This document shows positions 1 through 64,000 of a DNA stretch of 64,000 bases, in pieces. Origin of the DNA: Lytechinus pictus (Eukaryota); the NCBI RefSeq assembly GCF_037042905.1, contig NC_087251.1, positions 15,502,001-15,566,000 on the forward strand, in the 5' to 3' direction. The position numbers were made by a program, and so were the translations under genes. The notes beneath the pieces are model-generated. The model did no database searches. It was not told the origin of the DNA and saw only the letters and a program-made list of their open reading frames with translations. The first letter of the stretch is position 1, and each line of letters begins with the position of its first letter.

Positions 1-524
1 CGATTAATGATGAAAACCTCATAATATGAGCCCTTTCGTGTTCTTACTGAATGAGGCATACAACTTAAGTTAGTGTGCGGTAACATATGACAGGGCAGGG
101 GCCACAGAACAGACTCTTGAAAGTGGGGGAACTGACATGGAAAAATCACAAATAGATGGTAATTTTCACATTTTTTTACCCCCCCCCCCCAAACTAATAA
201 TTCAGTTCTTGAAAGTTGAATAAAAAGTTAATCTAAAAATGTTACTCAACACAAAAAAGTTAGAACAATAAGTTAAGCCTTAGGGCTAGTTGTGCCCTAT
301 TTGTGATTGTTTAAGGCCCTAATATTATTTAGCATATTTTTGGTTAACCCAGGGAGCTCCCGCCCGCTGCGCGGGCGGGAGCCCAGGGGCTTACCGTGTA
401 TTTGACCATAGTCACCGGACTAGGGTGATTTATGGTCTAAATATTTCTTCAAATGAATTGTGAAAACAGAAATGTGTAGAATTACCACGATTATATGGAT
501 GAAGGTCTAACGAGTGTTACAAAT

Positions 525-660
525 TGATGCAGAGGTTCGAGGTTCGAGCCCTGGTCACGTCTTTCGGACGGTGACTTTAAAGGTCGGTCCCAGACGTAAA
601 TAATCATATCTGATTGATACACGTCTGACAAAACTCAAATACACACACACACACACATTG
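525..660 (+). mobile_element. Truncated tRNA-SINE remnant
   Basis: B box GGTTCGAGCCC followed by GTCTTTCGGACGGTGACTTTAAAGGTCGGTCCC (like the start of the same core) and a (CA)n tail. Confidence 0.5.
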
Positions 661-1463
661 CCGTGTCACGTGACAACCAGTATTAAACGAGAATGTGCAC
701 AACCCTATGGCGACAAAATTTGCCGCAAAAGTTGAGCAAGTTCTGGACAAAAAGGCTTCAATACCCCAAGAAAAGACCAGGCGAGTAGGCCTACTATTTA
801 TACATTTTTTCAATTTAGTAATATCTAGAGTCTAATTTAAGAACATATTTCGTCATGGAGCTCCATGGTAAGATCAAGTAATTTAAGTCCAACATTTAAT
901 TCGCGTGCACTCACTTTTTTAACACAGGAATTAATAGCCTTGGGCTTGGCCTTGGTGCTTAGAGTGCCTGGGCCTGGGTTAATTTTTTGTGTGATTTATT
1001 CTGAGTAATTGTTGAATTTAAGTTGGCAGTGACTAAGAGTAAGACGTGAAAATATTAATTTTCAGTATGCCATCACATCCTAATAATAGTAAATTTTTAA
1101 TTAGGGTCTATAGCGTTTGAAGTTTTTGCCTGTAACGTAAATTAGACAAGTCAAGTGCTTTGACTTTGGACAAAGAAGTCAAAGGCACGCACTGAATAAT
1201 TGACACCCACGGATTTCAACACGTCGGACTGAGCTGAAAAAAAAGTTAAAACAAAACCATTTTTATCCCCAAGTTCACGCCCGATTCACATACAATTTTA
1301 GCATTCCTCATACACAACAAGATCAGAATTCACAGTTACCGAATAAAATTACAAACGAAATGGCGAAAATATCTTATAAAGGCTAATACGAACCGAGCCT
1401 TAGTTTCAGTCTCGAGAAGTCAAAGTGGGCCGTGTTGATGTTTTGCAGGCGGATATCGCATAA

Positions 1464-1716
1464 ATTTGCATATCAATAACCGGTACCCGATACCTAACTT
1501 GAGCACAGAAAAGATTCAATCTCGGTCATTATTTTAACTATTACAAAACAATTCGAAAACATACTTGATAATCAATTCACAAATTTTCTTCTAAAAAGTA
1601 AAATATATCGATATATTGCATCGATTGTCGAATCCGCAGTCGGAAAATAAATTTAATGCCGAAAAACTTTTTACTAACTACAATATTTCTTTGATTCCGA
1701 CTTGGCGGAGATATAA
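1464..1716 (+). promoter_or_regulatory. Type-3 Pol III external promoter of the 7SK gene (octamer + TATA; PSE expected about 1675-1695 but not identified)
   Basis: Perfect octamer ATTTGCAT at 1464-1471 (about -277) and TATAA at 1712-1716 (-29 to -25 from G1741). This is the layout known for U6/7SK promoters. Confidence 0.6.
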
Positions 1717-1740
1717 GTGTAAGCCGCGCGGTTTATAATC

Positions 1741-2085
1741 GGTCGTGCGGGGTGTCTCAGTCGCCACTGTCCCTGTGATTGACCGCTCGAGTGTAGGCAA
1801 TAAAGGTGCTCCTCGTGGTCTCGGTCCTGTGGCCCTAACTGTAGGTGTAACCAAACCTGTCGCTACCCACTCCTTTCCTGTAGAGGTTCTCCCGATGCTT
1901 CAGCGCTCGGTTGCAGAGCCTTGTCCCCAGCTCTCCTAGAGGGTTCCAAATCGGGTGTATTCTCCGTGGATAGGCGTCCTCATCTCTGTTGTCCAGTACT
2001 TCTGGGGGGAGGTCTGTCTTTCGTGAAGTCAACGGTTATGGCGCGACCATTAACAGAGCACCACATGTGGTGGAGCTCATTTTTT
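1741..2085 (+). ncRNA. RN7SK: 7SK snRNA gene (divergent invertebrate homologue), ~345 nt
   Basis: 5' GGTCGTGC (1741-1748) pairs with GCGCGACC (2041-2048), like the 7SK closing helix (human GGAUGUG/CACAUCC). ATTGACCGC at 1778-1786 sits at the offset of human AUUGAUCGC and pairs with GTGGTC (1815-1820). CTCCCGATGCTTCAGCGCTCGGT (1889-1911) matches recalled human CTCCCGAAGCTGCGCGCTCGGT at 20/23 columns. The terminal hairpin GAGC-A-CCAC-ATGTG-GTGG-A-GCTC (2056-2078) has the human SL4 loop AUGUG and is followed by T6. TATA at about -29. Confidence 0.88.
2080..2085 (+). terminator. Pol III oligo-T terminator of 7SK
   Basis: TTTTTT one base after the terminal hairpin. Confidence 0.8.
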
Positions 2086-3517
2086 GACATTTTGTTTCGA
2101 ATCGGGCAGGAGATATCATAACTGGATGTTTTCAATTTTTTTCTTTCCTAAGAATAGAGTAAGCTTATAGTTATAAAAATTTAAAATTCACTCTAATGAA
2201 ATCAGATGTCATACCAAATTGTCACTTCACATTTAAATATATTTAATTGCTTGTAAGATCTATGAAAAAGTTCAAATAAAAAATAACTAGACAATCGATA
2301 TTAAAATGTAATGTCGGCCAAAATGATCTAAATTCTATAAAACTGTGGCTTTTGAAAAGAAGATGGACACAACACCACTCACCCACTATCATTTCATTTA
2401 GTGACACAACAAACTAAATATAAGCACAAAGAAATGAATATTTTCAATATATTTGGAAAATATTATCCTGAATAAAATTCACATATTCGAATTCACTCAA
2501 AGAATTTCAAATACATTTTATGATTCTGCCATTGTTTATTATGGAGTTGGATGGCTTTTTAAAAACACAATCACAGTAATTGGATGGTAAAGATTATTAT
2601 ATGATAATGGCCCATATTCTGATCTCATTCACCCTGAACCGGTCCTAACCTGTTACTTTGAGTACAGGAAGCCATACAGACCTGTAAGTAGCATTTATCT
2701 CCCCTTCATCTTCTGGATTGTGGTAAGTCACTGTCATATCAAATTGATAAATGCAATTTTATTGGAAAGCAACCAAATTTAGAGGAATTAATCATTCCTT
2801 AGTAGAAAAAAATATAGTCATGAAGACTAAGTACAAATTCTACAGAGCATTTTAATATCATGTCAAGAACATTTATCAAATCAACTGACAGTCAGTGAAA
2901 AGTATTTTTATGATTATCGATAAGTCAATAAACGATGGGATTCAAAAGGAATACCTCTCTCCCACACCAAAAGAAATAAATTAATAAACTGATGAATACC
3001 AGTAAGAATGAGCAAGGGAGATTTCTAACCACTCTTACCAATTAAATAATAATTTATATTACATTAATTTGCCATACCATTTGGAAGTACTTCTGTGGAA
3101 TCCATGCTATACAATATTTTTTTCATTCAACTACAAACTTTGATATATCTTAAATTGTATGAATAGGCCGTATTCTTTGACGCTTTTCAATAAATGCAGT
3201 ATAAAGTTACTAGCTTTGAATGAACATAATCATTACCATGATATTCACCCCCCAAAATCAGATAACAAGATAATGTGTTTATATACTTAAATATATACAG
3301 ACAATGCTAATTTATTTACAGGTGAACAATTCAGCTTTAAAATGAAAGGGACACTTTCATGATATCTGGCCTAGTACAGGAAGAACAGATAACTGAAAAA
3401 CTCATACAGTGTGTTATATAGTAGTAATTTTTATTTTAAGAGCCAACATAGAGTTTGGCCTTTCTGTGTGACTTCCTTCTTCCTTTCTTATATAGAGGGT
3501 TGAAAAACTGAAGGCTA

Positions 3518-3828
3518 TGGCCCGTATTCTGAACTCAGGTTTAAATTAAACCCTGGTTTAAAGTTGTGGTTTAAGCATGGAGAGCCAATTGGAGCACAAA
3601 TCCCTAACAGTACACATTCAATCTATTAACTCATATGACACCCAAATTGTTCAAAATTGTCTGGGAATGACATCTGAAGTATTGTTCTTCATTATGAAAG
3701 GAAACGAAACAAAATAGTAAACATAAGAATTATACAATATAAACATAATTTTTTAGCTTTTGGCTTTCCATGATTTTAGCAGAGTTAGACCGTGGTCTAA
3801 GTCAAACCTCACTTCAGAATACGGGCCA
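3518..3828. mobile_element. MITE
   Basis: TIRs TGGCCCGTATTCTGAA / TTCAGAATACGGGCCA flanked by TA. Confidence 0.85.
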
Positions 3829-5733
3829 TAAACTCAAATCAGTGATTTTGAGAGTTGTTTAGATATTTTGCCAAAAAGATATGGTGAAGTTATAATCTGC
3901 TTTATAATAAATAGGAATTGAGTTAAGGTCTTGTGGCTCTCAAAATATGTAAATATCTCTGATTATTGTGGTACAGAAAGCCCAAAATAGCTAAAAAGTT
4001 AGTTATATTCCTCTGTATGTCCACCCTCAATATCAAATAAAAAGTATTATGAAATGGAAGAAGAAATGTAATTATGTAATGCTCAGTGTCACAAATACGT
4101 TTGTTTCAATGCTGGTTTATAAGTAGGCTAGAAATTGCATTTAGTGTGCTCCCTTTCTTCTTAACACCAAATTGCCCATTAGATTTTAAGAAATGGTGTA
4201 AGAATATATTTACTACCATCCATAATTGCTAACACTAAGAAAACAGGATGCATCAGAAATATATTTTCAGGTCAAGAGTCAAAGTTTCCAAACAGCGGAA
4301 TGATACATTGCTGAGTTATATCCTTAACTTTCAAGAGCAAACGGAACTCCTCAGCATTGTTTGATATATTTGAATGATTTCTTTTCTCACAATCTTTTGT
4401 TCATGGAAGCATGCAGTGCGTCAATTTACTTATTCACTTTTATTTCCTTTGTTCAATAGCATACTGCATAAAGAAATCATGTACAAATAACAAAATTCCC
4501 AAGTAGTTAGGAGGATATTTCAATAGTAATTTGAAAATACAATAAATTTCCTTCTAAAAAATACCTGTTTTACAATCATGAAAAAGTATACTTCTTTCAA
4601 CAATTGCAATGATTTAGAAACTGACAGCCTGATGTTATTGAGACACCCTGCTTTCTCTGTCAGGCATATAAATACATGATATACTATACATCTTTACAAA
4701 TATATTTTACACAGCATAAACTATACAATGTACATGTACCTCTTTGAAAAAAAGAATGATATTGCTATAATGGTATCAGTCTTACATACACAGACAGACA
4801 AACAAATAATTATAACTATCATTCAGCAAAATGCGGAATGATGTAATCTGTCAATCATCGCCTGCAAAATTATCTTTCATCTAATAAGAAAGTCAAAAAT
4901 GTATTTGTCTCCTGGTCAGTGGTGTATCAGAAGGGGGGGGGGCAACGGGTATGTGCCTAGGTTGCCAATTTCAGGAGTTACAAGGGGGCAACTACAATTT
5001 GCTCTGGTGAAAAAAAAAAAAAAAACAAACAAAGGCACTGGCATCAAAACCTGGAAAGGGGCACGATTTCAGTGCTTGACCTTTTTGACATGTTGGAAGT
5101 GGCACAATTCTGGTACTTTTCTATACATGTATAGTGAGGTTGAGAAACATGAGCTGTGTTGATGAAGTTGCATACAAGGGAACACATATTAACAAGGCAA
5201 CAGCCTGAAATCATCCTCACAAATTGCCAGCTTGTTTTGCATGAATTTGAAGTCATGTTTCAAGGTACTTGTTTTCCATTTACTCCTATGTTTTTTTTCC
5301 TTAATATAGTCTGACCTGACTTATGAAGAAAACCAATAACCTGCCCTCAAGGCTATTTCATAGAACTGTTTGTAGTTATGATAATGTGAGCCTAATTTTT
5401 TTCCTGATTTATTACTCAACTATGACAGTATTTCAAATAATTTCATTAAATTTAGGCATAAGATATATTTTGTCACAAAATGTGTTCTAACAGCAAAATT
5501 GCTAATCAAATCTGCATATTTCAATCTAAGCTAATGTGATGAATAAAAATTGCGTGCTGTTTTTCAGTTAGTTGAAATGCTGTGCTTAACTTTACAAACA
5601 ACTTTATGAAACTTACACTTACCTCAACTCAAGAATGGTGAGCTCTAGGGTTTAATAGATTTGGGAATGTGATGGGCAAATACATGTAATGAAAAATGAT
5701 CAAAATGAGGTCAATTCACAAATTGATATTTAA

Positions 5734-6337
5734 AGGACAAGTCCACCCCAACAAAAACTTGATTTGAATAAAAAGAGAAAAATTCAACAAGCATAACACT
5801 GAAAAATTCATCAAAATCGGATGTGAAATAAGAAAGTTATGACATTTTAAAGTTTCGCTTCATTTCACAAAACAGTTATATGCACATCTCGGTCAGTATG
5901 CAAATGAGGGAACTGATGACATCACTCACTCACTATTTCTTTTGTATTTTATTATATGAAATATGAAATATTTTGATTTTCTCATCATTGTCATGTGAAA
6001 TGAAGTTTCATTCCTCGCTGAACACGTGGAATTCCATTATTTTAACATTTTGTGGTTCAGGCAAGGAGGTCCTAATCTTCAAATTCGTAAAAAATTGAAA
6101 TATTGTATAATTCAAACAATAAAAAACAAAAGAAATAGTGAGTGAGTGACATCATCGACTCCCTCATTTAGATGTAACTGGCTCGTTCACATAACTATTT
6201 TGTTAAAAATAAGCGAAACTTTGAAATGTCATAACTTTCTTATAATACATCCGATTTTGATGAAATTTTCAGCATTGTGCTTGTCTGATTTTTCTCTATT
6301 GATTCAAATCAACATTTTTCTGAGGTGGACTTGACCT
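5734..6337. mobile_element. TTAA-flanked MITE with long imperfect TIRs (Kolobok-like)
   Basis: TTAA|AGGACAAGTCCACC ... GGTGGACTTGACCT|TTAA. The inverted arms extend more than 100 bp. Confidence 0.85.
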
Positions 6338-7660
6338 TTAAATCACAAACTGTTATACTAGCACCCTAATCGACTTATTAATTGGTGAAAACAAGCATTG
6401 AATTAATGCATCCATGCAGTTTTAAGTGAATGGGATCAAATCCAAGTTAATTGCATTTTTGGGGAGGAGGGCATTCCAACCTTAACATTACCTTCATTGG
6501 TATGGTAAAAAAGAATTAAGGTATAAAGAATGATGAAATAATGACACAAAAATATTGTCCATTATTCCAAATTCAAACAAATCCTAACATTTTCTATAGT
6601 ATAAATATAAATAGCCGATTGTGTTGAACAAATTGCAAAATTCAAATACATTAACGGTACTGATTGGCCACTACTATTTGGGGAATAATGGCAAAAATTT
6701 GTCAGACAGGCCTAGTAGTTGACAATGACTTGAATAATTCATCCACTTTGAGATACAAAAAGTACAACGTGATGATCATTTGAAAATTCATCACCTTCTT
6801 ATTCTTTATCTAAGTTATTTACACCAAGGCCAAAATACCCCATCCATTTTACTGCTCTCTATCCTTCAAAACTGGAATCAGCTCCAAACCTCTGACTGAG
6901 TTTTAAGAGGATTGTCAAGGAAGAATAACAAGCTTTAATCACCCCTTAAATATTGCTACAAAAATATTTCAGACCTTAAATAATCCATATTATTGACTGA
7001 AAAAAAGGCAGTTTCAGAGTTAAATTCTGACTTCAATATGAATAGTGTCTGTGTCCTTCTGCCACGTATATTATGGTAAATCAAAAATCATTTCATATAA
7101 ACATGAAAACACATTCTAGAATAGTATTTATGTTTGGGACAAACACCATCATTTTCAGTTAGAATCAGCAAGCTGAGTAATTAGAGACATATTGGGCATC
7201 AAAGATGCAATAATTCATGGTTAAAACAAGAAGTACACAAAGCTACTGGCATTTGCATAAGACATGATACACATAAACATCAATGACACACCAGACAGAT
7301 ATATATCTCTTCATCACATTCTCGTAATCTTGCATGGTTAGCGACATAGGGGCATTAGGTCACATGCACACATATTTTTACAAAGACAGAATGCCCTTGT
7401 GCCTCTAAAAGTGAAAATGTTGAGATATTCCTGAAAATCATGATGAACACTGCTCCACGTCCAACAAGTATTACAGATGAGGTAAGTAATGATGACCCCT
7501 TTATTTCGGTGCCAGTCCCACGGCTAAGGTCACTACAAATTATCATCAGCTAAGAGCAAGATGGACCTTACTCCCATTCTCTTTCAAATGCATCATGTCC
7601 TTCAAAAGAGGATAGTTCAAATTGTTCATAGAAAAGGCTGCCAAAGCGGTTATATGTTGA

Positions 7661-10600
7661 CTACCGCACATGTTGAATGGTGTACTTTCCCTTTTCTAGG
7701 TTGTGAAGTAGCAGCTTTGATTTGGTTCCATCATGTCTCCTCACCCACACCTCCCGAGCATCGATGGCAGTTATTCTGGCCCTGCATGGGGATATGAAAA
7801 TACAGAGAAATAATTATCAAATCTGCTTTAAACCCATCTGTGTTTGTAATGGTCACATTTTTTCTGTTTTCTGTGAATGCAGTTCCCCACTTAACACATA
7901 TAAAGAAGCTACCCATACATATACCTTTCTACTGTTTCCCTTGAGTTGTATGTATACACAGATCTCAGAGAAGATTAAAAAAGAAATGTGTGAATATCAT
8001 GACTGTTGACCTTTTCCAACACCCGATTTCACAGAAGAATATATTGTTGACATACTGTATCATATTCATTTTCTAATTCTTCATTAATGAAAAGTCAATG
8101 CTTTGATAGTCAATAAGAAAAACTTAAGACAAAAATCATAATAAATTCAAATGTATATGGTACAATTTATCAAAATGTTAAGCCTAAGACTGGGGGGGGG
8201 GGCTAATTCAGCCCCCCTCAACATTTTTGGCCATAAATCTGCCTTTGACCATGTCGCTTGCTGACTTTTCACTTTCAAGTCTCGCGCAACTTTTGAGACC
8301 AAAATTGCGACCCCCAGGTACGCGGTTCCGAAATTACACAACATTTTGTAAGTGCATGCAGACCCAAAATTGCTCAAAAACATGAATTTGTGTACAAATC
8401 CAATGTAAATAGTGTTTTAGCCAAAATTCATAAATTTATCATTATTTTTCCTTTTACTAATTAAAATCAATTAATTCCATCTTGTTTATGGTCAAAATAA
8501 ATTTCCCGACAATTTCCATTGAAAGACGATAAAAAAACAAAGAGTAAAAAACAAGGAATTACATACAAAATTTAGAAAACAATAAAATACATAAGAAAAT
8601 AAATGCAATAGTGAATTTATTCTAAATTAAATTTGATCAGATCTTTATAAAGAATCTGTGTACCTAAAATTAGCATTCTAGAGGCATTATTTAGTTAATT
8701 AGAGCAAACTTTTGATTTTATGCATAAATTAGCATAACTTATCAGCAATGATATTTTTCGCAGAATTTGATCTTATAGTTTTGTACATTATGCCATGGGT
8801 AACGTGCCTGACAATTTTCGTCAGGATTGCCCGATCGACGGCTGAGATCATAAGGGAGGGCTGAATCAAGTCCCCCCGTGTCTTCTTAGGCGTCGAAATA
8901 GCCCAGTCTATTCAGGGTTAAAACAAATAATAATTTTTGAAAATGTATTCCTATTAAGTTTTTTTTTAAATCTTGTTTTGAGTTTTTGAGTTAAGGAGCC
9001 GATCTATTTCTGAGATCTTCCTGAAATGATTTATCTCTGTTTTCAAATTCATATGAAAATTGTAATCCTCTTAAATTAACATGGCTTGAGCAGTTGATGA
9101 AATCAACATACCCAAATATTTTTGTATTGTTTGCTTTCTTATATCAATGCAAACGGCAACATGTTTTTGGATCATTTTCATTTTTCAACTTTTATTTTCA
9201 AAGATCAAATTTAAATTTCCCTTTAAACACAGTTTTAAGAGTAAATCCTGATGTCAGTCCCGCTTAATGTGATGTGCATGTACATAAACCTGAAGTGTTT
9301 TAGCAATACATTAAAAAAGCATATTTTGGGCTGCATCAATTGCCTGTGCAGTATCCCTAAACAAGTGGAATGCCTCTGGCCGTCTCACCTGCATCACGCG
9401 ATTCAATAGAGCAGCAGTGCTGATTTTGAAAACTACTATAACTCGCACAAGACGTTCAGTGATACTTGGTTACTCTTATTTCCACGTTTTATGAACTAGA
9501 CCAATACACTTATAGAGATATGATGGCAATTCAACAAATACCCCCAACGTGGCCAAAGTTCTTTGACCTTACATGACCTTTGACCTTGATCATGTGACCT
9601 GAAACTCGCACAGGATGTTCAGTGATACTTGATTACTATTATGTCCAAGTTTTATGAACTAGACCAACACACTTTCAAATTTATGGCTGTAATTCAACAA
9701 ATACCCCAATTTGGCCAAAGTTCATTGACCTAAATGACCTTTGACCTTGATCATGTGACCTGAAACTTGCACAGGATGTTCAGTAATACTTGATTACTAT
9801 TATGTCCAAGTTTCATGAATCAGATCCATAAACTTTCAAAGTTATGATGGTAATTCAACAGATACCCCCAATTCGGCCAAAGTTCATTGAGTTATGATGA
9901 CATTTCAAAAACTTAACCTTAGGTTAAGATTTTGATGTTGATTCCCCCAACATGGTCTAAGTTCATTGACCCTAAATGACCTTTGACCTTGGTCATGTGA
10001 CATGAAACTCAGGCAGGATGTTCAGTAATACTTGATTAACCTTATGGCCAAGTTTCATGAACTAGGTCCATATACTTTCTAAGTTATGCTGTCATTTCAA
10101 AAACTTAACCTCAGGTTAAGATTTGGTGTTGACGCCGCTGTCGCCGTCGCCGCCGCCGCCGCCGCCGTCGGAAAAGCGGCGCCTATAGTCTCACTCTGCT
10201 ATGCAGGTGAGACAAAAAACGAAATCCGATGAATAACTCATAGGCTCCTCTACAAAGCTTGCCGTTGAATATGAGACCTTATTCAACAGTCTAGTGTGCA
10301 TGTGCGAATGTGGAAATATACAACACATACAATGAAAGCAATGCGATGCGCAGCATAGAGCACAATGACACTCAATGACATCATCATGAAATACATGTGA
10401 GCCACATGTCAACGACCAAGTTGATCTTATGAAGTTTTTTTTAGGGGGGTGGGGTGTGGATTGGATGGCTTTACTTGAAGGAATACCAGAGATATTCCAC
10501 TTGTTAGGATCAATATTCCACTCATCTGCAATTTGTGGAATATTGGCCCAAACTCTTGGGAGTATTTCTGGTATTCCATTCTGAGCCATCCAATATAATA

Positions 10601-13600
10601 TAAGTACTCTTATTGTAGCTTTTTCATACTTTTGATAGTATTTAGTTGGTTATACTTTGTTAATTCAAAAGTACTTATTTATTTCATGTAATTTTTTCTA
10701 CTATGTACACTTTGTCAGTCTCCAGACTGTCTTACAATGTCTTTAATGCAATAAACCAAATTGAATCAAATTGAAGTAAAAATTTAGAAAAATGGGGGTC
10801 AGATTTCCAATAAGGACAGTTATTTCAGCTGCTTAAGGCACATGAAATTTGACATCCATTTCTAAATGAAATTCAATACTTAAATGAATGGACTTACGAG
10901 ACTGGAGAGTCTTCCCTATTCTCAATAAGAATCTGGTCCTTTTTATGAAACATTCTGCCATCATAGCGAAGCTTTCCATCTTCATACTTGGCACTGTGTG
11001 ATGTACGACCTGGAGGTAAGTCACATGTGAAGATGAGAACAGACATTAAAGCTATGTACAAGAGAACATGCTAAAAAATATGAGAGTGCAAAATGAAAAG
11101 GCTTCCAGTATAATAAAGTTTAACCCTAGAAGTTTAATTAATGCATAATTTAGGAAGTATTAATTACTTTGATGAATTATTTCATAAAAATCTAAAATTC
11201 GGTAAAAGACATCACAGGTGAGATGTAGGCCAATCTTTGGCACCATCGCACAGATGTTAGTTGAGATCTTAGGGGAAGCTGAATCAGCCCCTTCCAACAC
11301 CTTTTAGGCATCAAAATAGGCTAATCTTTTTAGGTTTAAATGAAAGGCTAGTCAGGTGCCTTAGAAGAACACCCAGCAACGACACCTCATAACCAGTTCA
11401 TACATGTCTGTAAAAACCCAATGACAAACACATACAATCACAACAAAACTATATCAATATCAATGTAGAAGATGGTCAGATAGCAAAAAATGTAACATAT
11501 ATTTTGAGTTACTATTAAATAATCTCACCATCTGATTTCCTTCTAGCACTTGCACCTCTTGCCTGCAAATGAAAAATTATTGAATAACACATCAATATAA
11601 ATTCAGATACATAACGTCACATATAAAAACCATTACATTCCTCATACTGTCTTACAGTCTGTTTAATCATGAGATTAATAGTAGATTTGCCCATCAAACA
11701 TGAGGTGAAGATCTGAATTTTACTTTCAAGTGAACAGCTTTGATCTAGATATAGTCACATTAACAGTAACCTTATCTGGAGTGTGAGCAAGAGTGTTGCA
11801 CTGTTTACTATCATAGGGGAAACTTTGTTGCACTGTTTACTATCTTAGGAGAAAGTTTGCTGCACTGTTTACTTTATTACACATAATCGTGAAAAGGCAC
11901 CATTACCCATGCACAAACAGATGTTACAATTGCATAACATGAAATGTCCTGTCCATTATGCTAACACGTCCTTTTTCTCAACAGCTGTTTACTTTTTTTT
12001 CTTCTAATTAATCATGTATGAATCTGAATGTTTTTTAAGCCAGATAAACTCAGCAAGAACTGTTTGAATACTGTAAATTTTGGAATGTGATGCTTTGAAA
12101 CTGAGTGAAATGGCATGTCAGTTACAATGAATTGCCCCAATGTTATAATGAAAAACATGATACTCAAGACAAATGTTTTACCTTCATTATTGCTGTCCAG
12201 TCATCTAGGATGTCATCCTCACGCAACATATATATTATATAAGGACGTAAAGTGTGAAGTTAAGGAAAATCACACAATTGATAGTAAATCATCTCAAACA
12301 TTAAACTTAATCAAATTGAGCTAAAATCAAACTAACATGATGTTCGATAGAAGATGGCAATAATGCAAGCACCTCATATTTGTCATAGGAAGAACTGGAT
12401 TCTGTAACACAAAGCCTTTAATAATAATTGATAAAAGAAATATTTGATTGAGTGATTGACCACAATGTAGAATAAATCGTGAAAAAAAATCATCATACGA
12501 TGAGTCAGTGTGCTCTGTGTTACGGATACCTGGTGGCAATTGGCCCATCATTGACAGGTGGATTCACTGGAGAGAAAATATTTGAAGGCTGTCTATGGGT
12601 TTGCACAGCCCTGTTTTTAAACTGCAAAATGACAATGACATACTAAAATTTAGAAAACTATAGTCATGTTCTTTATATTTTTCATTAACTGAGTTTTTTA
12701 ATGAACTAAAAAAATGTCATTAACTTCCTCAAATATGAACCATAACTAAGATACAATTCAAATCAAATAAAAATTATAATAGACATGTACTGTATATATT
12801 GTAGGAATGTTTGATGCAATACTAAAAAGTTATCTTTCATCATCACCTTCATCAATTATGTCAGAAAGCATTTTACCTCTTACGAAGGGTTACAGACTTT
12901 TGTGGCGCCATGATGACACTCCCACGTTTTTTAATTTTTATTCAAATACTAGTAATTATAAAGATGGGAAAAATTTTAAAGTAAGTGAAAAGGATATCTG
13001 ACACAGCTACTGGTTTCTTCTTTCTGTCAGAATGTAATGAATCTGGTTTCTTTCCTTTCTGCTTCAAGATCCGAGACTCGTTCCATAATTCTGAATGGTA
13101 ACATGATTGAAATGATAATTGAAGAACTTGTTAAATTCAGTCAGATAACATTGATATGGCAGAGCTTATCCATGCATGATTATCCCTAAAAGCATTAAGA
13201 ATATAATCTAAGAATATAACTAAACAATAAATCAAAGTGAAACAATAAATAAGTTGGATCCATTTACAAGATCAAAAATAAATGAGTAAGGATCAAATAA
13301 GAATTCAAACTTTTCCATCAAATTAATAACTTCTGACACTTCTACTATTCTGTAAGCTTTATCTTCCTTTTATTTCATATTTATTTTAAACAACACATTT
13401 TTTTATATTATTGGAATATACATGTGCACTACATTCAGATCTGATAAATTTTCATTTGAGCTGAAAAACAATTTTTACAATCTATCTGTGAGGAAAAAAA
13501 TGTCAATTTATTTTCATGTCATGATTTATAATACATCATGACATACATGTACATTCCAGGACTTCTTTATTTTGAGAACTAATATTATGCAAAAGTTCAT

Positions 13601-16600
13601 GATGAGCAAGAATAATTCAAAATTTCTATGTCAAAATCAAGTTGCACAGGAAATTTTTAAAGGAAATTGTTGAGGATTATTTATTCTTTATATCTTTCTA
13701 TGAATATAAGCTTCACTTTTTTAATGCACTGAATATTGACTTTCAAGCAATTACAAATAAGATTCTAAATGTACCTGTTGTAAGATCAATATTATGCCTG
13801 TCTTCCTCTAGTCTTTTGATCTTGTCTTCAAGGTCAGCTTTCATGAGATCACGGAGTAAACTTTTCTCACTCTGTGGATTTAAACACATACCATGAAAGG
13901 GATGAATTAAATTGTCAAAAGTATAAACACTAGCTTCTGATGGAATGAGAGGTATATTGTATTTCTTCATTGTGTATAATCAGCAATCCCTTAACTTATT
14001 AGTGGAAATGGCAACTTACAAGGCATACTATAACTTAGAGCAACCAGAGGATAGATAGCGTGCGTGGCCCGATACAGCAGCATGTGAGACACAAAGACCA
14101 TGTCTGCCAGCAGATAATGAATTGTAATTTCTTTTCCTGTCCACACAAGGTAAAACAAAGTTTAAAAAATAAAAATATGCTCACATACAGAACATGTATG
14201 TTCAGCTCTGCATCTCTACAAAACTTGTCCTGATTTCTGAAATATTACCAGTACATGATTAGTTCGTGAATGGTACATTAACATCACAGGCCTACCTATA
14301 ATATTTCTATATTTCTTTCTCTCCAATGAAAATATATTTTTTTATAATATGCGTTCGGGGAATGATGAGGGAATCATTCTTTTATTAAAAAAGAAATTAC
14401 CTCATGGTTTTCCCTTGAGGCTTTTTCTTCACTCTGTAGTTTATTTCTGATGTTCTCCATGCGTAGCTCTCTCAGGACACTAGCAATACGGAGCTTTCTA
14501 CTCTTCATCTGGTCCAGCTCATGGAGGGGGGTTAGATACTCGTGAGCAGCTTCCAACTTGACATCGTTCAACTTAAACTCAATTTGTTCCAGTCGTTCTG
14601 AGTACAATCTACATTGAAGCATTTATAAGGAATGAGTTATACACAATTAACCATGCATGAATGTCAATCATAGGGGCATTCAGCTTAAACTAAGATACAA
14701 AATGTCAAAGGACAAAAACAATGGAATGAAATGGCCCCAGAGATCTTATACAAAACTGATATTTCTAAAAAACACTTTCTAGATTTCATTATTTCCATTC
14801 AAGTATACAGAGTAAACTTACTTGCCATTTCTTTATTAGACTTTTTTGTCATAGATTTTGGTAAATAAAGCCTACAAGACATTTACTGTTTATAGAGTAC
14901 ATGAAAGGGCATAAAGGGATAACAAATTGGCATAAGAAAAATCTCTTTTTATTACTTCTCCAAGATCATATATATGGTAACAAAATTGCAATAAAATTAT
15001 TGCACTTTATGATTATCAGAGATGACATCAATGATTTTACTTCAAAGCTTGATAAGCTCCCTAATTGGTGCAACTTTTATTTTTAAGATAATCAATAATT
15101 TTCTAATACTTACTGATCTCTGAGACTTGTGAACTGACTTTCTAGATCATTCATGTCTTCCATACATTCAGTTCTTCTTCTGTCACAGTCAAATTCATCA
15201 TACTCTGTTCCATGATAAAAAACATTTAAAAAAAAATTCTCTGTTGTTTCTTAAGGTTCAATTTGTTAAGTACAACTTTTCAATTGTCTGAGAAGTACAT
15301 GTATATGAATATCATCAGAATTTTTGGCATTAGCAAACAGAAAATACATCTTTTTTATGAATGAAGTTCAACAAAAGCATACAGACTGAAATGGCCATGT
15401 ACATTTACATATCAAAAGCATTTAGACTTTAGTATTTGATGGCATCAAGTGATTTAAGAATAGAGCTATTCAGTACATGGATAATTTTCAGTATTGTTTT
15501 CCATCTTACAATTTTTTTTGTTTTCAACATCATAGTATATCATGATATTGGATCGTTTATCAAATACAAAGCAATAGCATACAGAAAATAAAATCTTGTT
15601 TTCCTTGTATTTGCCAGTTAGAATTTAACACTACGCTGCATGCTGACTGGCTCAAGTACTCACTTAACCTGGTTTTTGTTTCAAGGTATGATTTGTTCAT
15701 AACAACCATTAATCTAACTTTCTGTATGAATTATTCATCTCAACTAATACCCTTTACAAGGAGAGGGGACATAAAAAGAGAAAAAGAAGCAAAGCAGATC
15801 TAAAATAAGTGAAAAGCAAAGAATTCATGAATTATGGAAATAGAAAATACTAAATTATAGAAAAAATATTTTACCCTCTTTCAAAACATGTAGGAACATC
15901 TTAACATAACCATTTCAACAAAATGTAATTGGCAGTGGGTGTTCTTACATACTTAGAAACATGTATATTTCTGTATGAAAATGTGATTGATAATTCAAGT
16001 GATGTACGTGTTACATGTCAATTCAATAAAATAATTAAATAAATAAAATATTCAAAAATACAAAATTTTGATCACTTAACCACAGAAAACGTGAAAAGTT
16101 TTGTTTGGAGGGGTTGTATGGCATAGGTTTAAATGAAAAGTAACCAAAATTAAAAGTTTTAAAACATACACAAAAATCATAATTCATAAAGTCCTGTAAT
16201 CACAAACCCCCCTCCCCCTAGACAACTGTGACATTCATAAGTGACATAATTTATAACTTCTTCTTCAGTACATGTATGTATCCTTCATGATTTAATATCA
16301 AAACACATGCAGTCATGCAGGGAGGCATCGTAGCTCAGTCGGTTAGAGCGCATGTTTCGGATAAGATCGTAGATCTCAACGTGAGGGGTTCGAGTCCCGC
16401 TCATGCCAAAACACGTCTAACAAAAAATGTGATGCTACATGTATAGCGTCTTAATAGCGTTGTGTGTTAGTGTGCCTCACCACTGTATTCAGTGCAGGTG
16501 TGAATGCAGTTGGAAAACACTCCGTCCATCGGAAAGGACGCAAATGTTGGTTTCGTGTACAGGAGAGTCACAACCTATGCACGTTAAAACCAATACACTA

Positions 16601-18020
16601 TTCGTCAAAGAGTAGGGTGTTCACCCGGTGTATTGCACTTGCCGGTCCCGGCAAAATTCAGGTCAAGTCAATCTTGACATTCATATGTCATAATAATCAA
16701 TATAATGATTGTGGGCATTAACGGAAAGACAAGAAGGCTCACACTTATGCACTACCCAACAGATTGATCACATTTTTGCAAACTAGTTTAATTCCTGTTA
16801 AATTTGGTTGCTCAACTCAGAACTGAATTTATTTTAAAGTAATTTCATATCTTGAAATAAGGCCACTTTTCTGTGTGTAAAGTTTAACTTGTTTGCATAG
16901 TATGCGGCAATATCCTGTACATTGCAGCACAATCAAAATAATATTCCCTTTTCAGCGGTCACATTAATTTTCATTGCCTCCGCATTGACATTGACAGGTC
17001 AATTTTGAAGAAAATAGCCTCATTACAATTTACAGCACTTACGACAATTTTCAAAATTTCACATTCTCAATAACAAGTTGGATAAATTCTCATGACTCAT
17101 AAACAAAGCTTTGCCTTTGGGTTTTGGTTAGTTTTGGCTCATGACTTGTCTACCATAGACCAAAAGCTTCGGTCTCTGTTTTATTGGTTGTTCTGCTGAA
17201 CTCAGTTGGCTCCACTCACCAATTACAGAGACCGAAGTTCTAACTTGATCTATACTGTATACAGGAACTAAATAGCCACATGTTTATTAAGTTCCAATGA
17301 ACCAGGGATGTGGGAGTTGCGCGACAGCCAAAGTAAGTCACTGTTTTTTTTCCTTTTAAGTATATTTTTTCCCATTTTGGTGCATTTAAGGCCAAAAGTA
17401 AAACATAATTATTTTTGTCCAGTTCTTTTTATGTAGGCCTATTTTTATACAATAACTTCAATAGACAAAAATAGAAGATTTTGCATGGGTAGAAGAATCA
17501 CACACACAGCACTAGTAATTGTAATTGCCTCCTGACTAATGGTAGGACTAGGAGTCTGAGACATTGCAAACTCATTCATTGATGCCTTTTGATGGCCAAG
17601 CCAGCCAAGGCAGAGTAAAATAAAATTAAAAAAGAATGGGAGATTCTTTACACTTTTCAGTGAACAGGCCAGAACAGAATTAGAAGGGCTGAGATTAGTA
17701 TTAGAGACTATTAACTTACAAAATTTTAATCAACATGTTCATAGATACCATTTTCGTCGTTGTTCGGGACAAATTTCAGCAAAGACTGTCAACATTAAAG
17801 AAGATTCTAACCCTAAACCAGTTTCACTAAAAAAACACCTCACAAAAATATCAATTAGCGGGACCGAAGCGATGGTATTCTTACCCGACGAGTCGTCATC
17901 ACTGCCAGATGATCCACTTTCAGACTCTTCTTCTTCACTTTTATCCGTGTCAATTATGCTCATCTCTTCCTCCATATCTTCAGGTTCACTGTCACAACCC
18001 ATCTCATTTATTGAAGGCAT
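7661..18020 (-). CDS. BRMS1L: Breast cancer metastasis-suppressor 1-like protein (Sds3 family, Sin3-HDAC subunit), 9 coding exons, 318 aa
   Basis: Exons (minus): 18020-17885, 15204-15114, 14608-14401, 13871-13775, 13090-12998, 12246-12182, 11562-11529, 11009-10898, 7781-7661. All phases join; total 957 nt ending TAG. The translation has an acidic N-terminus, then [79 protein letters not shown] and EVWVRRHDGTKSKL...KGKYTI, co-linear with human BRMS1L as recalled. Confidence 0.96.
8182..8917. mobile_element. TTAA-flanked piggyBac-like non-autonomous element
   Basis: TTAA at 8178-8181 and 8918-8921, right end CCCAGTCTATTCAGGG, and a degenerate left end. A related remnant lies at about 11120-11340. 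Confidence 0.65.
9359..10219. mobile_element. Helentron-associated (HINE/DINE-like) non-autonomous element with internal ~162-bp tandem repeats
   Basis: Subterminal inverted repeats GTCTCACCTGCAT (9382) / ATGCAGGTGAGAC (10201), a terminal hairpin, a (GCC)n microsatellite, and repeat anchors at 9451, 9614, 9775 and 10017. Confidence 0.7.
12247..12997 (-). other. U12-type (minor spliceosome) AT-AC intron in BRMS1L, 751 nt
   Basis: 5' splice site ATATCCTTT starts at 12997, branch sequence TTCCTTAAC is at 12267-12259, and the 3' end AC is at 12248-12247. Splicing restores the conserved VSG-PY junction. Confidence 0.95.
16324..16660 (+). mobile_element. tRNA-derived SINE with the same core, in BRMS1L intron 1
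   Basis: A box TAGCTCAGTCGG (16331) and B box GGTTCGAGTCCC (16387). Shares GGAAAACACTCCGTCC...GCACGTTAA...CTATTCG...AAGAGTAGGG...CCCGGTGTA with the 38559 copy. 3' end approximate. Confidence 0.82.
17157..17475. repeat. Interspersed repeat, short copy (sister of 46970-47483)
   Basis: Co-linear with the sister copy from AGACCAAAAGCTTCGGTCTCTGTT to AGACAAAAAT. Confidence 0.8.
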
Positions 18021-18674
18021 CTTGGCCACTCTAAAGGACAAAAGTTCATGAGAAATTAACCCTCACGCGGGTGATTTTCACAGGTAGCGCTCGTCTCTTG
18101 TCTTTTTCAAAGGATTTGTTTACCGCTGCGATTGCAAGTAGAGGGCGTTTCAACTGACTTTCCCCTTTTCCCCATGCGAGCTCGGGCTTTTCTATCTTAT
18201 TCCATTGGAGCTATTAACACAGGGTTAACACACTAAATAGCCCCGTGCTTATTCTGTGATTCGATGCTGTTAATGTTACAGCCTACCACACACAAAAATA
18301 ATAATAATAATAATAAAAATAAAAAAACAAAAAGAGAAGAAACAACTGATGGGGAAAATTTCTTAGGTCGCGAGCGAGCGAATTTTTCAACCGGTCTGAA
18401 AATTCTGAATCGCAATGAGAACTACCCTTATCCCAAGGAAAATATTTGAGGGTCGTCTGGTCATTCATGATACCTCAATCCAAAAACGGTCGCCCCAATC
18501 AAATGATTTTGCCCCCGCCCCCATAAAACTGAAAATAATGTGCCCTCAATGCCGCCACCAGCTGTAAACTATTTTGGTGTTTTATCTCCGCTGAAGAATG
18601 AGCTTCTCCTCTTATTGCCCGCACAAACATTTGGAGGGTTTTTAAGTTTGGTTTTTATTTTCCTTCTGTTTATC

Positions 18675-21283
18675 CGCTGGCGTAAATCCGGTCCGAGCAG
18701 TGGGGGGGGGGGGGGATAGCAATAAAATTTAAATTTTGGGGGTCACCCCCACACGAAGGGCTATGTGTATATAGGGGGTATATAACCACATACATAATAC
18801 TACCACATCTTTCAATTAAAAGCCTATAACAAATTTTAGATGGCTATATTGTAATGTATTTGTTGTGATATAAAGTAATTAATTACTGGCAATTTGAGCG
18901 AGCAACTTTTCAGTAGTTGGAAGACAGAATGGTGTAAAAAAAAAAAAAAAAAACCTCTTCAACATGATTGTTAAAGAGGGGTGTAATTATCACTTATCAC
19001 ATCACGGGTAATGTATACTTATATACTGTAAAATGATGTGTCCATATACACGATTTTTTTCGTCGGCTATAGATTTGTTAAGATACAAAGTAATGGATTA
19101 CAGTTAAGATCAATATGCGAGCGAGTGAAGCGAGCAAGCAAATTTGCAATAGTTGGAAGACAGAATGATGACCAAACTCAGGCGCGTATCTTATTTCCTA
19201 ATCACGTGAAAAAGGGTAATCGAAGACCACTCATGTGTTCATAAAAAATATCCATGAATATGTTGTAATACCATGCGCACTTTTTAAAAAGAATAAATGC
19301 GACCAGAAAGCATAGAATTTCAATAAGTTTAACTTCTCATCAGAGTGGTATAGGCCTTACTAAAATCATGAGTGCGGGAACTGTAATTTCTTTACCAGGG
19401 GCGGATCCAGCTTTCGCTAATGGGGGGGGGGGGTATTTTCATCTATAATTGTTTCCCGATCGGACATTCTAAGAACTTTTTGCAACCGTGAACATCATGG
19501 GTATACGTGACTATTTCTAAACAAAATTGATGCGAGCGCGAAACACGAGCTGAAAATTTTTGATATTCTGACCTCAGATTTGGAAAATCTATAAATAGGC
19601 CTACTTTTTGGTAATCAACAATAAGATGGGTATCCATCTGGAAAAAATGGACATTATAAGCATTTTTTTGTAACCATGAACAGGATGGGTATCTATTTAA
19701 ACAATATTATAGTGCGATCGCGAAGCGCGAGCTGAAAATATTGATATTCTTACCTAAACTTTGGACATTCTTTGTATTTTTGGTAATCATGAACAAGATG
19801 ATCATATAACTTAGCAATTAATGCGACCTCGAAGCGCGAACTGAAAATTTTTGATAATCCGACCGAAAACTTGTCATTCTAAGTACATTTTGTGACCATG
19901 AACACGGTGATTATTTATCTAAATTGATGCGAATGCGAAGCGCTAGCTGATTTTTTTTTATATTCTGATATTTAAAATTTGGACATTCGAGTAAGCATTT
20001 TTAATTGGTGATCATGAACAGGATGAGTATGTAACAAATATTTTATGCGAGCGCCGCGAAAAGTTGTACCTTTCGACCCAAAGTTGGAAAGTTCTAAGCA
20101 CTTTATCTAACCATGAAGAGGATCGTCACCTAAACAATATTGATGCGAGCGCGAAGAGCGACATAATTTGTTTTATATATTCTGACCTAAAATTTGCACT
20201 TTTGGTAATCATCATGAACAGGACGGGCATCTAACTATTAGCATTGGATGCGAGCAAACATGAGTTCGGCGCCCCCCCCCCCCCCCCCCCATTAGAAACA
20301 TGAAGTAAGCACCACCGTCAAACATCAAATTGGCGTTCCAAAGGTCGAATATGAATTTGGCGCCCCAAAACAAACATCAAATTGGCACCCCCATGTCGAA
20401 CTTCAATTCGGCTCCCTTAGGTCGAACATCAAATTCGGCGCTTCTAGGTTAAACATTAATTTGGCGCCCCTATATGTCGAACGTCAATTCGGCGCCCCTA
20501 TATGAAAGGAAAATATTGCAGAAAGGAGATATTTTGAACAATATTTAAGATTATATTGAAAGACTAATGCAACATTCAAAATTTTGAGCAAAATTCATAT
20601 ATATTTGAAATATTTATTAGATTGTTGTGTTAACTAGTGTAAACTGGGGAGTGTTTCATGAAGGACTTGTCGGACGTTTTATCCGACAGTTACCATAGTA
20701 ACAGTGCCTCACAGCCAATCAGAATCAAGGAATGTTGTCAGATCTGACAACTTGCCGGACAAAAATCTTGATGAAACACTCCCCGGATGATATTGTAAAG
20801 TTGTAAATATTGCTGTCCTACCTTGCCTCTGTGTTCCATTAACGGCATTGATTTGGTCAATGCCAGAAGTAACTCATCGAACACTGTAACTTGAAGTATA
20901 GGATATGCCTATATTTTCTGTACAAAATTCACCCATTTTTTCATGCCAGTTATAACCATATTTAAAAGTGATTGGTATCATACAATTCATAAATTTAAGC
21001 ATACTCCATGATGCAGCAGATAGGCAATAAGCATGATACTCTAAACGAAGGGAGTTGTCATTGCCAAATTCTTGTAAGATTAGATTGACTGCGCGAGAAA
21101 TTTTGCATTTTTAGAATGCAAAATTTGGCAAATTAAACACTCTGACCGCATTTGATATGAAATTTTGTTTCTGTCTTGAAAAGAAGGGATAGTATAAGTT
21201 GTACATACTATCCCCCTCCCTTCTCCGAAAAGTGAGGGGGGGGGGGACATATCCCTCATCCCCCAACGGGATTTACGCCCGTG
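18675..21283. mobile_element. Composite hAT-like element upstream of BRMS1L with internal tandem arrays
   Basis: Ends ...GGCGTAAATCC / GGATTTACGCC... and near-TSD TGTTTATC / TGTTTATT. Contains ~120-bp repeats (about 19480-20260) and ~32-bp repeats (about 20320-20500). Confidence 0.55.
20646..20784. mobile_element. Short MITE
   Basis: TIRs GGGGAGTGTTTCAT / ATGAAACACTCCCC. Confidence 0.8.
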
Positions 21284-24200
21284 TGTTTATTCTTTCGTTT
21301 TTGCTTTTGCTTTTCTATGATGAAAACTCAATACTTTTTGGAGCAAGTTTTGCTTGTCAAATTTACCCGAGCACCCCCTAAAAATTGTTCCCAGGGCCCT
21401 GAACAACAACACTAAATAAACAAGAAAATACATGCCTTCACTCCACCTATCACCTATTACACTGTGTAGGGCCGTAATTGCCACTGAAAATGATTGATAA
21501 AGCCCCTCCGCCTAACGTTCATTTCATTCATATTCTTATCAGTATTTCTTTTCATAATAGGGGCGAATGTTACATTGTCCAAGTGACTTTTTAATCTCTT
21601 TTTTTCAAAAGGTTATATATCACATTTGTTCTAAATAAATAACGTGAGGGCAAAGTGCGAACTGAAAAGTTTTTAAACATACTGCATGAAAGTTGTTTAT
21701 TTTAAAACTATGAACAGGATTATTTCCTACCTAAATGAATAATGCAAGCGCAAAGCGCGATCGGACTTTTACATATATTCAGACTTGAATACGGGACATT
21801 AATTCTCAGCCATTTAAGTTGTTTTCATGAACATGATGTATAATGTAAATAAACCATAATGCGATCACGAAGCATGAGCGGGAATTATTTATATATACTA
21901 CTCTCTAAAGACACTGAGTAAATTAATTTTACCCAATATTGGGTAGAAAGGGAACATGAATGATTGCCGAGTATTTTTTTTACCCCATATTTTGCTATTT
22001 CAACGCAACATTGCGTAAAATCTACAAAATATTGGATATCGTTTTACCCAACCAACATGCATGTTCCCATTTTACCCAATATTGGGTAAACCTTTTTTTA
22101 GAGTGTATAACCTGAAAAATTGATACTTTTAGGACTGTTGGTAGGAATTTCATTTTAAAAGATTTATGTTTCTCACTTAACAAATAATGCGAGCACAGAA
22201 CGCGAAAGCCTGAATTTTTTTACATTTAGACTTTAAAAATTTGACATTTTAGGCACTTCTGCATCATGAAAAGGATGCGTATCGCACGAAAGAGCGCTCC
22301 GCTGAAATATATTTTGTACGGAATATTTAAAGCGCCATGTAATGCTGATGAACCTAATATGTATCTCATTAGATAGACAATGCGATCCTGAGGTCATCTG
22401 TAGGGCACGCGCGTTCCAAATTTTCGGGGGAAATGGGGTATACAGTCATGTAAGAGCTCACTTGGGCGATCCCGAAAAGCATTGATATATATGGGTTTTT
22501 TTTAGAATTTTTGTCCGGAAATTATTTTATAAAGGAAGCTTATAACGTTCCCAGAAGAATTCTGAATTTTAGGCGGTAATTTTGCTAACTTTCCATCTAA
22601 CTACTGATAGTAAGGGTTTTTATTAAGCTGGTTTACCTTTCAAAAGCCGCAAAAAATCCCTAACCCATCCTAAAGGGGGTTATCTCTAAGAATCTGGAAC
22701 AATAAATGCGTATGGAGTTGACTGCCCGAGGGGGGGGGGGGGCGGTAGCAGATCCCATCAACTTATTAATGTATATGAGACTCTTGATTACAATTTATGA
22801 AAAAAATAATTGATGTCATAACTAATGATATTGTAAAGAGAGACTATTGTTTCACACTAATGATATCATTCATTCATTCATAACCGGTATGACATCCCCA
22901 ACATGAGAGAAATGGTAACATATAGCGCTTAACGAGAAACATTATAGTGCGTAACGAGAACCTGGATATGAAACCCGATATTCATAAAACTTCAAGGAAT
23001 TTCACAATTCAGAAATGTACTAAAGTATCGTTATGAAAATTCATAATGACCGTCAGAATGTGAGATGAGGGTCACTTCGGTTGAAATGTTGTTTATTCAT
23101 AATATCATGCGCCCGGAATATGCTTAAGGTCTTTATATTAATATTGGGGTTAGTACTCATAACAATTAATACGGAAATGAGGGTCCAATTCAGAAAAATA
23201 CCCTCATTACTATACGATTTGCTGGACATATTTCTTTTTTTAATAATAAAAAACGACCTGCATTGAAATGGTCCGACTCTTGAAACTAACACCGATGTTG
23301 ATATAGGCCATCATAAAACCCGAATGCAAAATCCACTGTGCTAAGGATTCCCTGAATTGTTTTACACTGAACCATTCAAACGAATATGAATGAGTCAGAG
23401 GATGCAATGAGGTATAATGACTTCACCGTAGATTGGTGCACTTTATTATATCCAATCAATAATAATCTGACTATTAAATTACAATCCACCACATGAAATG
23501 GACATTTTGATACTTGCATTGCATAATATACATCTAGAAACATAATCTGAATATAGCTTGACTTTTTATTTTAAAAAAATAAACAAAGCACAAAATACAT
23601 TATTACTGTTTGCCAATGAAACACGGTCTACACGAAATAATTGTCAATTGCTACTTTTTTTTAAAATCAGTACATACATGAACATATGATTTCAACATAG
23701 AGATGGAAGAACTTTGCTGACAAACATTATTATGTCTATGAAAACATTATGAACATACTCCTTTAACAATAAATTCACATCGATAATTTGCATAAATCGT
23801 GATGAAAATCAATTCTTTGAGATAATAATCACGTGACACAGAGGAAACGTGAACACAGTCATGACGACCTAAGATGGAGAGATAAAGAGAGACAGGAAGA
23901 GATGTCGATATGATGTTGTCTAACTATATCAACAAAACTTACAATGTTAGATGTCAACTGGACATAAGAATACCTTTTGAATTTCTGTTATATTTACCAA
24001 CTTATATTCACCAACTTACAAATTGGCAAGGATATAGGAAAGACAAAATAAGCAATAAATTATTATTAATATATTCATTTGTCTGATGCCCACCCTGTAC
24101 CGTGATACGTGGACGATATTCGATTTGATTTCTAGTATGTCTAAAGACATCAACTTGTGAAAAAGGGATTATGACAGGCACCATTAAACTTTTACAAATT

Positions 24201-25534
24201 ATTTGTAGAACAAAATACATACTCAATCAACCAAATCGAAACGAAATATCAAAACAAAAACAATCTGAGAATAGGAAGTATAGTCATGTGTTCTTTTCAG
24301 GAAAAAAAAAAATTATCAGATATTTACATTTATAGATGAACATTCAGTAAGACAGTTGCTTCAAAACATTTTTAAGCGGGATGTTTGCATCAAATTTCAC
24401 AGGGAACTTCATCGCGGCGCAAACGAGTACAAATGTGATATTCAGTTGGGTGCCGACTGCCACTATACACCATAAGGTTTCGTTGCGGCATGGAGCTTAA
24501 TGGAATGCGGAGTAATGATCATACCTCTATTGTATAGTTGCTTACCCTATAAACTCATTCTTCAGTGAACTTTAAATAAAGTATATGATATGATAAATAA
24601 TTCTCAATGATCCGAATCAATAAGATGGGCGGTTAAAATCAAGTTAAGTTAGCTAAGAGATAACGTTTCGGACTCCGACACATTAATGGCAAAGGTTCAG
24701 GTGTCAGGGGTGGCAAAACGGATGAGAAGTCTACATAGAAAAAAAAATCTTCCCACAATCCTTTATGAAAGCCTCCATTATTTTGCAAAACTAGTCTACC
24801 ATCAATGTCAACTAAACTTCGAAGACAATTAAGGATTCAGTCATTTAATAGAAGTTTACTATTAGGTTATGTGAGACTATACTTAGAAGGCATCAAGGAA
24901 CTCCGTTTTGCACTTTCCTTTCAATTTTTGTGTAAAAAATATCACAAATAACAAAAAATGATTACCTGGTAATAAATAAGCATATTTCGACACACATATA
25001 CCTAAATTCTTTCAATATAATCATTTCTAGACATGAAATTTCACTCAAAATTATTCCGAACATCGGTGGTATAATATCCTTATGTTAGATTAAAAGATTT
25101 TTCTCAAAACCCATAACGATCTGTAAATTTAAAATCTGCTTGTAAGATATGAGTAACATTGATTATCAACACAATACGATTACCATAGATATACAGTCGG
25201 GTTGCTTGCAGTAGACATTCTGTCAAATTCTGTCTGCTATCAAAAACAAAGACAACCTTGAATTGATTACATTCCCGAATAACATAAATACATAGTGTTA
25301 TAAATGACACTTAGACACAATGACACAGACAAGGACGAATGATCAATGCCTCGACGGTTTCTCGGAATGGATACATTGCTGCGTCAGCACCATCAATGAA
25401 AACTGCTTGGAAAAAATAGGACGTTGGGCAGTCACAGTCGCATCCATCTTTCCACGGGAGACTTCCATGGAAGGAATCAGTTCGTGTGCATCCAGGCACA
25501 AAGTTAACAGCCAAATTAAATTGGCAAATGGAGA

Positions 25535-28500
25535 TCATGATACGAATTGACGTTTTTGCCAGAGCAATCTATTGCCAGTGCCCCACCCACTGCTTTGGTC
25601 CGGTTTATCATCAGAGTCATTCTGGTAATCCATCCTCGACATCGGAAGTGATGCAGCCGACCGTGCACCCATCGAATTTGAGTACCCGCTCTCGTAAAAG
25701 TCCACGATCGCCTGGTTCCGAGAACGGAACGACCGACGTAAGGTATTTTCCCGACTCTGCTGCATTCCCGATCCGGGCATGGTACCTCCGCCGAAAACCG
25801 AGAAGTCGACATTCGGATCGTTGTGGGGACCCGACACCGTGTTCATGTGGCTGTTCGACCTCGAGCGATTCACCTGGTTGCCGTTGTCGATATCCGCTGT
25901 CAGGTCGGGTTCACCCCAAGTGTGTTTCATATCAAGAATCGAGATCTGCGTTGATTCCGTGGGCGATGACGGAGGAAGTGACGGTTTGGTTGAGGCATTT
26001 GACTTGGATGAATGTCGGCGCTCTGGGGGTAGCATTTCAAGATTGGGTGGCCGTGGAGGAGCACCATTTGACATCCGATAAGGGTATCCATTATTATCCG
26101 ATATCTGAAATGTATTATACAGAATATTCAAAAATAAATCTCAACCGGGAGGAAAATGGTTTTCTTTACTTAAAACAAAAAATTCAAAAATATATCAACG
26201 CTCAACGCTCTAGGGAGTATGTTGACATATTTTTTGTATATATTGGCAAGCCACTCTTACATGAGGAGTTATGTATTAATTGATAATTGTGTTTTGAATG
26301 CATCTCTATAAAAGACCAGCAGACCAACGGACTGGTGAATCATTTCCAATCCTCATGAAACAAAATTTACACACATGAAACTTTGGGAACGTAATGGTCC
26401 ATATTATAATGAAAATCTAAAGAGATGATGAATAAGAAATGCGTTAAATTGTTATAAGATCAACTAAATTCTAAATGATTTTATCTCCGAAAGTACATGC
26501 TTTGATATTACTTTATATATCTTCAAGTATTCACTGAAGAAAGTAATGACTGATGCGAATTAAATATCATCATTATTATTATTCTTAATGATGTGAATAT
26601 ACTTACGACTTCGTCGTCATCTTCTTTGTAGGCTGGATTCCTCATGGCAATAGACCCTTTTCGACTCCTGCTCTCTTCAAAGAGTATCTGATCAATCTCG
26701 CCGAGGTCGTTTCTTGCATCAGGTCCTTCCGGGTCATTCCTACATTGCATGTTGAATGTGTGAAAGATGGAAAGGGAAGGGTTGGAACAGAGAGAGAAGA
26801 AATACAAAGTTGTGAAGGTCGACAATAAAAGATTTCGGAACAAAATCGTAAAATTTATGTACAAAAAACGTTATCATCGATCACCTGATCTGTTTATTAT
26901 TTATGATTTACCTTTGCATTATCAGCCCCCACTGTCCCCCCCCCACCCCCACTTGTAAAACTGTCCAAGACCAGACATGCTGCACTCATTTTTTTCTGTT
27001 AAGAGGGTCATCCAAGCAAGTCGTAAATTATATGACAAATTAACTTCGACGATGTCGGGTACAGTTTTGTTCTTTTCACGAAATCGGTCCTGTTAAATCC
27101 CCCTTTTTTTTTTTGGGGGGGGGGGGATAATTATAGACCAATGTCTGCTAGGAGGCGTAATCTCTGAGGATGTTATACCTTCTCCGCATGCAGAGACGCT
27201 AATTCATTATTGAGCAAATGTCATGGAACCGTTTCATGGTACTTTAATTTCTATCGATATATTGAAATAATAAGCGCAGTATTGCTTAAGATAACAATTC
27301 TTTTGTCAAATTTCTAGGGTCCACCAATTTCAACAAACAAGATAAACAACAGCGGCCAAAGTCAACTTTCTTAGGTCAAGGTGATGCCTGTTGAAGTCCT
27401 GCGATCATTCAAGAACATGGTTAATCTTTGGGCTACATATTATCTGTTCTAACATAGCAAACATAATGTTTACATCGTATATGTTCATTTTAATGTTTAA
27501 GGATCACGTGAAGAAAAAAATATAAAAAGTTAATTGATAATTCACGGTTGCATTTATACCCTACTATATTATAATATATACTTTCTTTATTTTTGCCTCT
27601 TTTGTTGTATCGACGTGGAGCCACTCACCAATCTACAGGTCTGAATATTCTGTCCCGAGGTTCAACTGGATGTTTCTTTGACTTTTTCTCATGTCTCGTT
27701 TTAGTTTGATCGTCATCCCTCCTGATAGAAAAAATAAAAGAAAGTAAGAATGTTGAATCAATGTTAGGTATATTTGCAGACGGGTTCCTGAACATGGAAA
27801 ATTTTGAAGATACTCATTGCTCTAAGTCTAATGAGTATATCAGAAAACATTAGCCATATCCCACAGAAAGCTTGGAATTACTGATCAGGCAATGTTAATA
27901 TACCGACCAGGTAGTAGATCACTCACTTTACCTAAAATCATTGGCGTAACACGGGTAGAAACATTGAAGGGTTGTTTTGGATACGGTGTACTATTTGCAC
28001 TAACATGTGCAAAAGTAGCCTCAAATCTAGTTTCCGAACTAGTGATTAAAAATAAGCAAATCCGCCAAGGGTAAATCAATATTATGCTTGCATTAAAACA
28101 CCTTCTAAGTGTGGAAATGTTTTGGGCAGCCCCCCCCCCTAAAAAAAAGGAACAAAATCCAAGACGGGAAGGGTAAAATATCAAACTTTGGATAAAAAAA
28201 AATAAGGACCTACTTTGAATACAAATGAGTATTACCCCCTCTCTCTCCTTATCTTTCCCTATCTTCTCCTCTATACCCATCTCCTCTTTCTCTATCTACC
28301 TCTTTACCAATCTCTCTTTCCTTCAGCCCTTTCCCATTTCCTTTCAACTCAAGAGACTAGACCCAGTTCTCATCTACTTCCTTGAACTTATTTCCATTAA
28401 ACCAGATCAGGAAACTATAGAGGAACGCCTCTGAACAGATTCCCAGAACCACTTCATGTAAAGTGGTCTTGTTGCTATGGGAACACTCTAAGCGGAGCAT

Positions 28501-29439
28501 CCACTAAACTGGTTTCCAACTAGTTTAAGGAAGGAGATGAGAACGGGGTAATAGATGAGCCCATGGCTTACTTGGAGTTTCGATAATAGATGCACCCGAC
28601 AACGCAGAGCATGATGATGACGAGAAGGAAGAGTGTTCCTGCGACCGCCCCGACGATGATGATGATGGTATCGGTGCTGAGTCCACCGCTCGGTGCAACC
28701 GTTGTAGGCTGATTATTACCTACATGATCAGATGATAGTATTTATAAAATATATCATTCCAACAGCAACCGCTGGTACAGATAAGGCATTACAAAATAAT
28801 TAGAAGTGCAACAAATATCCACTGTCTGACATTGCATAATTTTATGCCATTGCTGTACTTACACTTTGAAGTTTATTTATAACTTAGATGATTGAAATCA
28901 CGTTTACTCTTCTTTTTCTATTTCATATTTTCTGTTTTCTTGCTTTATGTCATACATTTATATTGCATGTCTCTATAAGGTCTCCCTTTACGGTACCTCT
29001 CGATTGTTATACCCTGTTCTTTTCTATGATCATACAGTGCTAAATTCTCACTTTAAAAGGCTTTATACAGCTTTGGGATCATTATTTTTAGGCCCATCTT
29101 TCTTTTTTTTTCTTCAATTTAGAATGGGGGTATAGGGTAGTTTGAAATTGACAAAGTGATGTAAAGATAATCTCTTTTTACACACCTGCTTTTAACTCAC
29201 CTTTCTTCTTTCTTTTTCCTTTCTCCTTCTTTTTTCTTTATCATTTTTTTATCACACTTAAAAAATCATACACCACCCATGCAGTGCCACCCCTACTTCA
29301 GAACATTGATTTTCAATGAGCATTTTTACTTTGATGTGTTGTGTACAAACATACTTGCAAATTACGGTATTTTTTGTATTTCAACATGGTTTGGTACGAC
29401 GTCTAATGTTTTCAACTTACCAGTTTCTTGTGTTGCCAT
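25535..29439 (-). CDS. Uncharacterised type III single-pass membrane protein (320 aa) with NPxY and YxN motifs in a long low-complexity tail
   Basis: Exons 29439-29421 (ATG in acaaATGG), 28719-28572 (TM IIIIVGAVAGTLFLLVIIMLCVVGCIYY), 27721-27629, 26739-26607, 26104-25535. All introns are GT-AG, phases join, total 963 nt. The exons are GC-richer than the flanks. The start codon is the least certain part. Confidence 0.8.
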
Positions 29440-30682
29440 TTGTAGAAGAGACCTATGTTAACAAAACAAAAGAACATATCATGACCGTAGAATGTTGTTA
29501 CTCGAATGAAATTGAAAATGTTAGGATGATAAAATGTTGAAATCATGGGGTCGTCTAGAAAGGACTACTTTATTGGAGAGATGCCCTCTGCCAACCATGT
29601 ATACATTTGGTGTATAGGCCTATGACTCCTTCATTACTGTGTACATATACATTATTATGTTCACATCTGTTGCAACCTGCAGTACTGTACATAAAACAGG
29701 AAATAGATCAAATAAAATCAGAGCTTCTTTGATGCAGATCATGATGTGTTTCTGTATCAGCTTTATGCCACCACATTATGTTGGCAAAGTTCCGCATTTA
29801 TTAGATGTTGTTGAATTTGCAGACAATTGAATTAATGACCTCATGATCCGTATTGTAAATGGAGGAAATATTATCTTTTTACAGAAAATTGAAATATAAG
29901 TACGTGTATGAATTCTAAAATTAATATAATTTCTTCTCTTATTTGACAAATTTAACTCACTGTTATATGCTTCAGTGCGGAAAGAAAGAACGAAAGTGGC
30001 TTCGAACTTTATAATCATATCTGACAAATTTATAGTATTCTTACTCAGAGTTTGTCGAAAAGGAAAGTGAATGGGTGTGTTTATGCTTTCCTTGCGAAGA
30101 GAGGATCAGCGTTTTCAAACGCTTTTTCAGAAAGCCCATCGCAAAAGTGACATTTATTGAGTAAAAAACCCCAAAACAATCATTGATCAACGGTAAGTTG
30201 AATACACATATTTGAAATGAAAATAAGAAACACTTACTCTCATTATGTACATGAAATTACCACAAATATTTGCCGTTGAACGCTATGATCTCCATGATAA
30301 ACATATATATAAAGCCAAAAAACGAATCTAAAAGGACTAAATTACATGATGTGCTCTCTTGATCTTCAAAAGATAAATTTAGAGAAACGCCTTATATCTT
30401 TCACCCTATACCCTTCCCCTATTTATTAGAATGCTATGACGACTCTGAGGTGTCACAAAAGGGAAAGATCAGACCTTAATGCCTGATTATGAAAATTCCG
30501 TCCTCCCCGCCCCCACAAAAATGAAGAAAATAAATCATCTACATACTATATTGTATTAAAAAAAAAGACAAATATTTACATCTTTTCCATTTTCCCTATA
30601 TACTTGTTTTTATAAAAGAGGTGACGAATTCAAATTTTCATCATAATAGTAGACCGGTAGGATTGCGGCTGAAGAATATTAA

Positions 30683-31284
30683 AAGAAAATTAAACCTTTG
30701 AAACAAGATAGCTTGTGTGAAAACAGAAAAATCAAAGAAACAGATCAACAAAAGTTTGAGAAAAAATGAATAAATAATAAGAAATTTATGAGCCTTTGAA
30801 GTTTAAAGATCATTATTGTAATGTAAATGCTCCAGTTGGCAATGCGACAAATATGTGTGATGTCACATGTGAACAACTTTCCCAATACTTTTATATGTAT
30901 TTCACTTAAATTGCCGTTTTTATCACTTCTATCGGTAGATCATGTATTCTTTCTAAAGGAGGGCATGTAATACAGATTTTCAAAGAATACATGTACATTA
31001 TGCATAAAGAGTTTGTATCACCACAAGAAAGAACAAAAATAGACAATTTGGGGGAATTTTATAGTCCATCAAAGGGAAAGTTGTTCACATGTGACATCAC
31101 ATATCTTTGTCGCATTGCCAATAGGGGGATCTCCAAATTCTCCATAGCATTATAGTGATCGCAATATTCAAATGCTCATAACTTTTTCATTATTTGTCTG
31201 ATTTTTCTCAAATTTTCTTTGATCTTATTCTTTGATTTTTCTCTTTCCACACAAGCCCACTTGTTCCAAAGGTTTCATTCCCGT
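30683..31284. mobile_element. TTAA-flanked MITE (same family as 45532-46118)
   Basis: TTAA at both ends and long imperfect TIRs (AAACCTTTGAAACAAG / CTTGTTCCAAAGGTTT; TTGGCAATGCGACAA / TTGTCGCATTGCCAA). Confidence 0.85.
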
Positions 31285-32308
31285 TTAATAGAAATATTCA
31301 TATACAACAGTTTACCATTCATTATCAAGATTTACAGGATTCTACACACATGAAGCTTCCCACAGAAATATTGAATGCTTCATAGTACACTACCTTATTT
31401 TTTCTAAAATACCGAAGAAGGCCTAACAAGTTTTGTTGTTGTTGATCGCGTTGGTGTCAATGATAGCGAAGTGGTAGTGAATAAGAATGGAATGCCTGTT
31501 TTCATTACGTGCATATTCCAAATATTTCATTCAAAATAATATTGCTGAATGCCTTTTCATAGTATTCAATAGAGGATCTGGGTAAGTACAGGAAATCTTA
31601 GAGATTACAGACTTCAAAACACAACTTATGAATTGAAAAAGATGTGGGGGAAATTAAGTTGAATCCCGTAAAAATTTCGGCGTTTTGAATATGAGTTTAG
31701 ATGATTCAACATTCTGTAATTCCGGTTATTGAATAATGCAGTTTCATTATACATTTTTGGATTACAATGTAATCATAAAAAGTTTTGTAGGTGTTCACTT
31801 TGCTCATATAATGTACAGTACATGTATGTAGGACCATATTGTACAGAAAAGACATTGATTTAGACAAATTCGACTCTCTTCTATTTCACCTGTGTTCTAA
31901 TTTTTTTGAAACGAATTCGTAAAATAAATATACTCTTTAAACATTTCAAATAAGTTGAATAATACTTCAACAACAAGCACTGCCGAGTATGCCCTTTACC
32001 GTGAATGGAATACGTACATCTCTTTTCTTGTCGTTATATCTGCTTTAGATCACAAACATGGAATCCTTGAGTGAAAGGCAAATAGAATCAGAGAGAGAGA
32101 GAGAGAGAGAGGGGGGGGGTGGTGAAAGTGCTGACGTCATTTTGTTTGGGGGGAGGGGTAATTCCACATCATGATCAACAACTTGCTATGCAGAACCTTA
32201 TTACTTTTTTTCGAAGTCGTCCAAGTCGGACATTTAAAAGTCAATAAACAGAGTGATCATTCTGTCATTATAATATACATACATGTATCTGTCATGCCAT
32301 GTTCAAGT

Positions 32309-32329
32309 TATATATATATATATATATAT

Positions 32330-32392
<63 letters not shown>
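32309..32392. repeat. (TA)n microsatellite
   Basis: Direct reading. Confidence 0.95.
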
Positions 32393-32396
<4 letters not shown>

Positions 32397-34993
32397 TTGA
32401 ACATGGCAGAATCACTTAAGTTATTAATTCATGTTTAAAAATCTGTTGTTAATGATTAATCTATATATTTGGGAGTATCATCGACCTCACAGAATGTATA
32501 TTTTTAGGGTAAGGTAATCTTGCCTTCTGTTGCATCTATACATAAACGCTATCTTCGATAAATCGACATTTTTAGAATCTACGGTATTTACATCGGCAAT
32601 CGAATTCGGGTTATTTTTAATAACAAGAATGGTCATCAAAAGCTAATTTATGAAAAGTGCATCAAATGTAAAATGTAATTGCATTTAATGAACTAATGAT
32701 CATTTTTGCATATTCGATAGTAATAATATAGGCCAATGCACAATCTCAATCCTCGAAGAATTAAATATTTGGCGAAACACTCTTGTTTTCACGCGTGTGT
32801 TGTTCTCTCAAATTGACAAAATCTTTGTCGATCTGCAAACAATACGAGGGCGTGTTCGATCAATGTTTTGTCAATGTCCACAAACCGCAAACATTCCACA
32901 AAAGATAAATTAAATTTGACTTGTTTCCATGGTTATAAAAGAGTGACACGACAAAATATAATTGTTTGCTTAAAAATAAATAGCTTATAGACATATTCAC
33001 GCCTTTTACAATGATAACATCATCATGGAGTTTAACATGAGATCGCACATTATTTGTCATCAGCTTAGAGATTTTCTTTAAAAAAAACACCAACACTATC
33101 ACGTATGGAACCTGAATGTGTTCCATATCCATACTACAGAATTACGAAACAATTGATTTGATTTGATTTGATTTGATTTCCACATTCCAATAACAAAAGT
33201 ATTTAAAAGTATAAATAATATATTTTAGATCTACAGGAGTTAATGTGAACAGATTCTAAGACCAAAATACGACCCAGAAGAGAAATAGGATACTTCAGTG
33301 ATAGGATATAATGAAGTATAAATTTATTATTGCAAAATGATTATTACAGATAAATTTCCTGCATGATGTCCTGCATGATAATAGTGAATGCAACGAATTT
33401 GTTCTGTGCATGATCACAAAAGACATTATTCAAACCATGTATGATACAAACTCAAAATGATTTCATAATAATTAGGGCTTTTTTAAATACTTTATAGCAG
33501 TACCGTGTCATGTAAGTAATGATGCAAATACGATTTCAGGTACGGTGTATTGTAGGTCTTTATAGTTCTTAAGGTAAATAATTCCTGGAATTTCGGGAAA
33601 GAAACATCCATACGTTTAAATTATACTTATAGGCTTGTATAATCCTAAAAATGAATCGAACTCTCTTTTTGTGTGGTATAATTATAAAAGGAAAAGTCGC
33701 TCGCCAATTCCGCACCTATAAGCAGATGGTTGGGGTTACGTTACACTCAATGTCTTCCATAATTTTGTGAAGTATTGAATTATAATTTGAAGTATATATT
33801 TTGAAGCACATAATTGCATAGCCACACCCCAACACATATTTTCCTTAAATATGAGCCCTATTATAGTTCATTTTCCTCTTGACTTGCTTAACATTGTCTT
33901 TCTATTAGCAGTTTCAGAATGTACTTTTTATTTTATTTATTTAATTATTTATCTTTTTCGACAGACATAATTTGTTGCATCGATTCTTGTTTTATTGAGC
34001 ACATGGCTTATGTTGCAATTCATGAATTTACAAACTAGACATGATTATTCTTTTCCCAATATTAAATTGATGAGATGTGGCACAATTTGTGTGGAAGTGA
34101 TGACCTTCTCTCTGTCATTGTTTTTGATCAAACTTCTTTAAGGTTACCCTGGATCTGCCCCCTATTCAGTTATGTAAAATATCATTATAAATTCAATATT
34201 GTTGCTTATTTAGAAACAAATCTAATAAGCAAAGACTATCGAACAAGTGCGATAAAGTACATGATAAACCACAATGCACTATACCCAGAAAAATGTCGAA
34301 TACAATGCTTGTTGTAATTGTCAATTGACAATAAGAACGCACCGAGTTAGACTGTATAAAATGCAAAATAATATCAATTCATCCGAGCGTTCGTTACCTT
34401 TATCCTGCTTTGGCGAAATGCATTGTAATATTGATGACGAAATTCATAATACTGACGAGAACAAGAAATTGACTTCTTTCTGATAATTCACCGGTATTGT
34501 AAGTCTTATCAAAATCATTTTCTTAATCATAATAATCAACATCATTCAATCATTACGCTGTTGTAAGTATTGTGGAATGACTTATCTATAGATTTACCAA
34601 CAATATCATATCATTTCACTTTTTCCTCTCTGCATTCTATTTCCCGCATCATTAACAAAATGACCTATTTATTACAGTCATCGACTTTTAATGGAGTTCA
34701 AATGGAGTTGAAGTTATATATCGCTGCTTTTAGAATATATATTTAAAAAAAACATAAAAATGTGAATTGTGTTCAAACAATTATATCTGTTATATTTGTT
34801 TTTTCCAATTCATGGGATTTTAATAAATCAACTTCTGAGGGTTTCCATTGCTAAAAATAAACATGGGAGTTTATGGTAAACCATGTTCACGATATTATGC
34901 TAAGTCTCCCGCTATTTCTCCATTTTCATTGTGTTTGGAGGTAAACTACTGAGCCAGTGTAAACTCAATATAAAAAAAATCTTCAAGAATCTT

Positions 34994-35210
34994 CACTCTA
35001 AAAACAAATCAGTCAAAAATGACTACTTAATAGGGTCAGCTGGGTGCAACTGTTATTCTAGTCATATTTGACTATTTTCTAGTCGTATTTTACTAGAACA
35101 GAGTTATTTCTAACTAGAATATAATATTATGTCAAAAATGTGAATAGCATATCAGTTACACCCAGCTGACTACTTGTCTTGTCAATTTCACTGAATTTGT
35201 TTTAAGAGTG
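34994..35210. mobile_element. CACTC-ended MITE (a related end lies near 21900-22106)
   Basis: CACTCTAAAAACAAATCAGT / ACTGAATTTGTTTTAAGAGTG. Confidence 0.65.
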
Positions 35211-36034
35211 TACGATATGCAGGTGATAGTATGCATGCTATCGTTCCTTTCAGATGGTGTTCCCGAAATTGCAACTCTCTTTTATATGGATGGAATAATA
35301 AAGTAATCAATATAATCGATAGCATTCAACAAACTGTGCTAGAATAAAGTGACGGTAGGTAGGCCTATATTGAGAAATATATTGGGTTGGAAAATCCAGG
35401 GAATATGTCCCTGGACGAATGTGATTGTAATCTACTTTGTAAGAGGGAAAAGTGATTGGATGAATGTGTATGTAAATTTAGTTTAACGATCCCTATAATT
35501 GGCGTAAAGGCGAATAGGACCCACCGTTTGAAAGTTTTGAAAGATGGTGTACATGTATGTACAAAAACAATAACACTTCTTATCCGAGGAGGGTAATTCG
35601 TGGGCATCACGTATATAAAGTGTGCTGAATCTACCTATTACATAATAGTTTCCAAGACATTTGCTCCGGCGAAAATTGCTCTGCTGCAAATCCCACACAT
35701 TCCTGGATAGCCTAACCCTAAACTTAACATTATAACCATATCGCAACCCTAACCCTATATCTTAGATGAAATAAAGCACGGAGCAATTATTGTCGCCGGA
35801 GCAAATGTTGTGTCACTGTCACCACATAATAATCACCATTATCCACGAGCATACAGGTGAGGGTTGGGAGTGCCCACATCCCATAAAAATGTTCACAAAA
35901 GTAACTTTTGTGTGAACTTATTGTATTTAATTTCAAAAACATATTCTTTTGATCTAATTTATTCTGGTCAATTATCTCCAAAAAAAATCAGAACGATTGT
36001 CACGTGCAGTAATAATGATAGTGCGGCTTCTCCT

Positions 36035-36128
36035 GATGACGACGACGATGATGATAATACACGTAATGATGATGATCATCATCATGATACTACTACTACT
36101 GCTGCTATACTACTACTACTATTACTAT

Positions 36129-36160
<32 letters not shown>

Positions 36161-36388
36161 TAATAATAATAATAATTAAAAAAAAATAATAATAATCATC
36201 ATCATCATCATAATAATAATATAATGAAAGGGATAGTGATAGGCCTAATTATCATGCATAATCAACAATAAACATGTGGTTTTAACAATGGCAACGATAG
36301 CAGCAGCAGCAAAAGTGCATTAGTAGTATAGGCCTATAGTAGTACATTACAAGTAGTAGTAGTAGTAGTAGTATAGTATAGTAGTAGT

Positions 36389-36420
<32 letters not shown>

Positions 36421-36442
36421 TAGTAATAGTAGTAGTAGTATA

Positions 36443-36505
<63 letters not shown>

Positions 36506-36579
36506 AAGTAGTAGTAGTAATAGTATTATTATTATTATTAGTAGTAGTAGTAGTAGTATAGTAGCAGCAGCAGCAGCAT

Positions 36580-36664
<85 letters not shown>

Positions 36665-36690
36665 CAGTAGTAGTAGTAGTATAGTAGTGT
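36035..36690. repeat. Compound trinucleotide microsatellite (GAT/CAT, TAC, AAT, TAG, CAG)
   Basis: Direct reading. Confidence 0.95.
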
Positions 36691-36877
36691 AGGCATATCT
36701 ATGCTACTTTAGAAGTAGTAGTAAGAACCCAGAGTAAGAATATTGAACGTACAGGCTAATGGGAAGTTTACACGTTGGAAAATATATTGCACATAATGAT
36801 CCGATTATTCACATTAATGAAAAAGTGAATACATGAATATTGTACATTGAAATGGTACAAGAATAGAGTGTACTTAC

Positions 36878-37060
36878 AATTATTTATCCCGCTCACTGAA
36901 GCCCAAGTTTCGCAGTCCTTTCGGGTGCTCAGCCAAGGCAACACTAAAGATGTGCCGCCTAGAATTTATCCTTAATTGGTAGTAAGGACGAAAGACGTCA
37001 CCGGTTCCAAAAAAATTCGTCACCAAAAGAATAAAATATATCGCAAGTTCAGCCCCTCCC
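36878..37060 (-). other. Probable non-coding first exon / promoter-proximal region of the membrane-protein gene
   Basis: Strong donor ATT|GTAAGTA at 36878/36877. The upstream segment has no ATG and adjoins a CpG-containing unique region (about 36900-37600). The 5' boundary is not defined. Confidence 0.4.
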
Positions 37061-38558
37061 TCTTTTACTTGTGTGCGTTCAATTTTGTTTTATCAAAAGT
37101 AAGTTGAACAAAACAGTGTCTGTGTATATACACACGTCCACTTTGCTGTGACATAAATTATAATGAATAATATTATTCCTCTGGTGACGTCTGATCAATG
37201 TGTACGAACTAAACTTTGCCGAATCGCATGTGTGTTTATGAGGGAGGGAAATCTCACCGACCGGGTATGAATAGAACTTTTTGGGCGTACCCCGTTCAGG
37301 ATTTACTGGACCTGAACGTATCTCTTTTCAGTATAGGTACACGTTGGACGAGGGGGAAAGGGAGAGAAACTCTGCCCTATTGTCATGCAGATTGACTGGT
37401 AAACTATAGGATGGGCGACATGGGCCCTCTTCACCTCGCCCCGATATCCTCAAATTGCATTTTGCAAAGTTTACTTTGAAGATCAGTCCTTTTAAAAAGT
37501 AGAACGCCTCCGGGGTCCGAGAAAGGAGGAGTTCAGCCCGATCGAGTATTACTCTAGTCCGTGCAGGCGCAATCGCTCATTCATAAAAGTTGATCTATAT
37601 TTCGACCATTTTAATCCTAGAAAATGAAACAAGACGTATATGTCATCCAATCGAACAATAATCAACGGAGATGGTTTTAGCTTTCATGGACGGGGGGGGG
37701 GGGTAGGGCCCTCAAAATAGAAAACAATTAAGTAAAAGGGTTTGGGGACTTCACTAGTTATTGCATTGTCCCATCATTATCTGAACATAATTTCCTTGAA
37801 ACATAGGCCTATAGTGGTGAATAAGTATTCATTTGACTTCACATAATACAAAACAACCTGTATTTCAAACGAGTCGGTCTTTAATCCTCGGTTCAGTCGA
37901 CTTCACATTTTGGAAAAAAAGAGTATTGAACTCCGTCGTAATTTGTGTAAACTAAGGACATAATTTATACTATATAAAATAACTCTAACTCAATAATACG
38001 TTATTTCTAAGGTGACAAAAGATATCGACTGAATGATAAAATAATCAATAATGGATAAAACATAAGTTTACTAACTAGAATACTACGTCATAATATAAAC
38101 TTAAAATGGTTTGTGACATGAATAAACACTTCAGGGTGATATAAATTAAGTTTAGCTGCTGTTTGAAATGAGAATGAAAGCACACGTGTACAGGCGCGTA
38201 TCCAGGATTTTGCACCGGGGGGGGGGGGGGGCGACCTAATTTTGGCGCCCCTGTGAACTTTTCGGAAAATGCCCCCCCCCCCCCGCGCCAGGCAAACATA
38301 GCTGCCATAAGTGCCTGATGAAGCTAGTTGCCCATCCGAAGGTAGAAGCGGCGTGGTCTGCCGATGGTAGGATCATGGCTGCCCTGAAGACCACCAGAGA
38401 TGGTGTGACTGTGAAAAAGCCCTTTTTCACCTTGTCACAGGTAGACTCTCTGTAGACTGTAGGTGACACTATTTATTACTTTTCTGACTGTGTTCTGTTG
38501 CTGGTCTCCAATTGTTTAACAGTAACTTTAACCTTTTTACCCATCCAGTTGGCTTTGA

Positions 38559-38991
38559 GAGCGAAGTTGGCTCAGTCGGTAACGCGTCTGCCCGTCGAAC
38601 CAAAGATCGTGGGTTCGAGTCCACCCCGGGCGGATGACTGAAGCCAATATATTTTGTGTGTAAACGTCTCTCCCATGTTTCATAGATGCAGGCTATGTTA
38701 CACTGGAAAACACTCCGTCCCTCGGATAGGACGTTAAATGGAGGCCCCGTGTCCCGGGCCCCGTGTAGAGGAGAATCACCACCTTTGCACGTTAACTACT
38801 ATTCGAATAAGAGTAAGGGGAAACCCCGGTGTAGTGGTCCACCTGCATTCCCCCAGTTATCGGGAGGAGAGACCTGCGGGTCACAGATCTGTGTGCGCGC
38901 CCTTGTAGGCGACCCAGATTGGCTGGCTCCTCCAATGCGTCTTTGACAGATACGTGGCGCTTTACAAATGCTGTGCATCATCATCATCATC
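38559..38991 (+). mobile_element. tRNA-derived SINE with Deu-domain-like core, inserted in the LINE inter-ORF region
   Basis: A box TGGCTCAGTCGG (38568), B box GGTTCGAGTCC (38612), core CCGTCCCTCGGATAGGACGTTAAA...CTATTCGAATAAGAGTAAGGGGAAACCCCGGTG resembling the DeuSINE domain as recalled, and a (CAT)n tail. Confidence 0.85.
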
Positions 38992-39353
38992 CCAGGGGAT
39001 ATAACTCAATCTTGAAGCATAGGATTCGTTTTGTTTTTGTTTATTAAAGCTTCTAGCTTTCATATTCCACTACGAATCGAACTTCTTACTATTTTGATGT
39101 TTTTTTTAATTTTTTTTTCTTCATGACACTTTTATACACTTTGCCTACCTGTAAATATGTTGCCTTGTGCATCATTGTATATATTTTACATATTTCCTGT
39201 ATTCCTCCTTCCTTTATTTCTCACCCTCTATACCTGTACATCGAGCACATGCATGCATTTACACTTTTCCTGTATGTTTATGTGCTAGCCAGCCAGTCCT
39301 ACCTGTATCATGTTGCACATCTCATGCTAATTCAACTTCCTTTTTGTTTTACA

Positions 39354-42300
39354 ATGGCTCAGTTTGAAGACGATATTTGTAATTTTTTTGAAGATAATCA
39401 CTGTAGTATAAATGGTAACATGCATAATGCTGTCCCTGATTGTAACTATTGCACAGAAAAACAGTTTTTTGAATTAGTTTGTAATACCAGAATGAGCACT
39501 GACCTAACTCTCCTTCATATGAATATTCGCAGCTTGTGTAAGAACTTTGATAATGTATTAGCATTCAGTAGTAATATCAACCCAGGGCTTGTCCCTATAT
39601 TGGCGTCTCTGAGACTGGGTTTTCTGGTGAAAATGATATGAATCTCTTTTCTATTCCAGGTTATGATATAATTTGTAATAATAGGAAAAATAAAAGAGGT
39701 GGTGGTGTTGCAATATATGTCCCTTCTCAGTTATATAGATTATCAGGTTTGTCATGATCTTAATTTAATGACCGATCATTTGGAAGCTGTATTTATAGAA
39801 ATTTTGCTTCCTGGTAAAAGAAATGTTGTTCTTGGAGAAATCTACAGACCTCCCCATGGTAATTTCACAAGTTTTATAGATGACATGCAAAATATATTGG
39901 AAAAAGCTTTGCTTTCTCATAAATCATTATTTTTGATGGGGGATTTTAACATAAATCTATTACACTGCAATGATAATGTTCACGTTGATGACTTCTTGAA
40001 CCTGTTAATGTCTTTTTCATTGTTACCCTTAATCACAAAGCCTATCAGAGTAACTGATACATCTTCCACACTTATTGATAATATTTTTAGTAATTTGCAA
40101 CCAGCTCCGTCTTCTGGAGTAGTAATTTCTGACTTATCTGACCACTTTCCTGTTTTTACTAAACTAGCTTTAGGACAATATAAGGATCCAAATATTTACA
40201 ACACCCATACTCGCCAAAGCAATTCTGAAAATATCGCTCGGCTCAGAGAAGCGTTAACTTCGGCTGATTGGAGTGACATACTCTCAGACCAAAGTGTTGA
40301 GAGTGCCTTTGATAATTTCATGAAAAAATTAATGGTTCTATATGACGAGAACTTACCTGTGATTAATTGTACAAATAAGAGTCGATTTAGAGTTCCACGT
40401 ATGCCGTGGATTACCAAATCTTTGTTAAACTCAATTAATAAGAAAAATAAGATGCATTACCAATATAAAAAAAACAAAGTCAGCATTTTTGTATAGGAAA
40501 TATTCAGCATATAGAAATACTTTAACTGCTACATTGCGTAATGCAAAAAAGCAATATTACTGTGCTCAATTCCAAGCGACTTTTGATAATATTAAGGATA
40601 CCTGGAAAGTGATCAGAAATGTTTTTAAAGCGCCACTTAAGGTTTCAAAGATAAAGCAGGTAATCATAAATGATCAAGGATGATAACAGTGTTATTGTAG
40701 TAGAGTTCAACAATTATTTTTGTAATATTGGTCCAAATTTACAGGCGGCTATTCCACCCTGTCAAAAAACCTGTGCTGACTTCTTGTCTGAGCCTACTTT
40801 GGAAAGTCTATTTTTTGCCTACAAGTGAGGAAGAGTTGACTGATGTGGTTAGATCTCTCAAAAGTAAAAAGAGCCCATCGCAGGCTGTGATAATATTAAA
40901 AATGAACTTATTAAACATGTTATTGTAGGAATCTTGACACCTCTTACTCACATCTTTAATCTTTCAATGTCAAATGGCATTGTGCCTAGAAGCATGAAAA
41001 TTGCAAAAGTTGTGCCAATTTTTAAGAAAGGCAACCCTGAATTGTTGACCATCGTCCAATTTCTTTGTTGACATCTTCATACAATTTTTCAAAAAGTCAA
41101 ATATCTTTTCGAATTTTCAATTTGGGTTTTGTGAGAAGCATACAACTACACATGCCATTTTGCACTTTGTTGATAAGGTTGCCACTGCCTTGGATAATTA
41201 CTTGAGCACAATTTATTGGTATATTCTTGGATTTTTCTAAGGCTTTTGATACAGTTGATCATAAAATTTTGCTACATAAGTTATCCCATTATGGAGTGAG
41301 AGGTGTTGCCCTTGAGTGGTTTAGGAGTTATCTCACTGACAGGAGACAATTTGTATCTTTGAATAGAATTAATTCCAGCTTGCAAACTGTTACATGTGGT
41401 GTACCTCAGGGGTCTCTTCTAGGACCTCTCTTATTCATACTGTATATAAATGATTTTCAAAATTCATCAAACAAATTATCTTTTATTTTCTTTGCTGATG
41501 ATTCTAGTGTATTTTTTTCACATAGGAATCCTCTAACCCTGATAGAAACAGTGAATTGTGAATTGGAGAATGTTATCTTGTGGGTTCAAGCCAATAAATT
41601 ATCACTTAATTTTCAAAAGACAAATTATATGCTTTTTAGCAATTCCTTAAAAATGCTGCCTGGCAATGTAATGTTTAATAATGTCTGTCTTGAAAGAGTA
41701 ACCTCAACTAAATTTCTTGGGTTATTTATGGATGAGAAATTGAACTGGAAACTTCATGTAAATCATTTTTGCAAACTGTTGTAAAAAATACCGGTGTTAT
41801 ATACAAGTTGAGACCAGTTTTCCCTATAGAAATTTTATTTATATTATATTCCTCATTAATTGTTCCTTACTTAAACTACGGTGTGCTTGCCTGGGGCAAC
41901 TCACTTAAAACGGAATTGCAAAAATTATTCATTGTTCAGAAGAGAGCTATTAGAAGTAGGGGAAGGCGGGGTAAGTTGAGCATAGGGGCAAGTTGAGCCA
42001 CCACCCCCAGGCCAATAATGAATGAGTCAGACATTGTGGTGGTGTCATGTATTGATGACCCATTACATAACCCTTTACCCCACCACATTGTTTTCGATTT
42101 TGAAACAAAAAGTACTTTTTTTAGGGGGGGGAATACAAATTTTAGCCAAAAAAGTAAAAAAGGATGTAAAAAAGATAAGTGCTTTTTACCCACACACGTC
42201 TTAAAATATAATAAAGAAATAAGAACAATATTGGTAGTCCAGGTATAGATCTTCATTCTTGTCACAGTCTTTTACATGATGGATGCATAAGAAATGTGTG

Positions 42301-43164
42301 GATGTGAAAATATCGCATTAAGTTAGGACTGGGGTACTTTGAGCCAGCTAACATGGGGCAAGTTGAGCCATGGTAATTTGTATGGTAATGTATAATAAAA
42401 AAAGAAACAAACCTTGAATAGTCATTGATATACAGGCAGAAAGGTGCAAATTCACATGACAGTTCTATTACTTTAGAGGATGTTAGTATTTATAGAGAAA
42501 TAGCAAGTGAATAGACTTGAAATAAAAAATTGACATGCTGGTTCTTCCCACATACATTTTGTACACAGTTTTTGTGGCACAACTTACCCCACATATGGGG
42601 CAAGTTGAGCCATTTGACATCGGTTTTTTCAAAGGTCACAATTAATTTCAGTGTGGGGGTAGAAAATTATATATAGGTGAAAAATATTTCCCAAGAATCA
42701 AATTTAAAGGCAAAGTACTTATTTCTACAATATTATTAGTCATATCAATTCTAACATGCAAAATGCAAAAAGTGTCACAACTTACCCCGTCTTCCCCTAT
42801 ATGTAATGTCAGTTATCGTGCCCATACAAATGTTTTATTTCATGACAATCACTTATTGAAAGTGGAAGATATTTACTTTATGCAGCTAGGATCTCTTATG
42901 TATGATTTTGATTCAGGAAGTCTCCCTTCAGCCCTGGCACTGATATTTAAGAAAAATAGTCAAGTACACAATTACAATACTAGACAATCTTCCGCTCTCC
43001 ATATATCTCGTACAAGAACAAAGTTCACTTTGGGCACTCTAGTTTGCACTGGACCCAGGTTTTGGAATGCACTTGACCCTGACATTACACATGCTGTCAG
43101 TTCTACAGTGTTTAAACGAAAATTGAAATCTTATTTACTGAGTAACTATGGAAGTGATTCGTAA
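39354..43164 (+). pseudogene. LINE ORF2 (APE endonuclease + reverse transcriptase), frameshifted and interrupted
   Basis: Motifs HMNIRSL, EIYRPP, MGDFNINL, TLIDNIF and SDHFPV (endonuclease); [30 protein letters not shown] and FADD (RT). Spread over several frames with stops. Confidence 0.92.
41959..42797. mobile_element. Non-autonomous Tc1/mariner(pogo)-type DNA transposon inserted in LINE ORF2
   Basis: TA target duplication (41957-41958, 42798-42799) and TIRs GGGGAAGGCGGGGTAAGTTG / CAACTTACCCCGTCTTCCCC. Removing it restores the frame QKRAIRSICNVSYRAHTN. Confidence 0.92.
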
Positions 43165-44259
43165 AGTCTATTTTTCGTGTGTTGTTTATCAGTTAATGCT
43201 AAATTATCAATACGTTTCATCCCCCCCCCCCTTTCCCGGGCCTGGCTGGTCTCTGTCCTCATGTCCCCTTTTTTGTCCCTTTTGTACATAAATGTGTCCC
43301 TCTTCTCTCCCCGCCTCTCTCTTTAGTTATCATATTATATTATATTGCCATTTATGTGTTGTTTATCCAATGTTCTTTGAATTCGTAATGAGGAACCTTG
43401 ATTTACAAGCATTGCTTCACTTAGGTCTCCTCGTCTTCCTTTAAAATTATTTCTTTTCTGTCTTAAGCTGTATAATGTATTTAAAAACAATGTTTTCTGC
43501 ATACTCTGTTTTATGTATACCTGTATGTTTTATCATGTACTCTGCTCATTGTTTCATACACACTTGTATGTTTGTCATGTATTCAAACTCAAAGTTGGAA
43601 GACAAATAAAATGAACTTATGAACTTATAACTTATGTTGAATCATCTTATTTCATAATCACGTGAAAAGGGGGCAATCGAAGACCACCTTTTTTATGTAT
43701 TTATGAAAAATATCCATGAATATAATTATGTAGTAATACCACTTTTTGAAAAGAATAAATGCGACCATAAAGCACATAATATTTGTTGGCACACCCTTAA
43801 CGCCTATACGGGGGGGGGGCGAGGGCCCCCTCAGAATACGCGAATGCGTGTTTATCTATCAAATTTCACATTTTAATTATTTCACTTTATCTATTTACTG
43901 AAATATGCGTTTCACATGACTACCTGATACTCTAGTAAACTTTTCTGTTTACAAAAAAAAAAATTAAAAAGAAATGCATAAATATCAGAAAAGAAATTCG
44001 TCACATGAAATGATGCATGAAATATTCAACATAGATTGAGCCGAGCCGGGAACCGAGTTAGCTTAAACACTTGAACATTCAATCAACTGCGTAGCCAGGA
44101 TTTCATTTTGGAGGGGGCGGTAAATGCACGCAAAGCGTGCCAACACTTATAGAGCGCGCGAAGCGCGCTCCCTAGGGGGTGGGTGCAGGGAGGGGGAGTT
44201 TCCCCCTCCCGCGCAAAGCGCGAAGCTTTTGGTGTTTCATAAATTAAAATGAAAAGGAG

Positions 44260-44390
44260 CAGTGGCGTACCTAGGATTTTCCACAGGGGGGGCAAAACCG
44301 TCCGCCAAAAAATTTGACAAGCAAAAAAAAAAAAAAGAAAAAAGGTCTTCGATCACAAATGAAGAATTTCGTACCAGAAAAAAATTGACA

Positions 44391-44421
<31 letters not shown>

Positions 44422-44589
44422 GGTCTTCAAGCTCGTCAGGGGGGCATTAAAGGTCTTAAAGCTCGTCAGGGGGGGCAAAAAAGGTTTTTCAAGCCCGTCA
44501 GGGGGGGGGGGGCAAAGATACGTTTTTGCATGGGTTGTGACTCGTCAGGGGGGGGGGCAGAGTGCCCCCCCCCCGTAGGTACGCTAGTG
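44260..44589. mobile_element. hAT-like MITE with perfect 8-bp TSD
   Basis: AAAAGGAG at 44252-44259 and 44590-44597; ends CAGTGGCGTACCTA / TAGGTACGCTAGTG. Confidence 0.88.
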
Positions 44590-45531
44590 AAAAGGAGCCT
44601 TGTCTCTAGTAGCTATATTAGCTCCAATTCAGTTGACTATATTATATTGTGGTTTTGAACCTTGTTTTCATGAACCTTGTTTTCAAAAGTGATTGTGAAC
44701 GCACAAAAAAGGAATACAATGGAGGAAATTAATATAATAATAACCCCGCGCGAAGCGCGGAAGCTGAAGCGTTTTATCAATTTTTTTTGCCATGAAAAGG
44801 GTTACTTCCCTTGGAAAGATCAGATTTGATTACAAACAATTTAGCGACAGTGCACATATTTAACTCGCAAAACAGAGGAGAAGAAGTGTATATGCCGGGA
44901 GGAAGATATTCATCCCCGCGCAGAGCAATGAAACTCTGGAATTTCAAAGAGCGGACGTTTCATCAAATGCAGATATCTCTAATACCCCATCGCCTCTAAT
45001 TCAATTGATTTTCTAAGATTATTGAACTTCATTACAAGGAAAATAGTGCGCCAAAAGTTGAAACTTCTGTGATTTATATTGAAATTATATAAAAAAGGAT
45101 GCCTAATTTCTTTGACTTAACCTGATGAAGCGCTTCATTTTGAATTATAAAGAAACTTAGGTGTCATTCAAAATTTCAAACTGAGGGCGCAAAACAGGAC
45201 AGGAGATGAATGTGCAGGGAAATGACATGAAGTTTAATAGAATTTAATAAAAAATATTGTACTTTTTTATTTAATACGACACGAATTTTATACCTTCCTC
45301 TTTTAAAATTAGGAACCTGTTTGCCCCGAAATTATGGTTGTTTAGTAATGAGCTGAAAAGCGGGAAAAGTTGACTTTATGGAGGTGACGGCAGAAATTGA
45401 TATAAAGATTTTACACGCCCGGAGCCGACCCGAACAGAAGTTGCGCGATCAATTAAAAAAAAGATAACTTCATATACTTCGGCCTAACCTTACTCTAATT
45501 CCATGCCCTAATGTATTCATTTGAACTTTAA

Positions 45532-46118
45532 AGGAGAATGAAACTCTTGGAGCAAGTTAGCTTTTGTGAAAGCAGAAAAATCAAAGAATAAGATCAACAA
45601 AAGTTTGAGTAAAATAGGACTAGCAATAGAAGAGTTATGAGCATTTGAATGTCGAGATCACTAATGCTATGGAGATCCTCCTATTGGCAATGCGACCAAG
45701 ATCTATGATGTCACAGATGAACTCTCCCCTTTTGGACACTGAAAATATACCCCAAAACATATCTTTTTGCTCATTCTAATCATATGACAAACGATTTATC
45801 AATGATATAATGTTGTGAAACCTCTGTACTTGTCCTCTCATAAAGAGAACACCTCACCTTGTGATAGACTCTATAACAGTGAGAATATAAGTGAAATAAG
45901 TACTAAAGTAGGCCTAATGAGGGAGTTGTACGTGTGTGACATCACAGATCTTGGTCGCATTGCCAATTGGAGGATCTACATGGCATTAGTGATCTCAATA
46001 TTCAAATGCTCATAACTTTATTATTATTCATTCAATCTTCCTCAAACTTTCAACAATATGTTTCTTTGATTTTTCTCTTTGATATGGATTCAGCTGGTTT
46101 CAAGGGTTTCATTCTCCT
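45532..46118. mobile_element. TTAA-flanked MITE nested in a hAT-like element
   Basis: TTAA|AGGAGAATGAAAC ... GTTTCATTCTCCT|TTAA. Confidence 0.88.
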
Positions 46119-46439
46119 TTAACTGGCAAGAAACGCATATAGCTGAGGTGGAAAAACAGTGTTGGGAAACAATGGAGAACTTCAGTATTGTCATTTAACC
46201 GCGCGCAGCGCGGAAGCAAAATTCCAAAATTCATATATAAATTTAGAGCAAGAGTGAAGGAGTTTCTTTTGAGAAAAAAAAAGAATAAAAAGAAAGAAAA
46301 AAAAAATACCTTTCCTCCCTTCCCTTTTCCTTTTCTCATCTCTTTTTTTCCCTTCTTTTTTTTCTTTTTGGGGACGTTCTGGGGGGCGACCGCCCCCACC
46401 GCCCCCCTGGCTACGCGCCTGCATTCAATCAGAGGCCAA

Positions 46440-46704
46440 AAAAAGTCGTGGTGAGAGGGGAGAGAACCAAAATCTGTCTCCGCTGCTCTAGCGTCATCTA
46501 GAGGGTAAAGTTTTACAACGTGACAAGAGCTACTGGTATCAGCTGCGCTGAGCTAGCTAGATAGCTAGACTCTCCTAGAGCTAGCTAGAGGCGAGAGCTA
46601 GAGCGAGCGAGGAGGGGGGAGATTGAGTGATTGACCGGCCCTAGCCAAAGATTGTACCGGTATCTTTGCTATAGCGGGAGTAAAAAAAGCCGACGGAACA
46701 TAAT
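46440..46704 (+). promoter_or_regulatory. Probable promoter and non-coding first exon of TMEM229B
   Basis: CpG- and GAGA/CTAG-rich unique stretch ending in a donor-like AT|GTAAGA at 46704/46705, upstream of the 49446 acceptor. Confidence 0.45.
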
Positions 46705-46969
46705 GTAAGACTTTGCATTTTAAGCGTAAAATTATTACCCTTTTCTTTAATTTTGATGTATTTTGTGCTGTTCAATTAAGTGTTATCCGTTTAATTGCCA
46801 GTGACGGTGTCTTTGTATTTGTAGTTTTTTGTACCGAAATATGTTAAACAACAAGCACTTCACAAGGCCCAAGACTGACAAGTCGGTGTTACCTGTCTCA
46901 CCGACAACACAGACGAGAATCGTCGGCTTACATCCCGCTGCCGTACACTCGGGTATAGGGTATCGTGCT

Positions 46970-47483
46970 AGACCAAAAGCTTCGGTCTCTGTTAATTGGT
47001 TGTTCCGCTGAACTAGTACGTTGGCTCCACTCACACGTATTGCGAGGTTAGTAAGTATACTAAGTAACCTCGCACCATGAACCGTGTTTGGCAGTGGATT
47101 TCTAACTAGTGCCACTGGCACTAGTGGGTCGCGCGTGCTGCGATCCCACTTCTGGTGTCCACAACACACGACTTCTATGGCTTGATTTTTCTGTGCGCGG
47201 CGGCATGTAATGAACCCTTGAGTGCGTTGGCTCCACTCACCAAATACACAGACCGAAGTTCTAGTGCGATCTGTACAGGGGACTCAATGGCCATATGTTT
47301 ATGTACTTAAGCTTGGATAAAACGGGGAAGTGAAGTTGCGCGACAGCCGAAGTAAATCACTGTTTTTCCCCTTTTAAGTTTATTTTTCGCCGTTTTTGGT
47401 GCATTTCAGGCCAAAACAGAATAATAATCTCTATTTTGGTTCAATTCTTTTTCAATATTTTTATGAAATAAAGACAAAAATCG
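46970..47483. repeat. Interspersed repeat, long copy with a hairpin-rich internal segment
   Basis: Same as 17157-17475 plus about 190 bp between 16-bp direct repeats. Confidence 0.8.
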
Positions 47484-47727
47484 ATGTGCCCCGTCGGGGG
47501 TATTTTGCATTGTTCACCCCCTAATGGTGGCTGCACGATAGCGAGCCGTCTGTGTACGAGGAGAAATAAAATTTTTTTTTTAAATGTCGAAAAACTCCTC
47601 GAAACAGACGGCTGCCAGCTGTCTAGTATTGTGCATGCACGCCGAAGTCGGTATGCTAGTATAATTTAGCCTAATGACAATGTCAATGAGTTAGGTCCCA
47701 GAAAGGGTTGGAATTAAAGATATTTCT

Positions 47728-47899
47728 GGGTGGTGTTTCATAAAGCTGTTCGTAAAGTTACGCACAACTTTACGCACGACTGGAACCTGTTCTTAGGCAC
47801 TAAATCAGTTACATAGAGATATCCTTTAGCACAAGAAATGGTCACCAGTCGTGCGTAAAGTCATTCGTAACTTACGAACAGCTTTATGAAATGGGCCCC
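47728..47899. mobile_element. Short palindromic MITE
   Basis: TTTCATAAAGCTGTTCGTAA / TTACGAACAGCTTTATGAAA and CTTTACGCACGACTGG / CCAGTCGTGCGTAAAG. Confidence 0.8.
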
Positions 47900-48620
47900 T
47901 GGGGTGTATGATTTTAAGCAGAGCAGGTTTTGACGTGTTGTGTAAAGATTGCTAATGTCACTGAAATATACGGTATACCAGTATGATCGTTGGGGGCCCT
48001 AAACTACTACACACACGCACTTTGTTTACAAACGATAAACAGTAACAGTACACTTAGTAACAGGTTAGGCCTAACTGTTAATGTTTGACAATAGAATAAG
48101 ATAAGGGGTCTAGAAGTAGAACTAACGTTAGACCTAGAACCCTATGTCAATTTTAATATTTGAACAAATTTTCTTTCACTGATTTGTGGTAAATATTCTA
48201 AAGATCCTAAGTTCTTAACCAAGAAGATAATATCACAAAACTCACTAATTCGGGAAAATCCCACCGTGTTTTCCGAACACCTCTTGATCAGAGACTCCAA
48301 CTCTCCCGCCGAAAGCCCTTTTTCACAAATCCTAGCCCTTGATTTATCATGTAAAGAAATAGTATTTCCAATTTCTGTGCCTCATTTTCTAAAATATGTT
48401 CATAATATTATAGGAAAATATGAAATTAAAGCGAATAGACTATAACTCTAAAATTACTGGGTTTTTTTTCTGCATTTAGTGATTTATTGCAGCCTCTGTA
48501 GAAAAATTGAATAGGAATTGTTTGTTACACTGCAGCCATAGTTCCACACATAGAGTGCGCATTTTGCCATTGAAATTGCATGCGAGATGAGTGTTGCGTA
48601 GCTTCAGGACCCCTACCATA

Positions 48621-49180
48621 CGGTATATGATATTGATAAGTGTATGCAGGGACGGATCCACGGTATATGATATTGATAAGTGTATGCAGGGACGGATCCA
48701 CGGTATATGATATTGATAAGTGTACGCAGGGACGGATCCACGGTATATGATATTGATAAGTGTACGCAGGGGCGGATCCACGGTATATGATATTGATAAG
48801 TGTATGCAGGGGCGGATCCACGGTATATGATATTGATAAGTGTATGCAGGGACGGATCCACGGTATATGATATTGATAAGTGTATGCAGGGACGGATCCA
48901 CGGTATATGATATTGATAAGTGTACGCAGGGACGGATCCACGGTATATGATATTGATAAGTGTATGCAGGGACGGATCCACGGTATATGATATTGATAAG
49001 TGTATGCAGGGGCGGATCCACGGTATATGATATTGATAAGTGTATGCAGGGGCGGATCCACGGTATATGATATTGATAAGTGTATGCAGGGGCGGATCCA
49101 CGGTATATGATATTGATAAGTGTATGCAGGGGCGGATCCACGGTATATGATATTGATAAGTGTATGCAGGGGCGGATCCA
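48621..49180. repeat. 40-bp minisatellite, 14 near-identical units, in the TMEM229B 5' intron
   Basis: Unit CGGTATATGATATTGATAAGTGTA(T/C)GCAGGG(A/G)CGGATCCA; only two variable positions. Confidence 0.98.
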
Positions 49181-49558
49181 AGATTTTCCAAAAGGGGGAC
49201 ATTTTCCCGAGGAAAAATTTGACAAGAAAAGAAAAAGGAGACCGAGCCTGGCTTTAGTAAAACAAGATGCTCAATATTCTCAATCACACAAAGACAGAGC
49301 ACAGTCTGGCAGCATCATCAGAAGCCTTCTCAATCTCGACAAGTCTAGCTTGTACTAATAATGTTAGCAGGGATATCCATGGAAGTCTTGCTCACCCATT
49401 ACATGTATGTACTAATTGTTTCTTTTTTTTGTTCTTACTCTGCAGAATCAAGATAAAAACCTGTCCAGTGGTAGCTCCACTTGGTTTCACTCCATGATAT
49501 CAAAAGACGAGCAAGTGCATCTCCACTAAAGACACACTTCCAGTTTGATTTATTAACC

Positions 49559-50062
49559 ATGTTAGACCAAGGTCCTTTGTCGATGTGGATGCGCTTCTAC
49601 ATCTATGCAATCCATGGCTACTTCAGTGAGGTGATGTTCACTGCTGGATGGGAGTTTGTCGTCAACCAGAATTGGAAGTTTCCAGGAAATACAAGTGTTT
49701 GGTCTCTGTTCATCTACGGTGCTTCCGGCTTGGTTCTGGAGCTGTTGTACAAGCATATGAAGGGTAGAGTTCCTCTCATCCCACGTCTTCTTATCTACTC
49801 AACTTGGGTCTATATGTGGGAGTTCTCGGCAGGGCTTTTTCTGACACAGTTTAACGCTTGCCCCTGGGACTACACCCCATTCGAGTGGGATTTTCTAGGA
49901 TTAATAACACTGGAGTATTTCCCCTTTTGGATGTTAGGTACCCTTATGAACGAGAAGATACTGATGAAGCATACACTGAGGCTACACTTTGTGGATACTC
50001 CAAATGCTGCAAATACAGAGCAAGTTTTGCGTTCTAATGGATGCAAGAAGAAGGCAAAATGA
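49559..50062 (+). CDS. TMEM229B: Transmembrane protein 229B, single coding exon, 167 aa
   Basis: MLDQGPLSMWMRFYIYAIHGYFSEVMFTAGWEFVVNQNWKFPGNTSVWSLFIYG...WEFSAG...FNACPWDY...LITLEY matches the motifs of human TMEM229B as recalled. It follows a pyrimidine tract and acceptor TGCAG| at 49445. The ORF-track start (49481) is a TTG; the first in-frame ATG is 49559. Confidence 0.95.
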   Translation: MLDQGPLSMWMRFYIYAIHGYFSEVMFTAGWEFVVNQNWKFPGNTSVWSLFIYGASGLVLELLYKHMKGRVPLIPRLLIYSTWVYMWEFSAGLFLTQFNACPWDYTPFEWDFLGLITLEYFPFWMLGTLMNEKILMKHTLRLHFVDTPNAANTEQVLRSNGCKKKAK

Positions 50063-51697
50063 GAAATCATAGTTTTAATGTGTTTGTGTGTGTTTAGGTG
50101 TTGGCTGTAATGATATCTACAGTCATAATATACAATCATACAGAATTGCTAAATCAGTTAAAATTTTAGAAATTTTTGTGTAAGGCTTTCCAATAATAAT
50201 TCCTTCCTACGCATGAATTTATTTATTACAAGTATCCTCATATAGTTTTATATTGGGTTTAAAAAAAAGTTATGGCTCAGTATTATATACGGTAGGCCTA
50301 GTGATTTCCCAGCTCAGACTACAAATTTTGTCTATTTCATGTTCTAGGTTATTTGTGTGAAATGGTTTTCTGAAGAAAAGAGTTTATACATTATACATGC
50401 TATCTACAGTGCTCTTAATATTGAGACTACTGGAGAGCTGGGATGAATGAGGATCATAACTTCTAGCAGAGATCTCCAAACCAGAGTATGTGTTTATGGG
50501 GGGGGGGGGGGGTTACAGTTGTTAGAATTTTGTGCTAGAGTTATCTCAAGACCATAAGGTGATGAAAGGGTCTGTGTCTGGATACGAGTCTAGAAAGGAG
50601 TTAAGGTATCTTGGTATTTCTTTGATTGTGGTGCTATGGCAGGTAAAGAGGGCTTGTTTAGTTTAGATGATGCACAGTTAAAACCATTATGTGTGTTTAT
50701 GTTATAATGCTGCAATGTATGTCCATGTAATGTGCATGGCCCATAATGCAAGGTCAGTCAACTTCAGTCCATGATATTGATATCAAATTATTGTAATTTG
50801 TAATTACTTCATTTGAAATATTTGTTATTTACTCCTTGCATTTATCTTTTCTTTATCATCATCATTTATTTATCATCGACTTGCACCATGCTACATTTTT
50901 ACCAGTCATCACAGTGCATTGGTTGATTGGGCAGAGGGACCATTGTGGTTGCCGTGATTATTTTTATTCTCCATTTCCCTGGCCACCAACTTGGTGCACT
51001 TGGAAGACTGCTACTAAAAATGTGTGTACTCATAATCTCTGTCATTTTCATTTTATTATAGTATGATATTGTTATTTGTAGGTATGTGAGTGTATGCAGG
51101 TGTGGATCCAGCAGGATTAGACCCAATAGTTTTGAGAGGCCAACTATTGTGCAAAACAATATGGCCCCTGAAATGGTAATGTGTTCAACCAGGCTAGATC
51201 CACTTCTGAGTGTATGTATGTGATAAATATTATTTAATATTTAAATGCATGTTCCCATTGTATTCCTGTTATTTTATTGATGCAAACAGGGTGAACGCTT
51301 TCAATGTTACTTAATTGAACTATATTTCTAACTGCCTCACAGTTTGTCACCAATCATATACATGTACATTGTAACCTGTGTTTTATGGACCACAGCTTGA
51401 TGATCAAAGTATATTCCTGAATTTCATGAAATAGAACCAAAGTTTGTATATTCCTGTCAGTTGTTCTTAGCCAGTACATTGATATGTCAAGGTATATATC
51501 AAAGTTGACCTGAAATATGCAGAGAAGAAATTATACTGTTGTGATGTAGCGGCACATAGTTCTCAGTTATACTCAACTTTTCTTACATGAATGTGTTGCA
51601 TAATGTTTCTTCCTTTGTTCTTGTCTTATCCCCAAAAGTCAATATGATTTTTTAAAAACTATTATCATTTAACTATTTAACTATTATTTACTATTAT

Positions 51698-51920
51698 CCC
51701 AGCCATGGCGTAATTTCCTTCAGCAAGAAATTTATCCACATTGTGCTGCACTCAACCCAGGTGAGGTGAATGGGTACCCGGCAGGATTAATTCCTTGAAT
51801 GCACTGAGCGCTGGAAGGCAGCTCGAGCTAAAGCCGGGGTAATGATAATAAACAATGCGCCTCGGAATAGATTATTTCTAGATAGATGGCGCTATATAAA
51901 TGCCTATTATTAGTATTATC
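51698..51920 (+). mobile_element. 5'-truncated SINE (Meta/CORE-like central domain) in the TMEM229B 3' region
   Basis: GCAAGAAATTTATCCACATTGTGCTGCACTCAACCCAGGTG...AATGGGTACC core and GCGCTATATAAATGCCTATTATTA tail, typical of invertebrate SINEs. Confidence 0.7.
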
Positions 51921-54900
51921 ATTTTCATGTTGATCTGTCCGTAAAACTTACATTCAACAGTAAGGCTGGATCTAATGACACAGTTAAATGTTTTAAAAAA
52001 TCTTTGTAATAGAGAAAATGTATGATGCCCGCCACATACAGAATCACTTAACTGCGCCACATTAATTTCAAGGTGCAACCTTAAGAGGGGTTTTGCATGG
52101 ACTATGCTAATGCAGCTCACAATAGCCTTTGACCTTGTGTATGAACAATATCTAATTCATAGAATGTGACTTGAGTCGAACTTGGCAGTGTGCTGTATGT
52201 TACTCTAGTCGAACAAAGCGGACAAAGGAAAGTATGGTACATTCACCTATTGGCACTGTGTATGAAAAATTCTAAGATGAAGAATCTTAATGATTGGATG
52301 AGAGCCTGCTTAGTTTAGTGATTGATCATGGAACTGATTTTAACATTTGATCAATACACAATAATCAATTATGTATTATTCAATCATAGAAATCTACCCC
52401 ACTAGGCTACTATTGATCGCTAGGCTTTATGTTAAAGGTCCTTTGCATTTAGTATGCCTAGTTTTCCTGCCAGAAAACGTATTGAATTCAAGGAAAATAA
52501 TAGGCATTCTACATAGATTGGTGATCATTTGGTGAGCATTAAAGCTGGTTTACTATGTATGTGTACATTTCGATCCATGATTCTTGCTGAAGTTGAAGTT
52601 TTACATTATTTCTGTTCAACTTGACATTCACTGAAATAGATACTATGTTCTCAATATTAACAAAATCTGAATTAAAAAAACCCCACTTTTATTGTGCACT
52701 GAATTCCCACAGCTCCATTCTTCAGTATGGTATGGAGTAAAAGTGTTATTGTATGTTGGATAGTGCATACTCCTTGTTTGTTAGATTTTTTTTGCACAAA
52801 TGTTTCAGGGTACAATGCCATTAAGCTTTGGACTTCCCATTATGTTGAAGCAAGTTTATATTATGGTATACTGTTTTATTGATGTTGGTAACATTGAAAT
52901 GAAAGTCAGTGATGTAGCTTTTCCACTCGGCACCCAAACATAGTCAGGGGTGTGAGAGTTAAGATTTTTATCTGATTTCAGATTTTTTTTCCAGCTTAAT
53001 TTCAGCTTATTTTTGGCCTTCCTCTGTACAAAAAGTATGGGAGCTCTTTCTGTTTCAGACTTTTTCAACACTCTTCAGCTTTTTTCAGATCTTTTTATTT
53101 GTGACCACTCACACCCCTGCATAGCGTACAGGGTATAAAGCAATTCCTTCAACAGTTAAATAAGAAGTTTATTAATTCCATCCAAATATCAATTTATTAA
53201 TTACTTAGCACTTTTATACGTTGGTAGGAGTCCTCTAAGAACAGATTTGTAGATAATTTTTTTTGGGTGTCAACTCCTGTCTGTTTGTGTCAACTACTTT
53301 CTGTTTGCTGTTTATTTCATCTTATTTTGCACAATTGCTTCAGCACAAATTATTTGAATATTTACACAATGTAGTTTGTACAGTAGTGTATTCTGGTATT
53401 ACCTTAGTTTTATGGATACATCAATATACTTTGATTTGTATTGTTTATGGTTGAATTACCGGTAAGCCTTGGTAGAGCACTTATATCCTTTGATACAAAT
53501 TTCCAAACAGGTGTAGTTACGGGTAGCTGTGATGTATTTGACAATCTTTACTTGCATTTCTATGATAAATTAGAAGCATTTAATTCTATGTTGTGTACAT
53601 GTATGTAATTATTTTAATTATGTTTTGACAATTTTCATCAATATTGTACACATGTCTGTGTAATCTTTTAGCAAGTTTTTTTTATAGATACTTTAATATT
53701 TCTTTTTTTTAAACAAGTAAAGAATGTGGATTTGCAATATACAAGGTTATAAGTTAAGAGTGGAATTAAAAATGCAAATGTAGGTTTTGTGAAGCTGTGG
53801 TCATGCATGAATACAGTGATATAGTTGAGTGGCCCCCAGGAAAAAATGGAAATGAACGGAAAATATTTTCTTGAATGTTGTGGGAAATGAAATCGGTAGC
53901 TTGGTTGATGATTCTGGGGAATACTTTCTTGCAAATGATATTGACACAATATTATTATTATCCAATTTTAAATACTTTTCCTGTTCTTACTGTTAATATG
54001 TTTTTACAAAGTAATGCACCTTGCTTGGACCAGGCTAATTTTGCCTGAATGTGTACATGCTGTGCATACTGTGCATAATCTTCATAAAATAATTTGTTTA
54101 GTCTATGGATTTAGTGATATGAATATTCTCTCCCTAAGTATGTTAGATTAGACACTGATTTAAAATTCCATAGATTTGAATGACAGCACTGGAGCATTAC
54201 CAAATACAATGTACCACCTCCCAGTAAAGAGGATTAATATGTGCACATCTCCATTATTTCGAATATTATCTTCTTCCCATTTCTTGCATTATTGCAGCTT
54301 CTGTTAGTGCATTCATGTTCTCAAAGCCTTGTCTGAAGCTCGAGTGAAGGATTACATTAGACTACCATTCTAACATTCCGGTCTTCACTAGTGTACTGAG
54401 CATTATATCCATTTTATTTGATTGATTCCTTTGTACGATTTTAATATGGCTGTTTACCAGATTTATTGCTCTCTCTCTCATGGTGATGCTATCATCTTTA
54501 TTTTTTAAAGGGCCTCCAAAAACTTAAACTTATTAATTATAAATTCAGTTACATATCTGAAAAGCAATATACAAATGACATATCTTGTATCTTGTGTTTT
54601 GATTATATATATATTCAAATAAAGAGAAAAAGTACTTAAGTTGATAACCTTACCCCTTTGAATTTTGATATGTTGACTATAAAATTCACCACTGAATATT
54701 CAATGCGATATTGCACCTTTCATACTGTTTATCTTACATTATGTTTAAACTCTGGGAATAAACAATCATTACATTAACCAAAACTTAATACAGGCTTTAA
54801 CATTCGTTTACCACTTGATTCAGGGTCACCCTTCATTATAGTCCCTCCTAGAACTGCTACTCTCCTTTAAAAGAGGCTTTGGTGCCTTGTGACAACTTTA

Positions 54901-56180
54901 AATAGCCACTCGTTTTCAGATTTATACGAAAATGTTTGCTGCTGATTTGTATGTTTAAAAAAAATGTATGTGCAATGGAAACTTGGGTTTGCAAAGGCTG
55001 TTGTTTGACTGTTAAAATTTCCTTGTAGCAGGAACTATTTGAAATTTTGACACCAAGTTTGGAAAAAACCCAAACAACAGCCGAAGAGTGTGCAGAGCTG
55101 CACAGGTATATATCAGTGGTGGATACAGGATTTTGAAATAGAGGTGATGGAAAGTAAAGACCTGAAATAGCAAATGTAAAAATAGACTGAGTGCAGATGA
55201 CAATTGTATGTGGAGTTTATTAGATTGAATCTTAATGTGTATGTTCAATGGGTGATTCAGAAAAAGAAATACATAGGGGGCATGTGCTCTTTACGCCCCC
55301 GCCTGGATCTGCCACTGTAAATGAACCTTGCAGGTCTTTAAATGCCAAGTTTCTGTGAATAGAAGGATATGATAATAGAATGATGCAATACCTGTTCAGA
55401 TAGACAGAGCAATACTGAAGAGTAAATAAAATGATTGTAACATAATACTTTCAAATGGTTATATTGAATACCAGCTAATAAAAAATGATTTTATCAATAT
55501 TCATTTTTAAATTGCATTGATTGAATTGTAGTGTGAAATAATTATGTATATTCTTCTGCAAGTTGACAAACTTTCATCATTTTAAGATATAAATAAATAA
55601 TATAGAATGGTTTATTGCTATATGTTGTTGGGAGATGATTGAAAGTGAATTGTGAATTAACAATTCAATGTGAAGGAAGTTGGGTTACATATGTTAAGAA
55701 AAATAAGAGGAAGTATGACAAGAGAGGGAGAGAGAGATAATGAGGGGGAAGAGGGAGGGGAGAGAGATCTTGAAAGTGAGTATAAAGAAGGGATTACTAG
55801 TAGTGGAAGAGATTGAAAGAGAGAAAGATAGAATGAGGTAATCTGTTGAAAACTGTATAGCTAAAGCAATTTATAGTGGATATTCATGATATCATCACAT
55901 TCTACTGGCATACAGGACTGAAGCCCGTCCCAATTTCACGAAAAACAAATCAAAATAGAAAATTACAATATTTTATCAAATTTCATTTTATTAATCATTA
56001 AAACAGAATGTTTGGTCCTTTCATTGGTTTTGTTACTGGTATCCTCTGCTTTGTTAAGGAGAGAACAAATCAAACACCACTTTAATTCATTATCAAATTA
56101 TGCTTAATATATTCTCAAACCTTTAGTTATTTACCCCATTTTTTTACTGGCAAATTTTCAGAAATTGTAGACTTGATCTA

Positions 56181-56817
56181 CCATGTGAGTAAAAAAAAAA
56201 ACTTAACACCTCACAAATCCCAAATTTAAGGAAAAAATGTCATGAACACATAATTATTATATATGGCCTGAAAGAGTAAGTTCTCCCAAATAATTTGATA
56301 CCATATTTATGTGGTATTTGTTTAACACATGGATGATCAGGAGGTATTCTATGCAGTGATGTAAATTTTGATTTGCGCCAAAATATGGCATGACTGCAAT
56401 GAATTAATCCAGAGGTCGATGCTGTCATAATCCTACAAGAGTTGCATTAAAATCCATTTCAAAACACCTTTACAATAATTTACATTTAATTTGTTTAATA
56501 AACACTTTAAGTATCAATTCTCAAGTTAATTTCATTGAAAAGGGATTTCAAAACATGTTTACTAACTCATGTAGGATTATGACATTGGCAACTGGATTCA
56601 TTCATTGCAGTCATGCTTTACTTTGGTGCAAACCAAAATTTACATCACTGCATAGAATACCTCTTGATCTAAGCGTAAAGACATACCACATAAATAGGAA
56701 TCAAATTATTTCGGAGAAGATACTTCTTACAGCCATATATAATGATTACGCATTAATGACATTTTTTTTCATTAAATTGAACATTTATGAGGTGTCAATT
56801 TTTTTTTACTCGCACGG
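56181..56817. mobile_element. TA-flanked fold-back MITE with ~260-bp inverted arms
   Basis: TA|CCATGTGAGTAAAAAAA ... TTTTTTTACTCGCACGG|TA. The arms include GAGGTATTCTATGCAGTGATGTAAATTTTG / CAAAATTTACATCACTGCATAGAATACCTC. Confidence 0.85.
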
Positions 56818-57499
56818 TATACTTCACCCATCCCCAAACTTTTTTTATTACTTTTTACACGACACACATCCTATGAAAGGAGCATCAATTCTTTGAAGAG
56901 GACCCTTGCAAAAAAATATTTAATATTATTTGTGTGTTAGGCCTGATGTCCAACAGCACCTTAATAAGCCAGTTCGTAGTTCCTTTCTGCGCATGATCAA
57001 AAGATTCTACGCATGATCAGAGGAAGGTCATTTGTACTAACGTGACATGGTGGTTTAAAATCTAATGAGATAAGCACCAACTTTGATGTCTTGATTATTC
57101 ATATATTCTTTTGAATAGTGGTTTTCATTTACATCCACAAAAAACAAGGCGTCCACGAACGACTGGCATTTCACAGTTTGCCAAGTACATTGTGCAACAT
57201 GCTATGATATGCATTCAAAGTAGGAATGCAACAAATACCTTCATAAAGTGTTCATTGGTGTGCTATTTTAGTCACCTGGTCTATTCAATTTCTTCATCCT
57301 GGTATGTAAGGCAAGCTTACGTAATATCTTGCTTTGAAATCTGCCTATCATAATGAAAGAAATGAAAGGTCATTTGACTAAAATTGTCCATGAGTAACTC
57401 CGAACTGGTCTATTATGTCACACTGGAATTAGAGGTATTCAAAAATTAACTTACAAATTGTAGGGTCTAATCACAAATTGCATTTCCATTGTTAGTTAT

Positions 57500-57720
57500 G
57501 ATCACCTCCATCATCATCACAATCCTCCTCATCATCATTGCTATCATTATTATTATCATCTCTTCATCATCACAATTATGATCATCACCATCACCTTCAT
57601 TATCATCATCATCATCATCAATCATCGTCATCAACATCATCACCTCCACCAACCTTATCATCAACTCTTACATTCAATACCAGAGAGAGTGTATTCAACA
57701 TCACCAGTCATCATCACTAC
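57500..57720. repeat. Degenerate (CAT)n microsatellite; a second one lies at 63858-64000
   Basis: Direct reading. Confidence 0.9.
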
Positions 57721-60700
57721 CAACTCAGCTGTCATATTCAATACCAAAGACAATGTATCATTCATTCTCAACACCCATCATCACCTGTACCTATCAAATC
57801 CCTAAAACAAAACATTTAAATTAATTTTCAATCTTATTCACATAAAAACAACATCAATAACAATAGTTAAATGCCAAAAATATTAATGTTTTCAATTGAT
57901 CTGTATTTTTCATCATAATAATAAGCACACGAGTGACACACAACTGATTGAAAATGAAAATCATAAAATTAGATTACAATTAACAACTAAATCTAAATTG
58001 TACAATAATCAACAACAAAAAAAAAAAAAAAAAATATTACATTCATAATAGCACCTTGCCCTGATAAATAAATAAGAAATACTGTAAAATACAATCAAAT
58101 TTATATGGCAAACATATAACATACTCACTCTCTAAGTAACTTCTAATCACAAACATAATCTAAATGAGATTCAGAAATACATTTTAATGGCTTCTGAGTT
58201 TAGAACTCTTTTTATTATAAATAAATTCATCTCAATTTAAATACAAAAACGTCTGGAAGTTGCTTCTTTTTTGCAATCTTCAGATAAAATCAAAACCAAT
58301 TGCAAAATTACAGTCACTTCCCTAACACTATATACAAGTACCGTAATGTCAACAAATTGAGATCAAAACAAAGACAAATAATCTGTACAAATGGAATGTT
58401 TTTAATAAATAAGGGATAAAGTATTTTACAGGACTTGACATGCAGTTTATATCTTAATGAGTTGGCAGTTTCTGTCTGAGAATATGAATCAACCCTAATT
58501 TGCCTATATGAAAATGAAATGTCCCTTCATCAATCCTGTACAAATTACACAATTTGGAGTTCAACAGATTAAGGTTTGAATTAATATGTTTGAAGCAAAA
58601 ATTGATTGTAAGTAAATGGACGGAATTATTACAATGATAAATTAATGGCATAATTGATGTATATATATTTTGAATACTTCATGATTTATATCTATTATTC
58701 ACTTTTTTTTTTCATGATTCAATTTACAAACCGAATTCATTTTAAATTGCAGGTAAATATATGGAGGAATTAACGATAAAAAAGTGAATTAATTCTGTGG
58801 TAAAATGTTCAATCTTTTTGTTTTACCTAGAAAAATATATTGTTTAATACAAATACTTGGTCTCTTTTCAAGACTTGTGTGAGTTTCAAAGGACTAGGCG
58901 AATGTAAGAAATCTTTTAGATATCGATTGTTAAACATAAAATTAAAGAAACTTTTTACATAAGAAATTAAAATCCATCAAATCAAATTATTTTAGATCAA
59001 AGTTTAGATAGTTTAGTGCAGAAAATGTTATTTTGAATGAAGCAAAGTTAATCAATCAAAGCTGATATCAATTAATTCTTCGCATTTTTGTTTCATTAGT
59101 AGAAGCTTTCATGATAACTGTCACTTTAATCTCAGGATTTACATGTAGGTCTTCAAAAATGAAAAGCCATCATTAATGATATTACGAATGATTCATCAAG
59201 AAACCGAGCATCATGGACTCAATTTAAGATTCAACAATTAAATAATAGTTCATATTCAGAATCTTACATCATCACAATTAATTACAGTAGATTCTACATA
59301 CTGTCAAAACAAGCATTACAGCAAAGAGTATAAAACTTTTTTTTTTTCATAAATAAATCAAAAGCATCAACAGAGTGTAGAAAATGGATACAATGAGCTG
59401 ATCATCTTTATTACACACATTGAAAAGAAATTATCAATTCTACGTTTCTTACAGTTCATTTTACATCTCAGCTGCCATTGTCAAGGTGATTGTAAGAGGT
59501 TGTTCTGTAATTCATCAATGTTTTTATTTTCTATAGTACAATAACTTTCAGATAAATAAGCAACAAATTATTGTGCCATAAAAATGTCTTGTTATAATGT
59601 CATCTTCATGCATAATCATCAACCTCTCTCTCTTTTTTAATCTTCATGATTTTTTTTTCACTCAACTTTGTCAACCCAAACAAAGCCTAAAAAACCCAAT
59701 ATATGTACTTCCCATTGCAATCAAACATAGGCTCCTGCTAAAATATATTAATTTCATTTGAACTTCCTTGTAATCTACTTTTCATATAAAAAGAAAAATC
59801 AATTAAAATTTTGCGCTCACATGATGGAAGCTTAGAATTTGTTCTGATATTGCATTTTTAGTTCAGCTGATTTCAAATATTGTACTATGTCATTCTATAA
59901 AGATAAATGCTAAATGGAAACTTGATAACAAACAAGCATGGCTAGCTTCTATAGACTGGATAGACTGGATCTAGCTGTGTCTATGTTTTGTTTCCCTTTC
60001 ATTTCATATGTTACGGTGTCTTGAAAAGATGTGGTCCATAGTAAGTACTATTTCCTTCACAAAATTTCACTATTGAAAGTTTTACATGATTATCCAATAC
60101 TATTATTTTCATTAGAACCTAACTACCTAAAAAGTGTCTTTATTCGATGATTTAAAGTCTGAATCTATTAATTAATGCTAGCTACCTACCACTATAAGTA
60201 ATGGTAAATTAAACAATCAAGGTGTTTCCATCATTTTGCTTAAGAGAACTTGGTAATAAAGATGAACAATAATATAACTGAAATCACTAAGTAATGAATT
60301 AAATCATGATTTTTCATTAAGTCATTGATATCTATTAAGTCATGACCATTTATTAACTCATGACTATTCATTAAAATAATAATTACATTCAATGACATTT
60401 AATTGAATATTCATTATTAAACAATATGGCCATCTCAACTTAAAGGAACAACAATAAAACATGCTATTTTTACAGTTATATGTAATTAAATATTGGTTTT
60501 CTGAAGTTCAGGGCCTGGTTGCATAAAATGTAGTATAACAGTACATTTGCCATCCAATGGTAGATTTAAATGAATCCATGAGTTTGATGGGCTATTAAGC
60601 TTTCTTACCATGGTAGTTACGATTGAATGGCAAAGATGCCACGATAGTTACTTTATAAATTAGGGCCCAAAACTCTGCAGGAGTGGGAGGAATGAATGAA

Positions 60701-61539
60701 GGATAGAGTTGACTAGAGAAAGAGAGATAGAGAACTGAAGGGTCTCAAGATAGATGCCTTAATCATTTTTTTATGATGATATAGCACTAAAACAGATATG
60801 TTTTTCCATGACAAATTACAAACAATTCTCACCAGAAAAAAGAAGTGATGCTGTATTCTTCTGGCAACAGGGATTTTGAAAACATTGTATTGCTCTGGTG
60901 ATTAAGTAGAGTTTATGCCTAAATGCAACTTAAAGTAATTATACAGCAGGTTGACTGAAAGGTAGTTTTCAAGCAGAATGGTTAAACTCCAGTTATTGTG
61001 AAGTATTTTCATATAATAATAATTCATATTCTTTTCAATTTGAAGGCACCACTGGTGATTGATTTACATATATAAAAAAAGTGTCAATCCATTGCCTATT
61101 GAAACTGTATTACAGAATTCTGTAGGAAACAGGTTAATATTCTGGGGATTCATATGTATGTAACTTGAAGTTTGTATGTTGTTACACATGTAAGTGAGGT
61201 GGGAGCATCACATCTTCAATATCTACATCAAAATGATCAGTTCTGACAAAGAGACAATTGATCATGTAATATCAGAGTTAACTATGAATGGGGAATTCCT
61301 GCAATGGTTCAGCTGGAGATCACTCTAAATATTGATCTTTATAAGATGAATGCCAGAACAATGTTCTATGTCTCGATATGCAGTTGTCAACATTTTCTCA
61401 AATGGCTTCAAAGTCAAACAACCAATCTAGGTTCCATAACGCTAAGGTTCATGATCAATAGCTTAATAGCAATTGCCAATCAAGATCATTGTTGCATATG
61501 CATTTTGTTGACTGATCAGAAATCAATCAGTGCCATTCT

Positions 61540-62164
61540 TTCATGTGTGATATCAATCACGAACCTTAAGGGAACCCTAGGTGGAATTTCTGGTTGAACA
61601 TAGGCAGCCTACTTCTCAGAACATTGATAAAATTTTGTTAAAGATTACCCTGAAAGTTAATCAGTAGCAGTTCAATCACAGACTGAATATCAACTTCAGT
61701 TTGCATAGGGTGAATGCTGCATCCAGCAACAGAGGAATCTGCTTGAATGGGGCTTGTATCAAGCATGTACAAGCTAGATGAAATTCTCCAGATCAGCTAT
61801 GCATGTCAGCAGCCTGTTGCTCAAGGTATTCGTAAGCTTTGGTTGAAGATCACCATCAAGGTTGATCTGGGTCATCTAGAAGAGCTCCATGTCTTTGATC
61901 TGCAGGTGGATGCTGCATCTGATTTGGAAGTCCTCTGCTCTGAATGTTCCTGGAGTCAAACGTCACCAATCTGGACAACGTTCCTTGAATCTGCTGTGCA
62001 CGTTGGCAGCCTGCTGCTCAAGGCATTGATGAGTTTTGGTTGTAGGAAACCACCAAGGTTTATCTGTTGGAGGTGTTTCTTTGAGCAGTGCTTCATGTCT
62101 TTGATCTGCAGAAGGTGGATGCTGCATCTGATTTGTAAGTCCTCTGCTCTGAATGGTACTGGAG
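61540..62164 (-). repeat. Decaying tandem copies (about 200-210 bp) of the last-exon 3' end of the START gene, in its 3' region
   Basis: The anchor ATGCTGCATC recurs at about 62329, 62119, 61910 and 61715. The stop-codon context recurs 209 bp downstream (62165 vs 61956). Confidence 0.85.
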
Positions 62165-63599
62165 TCAAACATCACCAATCTGAACAACGTTCCTCAGATC
62201 TGCTATGCACATCGGCAGTCTGCTGCTCAGAGCATTGATAAGCTTTGGTTGAAGATCACCATGAAGGTTGACCTGAGAGAGGTGGGTGACACGGCAGTGC
62301 TCCATGTCTCCAGTTTGCAGAGGTTGGATGCTGCATCCTGCCAGGAGTACCTCTGCCCGGATGGTCTTTTTCTTGGGAGGGATCCTCGGGTGCTTAATGG
62401 ATGTGGCAACCACCAGGAAACGATCATCCTGTCAAGGCAAGTAAAGACGCATCAATAATCAGACTTGAATAAAAATTTTCAAACAAAAATCTTTATTTCT
62501 CTTACCCTTGCATTCAGTGGAAATCAATACTAAATCAAATGTTACAGAACAAATTCATGTCACCCACTATAACACATAAAATCAAAAGCTTGTAAATCAT
62601 GATGCTAATCCCAAGTAACATGGAACAGAGCCCTATTTCAATTGGACAACAAAAACAATTAAAATTTTACAATGATTAGAATTCTGTTTGATTATATCTA
62701 AATTGCATAATTTTAAATGATAAACATACCATTTCTAATGTCTTGATGACACACAGACAGTCTCTTGGATGTTGAAGTAGACATTGATCAGTCTTGAATA
62801 CCATGTATACAACCTGAAGATCACTCCCAAAATCTTTCTTTATTTTGACTTCCTAAAGAACATAAGACAGAAGAAATATAATACACAAAGTCAGTTTGGA
62901 AAATGAGTAACATACCCAGGTGGTACTCGCTAAATCTCAGACTACTTCAATAGGCAAAATGATACTGTATCTAAGTTAAGGTTTGCAAGGCTCGTTGTTG
63001 TTCATGAAGAGTAACTGCCATTTTATTTTGATAACTACATTTACCATCAATAGCAACACCTATGTCGACTAAACAGCAACCTAAAATTTATGAAATATAT
63101 TAGCAAGTTAACAATCATTGTAATGTCCATGGGAGCCTATGAATGCAAGTCAGGCTGAAATAAGATGTACTGAGGTATTTGTTCATAATTCATTGACTGT
63201 CCAATGCACCAGTAATGGCCAGGTGGTAGAGTCGCTGACCGGCAATTAATAGATGACAGCTAGTTCAAAGCCTGCTGGCTCTAAGATTTTTACCCAACTT
63301 ATTTTTAAGAGAGGACGAGCAATCCAGAAAAGTCATTACTTTATTCAAACTTCCCCAGTAAGCCTTTAACATTCAATATTACATAATCTAAACCATAAAA
63401 ACACAGTACCATCTCCCATTGTCCTTTAGTTACCTTGAGCATAGGGTCATAGAGCTGTCTGCACATTGGGTTCTTGATGTAGTTGAAGACTGTTCTTGCA
63501 GGGGCTTTAATGTTACCAATACCTATATAACTGTTGATGGGACTATTGGGTGAGTGAGTCTTGCAAAGTAGTAGAACATCTCGTTCTCTTCCTTCATGC
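62165..63599 (-). CDS. STARD9: C-terminal START domain of a STARD9-like protein (last three coding exons; gene continues beyond the window)
   Basis: Exons 63599-63434, 62852-62730, 62428-62165 join in phase: ...SYIGIGNIKAPARTVFNYIKNPMCRQLYDPMLKEVKI...VVYMVFKTDQCLLQHPRDCLCV...IRAEVLLAGCSIQP...RVTHLSQVNLHGDLQPKLIN...*. The START pattern and C-x-L-x-x-PRD-x-x-CV are most like STARD9 as recalled. Orthology is less sure than the domain call. Confidence 0.8.
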
Positions 63600-64000
63600 C
63601 TAGGGTAGAAGGTCAATCAAATGATGTATTAGATACAAAGTGTAATATTGAAAGATAAAAATTAAAATTAACTGTATCCCCATGAGTCATGATAAATAAT
63701 CTGATTTTTAAAAATTGGTATCAAGATAAATGTATCATAATGAATGAAACACTTTTCTTTTTGTATTTGGTACAAATTTGGAAAGAACAGTCATCAAATC
63801 ACGAATGCTGCTACAACTAATATCAGGTAACAAAGAGTGAATGCTCATTTAATACTAATCATCATTACTATCACCATCATCATCATCATCATCATCCTCA
63901 TCCTCATCATCCTCATCATCATCACTATCATAATCATGCTCATCACCATCATCATCAACATCATCATCACCATTATCTTCACCATCACCATCCTCATCAT

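Follow-up and report, generated by a model that had tools for sequence, protein, structure and literature searches.

A probable divergent 7SK snRNA gene in the sea urchin Lytechinus pictus

Positions 1741-2085 on the forward strand of the window (the whole 64,000-nucleotide stretch of Lytechinus pictus DNA analysed, positions 15,502,001 to 15,566,000 of contig NC_087251.1) probably encode the divergent echinoid orthologue of the 7SK snRNA in Lytechinus (rough probability, 80%). The main brake on P-TEFb, and thereby on the release of paused RNA polymerase II, is built on 7SK as its snRNA scaffold. Because it evolves fast, 7SK has a patchy distribution among non-vertebrates, and the divergence of the Lytechinus RNA is great enough for the gene to escape the standard 7SK search model. 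Membership in 7SK is argued here from a module-by-module comparison of sequence features rather than from a model score, and the 7SK reading is supported at the level of architecture and motifs, with further support from transcript evidence, conservation, a promoter comparison and the presence of partner-protein genes. The same identity had been put forward in an original prediction made from the sequence alone, and it holds up on this combined evidence. All of the features listed in that prediction are real and lie where it placed them, but it overlooked both the absence of a literal GAUC/GAUC HEXIM site and the presence of GACC/GGUC.

Features of the 7SK-like gene and its promoter, in window positions
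Feature	Positions	Strand	Basis or remark
Octamer ATTTGCAT, distal element	1464-1471	+	-277; sequence
PSE-like element ACTAACTACAA	1673-1683	+	core at -67, centred near -65
TATA box GATATAAG	1710-1717	+	about -30; TATAAG at 1712-1717 = -29
Transcribed 7SK-like RNA	1741-2085	+	345 nt inferred; 5' end from cDNA, 3' end from T6 only
Closing helix, 5' strand GGTCGTGC	1741-1748	+	8/8 pairs with 2041-2048, one G.U
HEXIM-site look-alike, longer apical part	1776-1823	+	minimum-energy fold of isolated 1763-1833
Central conserved hairpin; core block CTCCCGATGCTTCAGCGCTCGGT at 1889-1911	1883-1919	+	similarity and folds
CTAGAGGGTTCCAAA block	1936-1950	+	by eye collinear with CUAGAAC..UCCAAA of the Rfam 7SK consensus
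Closing helix, 3' strand GCGCGACC	2041-2048	+	ends 37 nt before the 3' end
Single-stranded linker ATTAACA	2049-2055	+	unpaired in fold
3' hairpin (SL4-like) GAGC-A-CCAC-ATGTG-GTGG-A-GCTC	2056-2078	+	fold
T6, presumed Pol III terminator and U-tail source	2080-2085	+	sole run of at least 4 T in the RNA

The locus is the predicted GC-rich island of ~345 nt, with a GC content of 0.52-0.55 (1701-2100) against 0.26-0.39 in the flanks. A DNA search of the 812-Mb genome found it in single copy, and no related repeats occur within 6 kb of the gene; it is not a high-copy repeat, a possibility that the original prediction had raised against itself. Transcription is documented by three cDNA contigs. In two of them, from different studies, a cDNA 5' adaptor is fused exactly at 1741, where the first base of the RNA is G. 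The contig of run X1 (331 nt) covers 1741-2049 (nt 1-309) and carries 22 extra letters directly before 1741, and that of run X13 (310 nt) covers 1741-2041 (nt 1-301) and carries nine; in both, the extra letters are the 3' end of a cDNA 5' primer (‘primer_5p’ in a preprint). The contig of a third run from a third study (X8) covers 1748-2042 (nt 8-302). The three contigs end at 2041, 2042 and 2049 and none covers 2050-2085, which priming upstream of the stable hairpin could explain. Among the 24 sequencing runs listed, none is a firm RNA run (all are typed as ‘RNA?’, a guess, or ‘?’), and 20 hold 86-89% of the query words (9 studies). The predicted start at 1741 agrees with cDNA ends from two studies, and the 3' end is placed by the T6 run only.

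The RNA is far more conserved than the promoter spacers. In a related organism (organism B), 3 of 326 assessable positions differ within the RNA, against 33 of 170 plus two indels just upstream (Fisher p = 1.2e-13), a 21-fold lower divergence than that of the upstream flank; in this comparison 5 of the 41 differences are unlisted, within ~31 nt of the ends of the aligned piece, and 2067-2097 is outside the assessable range. Judged from these sequence differences, the RNA appears to be under purifying selection. The three changes within it are at 1746, in the closing helix (U.G to C-G), and at 2050 and 2051, in the linker. The comparison is with one related organism, and covariation evidence within echinoderms is almost nil. 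Open reading frames over the gene extend to 58-66 aa from a start codon and to 105 aa from stop to stop. None of the three tested matches Pfam, in line with the view that these short frames are spurious, and a coding reading was dropped on that ground.

For comparison we used five genes from metagenome contigs, comprising the 7SK genes L090, L123 and L092 (Rfam 7SK scores of 368.9, 169.4 and 36.1 bits, respectively) and the 7SK-like genes L107 and L100. The helix that closes the RNA and the terminal CCAC-ATGTG-GTGG hairpin are both present, as predicted, and the distance from the end of the helix to the 3' end (37 nt) compares with 37-39 nt in four full-length reference 7SK/7SK-like genes. Relative to the GGAUGUG/CACAUCC helix, both bases of pair 3 (A-U to U-A) and of pair 4 (U-A to C-G) differ. 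In the 3' hairpin, an upper stem CCAC/GUGG bearing the loop AUGUG (2065-2069) is separated by an A-A mismatch from a lower stem GAGC/GCUC, and the hairpin is followed by an A and then U6. The human SL4 loop is also 5'-AUGUG-3'; its G312 and U313 are required for LARP7 binding, and G312 is 100% conserved (PMC5175362). The loops of the five references are ACGGG, AUGGG, ACGGG, AAGGG and ACGUG, and the A, G and G common to all five are retained in AUGUG. The upper stem has the form C-N-N-C/G-N-N-G, with inner pairs that covary relative to the references; the two-pyrimidine bulge is absent. These inner pairs and the two compensated closing pairs are in line with the claim that the helix and stem differ in sequence and keep their pairing.

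The hairpin folds at -11.8 kcal/mol (z = -2.05; as low in 6/200 shuffles) and is the only unusual part of the molecule: the folding energy of the whole is ordinary (z = -0.86), and the z-scores of the 5', central and SL3-like parts are not significant. Full 8/8 pairing of nt 1-8 with some 8-mer of the last 60 nt arose in 276 of 5000 dinucleotide shuffles, such a helix placed 36-40 nt from the 3' end, as is typical of 7SK, in 477/100000, and a five-base A.G.G loop closed by a 4-bp stem close to the 3' end in 769/100000. Helix and loop criteria jointly were satisfied in 2/100000 shuffles, with criteria set after the reference sequences had been inspected.

Sequence similarity is concentrated in the central hairpin, where a 38-nt region shows 89.5% identity to the Rfam-positive 7SK of L092/L064/L049, and the same hairpin forms in 6/6 sequences folded. 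A profile of the five references matches 1888-1916 (18.4 bits, E = 1.2e-4), a partly circular result, as are the central-block tests in general, because the reference loci were retrieved with a pattern derived from the candidate. The block also agrees with the independent Rfam consensus (positions about 119-140), and a pan-7SK form of it occurs once in the 812-Mb genome, at the candidate. The two internal blocks that the original prediction had matched to human 7SK are the core at 1889-1911 and the CTAGAGGGTTCCAAA block at 1936-1950; collinearity of the latter was judged by eye, and by the same standard it is collinear with the 7SK printed in PMC11351768. The best-block score, reckoned by hand against the printed sequence, is 19, a level reached in 30 of 3000 shuffles.

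The 5' domain departs most clearly from other 7SK RNAs. The distal GAUC/GAUC helix of SL1, with its flanking U bulges, has been called a 7SK hallmark (PMC10083321); GATC occurs nowhere in the 345-nt RNA, and the literal hallmark is missing. A look-alike is found at the position that corresponds to GAUC at nt 42/64 in L090 (vertebrate-like) and 36/58 in L092. Its H2 consists of nt 36-38 with 81-83 (2-3 bp), its UU bulge of nt 39-40, and its H3 of GACC (1781-1784) with GGUC (1817-1820). Since AUUGACCGC (nt 38-46) and UGGUCU (nt 76-81) occupy the places of 7SK AUUGAUCGC and UGAUCU, H3 is kept by a U-A to C-G double change and the UU bulge is retained. The numbering and bulges of the human HEXIM site are described in PMC2995076, where a GGCC/GGCC double mutant lost specific binding of human HEXIM1.

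The genome encodes HEXIM (98.6 bits; 100% identical over its full length to the record ‘HEXIM1-like [Lytechinus pictus]’), two RRM_3/xRRM loci and a Bin3/MePCE-type gene. The HEXIM identity supports the guess of a sea urchin host in the original prediction. A tentative idea, which we consider rather doubtful, is that echinoid 7SK and HEXIM altered their recognition code jointly. GACC/GGUC replaces U-A by C-G, a compensated change, in the helix which human HEXIM1 has to open, and the arginine-rich motif of the echinoid HEXIM (KRRRPRRKNRKWK) is without the Ser of the Pro-Ser hinge that is reported to be essential for specific RNA binding of human HEXIM (PMC2995076). The hinge is conserved in 0/14 aligned HEXIMs (echinoderm, hemichordate, amphioxus, frog, tick and limpet), so that its absence in the urchin adds little to the case for co-evolution. 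If the two did co-evolve, the urchin pair would be a natural specificity swap, and would show whether recognition depends on the A-U pairs themselves or on the bulges and the geometry of the helix.

Covariance and profile models do not recover the gene. The proposed search with the Rfam 7SK models gave no match in any form tried: there was none for RF00100 or RF01052 at gathering score in the whole window, none for either at E <= 10 on 1650-2150, 1741-2085, 2030-2090 or 1870-1960, and none for RF00100 at E <= 10 in the whole genome (8995 candidates, 19 scored). Weak matches to other Rfam families (SBWMV pseudoknots, snoU83D, SNORD39, HOXB13-AS1 and snR35; E = 0.95-9.6) were set aside as chance. 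As a control, the Rfam 7SK model also misses L107 and L100 at gathering score; these are clearly 7SK-like, and Rfam silence on the urchin gene is therefore weak evidence. A covariance model of the 3' module built from the five references gave the candidate only local scores of 6.1-6.4 bits (ranks 18 and 21 of 25), its best match in the window lying elsewhere (13.8 bits), and a full-length profile HMM of the five found nothing in the window. Outside the central block, local similarity is no better than in shuffles (L092, 5' part 136/2000 and 3' part 1307/2000; L090, 1567/2000 and 966/2000; L123, 1917/2000). An ungapped flank comparison over 118 loci was uninformative owing to a 1-nt indel. Other Pol III RNAs were excluded: the candidate matches no MRP, RNase P, U6 or U6atac model, and the genome's own copies map elsewhere (MRP at C7:11.8 Mb, RNase P twice on C21, U6 on C18 and elsewhere, U6atac on C1 and C6).

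The promoter features of the original prediction (octamer at -277, TATA at -29), together with the G start and T6 end, were all located in the sequence. Octamers are also present at -235 to -274 before 4 of 10 Pol III reference loci of the same genome (MRP, RNase P a and b, and U6atac_a). The contig of organism B is unlike the window before 1539, and the octamer is outside the comparable part. The YYAACY core of the PSE-like element recurs at -59 to -67 in U6, U6atac, MRP and two U2 genes of this genome; in organism B the element is unchanged and the flanking positions 1668, 1672, 1684, 1686-1688 and 1690 differ. The TATA box has the same position as those of U6_a, U6atac_a and RNase P_a, and 1691-1717 is unchanged in organism B. 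A second TATA-like sequence, TTTATAAT at 1732-1739, is changed there at 6 of 8 places and so is probably not functional. Runs of at least four T number 11 per kb in the flanks (2 kb), compared with the T6 alone in the 345-nt RNA. This type-3 layout (octamer -277, PSE-like -67, TATA -29, T6) matches that of the genome's U6, U6atac, RNase P and MRP genes, and by this likeness the polymerase would be RNA polymerase III.

Which polymerase makes the RNA, where it ends, which proteins bind it and what it does are inferred from these features as follows. SNAPc-type factors would assemble on the PSE-like box at about -65 and, with the TATA box at -29 and the distal octamer at -277, recruit RNA polymerase III, which would start at G1741 and stop in T6. 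In the resulting RNA of ~345 nt, nt 1-8 would pair with nt 301-308 in the 8-bp closing helix. The Bin3/MePCE capping enzyme would be expected to act on the 5' end of the RNA, and LARP7/La to bind the 3' hairpin with its AUGUG loop and the U tail. The 5' domain would offer the short GACC/GGUC helix beside the UU bulge at the place taken in other 7SK RNAs by the GAUC/GAUC HEXIM site, and the RNP would, via HEXIM, sequester P-TEFb.

Several other explanations were weighed. The strongest, which we still judge unlikely, is that the RNA is a lineage-specific Pol III type-3 ncRNA unrelated to 7SK, with a chance or convergent likeness and a function elsewhere. No covariance-model or profile test places the RNA in 7SK, similarity is not significant outside one block of ~35 nt, the literal GAUC is lacking and the feature criteria were picked after data inspection. 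Against this, several 7SK-specific features are collinear and at the right distances, the central block fits a consensus derived independently and is found once in 812 Mb, and a genome with HEXIM, xRRM and Bin3 genes has no other detectable 7SK. It is quite improbable that the same RNA is made by RNA polymerase II as a snRNA-type transcript with a 3' end processed upstream of T6. The tandem U2 genes have a TATA-like box at -30, so the polymerase cannot be told from TATA alone, and the PSE-like core is found in U2 genes too. However, a 3'-box-like CAAAGAAAGAA follows all 4 U2 loci examined and does not follow the 7SK-like gene; octamers at about -240 to -277 are confined to the type-3 set, with none upstream of those 4 U2 loci; and the T6 end resembles the T-run ends of the U6, U6atac_b and RNase P genes, with no internal run of at least four T.

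It is highly improbable that the gene is a paralogue or variant derived from 7SK whose HEXIM binding is altered, with the canonical 7SK lying undetected elsewhere. This reading would account for the altered HEXIM-site helix (GACC/GGUC) and has a parallel in snRNA:7SK:94F, a fly 7SK variant in which GAUG replaces GAUC (PMC8406779), and Rfam is too insensitive to exclude a second divergent gene. Yet the DNA search found one copy, the genome contains the central block a single time, the two organisms compared have nearly the same RNA sequence, and there is no sign of a second locus. That the segment is no gene at all, but a GC-rich island, a stray exon or a repeat, has a negligible probability: open frames of 58-105 aa do overlap it, but the adaptor marks a fixed cDNA 5' end in two studies, the frames lack Pfam matches, and the locus is single copy and 21 times less diverged than its upstream flank. 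We therefore retain the divergent echinoid 7SK as the preferred reading.

Our literature search, whose coverage extended neither to the surveys Gruber 2008, Marz 2009 and Yazbeck 2018 nor to Hasler 2020, found no paper with an echinoderm 7SK RNA; matches for 7SK and echinoderms concerned HEXIM proteins, reference lists or unrelated uses. An echinoderm 7SK sequence would close a gap in the deuterostomes and could seed a better covariance model; the present Rfam model overlooks the Lytechinus gene and, in metagenome contigs, two or more further types of 7SK-like gene. Work on transcriptional pausing in sea urchin embryos could take in the RNA component, and the altered HEXIM-site helix would be a natural test of HEXIM recognition. 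The advance is an incremental one; both this type of molecule and the way it works are already well known.

Among known systems, vertebrate 7SK (RF00100; human RN7SK) shares the overall plan of the urchin gene. The human RNA has 332 nt and the urchin RNA 345 nt, both with a G start and a U-run end. Vertebrate 7SK also has a TATA box at ~-30, an SL0/M1 helix equally far from the 3' end, AUUGAYCGC at nt 39-47 (urchin 38-46) and a central CUCCCGA.GCU..GCGCUCGGU hairpin, and the human SL4 loop AUGUG is identical. Unlike vertebrate 7SK, the urchin RNA is unscored by the Rfam model and has H3 as GACC/GGUC instead of GAUC/GAUC, an apical part of SL1 that is 14 nt longer, two compensated closing-helix pairs, and in SL4 an A-A mismatch in place of a CU bulge; a counterpart of human nt 150-205 is largely missing (by eye).

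The best sequence match (38 nt at 89.5%) is with the 7SK of L092/L064/L049 (296 nt; 36.1 bits, cut-off 35). L092 agrees by eye with the urchin RNA at 9 of the first 11 nt (GGAUGUGCGGG against GGUCGUGCGGG), and is likewise compact, without the second internal hairpin, and preceded by a TATA box at ~-30. It differs in its canonical GAUC/GAUC, its GGAUGUG/CACAUCC helix, a 2-nt SL4 bulge and an ACGGG loop. The L107/L113/L098 and L100/L074 types (~450-460 nt; L119 is a truncated relative) fall below the Rfam gathering score, as the urchin gene does, and share with it the closing helix, central block, SL4-type hairpin and T run. They carry one GAUC only, so that a double GAUC is not universal among such genes; they exceed the urchin gene by ~110 nt, retain GGAUGUG/CACAUCC and differ from it in the 5' domain. 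According to PMC8406779, the Drosophila snRNA:7SK:94F resembles the urchin gene in a HEXIM-contact stem that departs from GAUC (GAUG) and in having needed sensitive models for its detection. As described there, the fly also has a canonical 7SK, to which this gene is an additional copy, and the authors regard transcription by Pol III as highly unlikely, whereas the urchin gene exists in one copy and ends in the manner of Pol III genes.

The 345-nt candidate at 1741-2085 is probably the divergent 7SK RNA gene of a Lytechinus sea urchin (we put the probability at roughly 0.8). It is an RNA-producing gene. Contigs from four public sequencing runs were placed on window positions 1400-2400: a 331-nt contig from run X1 spans 1741-2049, with 22 extra letters directly 5' of 1741, a 310-nt contig from X13, which comes from a different study, covers 1741-2041 with 9 extra letters ahead of 1741, and a 295-nt contig from X8, from a third study, covers 1748-2042. 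The extra letters are the 3' end of the 5' primer of the cDNA, which we take to be a template-switching oligo. This primer is given as 'primer_5p' in a preprint, and its end string is present in 86 papers. Since the primer letters abut 1741 in both contigs, these are cDNA molecules from an RNA template ending at 1741, with an uncertainty of 1-2 nt because the primer finishes in G and the RNA begins with one.

The original prediction had described a GC-rich island with a TATA box, a distal octamer, a G start, a T6 end, a closing helix and a terminal hairpin, and re-reading the window sequence bore out all its sequence features. GC content is 0.52-0.55 over 1701-2100 vs. 0.26-0.39 in the flanks, and apart from the T6 the 345 nt contain no stretch of four T or longer, as against 11 such stretches per kb in 2 kb of flanks. 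The terminal hairpin has a predicted energy of -11.8 kcal/mol, a stability equaled in 6 of 200 shuffles.

Coordinates of features in the window and, where a contig or locus is named, in the urchin genome (C) or in metagenome contigs (L)
Feature	Position	Strand	Sequence or detail
Candidate 7SK gene	1741-2085	+	345 nt, start G at 1741
Octamer (about -277)	1464-1471		ATTTGCAT
PSE-like YYAACY core	1673-1681	+	ACTAACTAC
TATA box (-29)	1712-1717		TATAAG
Second TATA-like box	1732-1739		TTTATAAT
Closing helix, 5' strand	1741-1748		GGTCGTGC
Closing helix, 3' strand	2041-2048		GCGCGACC; 8/8 paired, including one G.U
Central block	1888-1916
Terminal hairpin	2056-2078		GAGC-A-CCAC[AUGUG]GUGG-A-GCUC
T6 end	2080-2085
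Inverted repeat	3516-3561 / 3785-3830		46-nt arms, 83% complementary, 223 nt apart, MITE-like shape
tRNA-like Rfam match	16324-16408	+	29.1 bits (threshold 29); 20-nt insertion in anticodon region
RNase P RNA genes	C21:11674222-11674518; C21:3987820-3988120		152.7 and 149.4 bits
Tandem U2 array	C8:33237223-33284622		period ~1037 bp
U6-like family	C2:21.56 Mb (twice); C6:16.10 Mb; C16:14.32 Mb		start GTCGACAAGAAATTGTTGAC; 82-96 bits
Compact 7SK	L092:332-629		296 nt
7SK-like genes	L107:368-828; L100:361-808		GGAUGUG/CACAUCC ends

The flanks of the candidate were compared with those of the genome's own U6, RNase MRP, RNase P, U6atac and U2 genes, found with Rfam models. The YYAACY core at -59 to -67 is common to U6, U6atac, MRP, two U2 genes and the candidate, and a TATA box at -28 to -31 is found in the candidate, U6, U6atac and RNase P, as well as in the tandem U2 genes. 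An octamer occurs at -235 to -274 in four of the ten Pol III loci examined (MRP, both RNase P, U6atac_a) vs. none of four U2 genes; that of the candidate lies slightly further out. It leads into a T run, as do U6, U6atac_b and RNase P, whereas a CAAAGAAAGAA box follows all four U2 genes examined. In these elements the candidate is laid out like a type-3 Pol III gene, from which we infer Pol III itself.

Among these comparison genes, the two RNase P copies have nearly identical promoters. The U2 array holds 45 of the 48 U2 matches listed; its copies have a TATA-like box at -30, which the three dispersed copies lack. The four U6-like loci have an altered 5' stem-loop, some with their own TATA and T run and others ending in A runs, retrocopy-like. 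Within the window, the tRNA-like match could represent a tRNA gene with an intron or a repeat of tRNA origin, or could have arisen by chance; ARAGORN called no tRNA in the whole window, this segment included.

A 946-nt contig from X16 (organism B) was placed on 1539-2097 and is taken as DNA because it covers the flanks and carries a different organism label. The 36 differences listed comprise 33 in 1571-1739 and three in the RNA (1746, 2050, 2051), besides two upstream indels. Divergence at assessable positions is thus 33/170 upstream vs. 3/326 in the RNA (Fisher p = 1.2e-13). The T>C change at 1746 turns a closing-helix U.G into C-G, and those at 2050 and 2051 fall in an unpaired linker. Upstream, 1673-1683 and 1691-1717 are unchanged, the latter holding the TATA at -29, while six of eight places are altered in the second TATA-like box.

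What kind of RNA this is can be narrowed. Reading frames over the candidate (58-66 aa; 105 aa stop to stop) might suggest a coding gene; the three tested gave no Pfam match. It is none of RNase MRP, RNase P, U6 and U6atac, of which the genome's own copies map elsewhere; the 345 nt are single-copy in the 812-Mb assembly. For 7SK, models and modules disagree. No Rfam family reached its own threshold on the candidate, and the Rfam search that the original prediction had proposed came out negative, with nothing at E <= 10 from the 7SK and arthropod 7SK models (queries of 501, 345, 91 and 61 nt). RF00100 found nothing over the whole genome (8995 first-look candidates, 19 scored). R1, a model of the 3' module that spans 52 positions and derives from five reference sequences, gave only local matches on the candidate (6.1-6.4 bits, ranks 18 and 21 of 25), its best match in the window (13.8 bits) lying outside; a full-length profile HMM from the same references had no match in the window. 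Local alignments outside the central block were no better than shuffles (of 2000: L092, 136 and 1307; L090, 1567 and 966; L123, 1917).

The references come from metagenome contigs, which were scanned with a pattern of the central block, open at its variable places; this yielded at least 118 loci. BLAST of the candidate against them placed L092, L064 and L049 on top (38 nt, 89.5%, E = 2.9e-5). Rfam was run on 20 of the 118 (L045, seven of the better BLAST matches and the 12 with the lowest GC content) and called 7SK in five: L090 (368.9 bits, vertebrate-like), L123 (169.4, partial) and L049, L064 and L092 (36.1). The last three are a compact 7SK just over the 35-bit cut-off, on contigs of 11-60 kb. 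Genes of ~450-460 nt (L107/L113/L098 and L100/L074, with L119 a cut-off relative) have ends and central block as in 7SK; Rfam did not call them at gathering score, so that a missing Rfam call says little against a divergent 7SK. L107 and L100 also show an SL4-type hairpin and T run, and L107 an upstream TATA. Identity among the three versions is 70-89%, a range that would lend itself to a covariation study.

Set against these references (L090, L123, L092, L107, L100), the candidate shares three modules. Each of the five full-length sequences, the candidate and four references, pairs its initial 7-8 nt with an 8-mer ending 37-39 nt from the 3' end (37 in the candidate); these four references read GGAUGUG/CACAUCC, and the candidate changes pair 3 from A-U to U-A, pair 4 from U-A to C-G and pair 6 from U-A to U.G. 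The five-base loop of the 3' hairpin is A-N-G-N-G throughout (AUGUG vs. ACGGG, AUGGG, ACGGG, AAGGG and ACGUG), on an upper stem C-N-N-C/G-N-N-G with two covarying inner pairs, followed by a U run; the two-pyrimidine bulge is missing from the candidate. According to PMC5175362, the human loop is likewise 5'-AUGUG-3'; its G312 shows 100% conservation, and LARP7 binding requires G312/U313. Closing helix at the right offset and A.G.G loop hairpin occurred together in 2 of 100000 shuffles, by criteria set post hoc, after the references had been seen. Each of the six sequences folded forms the central hairpin CCGA-N-GC/GC-UCGG, and its outer stems covary. A central-block profile from the references has a single match in the window (18.4 bits, E = 1.2e-4; next E = 0.8), a test that is partly circular because the references came from a candidate-derived pattern; Rfam's model, which is independent of that pattern, nevertheless shows the block in upper-case consensus letters. 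The block occurs once in 812 Mb, in the candidate (reversed control, 0). By eye against the 332-nt 7SK template printed in PMC11351768, it gives 25 matches, four mismatches and one gap (score 19, reached by 30 of 3000 shuffles). On sequence comparison, the model tests speak against 7SK, whereas the modules speak for it.

Partner genes are present. The genome has one HEXIM (98.6 bits; a 292-aa ORF with PYNT motif, 100% identical to the record 'HEXIM1-like [Lytechinus pictus]'), a Bin3/MePCE-type gene and two loci with an RRM_3 (xRRM-type) domain, expected to be La and LARP7. On the HEXIM identity, the host is L. pictus or a very close relative of it. Pol III would start at G1741 and stop in the U run; La, then LARP7, would hold the U tail and AUGUG hairpin, MePCE would cap the 5' end next to the closing helix, and HEXIM is predicted to capture P-TEFb after binding the UU-bulged GACC/GGUC helix. 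Rfam 15 does not score this RNA, and its seed therefore lacks a close relative. No report of an echinoderm 7SK RNA was found in the literature searched, a set outside which three key 7SK surveys lie. These surveys are not known to include an echinoderm sequence.

The HEXIM site differs from that of known 7SK, for which PMC2995076 places H3 at G42-C45/G64-C67 (GAUC/GAUC), with U40, U41 and U63 bulged out beside it and H2 ending at A39-U68. The candidate contains no GATC; it has AUUGACCGC at nt 38-46 (nt 1 = 1741) in place of AUUGAUCGC at 39-47, and UGGUCU at 76-81 in place of UGAUCU at 63-68. Folded in isolation, 1763-1833 forms G37-C82 and A38-U81, a U39-U40 bulge, then G41-C80, A42-U79, C43-G78 and C44-G77; with the collinear motifs, H3 thus appears retained through a U-A to C-G double change. 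The same paper describes the Pro-Ser hinge in HEXIM's basic motif as not conserved in urchin, and the genome's HEXIM ORF reads KRRRPRRKNRKWK there. The hinge is conserved in 0 of 14 aligned HEXIMs, and the idea that altered helix and urchin HEXIM co-evolved therefore remains speculative. Above H3 the candidate is 14 nt longer than L090 and L092, and its altered HEXIM helix is the one point that may be of interest to specialists.

Follow-up and report, generated by a model that had tools for sequence, protein, structure and literature searches.

A single-copy candidate 7SK snRNA gene of the sea urchin Lytechinus pictus with a predicted GACC/GGUC equivalent of the site bound by HEXIM

7SK is an RNA which restrains transcription elongation; it binds HEXIM and sequesters P-TEFb, is bound by LARP7 and receives its cap from MePCE. 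The 7SK RNA of vertebrates (RF00100) is an abundant RNA polymerase III (Pol III) transcript of ~330–345 nt, with an upstream promoter, a T-run terminator and a 5′ end which pairs near the 3′ hairpin. This closing of the 5′ end has been described as the closed M1/SL0 form (PMC5499737). In the human RNA, the site recognized by HEXIM and Tat consists of the pair A39-U68, the bulge U40U41, the pairs G42-C67, A43-U66, U44-A65 and C45-G64, and the bulge U63 (PMC6189040, PMC5499737). Within this site, U40 lies on A43-U66 beside G42 and A39/U68 (pseudo-ASM3), where mutation abolishes the binding of both Tat and HEXIM, while U63 lies on A65-U44 (ASM4) and can be deleted with a moderate loss (PMC6189040). 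The (GAUC)2 signature of the site has been termed strictly conserved (PMC5389472), and in published accounts the GAUC repeat is a key feature for the recognition of 7SK genes, with the distal GAUC being held as conserved in all known 7SKs. The human GAUC2 tetrad has two partners, GAUC3 when the RNA is open and GAUC1 when it is closed (PMC5499737). The variants (GGCC)2 and (GUAC)2, in which both central pairs are altered, abolish the binding of human HEXIM1 (PMC2995076, PMC5389472). For the 3′ end of the human RNA, one account of SL4 gives a five-nucleotide loop 5′-AUGUG-3′ closed by C309-G315 with a UUU-3′OH tail, and names G312 and U313 of the loop as required for LARP7 (PMC5175362).

Outside the vertebrates, the 7SKs of lancelet, snail, annelids and arthropods (RF01052) are weakly conserved overall but keep the 5′ and 3′ hairpins (PMC8406779, PMC10083321). 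A published exception to the GAUC stem is snRNA:7SK:94F of Drosophila, a 7SK-like RNA in which the motif reads GAUG and whose HEXIM contact is discussed by its authors as likely changed. This RNA, however, is the lower-expressed second paralogue in a genome that also has a canonical 7SK; it probably does not arise from Pol III, and its change is one-sided. In HIV-1 TAR, a viral element with an apical hexaloop nearby, a U-rich bulge is followed by a G-C and an A-U pair, and the U that comes first in the bulge makes a triple on the latter. The TAR bulge and ASM3 of 7SK share an identical secondary structure (PMC6189040). A description of an echinoderm 7SK was not found in the full-text literature, although the primary papers on invertebrate 7SKs and their supplements may hold one.

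The window analysed here is a stretch of 64,000 nt of Lytechinus pictus DNA, to which all positions refer, unless they are given as nucleotides (nt) of the RNA. Positions 1741–2085 on its plus strand were found to have the properties that are collected in Table 1, and these are probably best explained by a single-copy urchin 7SK-type snRNA gene which carries a GACC/GGUC equivalent of the HEXIM site. Direct reading of the window gives ATTGACCGC at 1778–1786 with GACC at 1781–1784, GTGGTC at 1815–1820 and a further copy of GGTC at 1823–1826, while a script count gives no GATC in 1741–2086; an earlier reading, made from the sequence only, had reported these positions and this absence correctly. 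Since only about 1.2 occurrences of GATC are expected by composition, its absence has little meaning by itself. GACC occurs twice (1.15 expected) and GGTC four times (2.1 expected) within 1741–2086, counts which are not unusual. What exceeds chance at the site is its context rather than its tetrads: a UU bulge behind an A-U pair lies at a distance like that of human 7SK from a mapped 5′ end, in a Pol III gene which has a 3′ hairpin of the 7SK type. The stretch forms a GC island of 0.52–0.55 GC in surrounding DNA of 0.26–0.38 GC, and its 346 nt occur in one copy in the genome of the species (811.7 Mb in 368 contigs).

Table 1. Features of the candidate 7SK gene, with positions in the 64,000-nt window and the observations on which each is based.
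Feature	Position	Strand	Basis
PSE-like element TACTAACTA, with TAACT at -66	1672..1680	+	Distance alignment with Pol III genes of the same genome
TATA box, with TATAA at -29	1712..1716	+	Distance alignment and regular expression
Transcribed small RNA, candidate 7SK, ~344 nt	1741..2085	+	RNA contig, single copy, GC island
Closing helix, 5′ strand (M1/SL0-like) GGUCGUGC	1741..1748	+	Eight predicted pairs with 2041–2048, probability 0.96–1.0
5′ hairpin, SL1-like	1763..1833	+	Predicted from the single sequence and a five-row alignment; substitutions at 1788 and 1806 unpaired
Candidate HEXIM-site equivalent, 5′ strand: paired G-A, UU bulge 1779–1780, GACCGC 1781–1786	1777..1786	+	Predicted fold; layout compared with human
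Candidate HEXIM-site equivalent, 3′ strand: GUGGUC 1815–1820 with GACCGC; UC 1821–1822 with GA 1777–1778	1815..1822	+	Predicted; unchanged in 3/3 relatives
Second GGUC, possible alternative partner	1823..1826	+	Predicted pairing with 1781–1784 rare; unchanged in relatives
Closing helix, 3′ strand GCGCGACC	2041..2048	+	Predicted pairing; 2043 G>A in run X8 keeps the pair
3′ hairpin, SL4-like: GAGC-A-CCAC-[AUGUG]-GUGG-A-GCUC	2056..2078	+	Pair probabilities 0.99–1.0
T6 Pol III terminator / 3′ U tail	2080..2085	+	Letters; contig match stops at 2084

Elsewhere in the window, a run of open frames at 39057–43164 on the plus strand has endonuclease-like and reverse-transcriptase-like translations (motifs recognized by eye), and this is a probable non-LTR retrotransposon whose frames are broken. 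On the minus strand, all three frames are open across a tandem repeat at 48476–49314, whose unit is ~40 residues long (..HIPWIRPCIHLSISYTVDPPLHTLINIIYRGS..). At 16324–16408 on the plus strand there is a tRNA-like Rfam match at threshold (29.1 vs. 29 bits) whose anticodon arm carries an insert of 20 nt; no tRNA was found there by ARAGORN, and this candidate was set aside as unconfirmed.

The candidate gene is transcribed. Run X8 of this species contains a cDNA contig (depth 171.5) whose match covers exactly 1741–2084 and thus ends inside the T6 run. At 1741 the contig is joined to 22 adaptor-like letters, which we take to be the end of a template-switching cDNA adaptor, and the 5′ end of the RNA is therefore placed at 1741 to within the G run. 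It follows that GACC occupies nt 41–44 of the RNA, as had been proposed before the end was fixed by this join. Since the comparison was made with contigs and not reads, the level of expression and the 3′ end are not fixed by the X8 data. Four RNA runs were compared with 1600–2200 (X8 and those of three relatives), and none of their contigs matched the flanks of 1741–2084 within this interval. A total of 24 runs are listed for the stretch; in 14 of these, which all come from one organism and belong to five studies, at least 50% of the sampled words were present. At 2043 the X8 contig has A where the assembly has G, which changes the U1746-G2043 wobble of the closing helix to U-A and may represent an allele or an edit.

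These data also bear on a reading of the locus as a pseudogene, an assembly error or the private mutation of one animal. Such a reading is already contradicted by the run coverage (14 runs from the same organism) and by the RNA contigs, whose ends are exact in X8 and whose tetrads are the same in all three relatives; the gene is moreover single copy with an intact promoter. As no supporting points were found for it, this explanation is considered extremely improbable.

For the promoter, nine Rfam-detected genes of the same genome (U6, U6-like, U6atac, RNase P and RNase MRP) served as references, with their upstream DNA aligned by distance. An element like that at -66 of the candidate is present at -62 to -66 in six of the nine, reading CAACC in U6 (L008), TAACT in three U6-like genes (L009–L011) and in RNase MRP (L025), and TACTAACC in one U6atac gene (L028); in L011 all nine promoter letters are identical to those of the candidate. 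The two RNase P genes have TCACTG at about the same upstream spot. In seven of the nine references, a TATA-like element was located by a regular expression between -28 and -31; the two others are the U6atac gene L029, which is also without a PSE-like element upstream, and the MRP gene L025, in which an atypical ‘catatag’ was seen by eye near -30. The promoter layout is thus one that is common to U6, U6atac, RNase P and MRP genes of this genome and, together with the T-run terminator and a size in the ~330 nt class, it marks the candidate as a type-3 Pol III gene.

The reference set itself contains two groups of U6 relatives. The genes L009, L010 and L011 (contigs C2 and C6; 95.6 bits each) have one common coding sequence, which differs from canonical U6 (L008, 117.4 bits) in the first ~20 nt and in part of the internal stem. 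All three are equipped with a PSE-like element, a TATA box and a T-run of their own, and the flanks of L011 are unlike those of L009 and L010. A transcribed family of variant U6 genes seems likelier here than dead copies. The U6 copies L012 and L016 have an A-run behind them with the upstream promoter elements being absent, and are probably retro-pseudogenes.

The fold was predicted for the full-length RNA. Its 5′ end pairs just upstream of the 3′ hairpin, as in the closed M1/SL0 form. In the 3′ hairpin, the loop AUGUG (2065–2069) is closed by C2064-G2070, and the hairpin is followed by A and U6, so that the five-nucleotide loop and the U tail of a putative LARP7 site are both present in the candidate RNA. 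The same loop, the same closing C-G pair and a U tail are found in vertebrate 7SK, although the 3′ hairpin of the urchin RNA has an A/A mismatch where the human one has a CU bulge.

In the 5′ hairpin, the pairs predicted around the bulged U1779 and U1780 are G1777-C1822 and A1778-U1821, and the helix above the bulge consists of G1781-C1820, A1782-U1819, C1783-G1818, C1784-G1817, G1785-U1816 and C1786-G1815. A single-nucleotide bulge equivalent to human U63 was not predicted, with U1816 instead being placed in a G-U wobble. The pairing of GACC with GGUC, which the sequence-only reading had put forward, was recovered in the full-length ensemble with a probability of ~0.6 (GACC41–44 with GGUC77–80). 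Structures with this helix lie, however, at least 0.7 kcal/mol above the minimum free energy (MFE) structure, which uses another pairing, and the segment 1763–1833 is no stabler than its shuffled versions (z = +0.35). It is consequently the layout and the homology, rather than the energy, which argue for this helix, and the support that folding lends to it is moderate. That reading had further suggested that the two GGUC partners would allow alternative registers. The second GGUC is indeed present, but the register that uses it (nt 83–86) is predicted to be rare, having a probability of ~0.01 and a best structure 2.9 kcal/mol worse.

An urchin 7SK could nevertheless offer HEXIM a different structure, namely GACC paired with the second GGUC (nt 83–86) or with the 5′ GGUC (nt 1–4), or a site elsewhere. 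The tetrads are repeated in the RNA (GGUC four times, GACC twice) and the MFE structure of the full-length RNA departs from the proposed hairpin. In a separate fold of the first 110 nt, the MFE structure (-30.3) pairs GGUC1–4 with GACC41–44, compared with -27.4 for the proposed helix. In the full-length ensemble, by contrast, the probability of this 5′-terminal pairing is ~0, since the closing helix already engages the 5′ end (p ~1), and the human order of an A-U pair, a UU bulge, a G-C pair and an A-U pair is reproduced by the proposed register only. A different HEXIM site is therefore regarded as unlikely, and the helix of GACC41–44 with GGUC77–80 is preferred in what follows.

When this helix is set against the human site, the structural equivalent of the HEXIM/Tat site (A-U, U bulge, G-C, A-U at ~40 nt from the 5′ end) is present by prediction (p ~0.6). 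What is kept is the UU bulge, with the A-U pair beneath it and the first two pairs of the helix above it (G-C and A-U), lying one nucleotide further upstream (nt 38–44 in the urchin, 39–45 in human) and opening a helix of 4 bp in both. The third pair, U44-A65 in human, is C-G in the urchin RNA, with both strands being altered, so that the helix becomes GACC/GGUC and its palindrome is lost. Relative to the published human site, the change is thus two-sided in the predicted fold, in agreement with the compensatory U-A to C-G swap that had been proposed. The literal 7SK motif, i.e. two GAUC tetrads in a helix framed by unpaired U, is not found in 1741–2086, where GATC is absent and the UU bulge is present. 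Further differences from vertebrate 7SK are that the urchin tetrads are non-palindromic, that 28 nt separate the strands in the longer apical part of its hairpin (~17 in human), that no U63-type bulge is predicted and that a GAUC1-type upstream partner is missing. From the invertebrate 7SKs it differs in the absence of the distal GAUC. The elements of the TAR bulge are kept in the predicted urchin site, and in TAR, too, a G/C pair occupies the third position. Compared with snRNA:7SK:94F, the urchin RNA has no second candidate beside it among the few first-look candidates scored in its genome, it is made from a Pol III gene, and its change is two-sided and preserves the pair.

As mutants of both central pairs eliminate the binding of HEXIM1, a change of the third pair might not be neutral; a test of the third pair alone was not found in the literature examined on HEXIM1-binding mutants. 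The exchange of partners by human GAUC2 depends on a self-complementary tetrad, whereas GACC cannot pair with GACC, and the urchin RNA therefore cannot use the same exchange. Candidate exchange partners within it are GGUC at nt 1–4, 77–80 and 83–86, and GACC at nt 41–44 and 305–308.

Three contigs from RNA libraries, with a likeness of 90–99%, cover the site in relatives, one from a second organism (organism B) and the others from an estuary and a marine metatranscriptome. They span 1747–2044, 1757–2065 and 1756–1950, and the alignment is thus uninformative before 1747 and after 2065. The GACC tetrad and both GGUC tetrads are identical in all three relatives. Within 1778–1826 the relatives vary only at 1788 (3/3) and 1806 (1/3), both of which are unpaired in the predicted fold. 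Over the whole RNA there are 14 substituted sites, eight unpaired and six paired, and each of the six paired ones keeps a pair (C-G to U-G four times, and U-G to C-G and G-U to A-U once each). Insertions and deletions are concentrated in 1881–1999, so that the ends of the RNA are conserved and its middle is variable, a combination which is a known pattern of 7SK. It had been stated that GAUC/GAUC in close relatives, as a sign of a private mutation or a pseudogene, would speak against the swap. This was not observed, since 3/3 relatives have GACC/GGUC in what is in L. pictus a single-copy, expressed gene. Private mutation is thereby excluded, but because the divergence is only ~3–4% and the motif invariant, the agreement of the relatives says little beyond this and beyond excluding an assembly error, and from it a fixation of the motif across the wider clade would not follow. 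A pattern scan of metagenomes, in which GAUC or GACC was allowed together with the 3′ hairpin CATGTGG, yielded eight loci, which is about the chance expectation; none resembled the candidate RNA (local scores 11–16) or had a terminator, and these were rejected.

Neither of the Rfam models of 7SK, RF00100 and RF01052 (Arthropod_7SK), with gathering thresholds of 35 and 44 bits, respectively, matched the window, or 1400–2400, 1720–2100, 1741–1845 and 2030–2090 within it, at any E value up to 10. In searches of the whole genome, RF00100 had no matches among the 19 of ~8995 first-look candidates that were scored. RF01052, for which 22 of many thousands of candidates were scored, had five matches (best 22.8 bits), none of them at the locus. 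No other 7SK candidate was thus found among the few first-look candidates scored. It had been predicted that the swap would defeat searches by a GAUC pattern. There is no GAUC in the RNA to be found; since the whole RNA is missed by Rfam, the miss cannot be attributed to the tetrad alone. The genome does encode possible partners of a 7SK RNA. A HEXIM (PF15313) was detected at 98.6 bits in an open frame of 292 aa, which is identical, letter for letter, to the public entry ‘HEXIM1-like [Lytechinus pictus]’, and the xRRM domain (PF08777) was found at two loci and the Bin3 domain (PF06859) at 97.7 bits. HEXIM, LARP7 and MePCE would accordingly co-occur with the candidate, the xRRM and Bin3 matches being consistent with the latter two, since these domains also occur in La and BCDIN3D.

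The lack of a match to the 7SK models, together with the absence of GAUC, a middle section of 200 nt without recognized likeness and the lack of a published echinoderm 7SK for comparison in the full-text literature search, could also be accounted for by a lineage-specific Pol III small RNA that is unrelated to 7SK and resembles it at the ends by chance or convergence. Against this, the closing helix, the bulged 5′ helix at nt 38–44, the AUGUG 3′ hairpin and the U tail are four independent features that occur in the right order, at the right distances and in an RNA of the right size, and the genome has a HEXIM with no other 7SK candidate found among the few scored. In addition, RNase P, MRP, U6 and U6atac were all detected by Rfam at other loci, and the candidate locus is therefore none of them. 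An unrelated RNA is for these reasons thought to be improbable. What separates the candidate from described 7SKs is the Rfam model and the literal GAUC repeat; it agrees with them in promoter and size, in the ends of the RNA, in the predicted closing and bulged 5′ helices and in the 3′ hairpin. We infer that it is a probable divergent orthologue of 7SK with a natural, pair-keeping variant of the signature, to which HEXIM would bind.

The HEXIM protein was compared in an alignment of 22 of the 120 listed homologues (11 echinoderms, two hemichordates, seven other invertebrates and two frogs). PYNTTQFLME is invariant across the 22, so that PYNT is kept in the urchin, and the urchin basic motif KSRKRRR-PR-RKNRK-W aligns with the human motif, having Pro-Arg where the human protein has Pro-Ser. 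The human motif comprises two basic segments of seven and five residues linked by Pro-Ser, with P157 and S158 being essential for specific binding by the human peptide, and urchin is already among the listed exceptions to Pro-Ser (PMC2995076). In the alignment, the linker proline is found in 4/4 echinoids and in 0/16 of the other non-vertebrate rows, and the serine position of the echinoids is occupied by arginine. A co-evolved basic motif in HEXIM, which the sequence-only reading had raised as one consequence of the swap, is not supported by this comparison and was rejected. Since none of the 20 aligned non-vertebrate HEXIMs, within or outside the urchins, has Pro-Ser, Pro-Arg is no evidence of co-evolution with GACC. 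A separate observation from the same alignment is that the linker before PYNT is six residues shorter in all 13 echinoderm and hemichordate HEXIMs (..KRANR-PTPYNT..) than in the nine other animals (..FAHGQPVAPYNT..), which appears to be an ambulacrarian deletion.

In the mechanism proposed for this gene, RNA polymerase III would transcribe 1741–2085 from the upstream PSE and TATA box and would stop in the T6 run. The RNA would then fold with its first 8 nt on 2041–2048 and with hairpins at 1763–1833 and at its 3′ end, the latter holding LARP7 by its AUGUG loop and U tail. The 5′ hairpin, with its A-U pair, UU bulge and four-pair helix, would act as the equivalent of the human HEXIM/Tat site, and the arginine-rich motif of urchin HEXIM may dock on the half that is kept, that is, on the U bulge stacked on the A-U pair beside the G-C pair. 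Such docking would need no equivalent of the human U63:A65-U44 triple, and the resulting RNP would presumably inhibit P-TEFb as in other animals. It is possible, although we hold it to be doubtful, that (GAUC)2 is not required by the 7SK system at all, that the echinoid site has been cut to a TAR-like half with the loss of both the U63:A65-U44 triple and the palindromy, and that P-TEFb is released without a motif switch or by another exchange of tetrads.

If this is true, the same GGUC/GACC pairing would both close the RNA and build the HEXIM site, and it would be explained why searches based on patterns and on models have missed an echinoderm 7SK. Should an echinoderm 7SK already be contained in the primary invertebrate papers, the gene would not be new and the reading of its motif would be what remains. 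Structural work on human 7SK takes the GAUC repeat as strictly conserved, and a natural, expressed swap of the third pair would amount to an experiment made by evolution. The swap argues for the half consisting of the bulged U, G-C and A-U, which corresponds to the critical pseudo-ASM3 (PMC6189040), as the core that HEXIM would recognize, which would leave the second base triple and the palindrome as refinements that came later or can be dispensed with. Rfam-based annotation finds no 7SK in this organism, a classic model of development, and the locus provides a concrete candidate for it, by which the control of P-TEFb in the urchin embryo would become testable.
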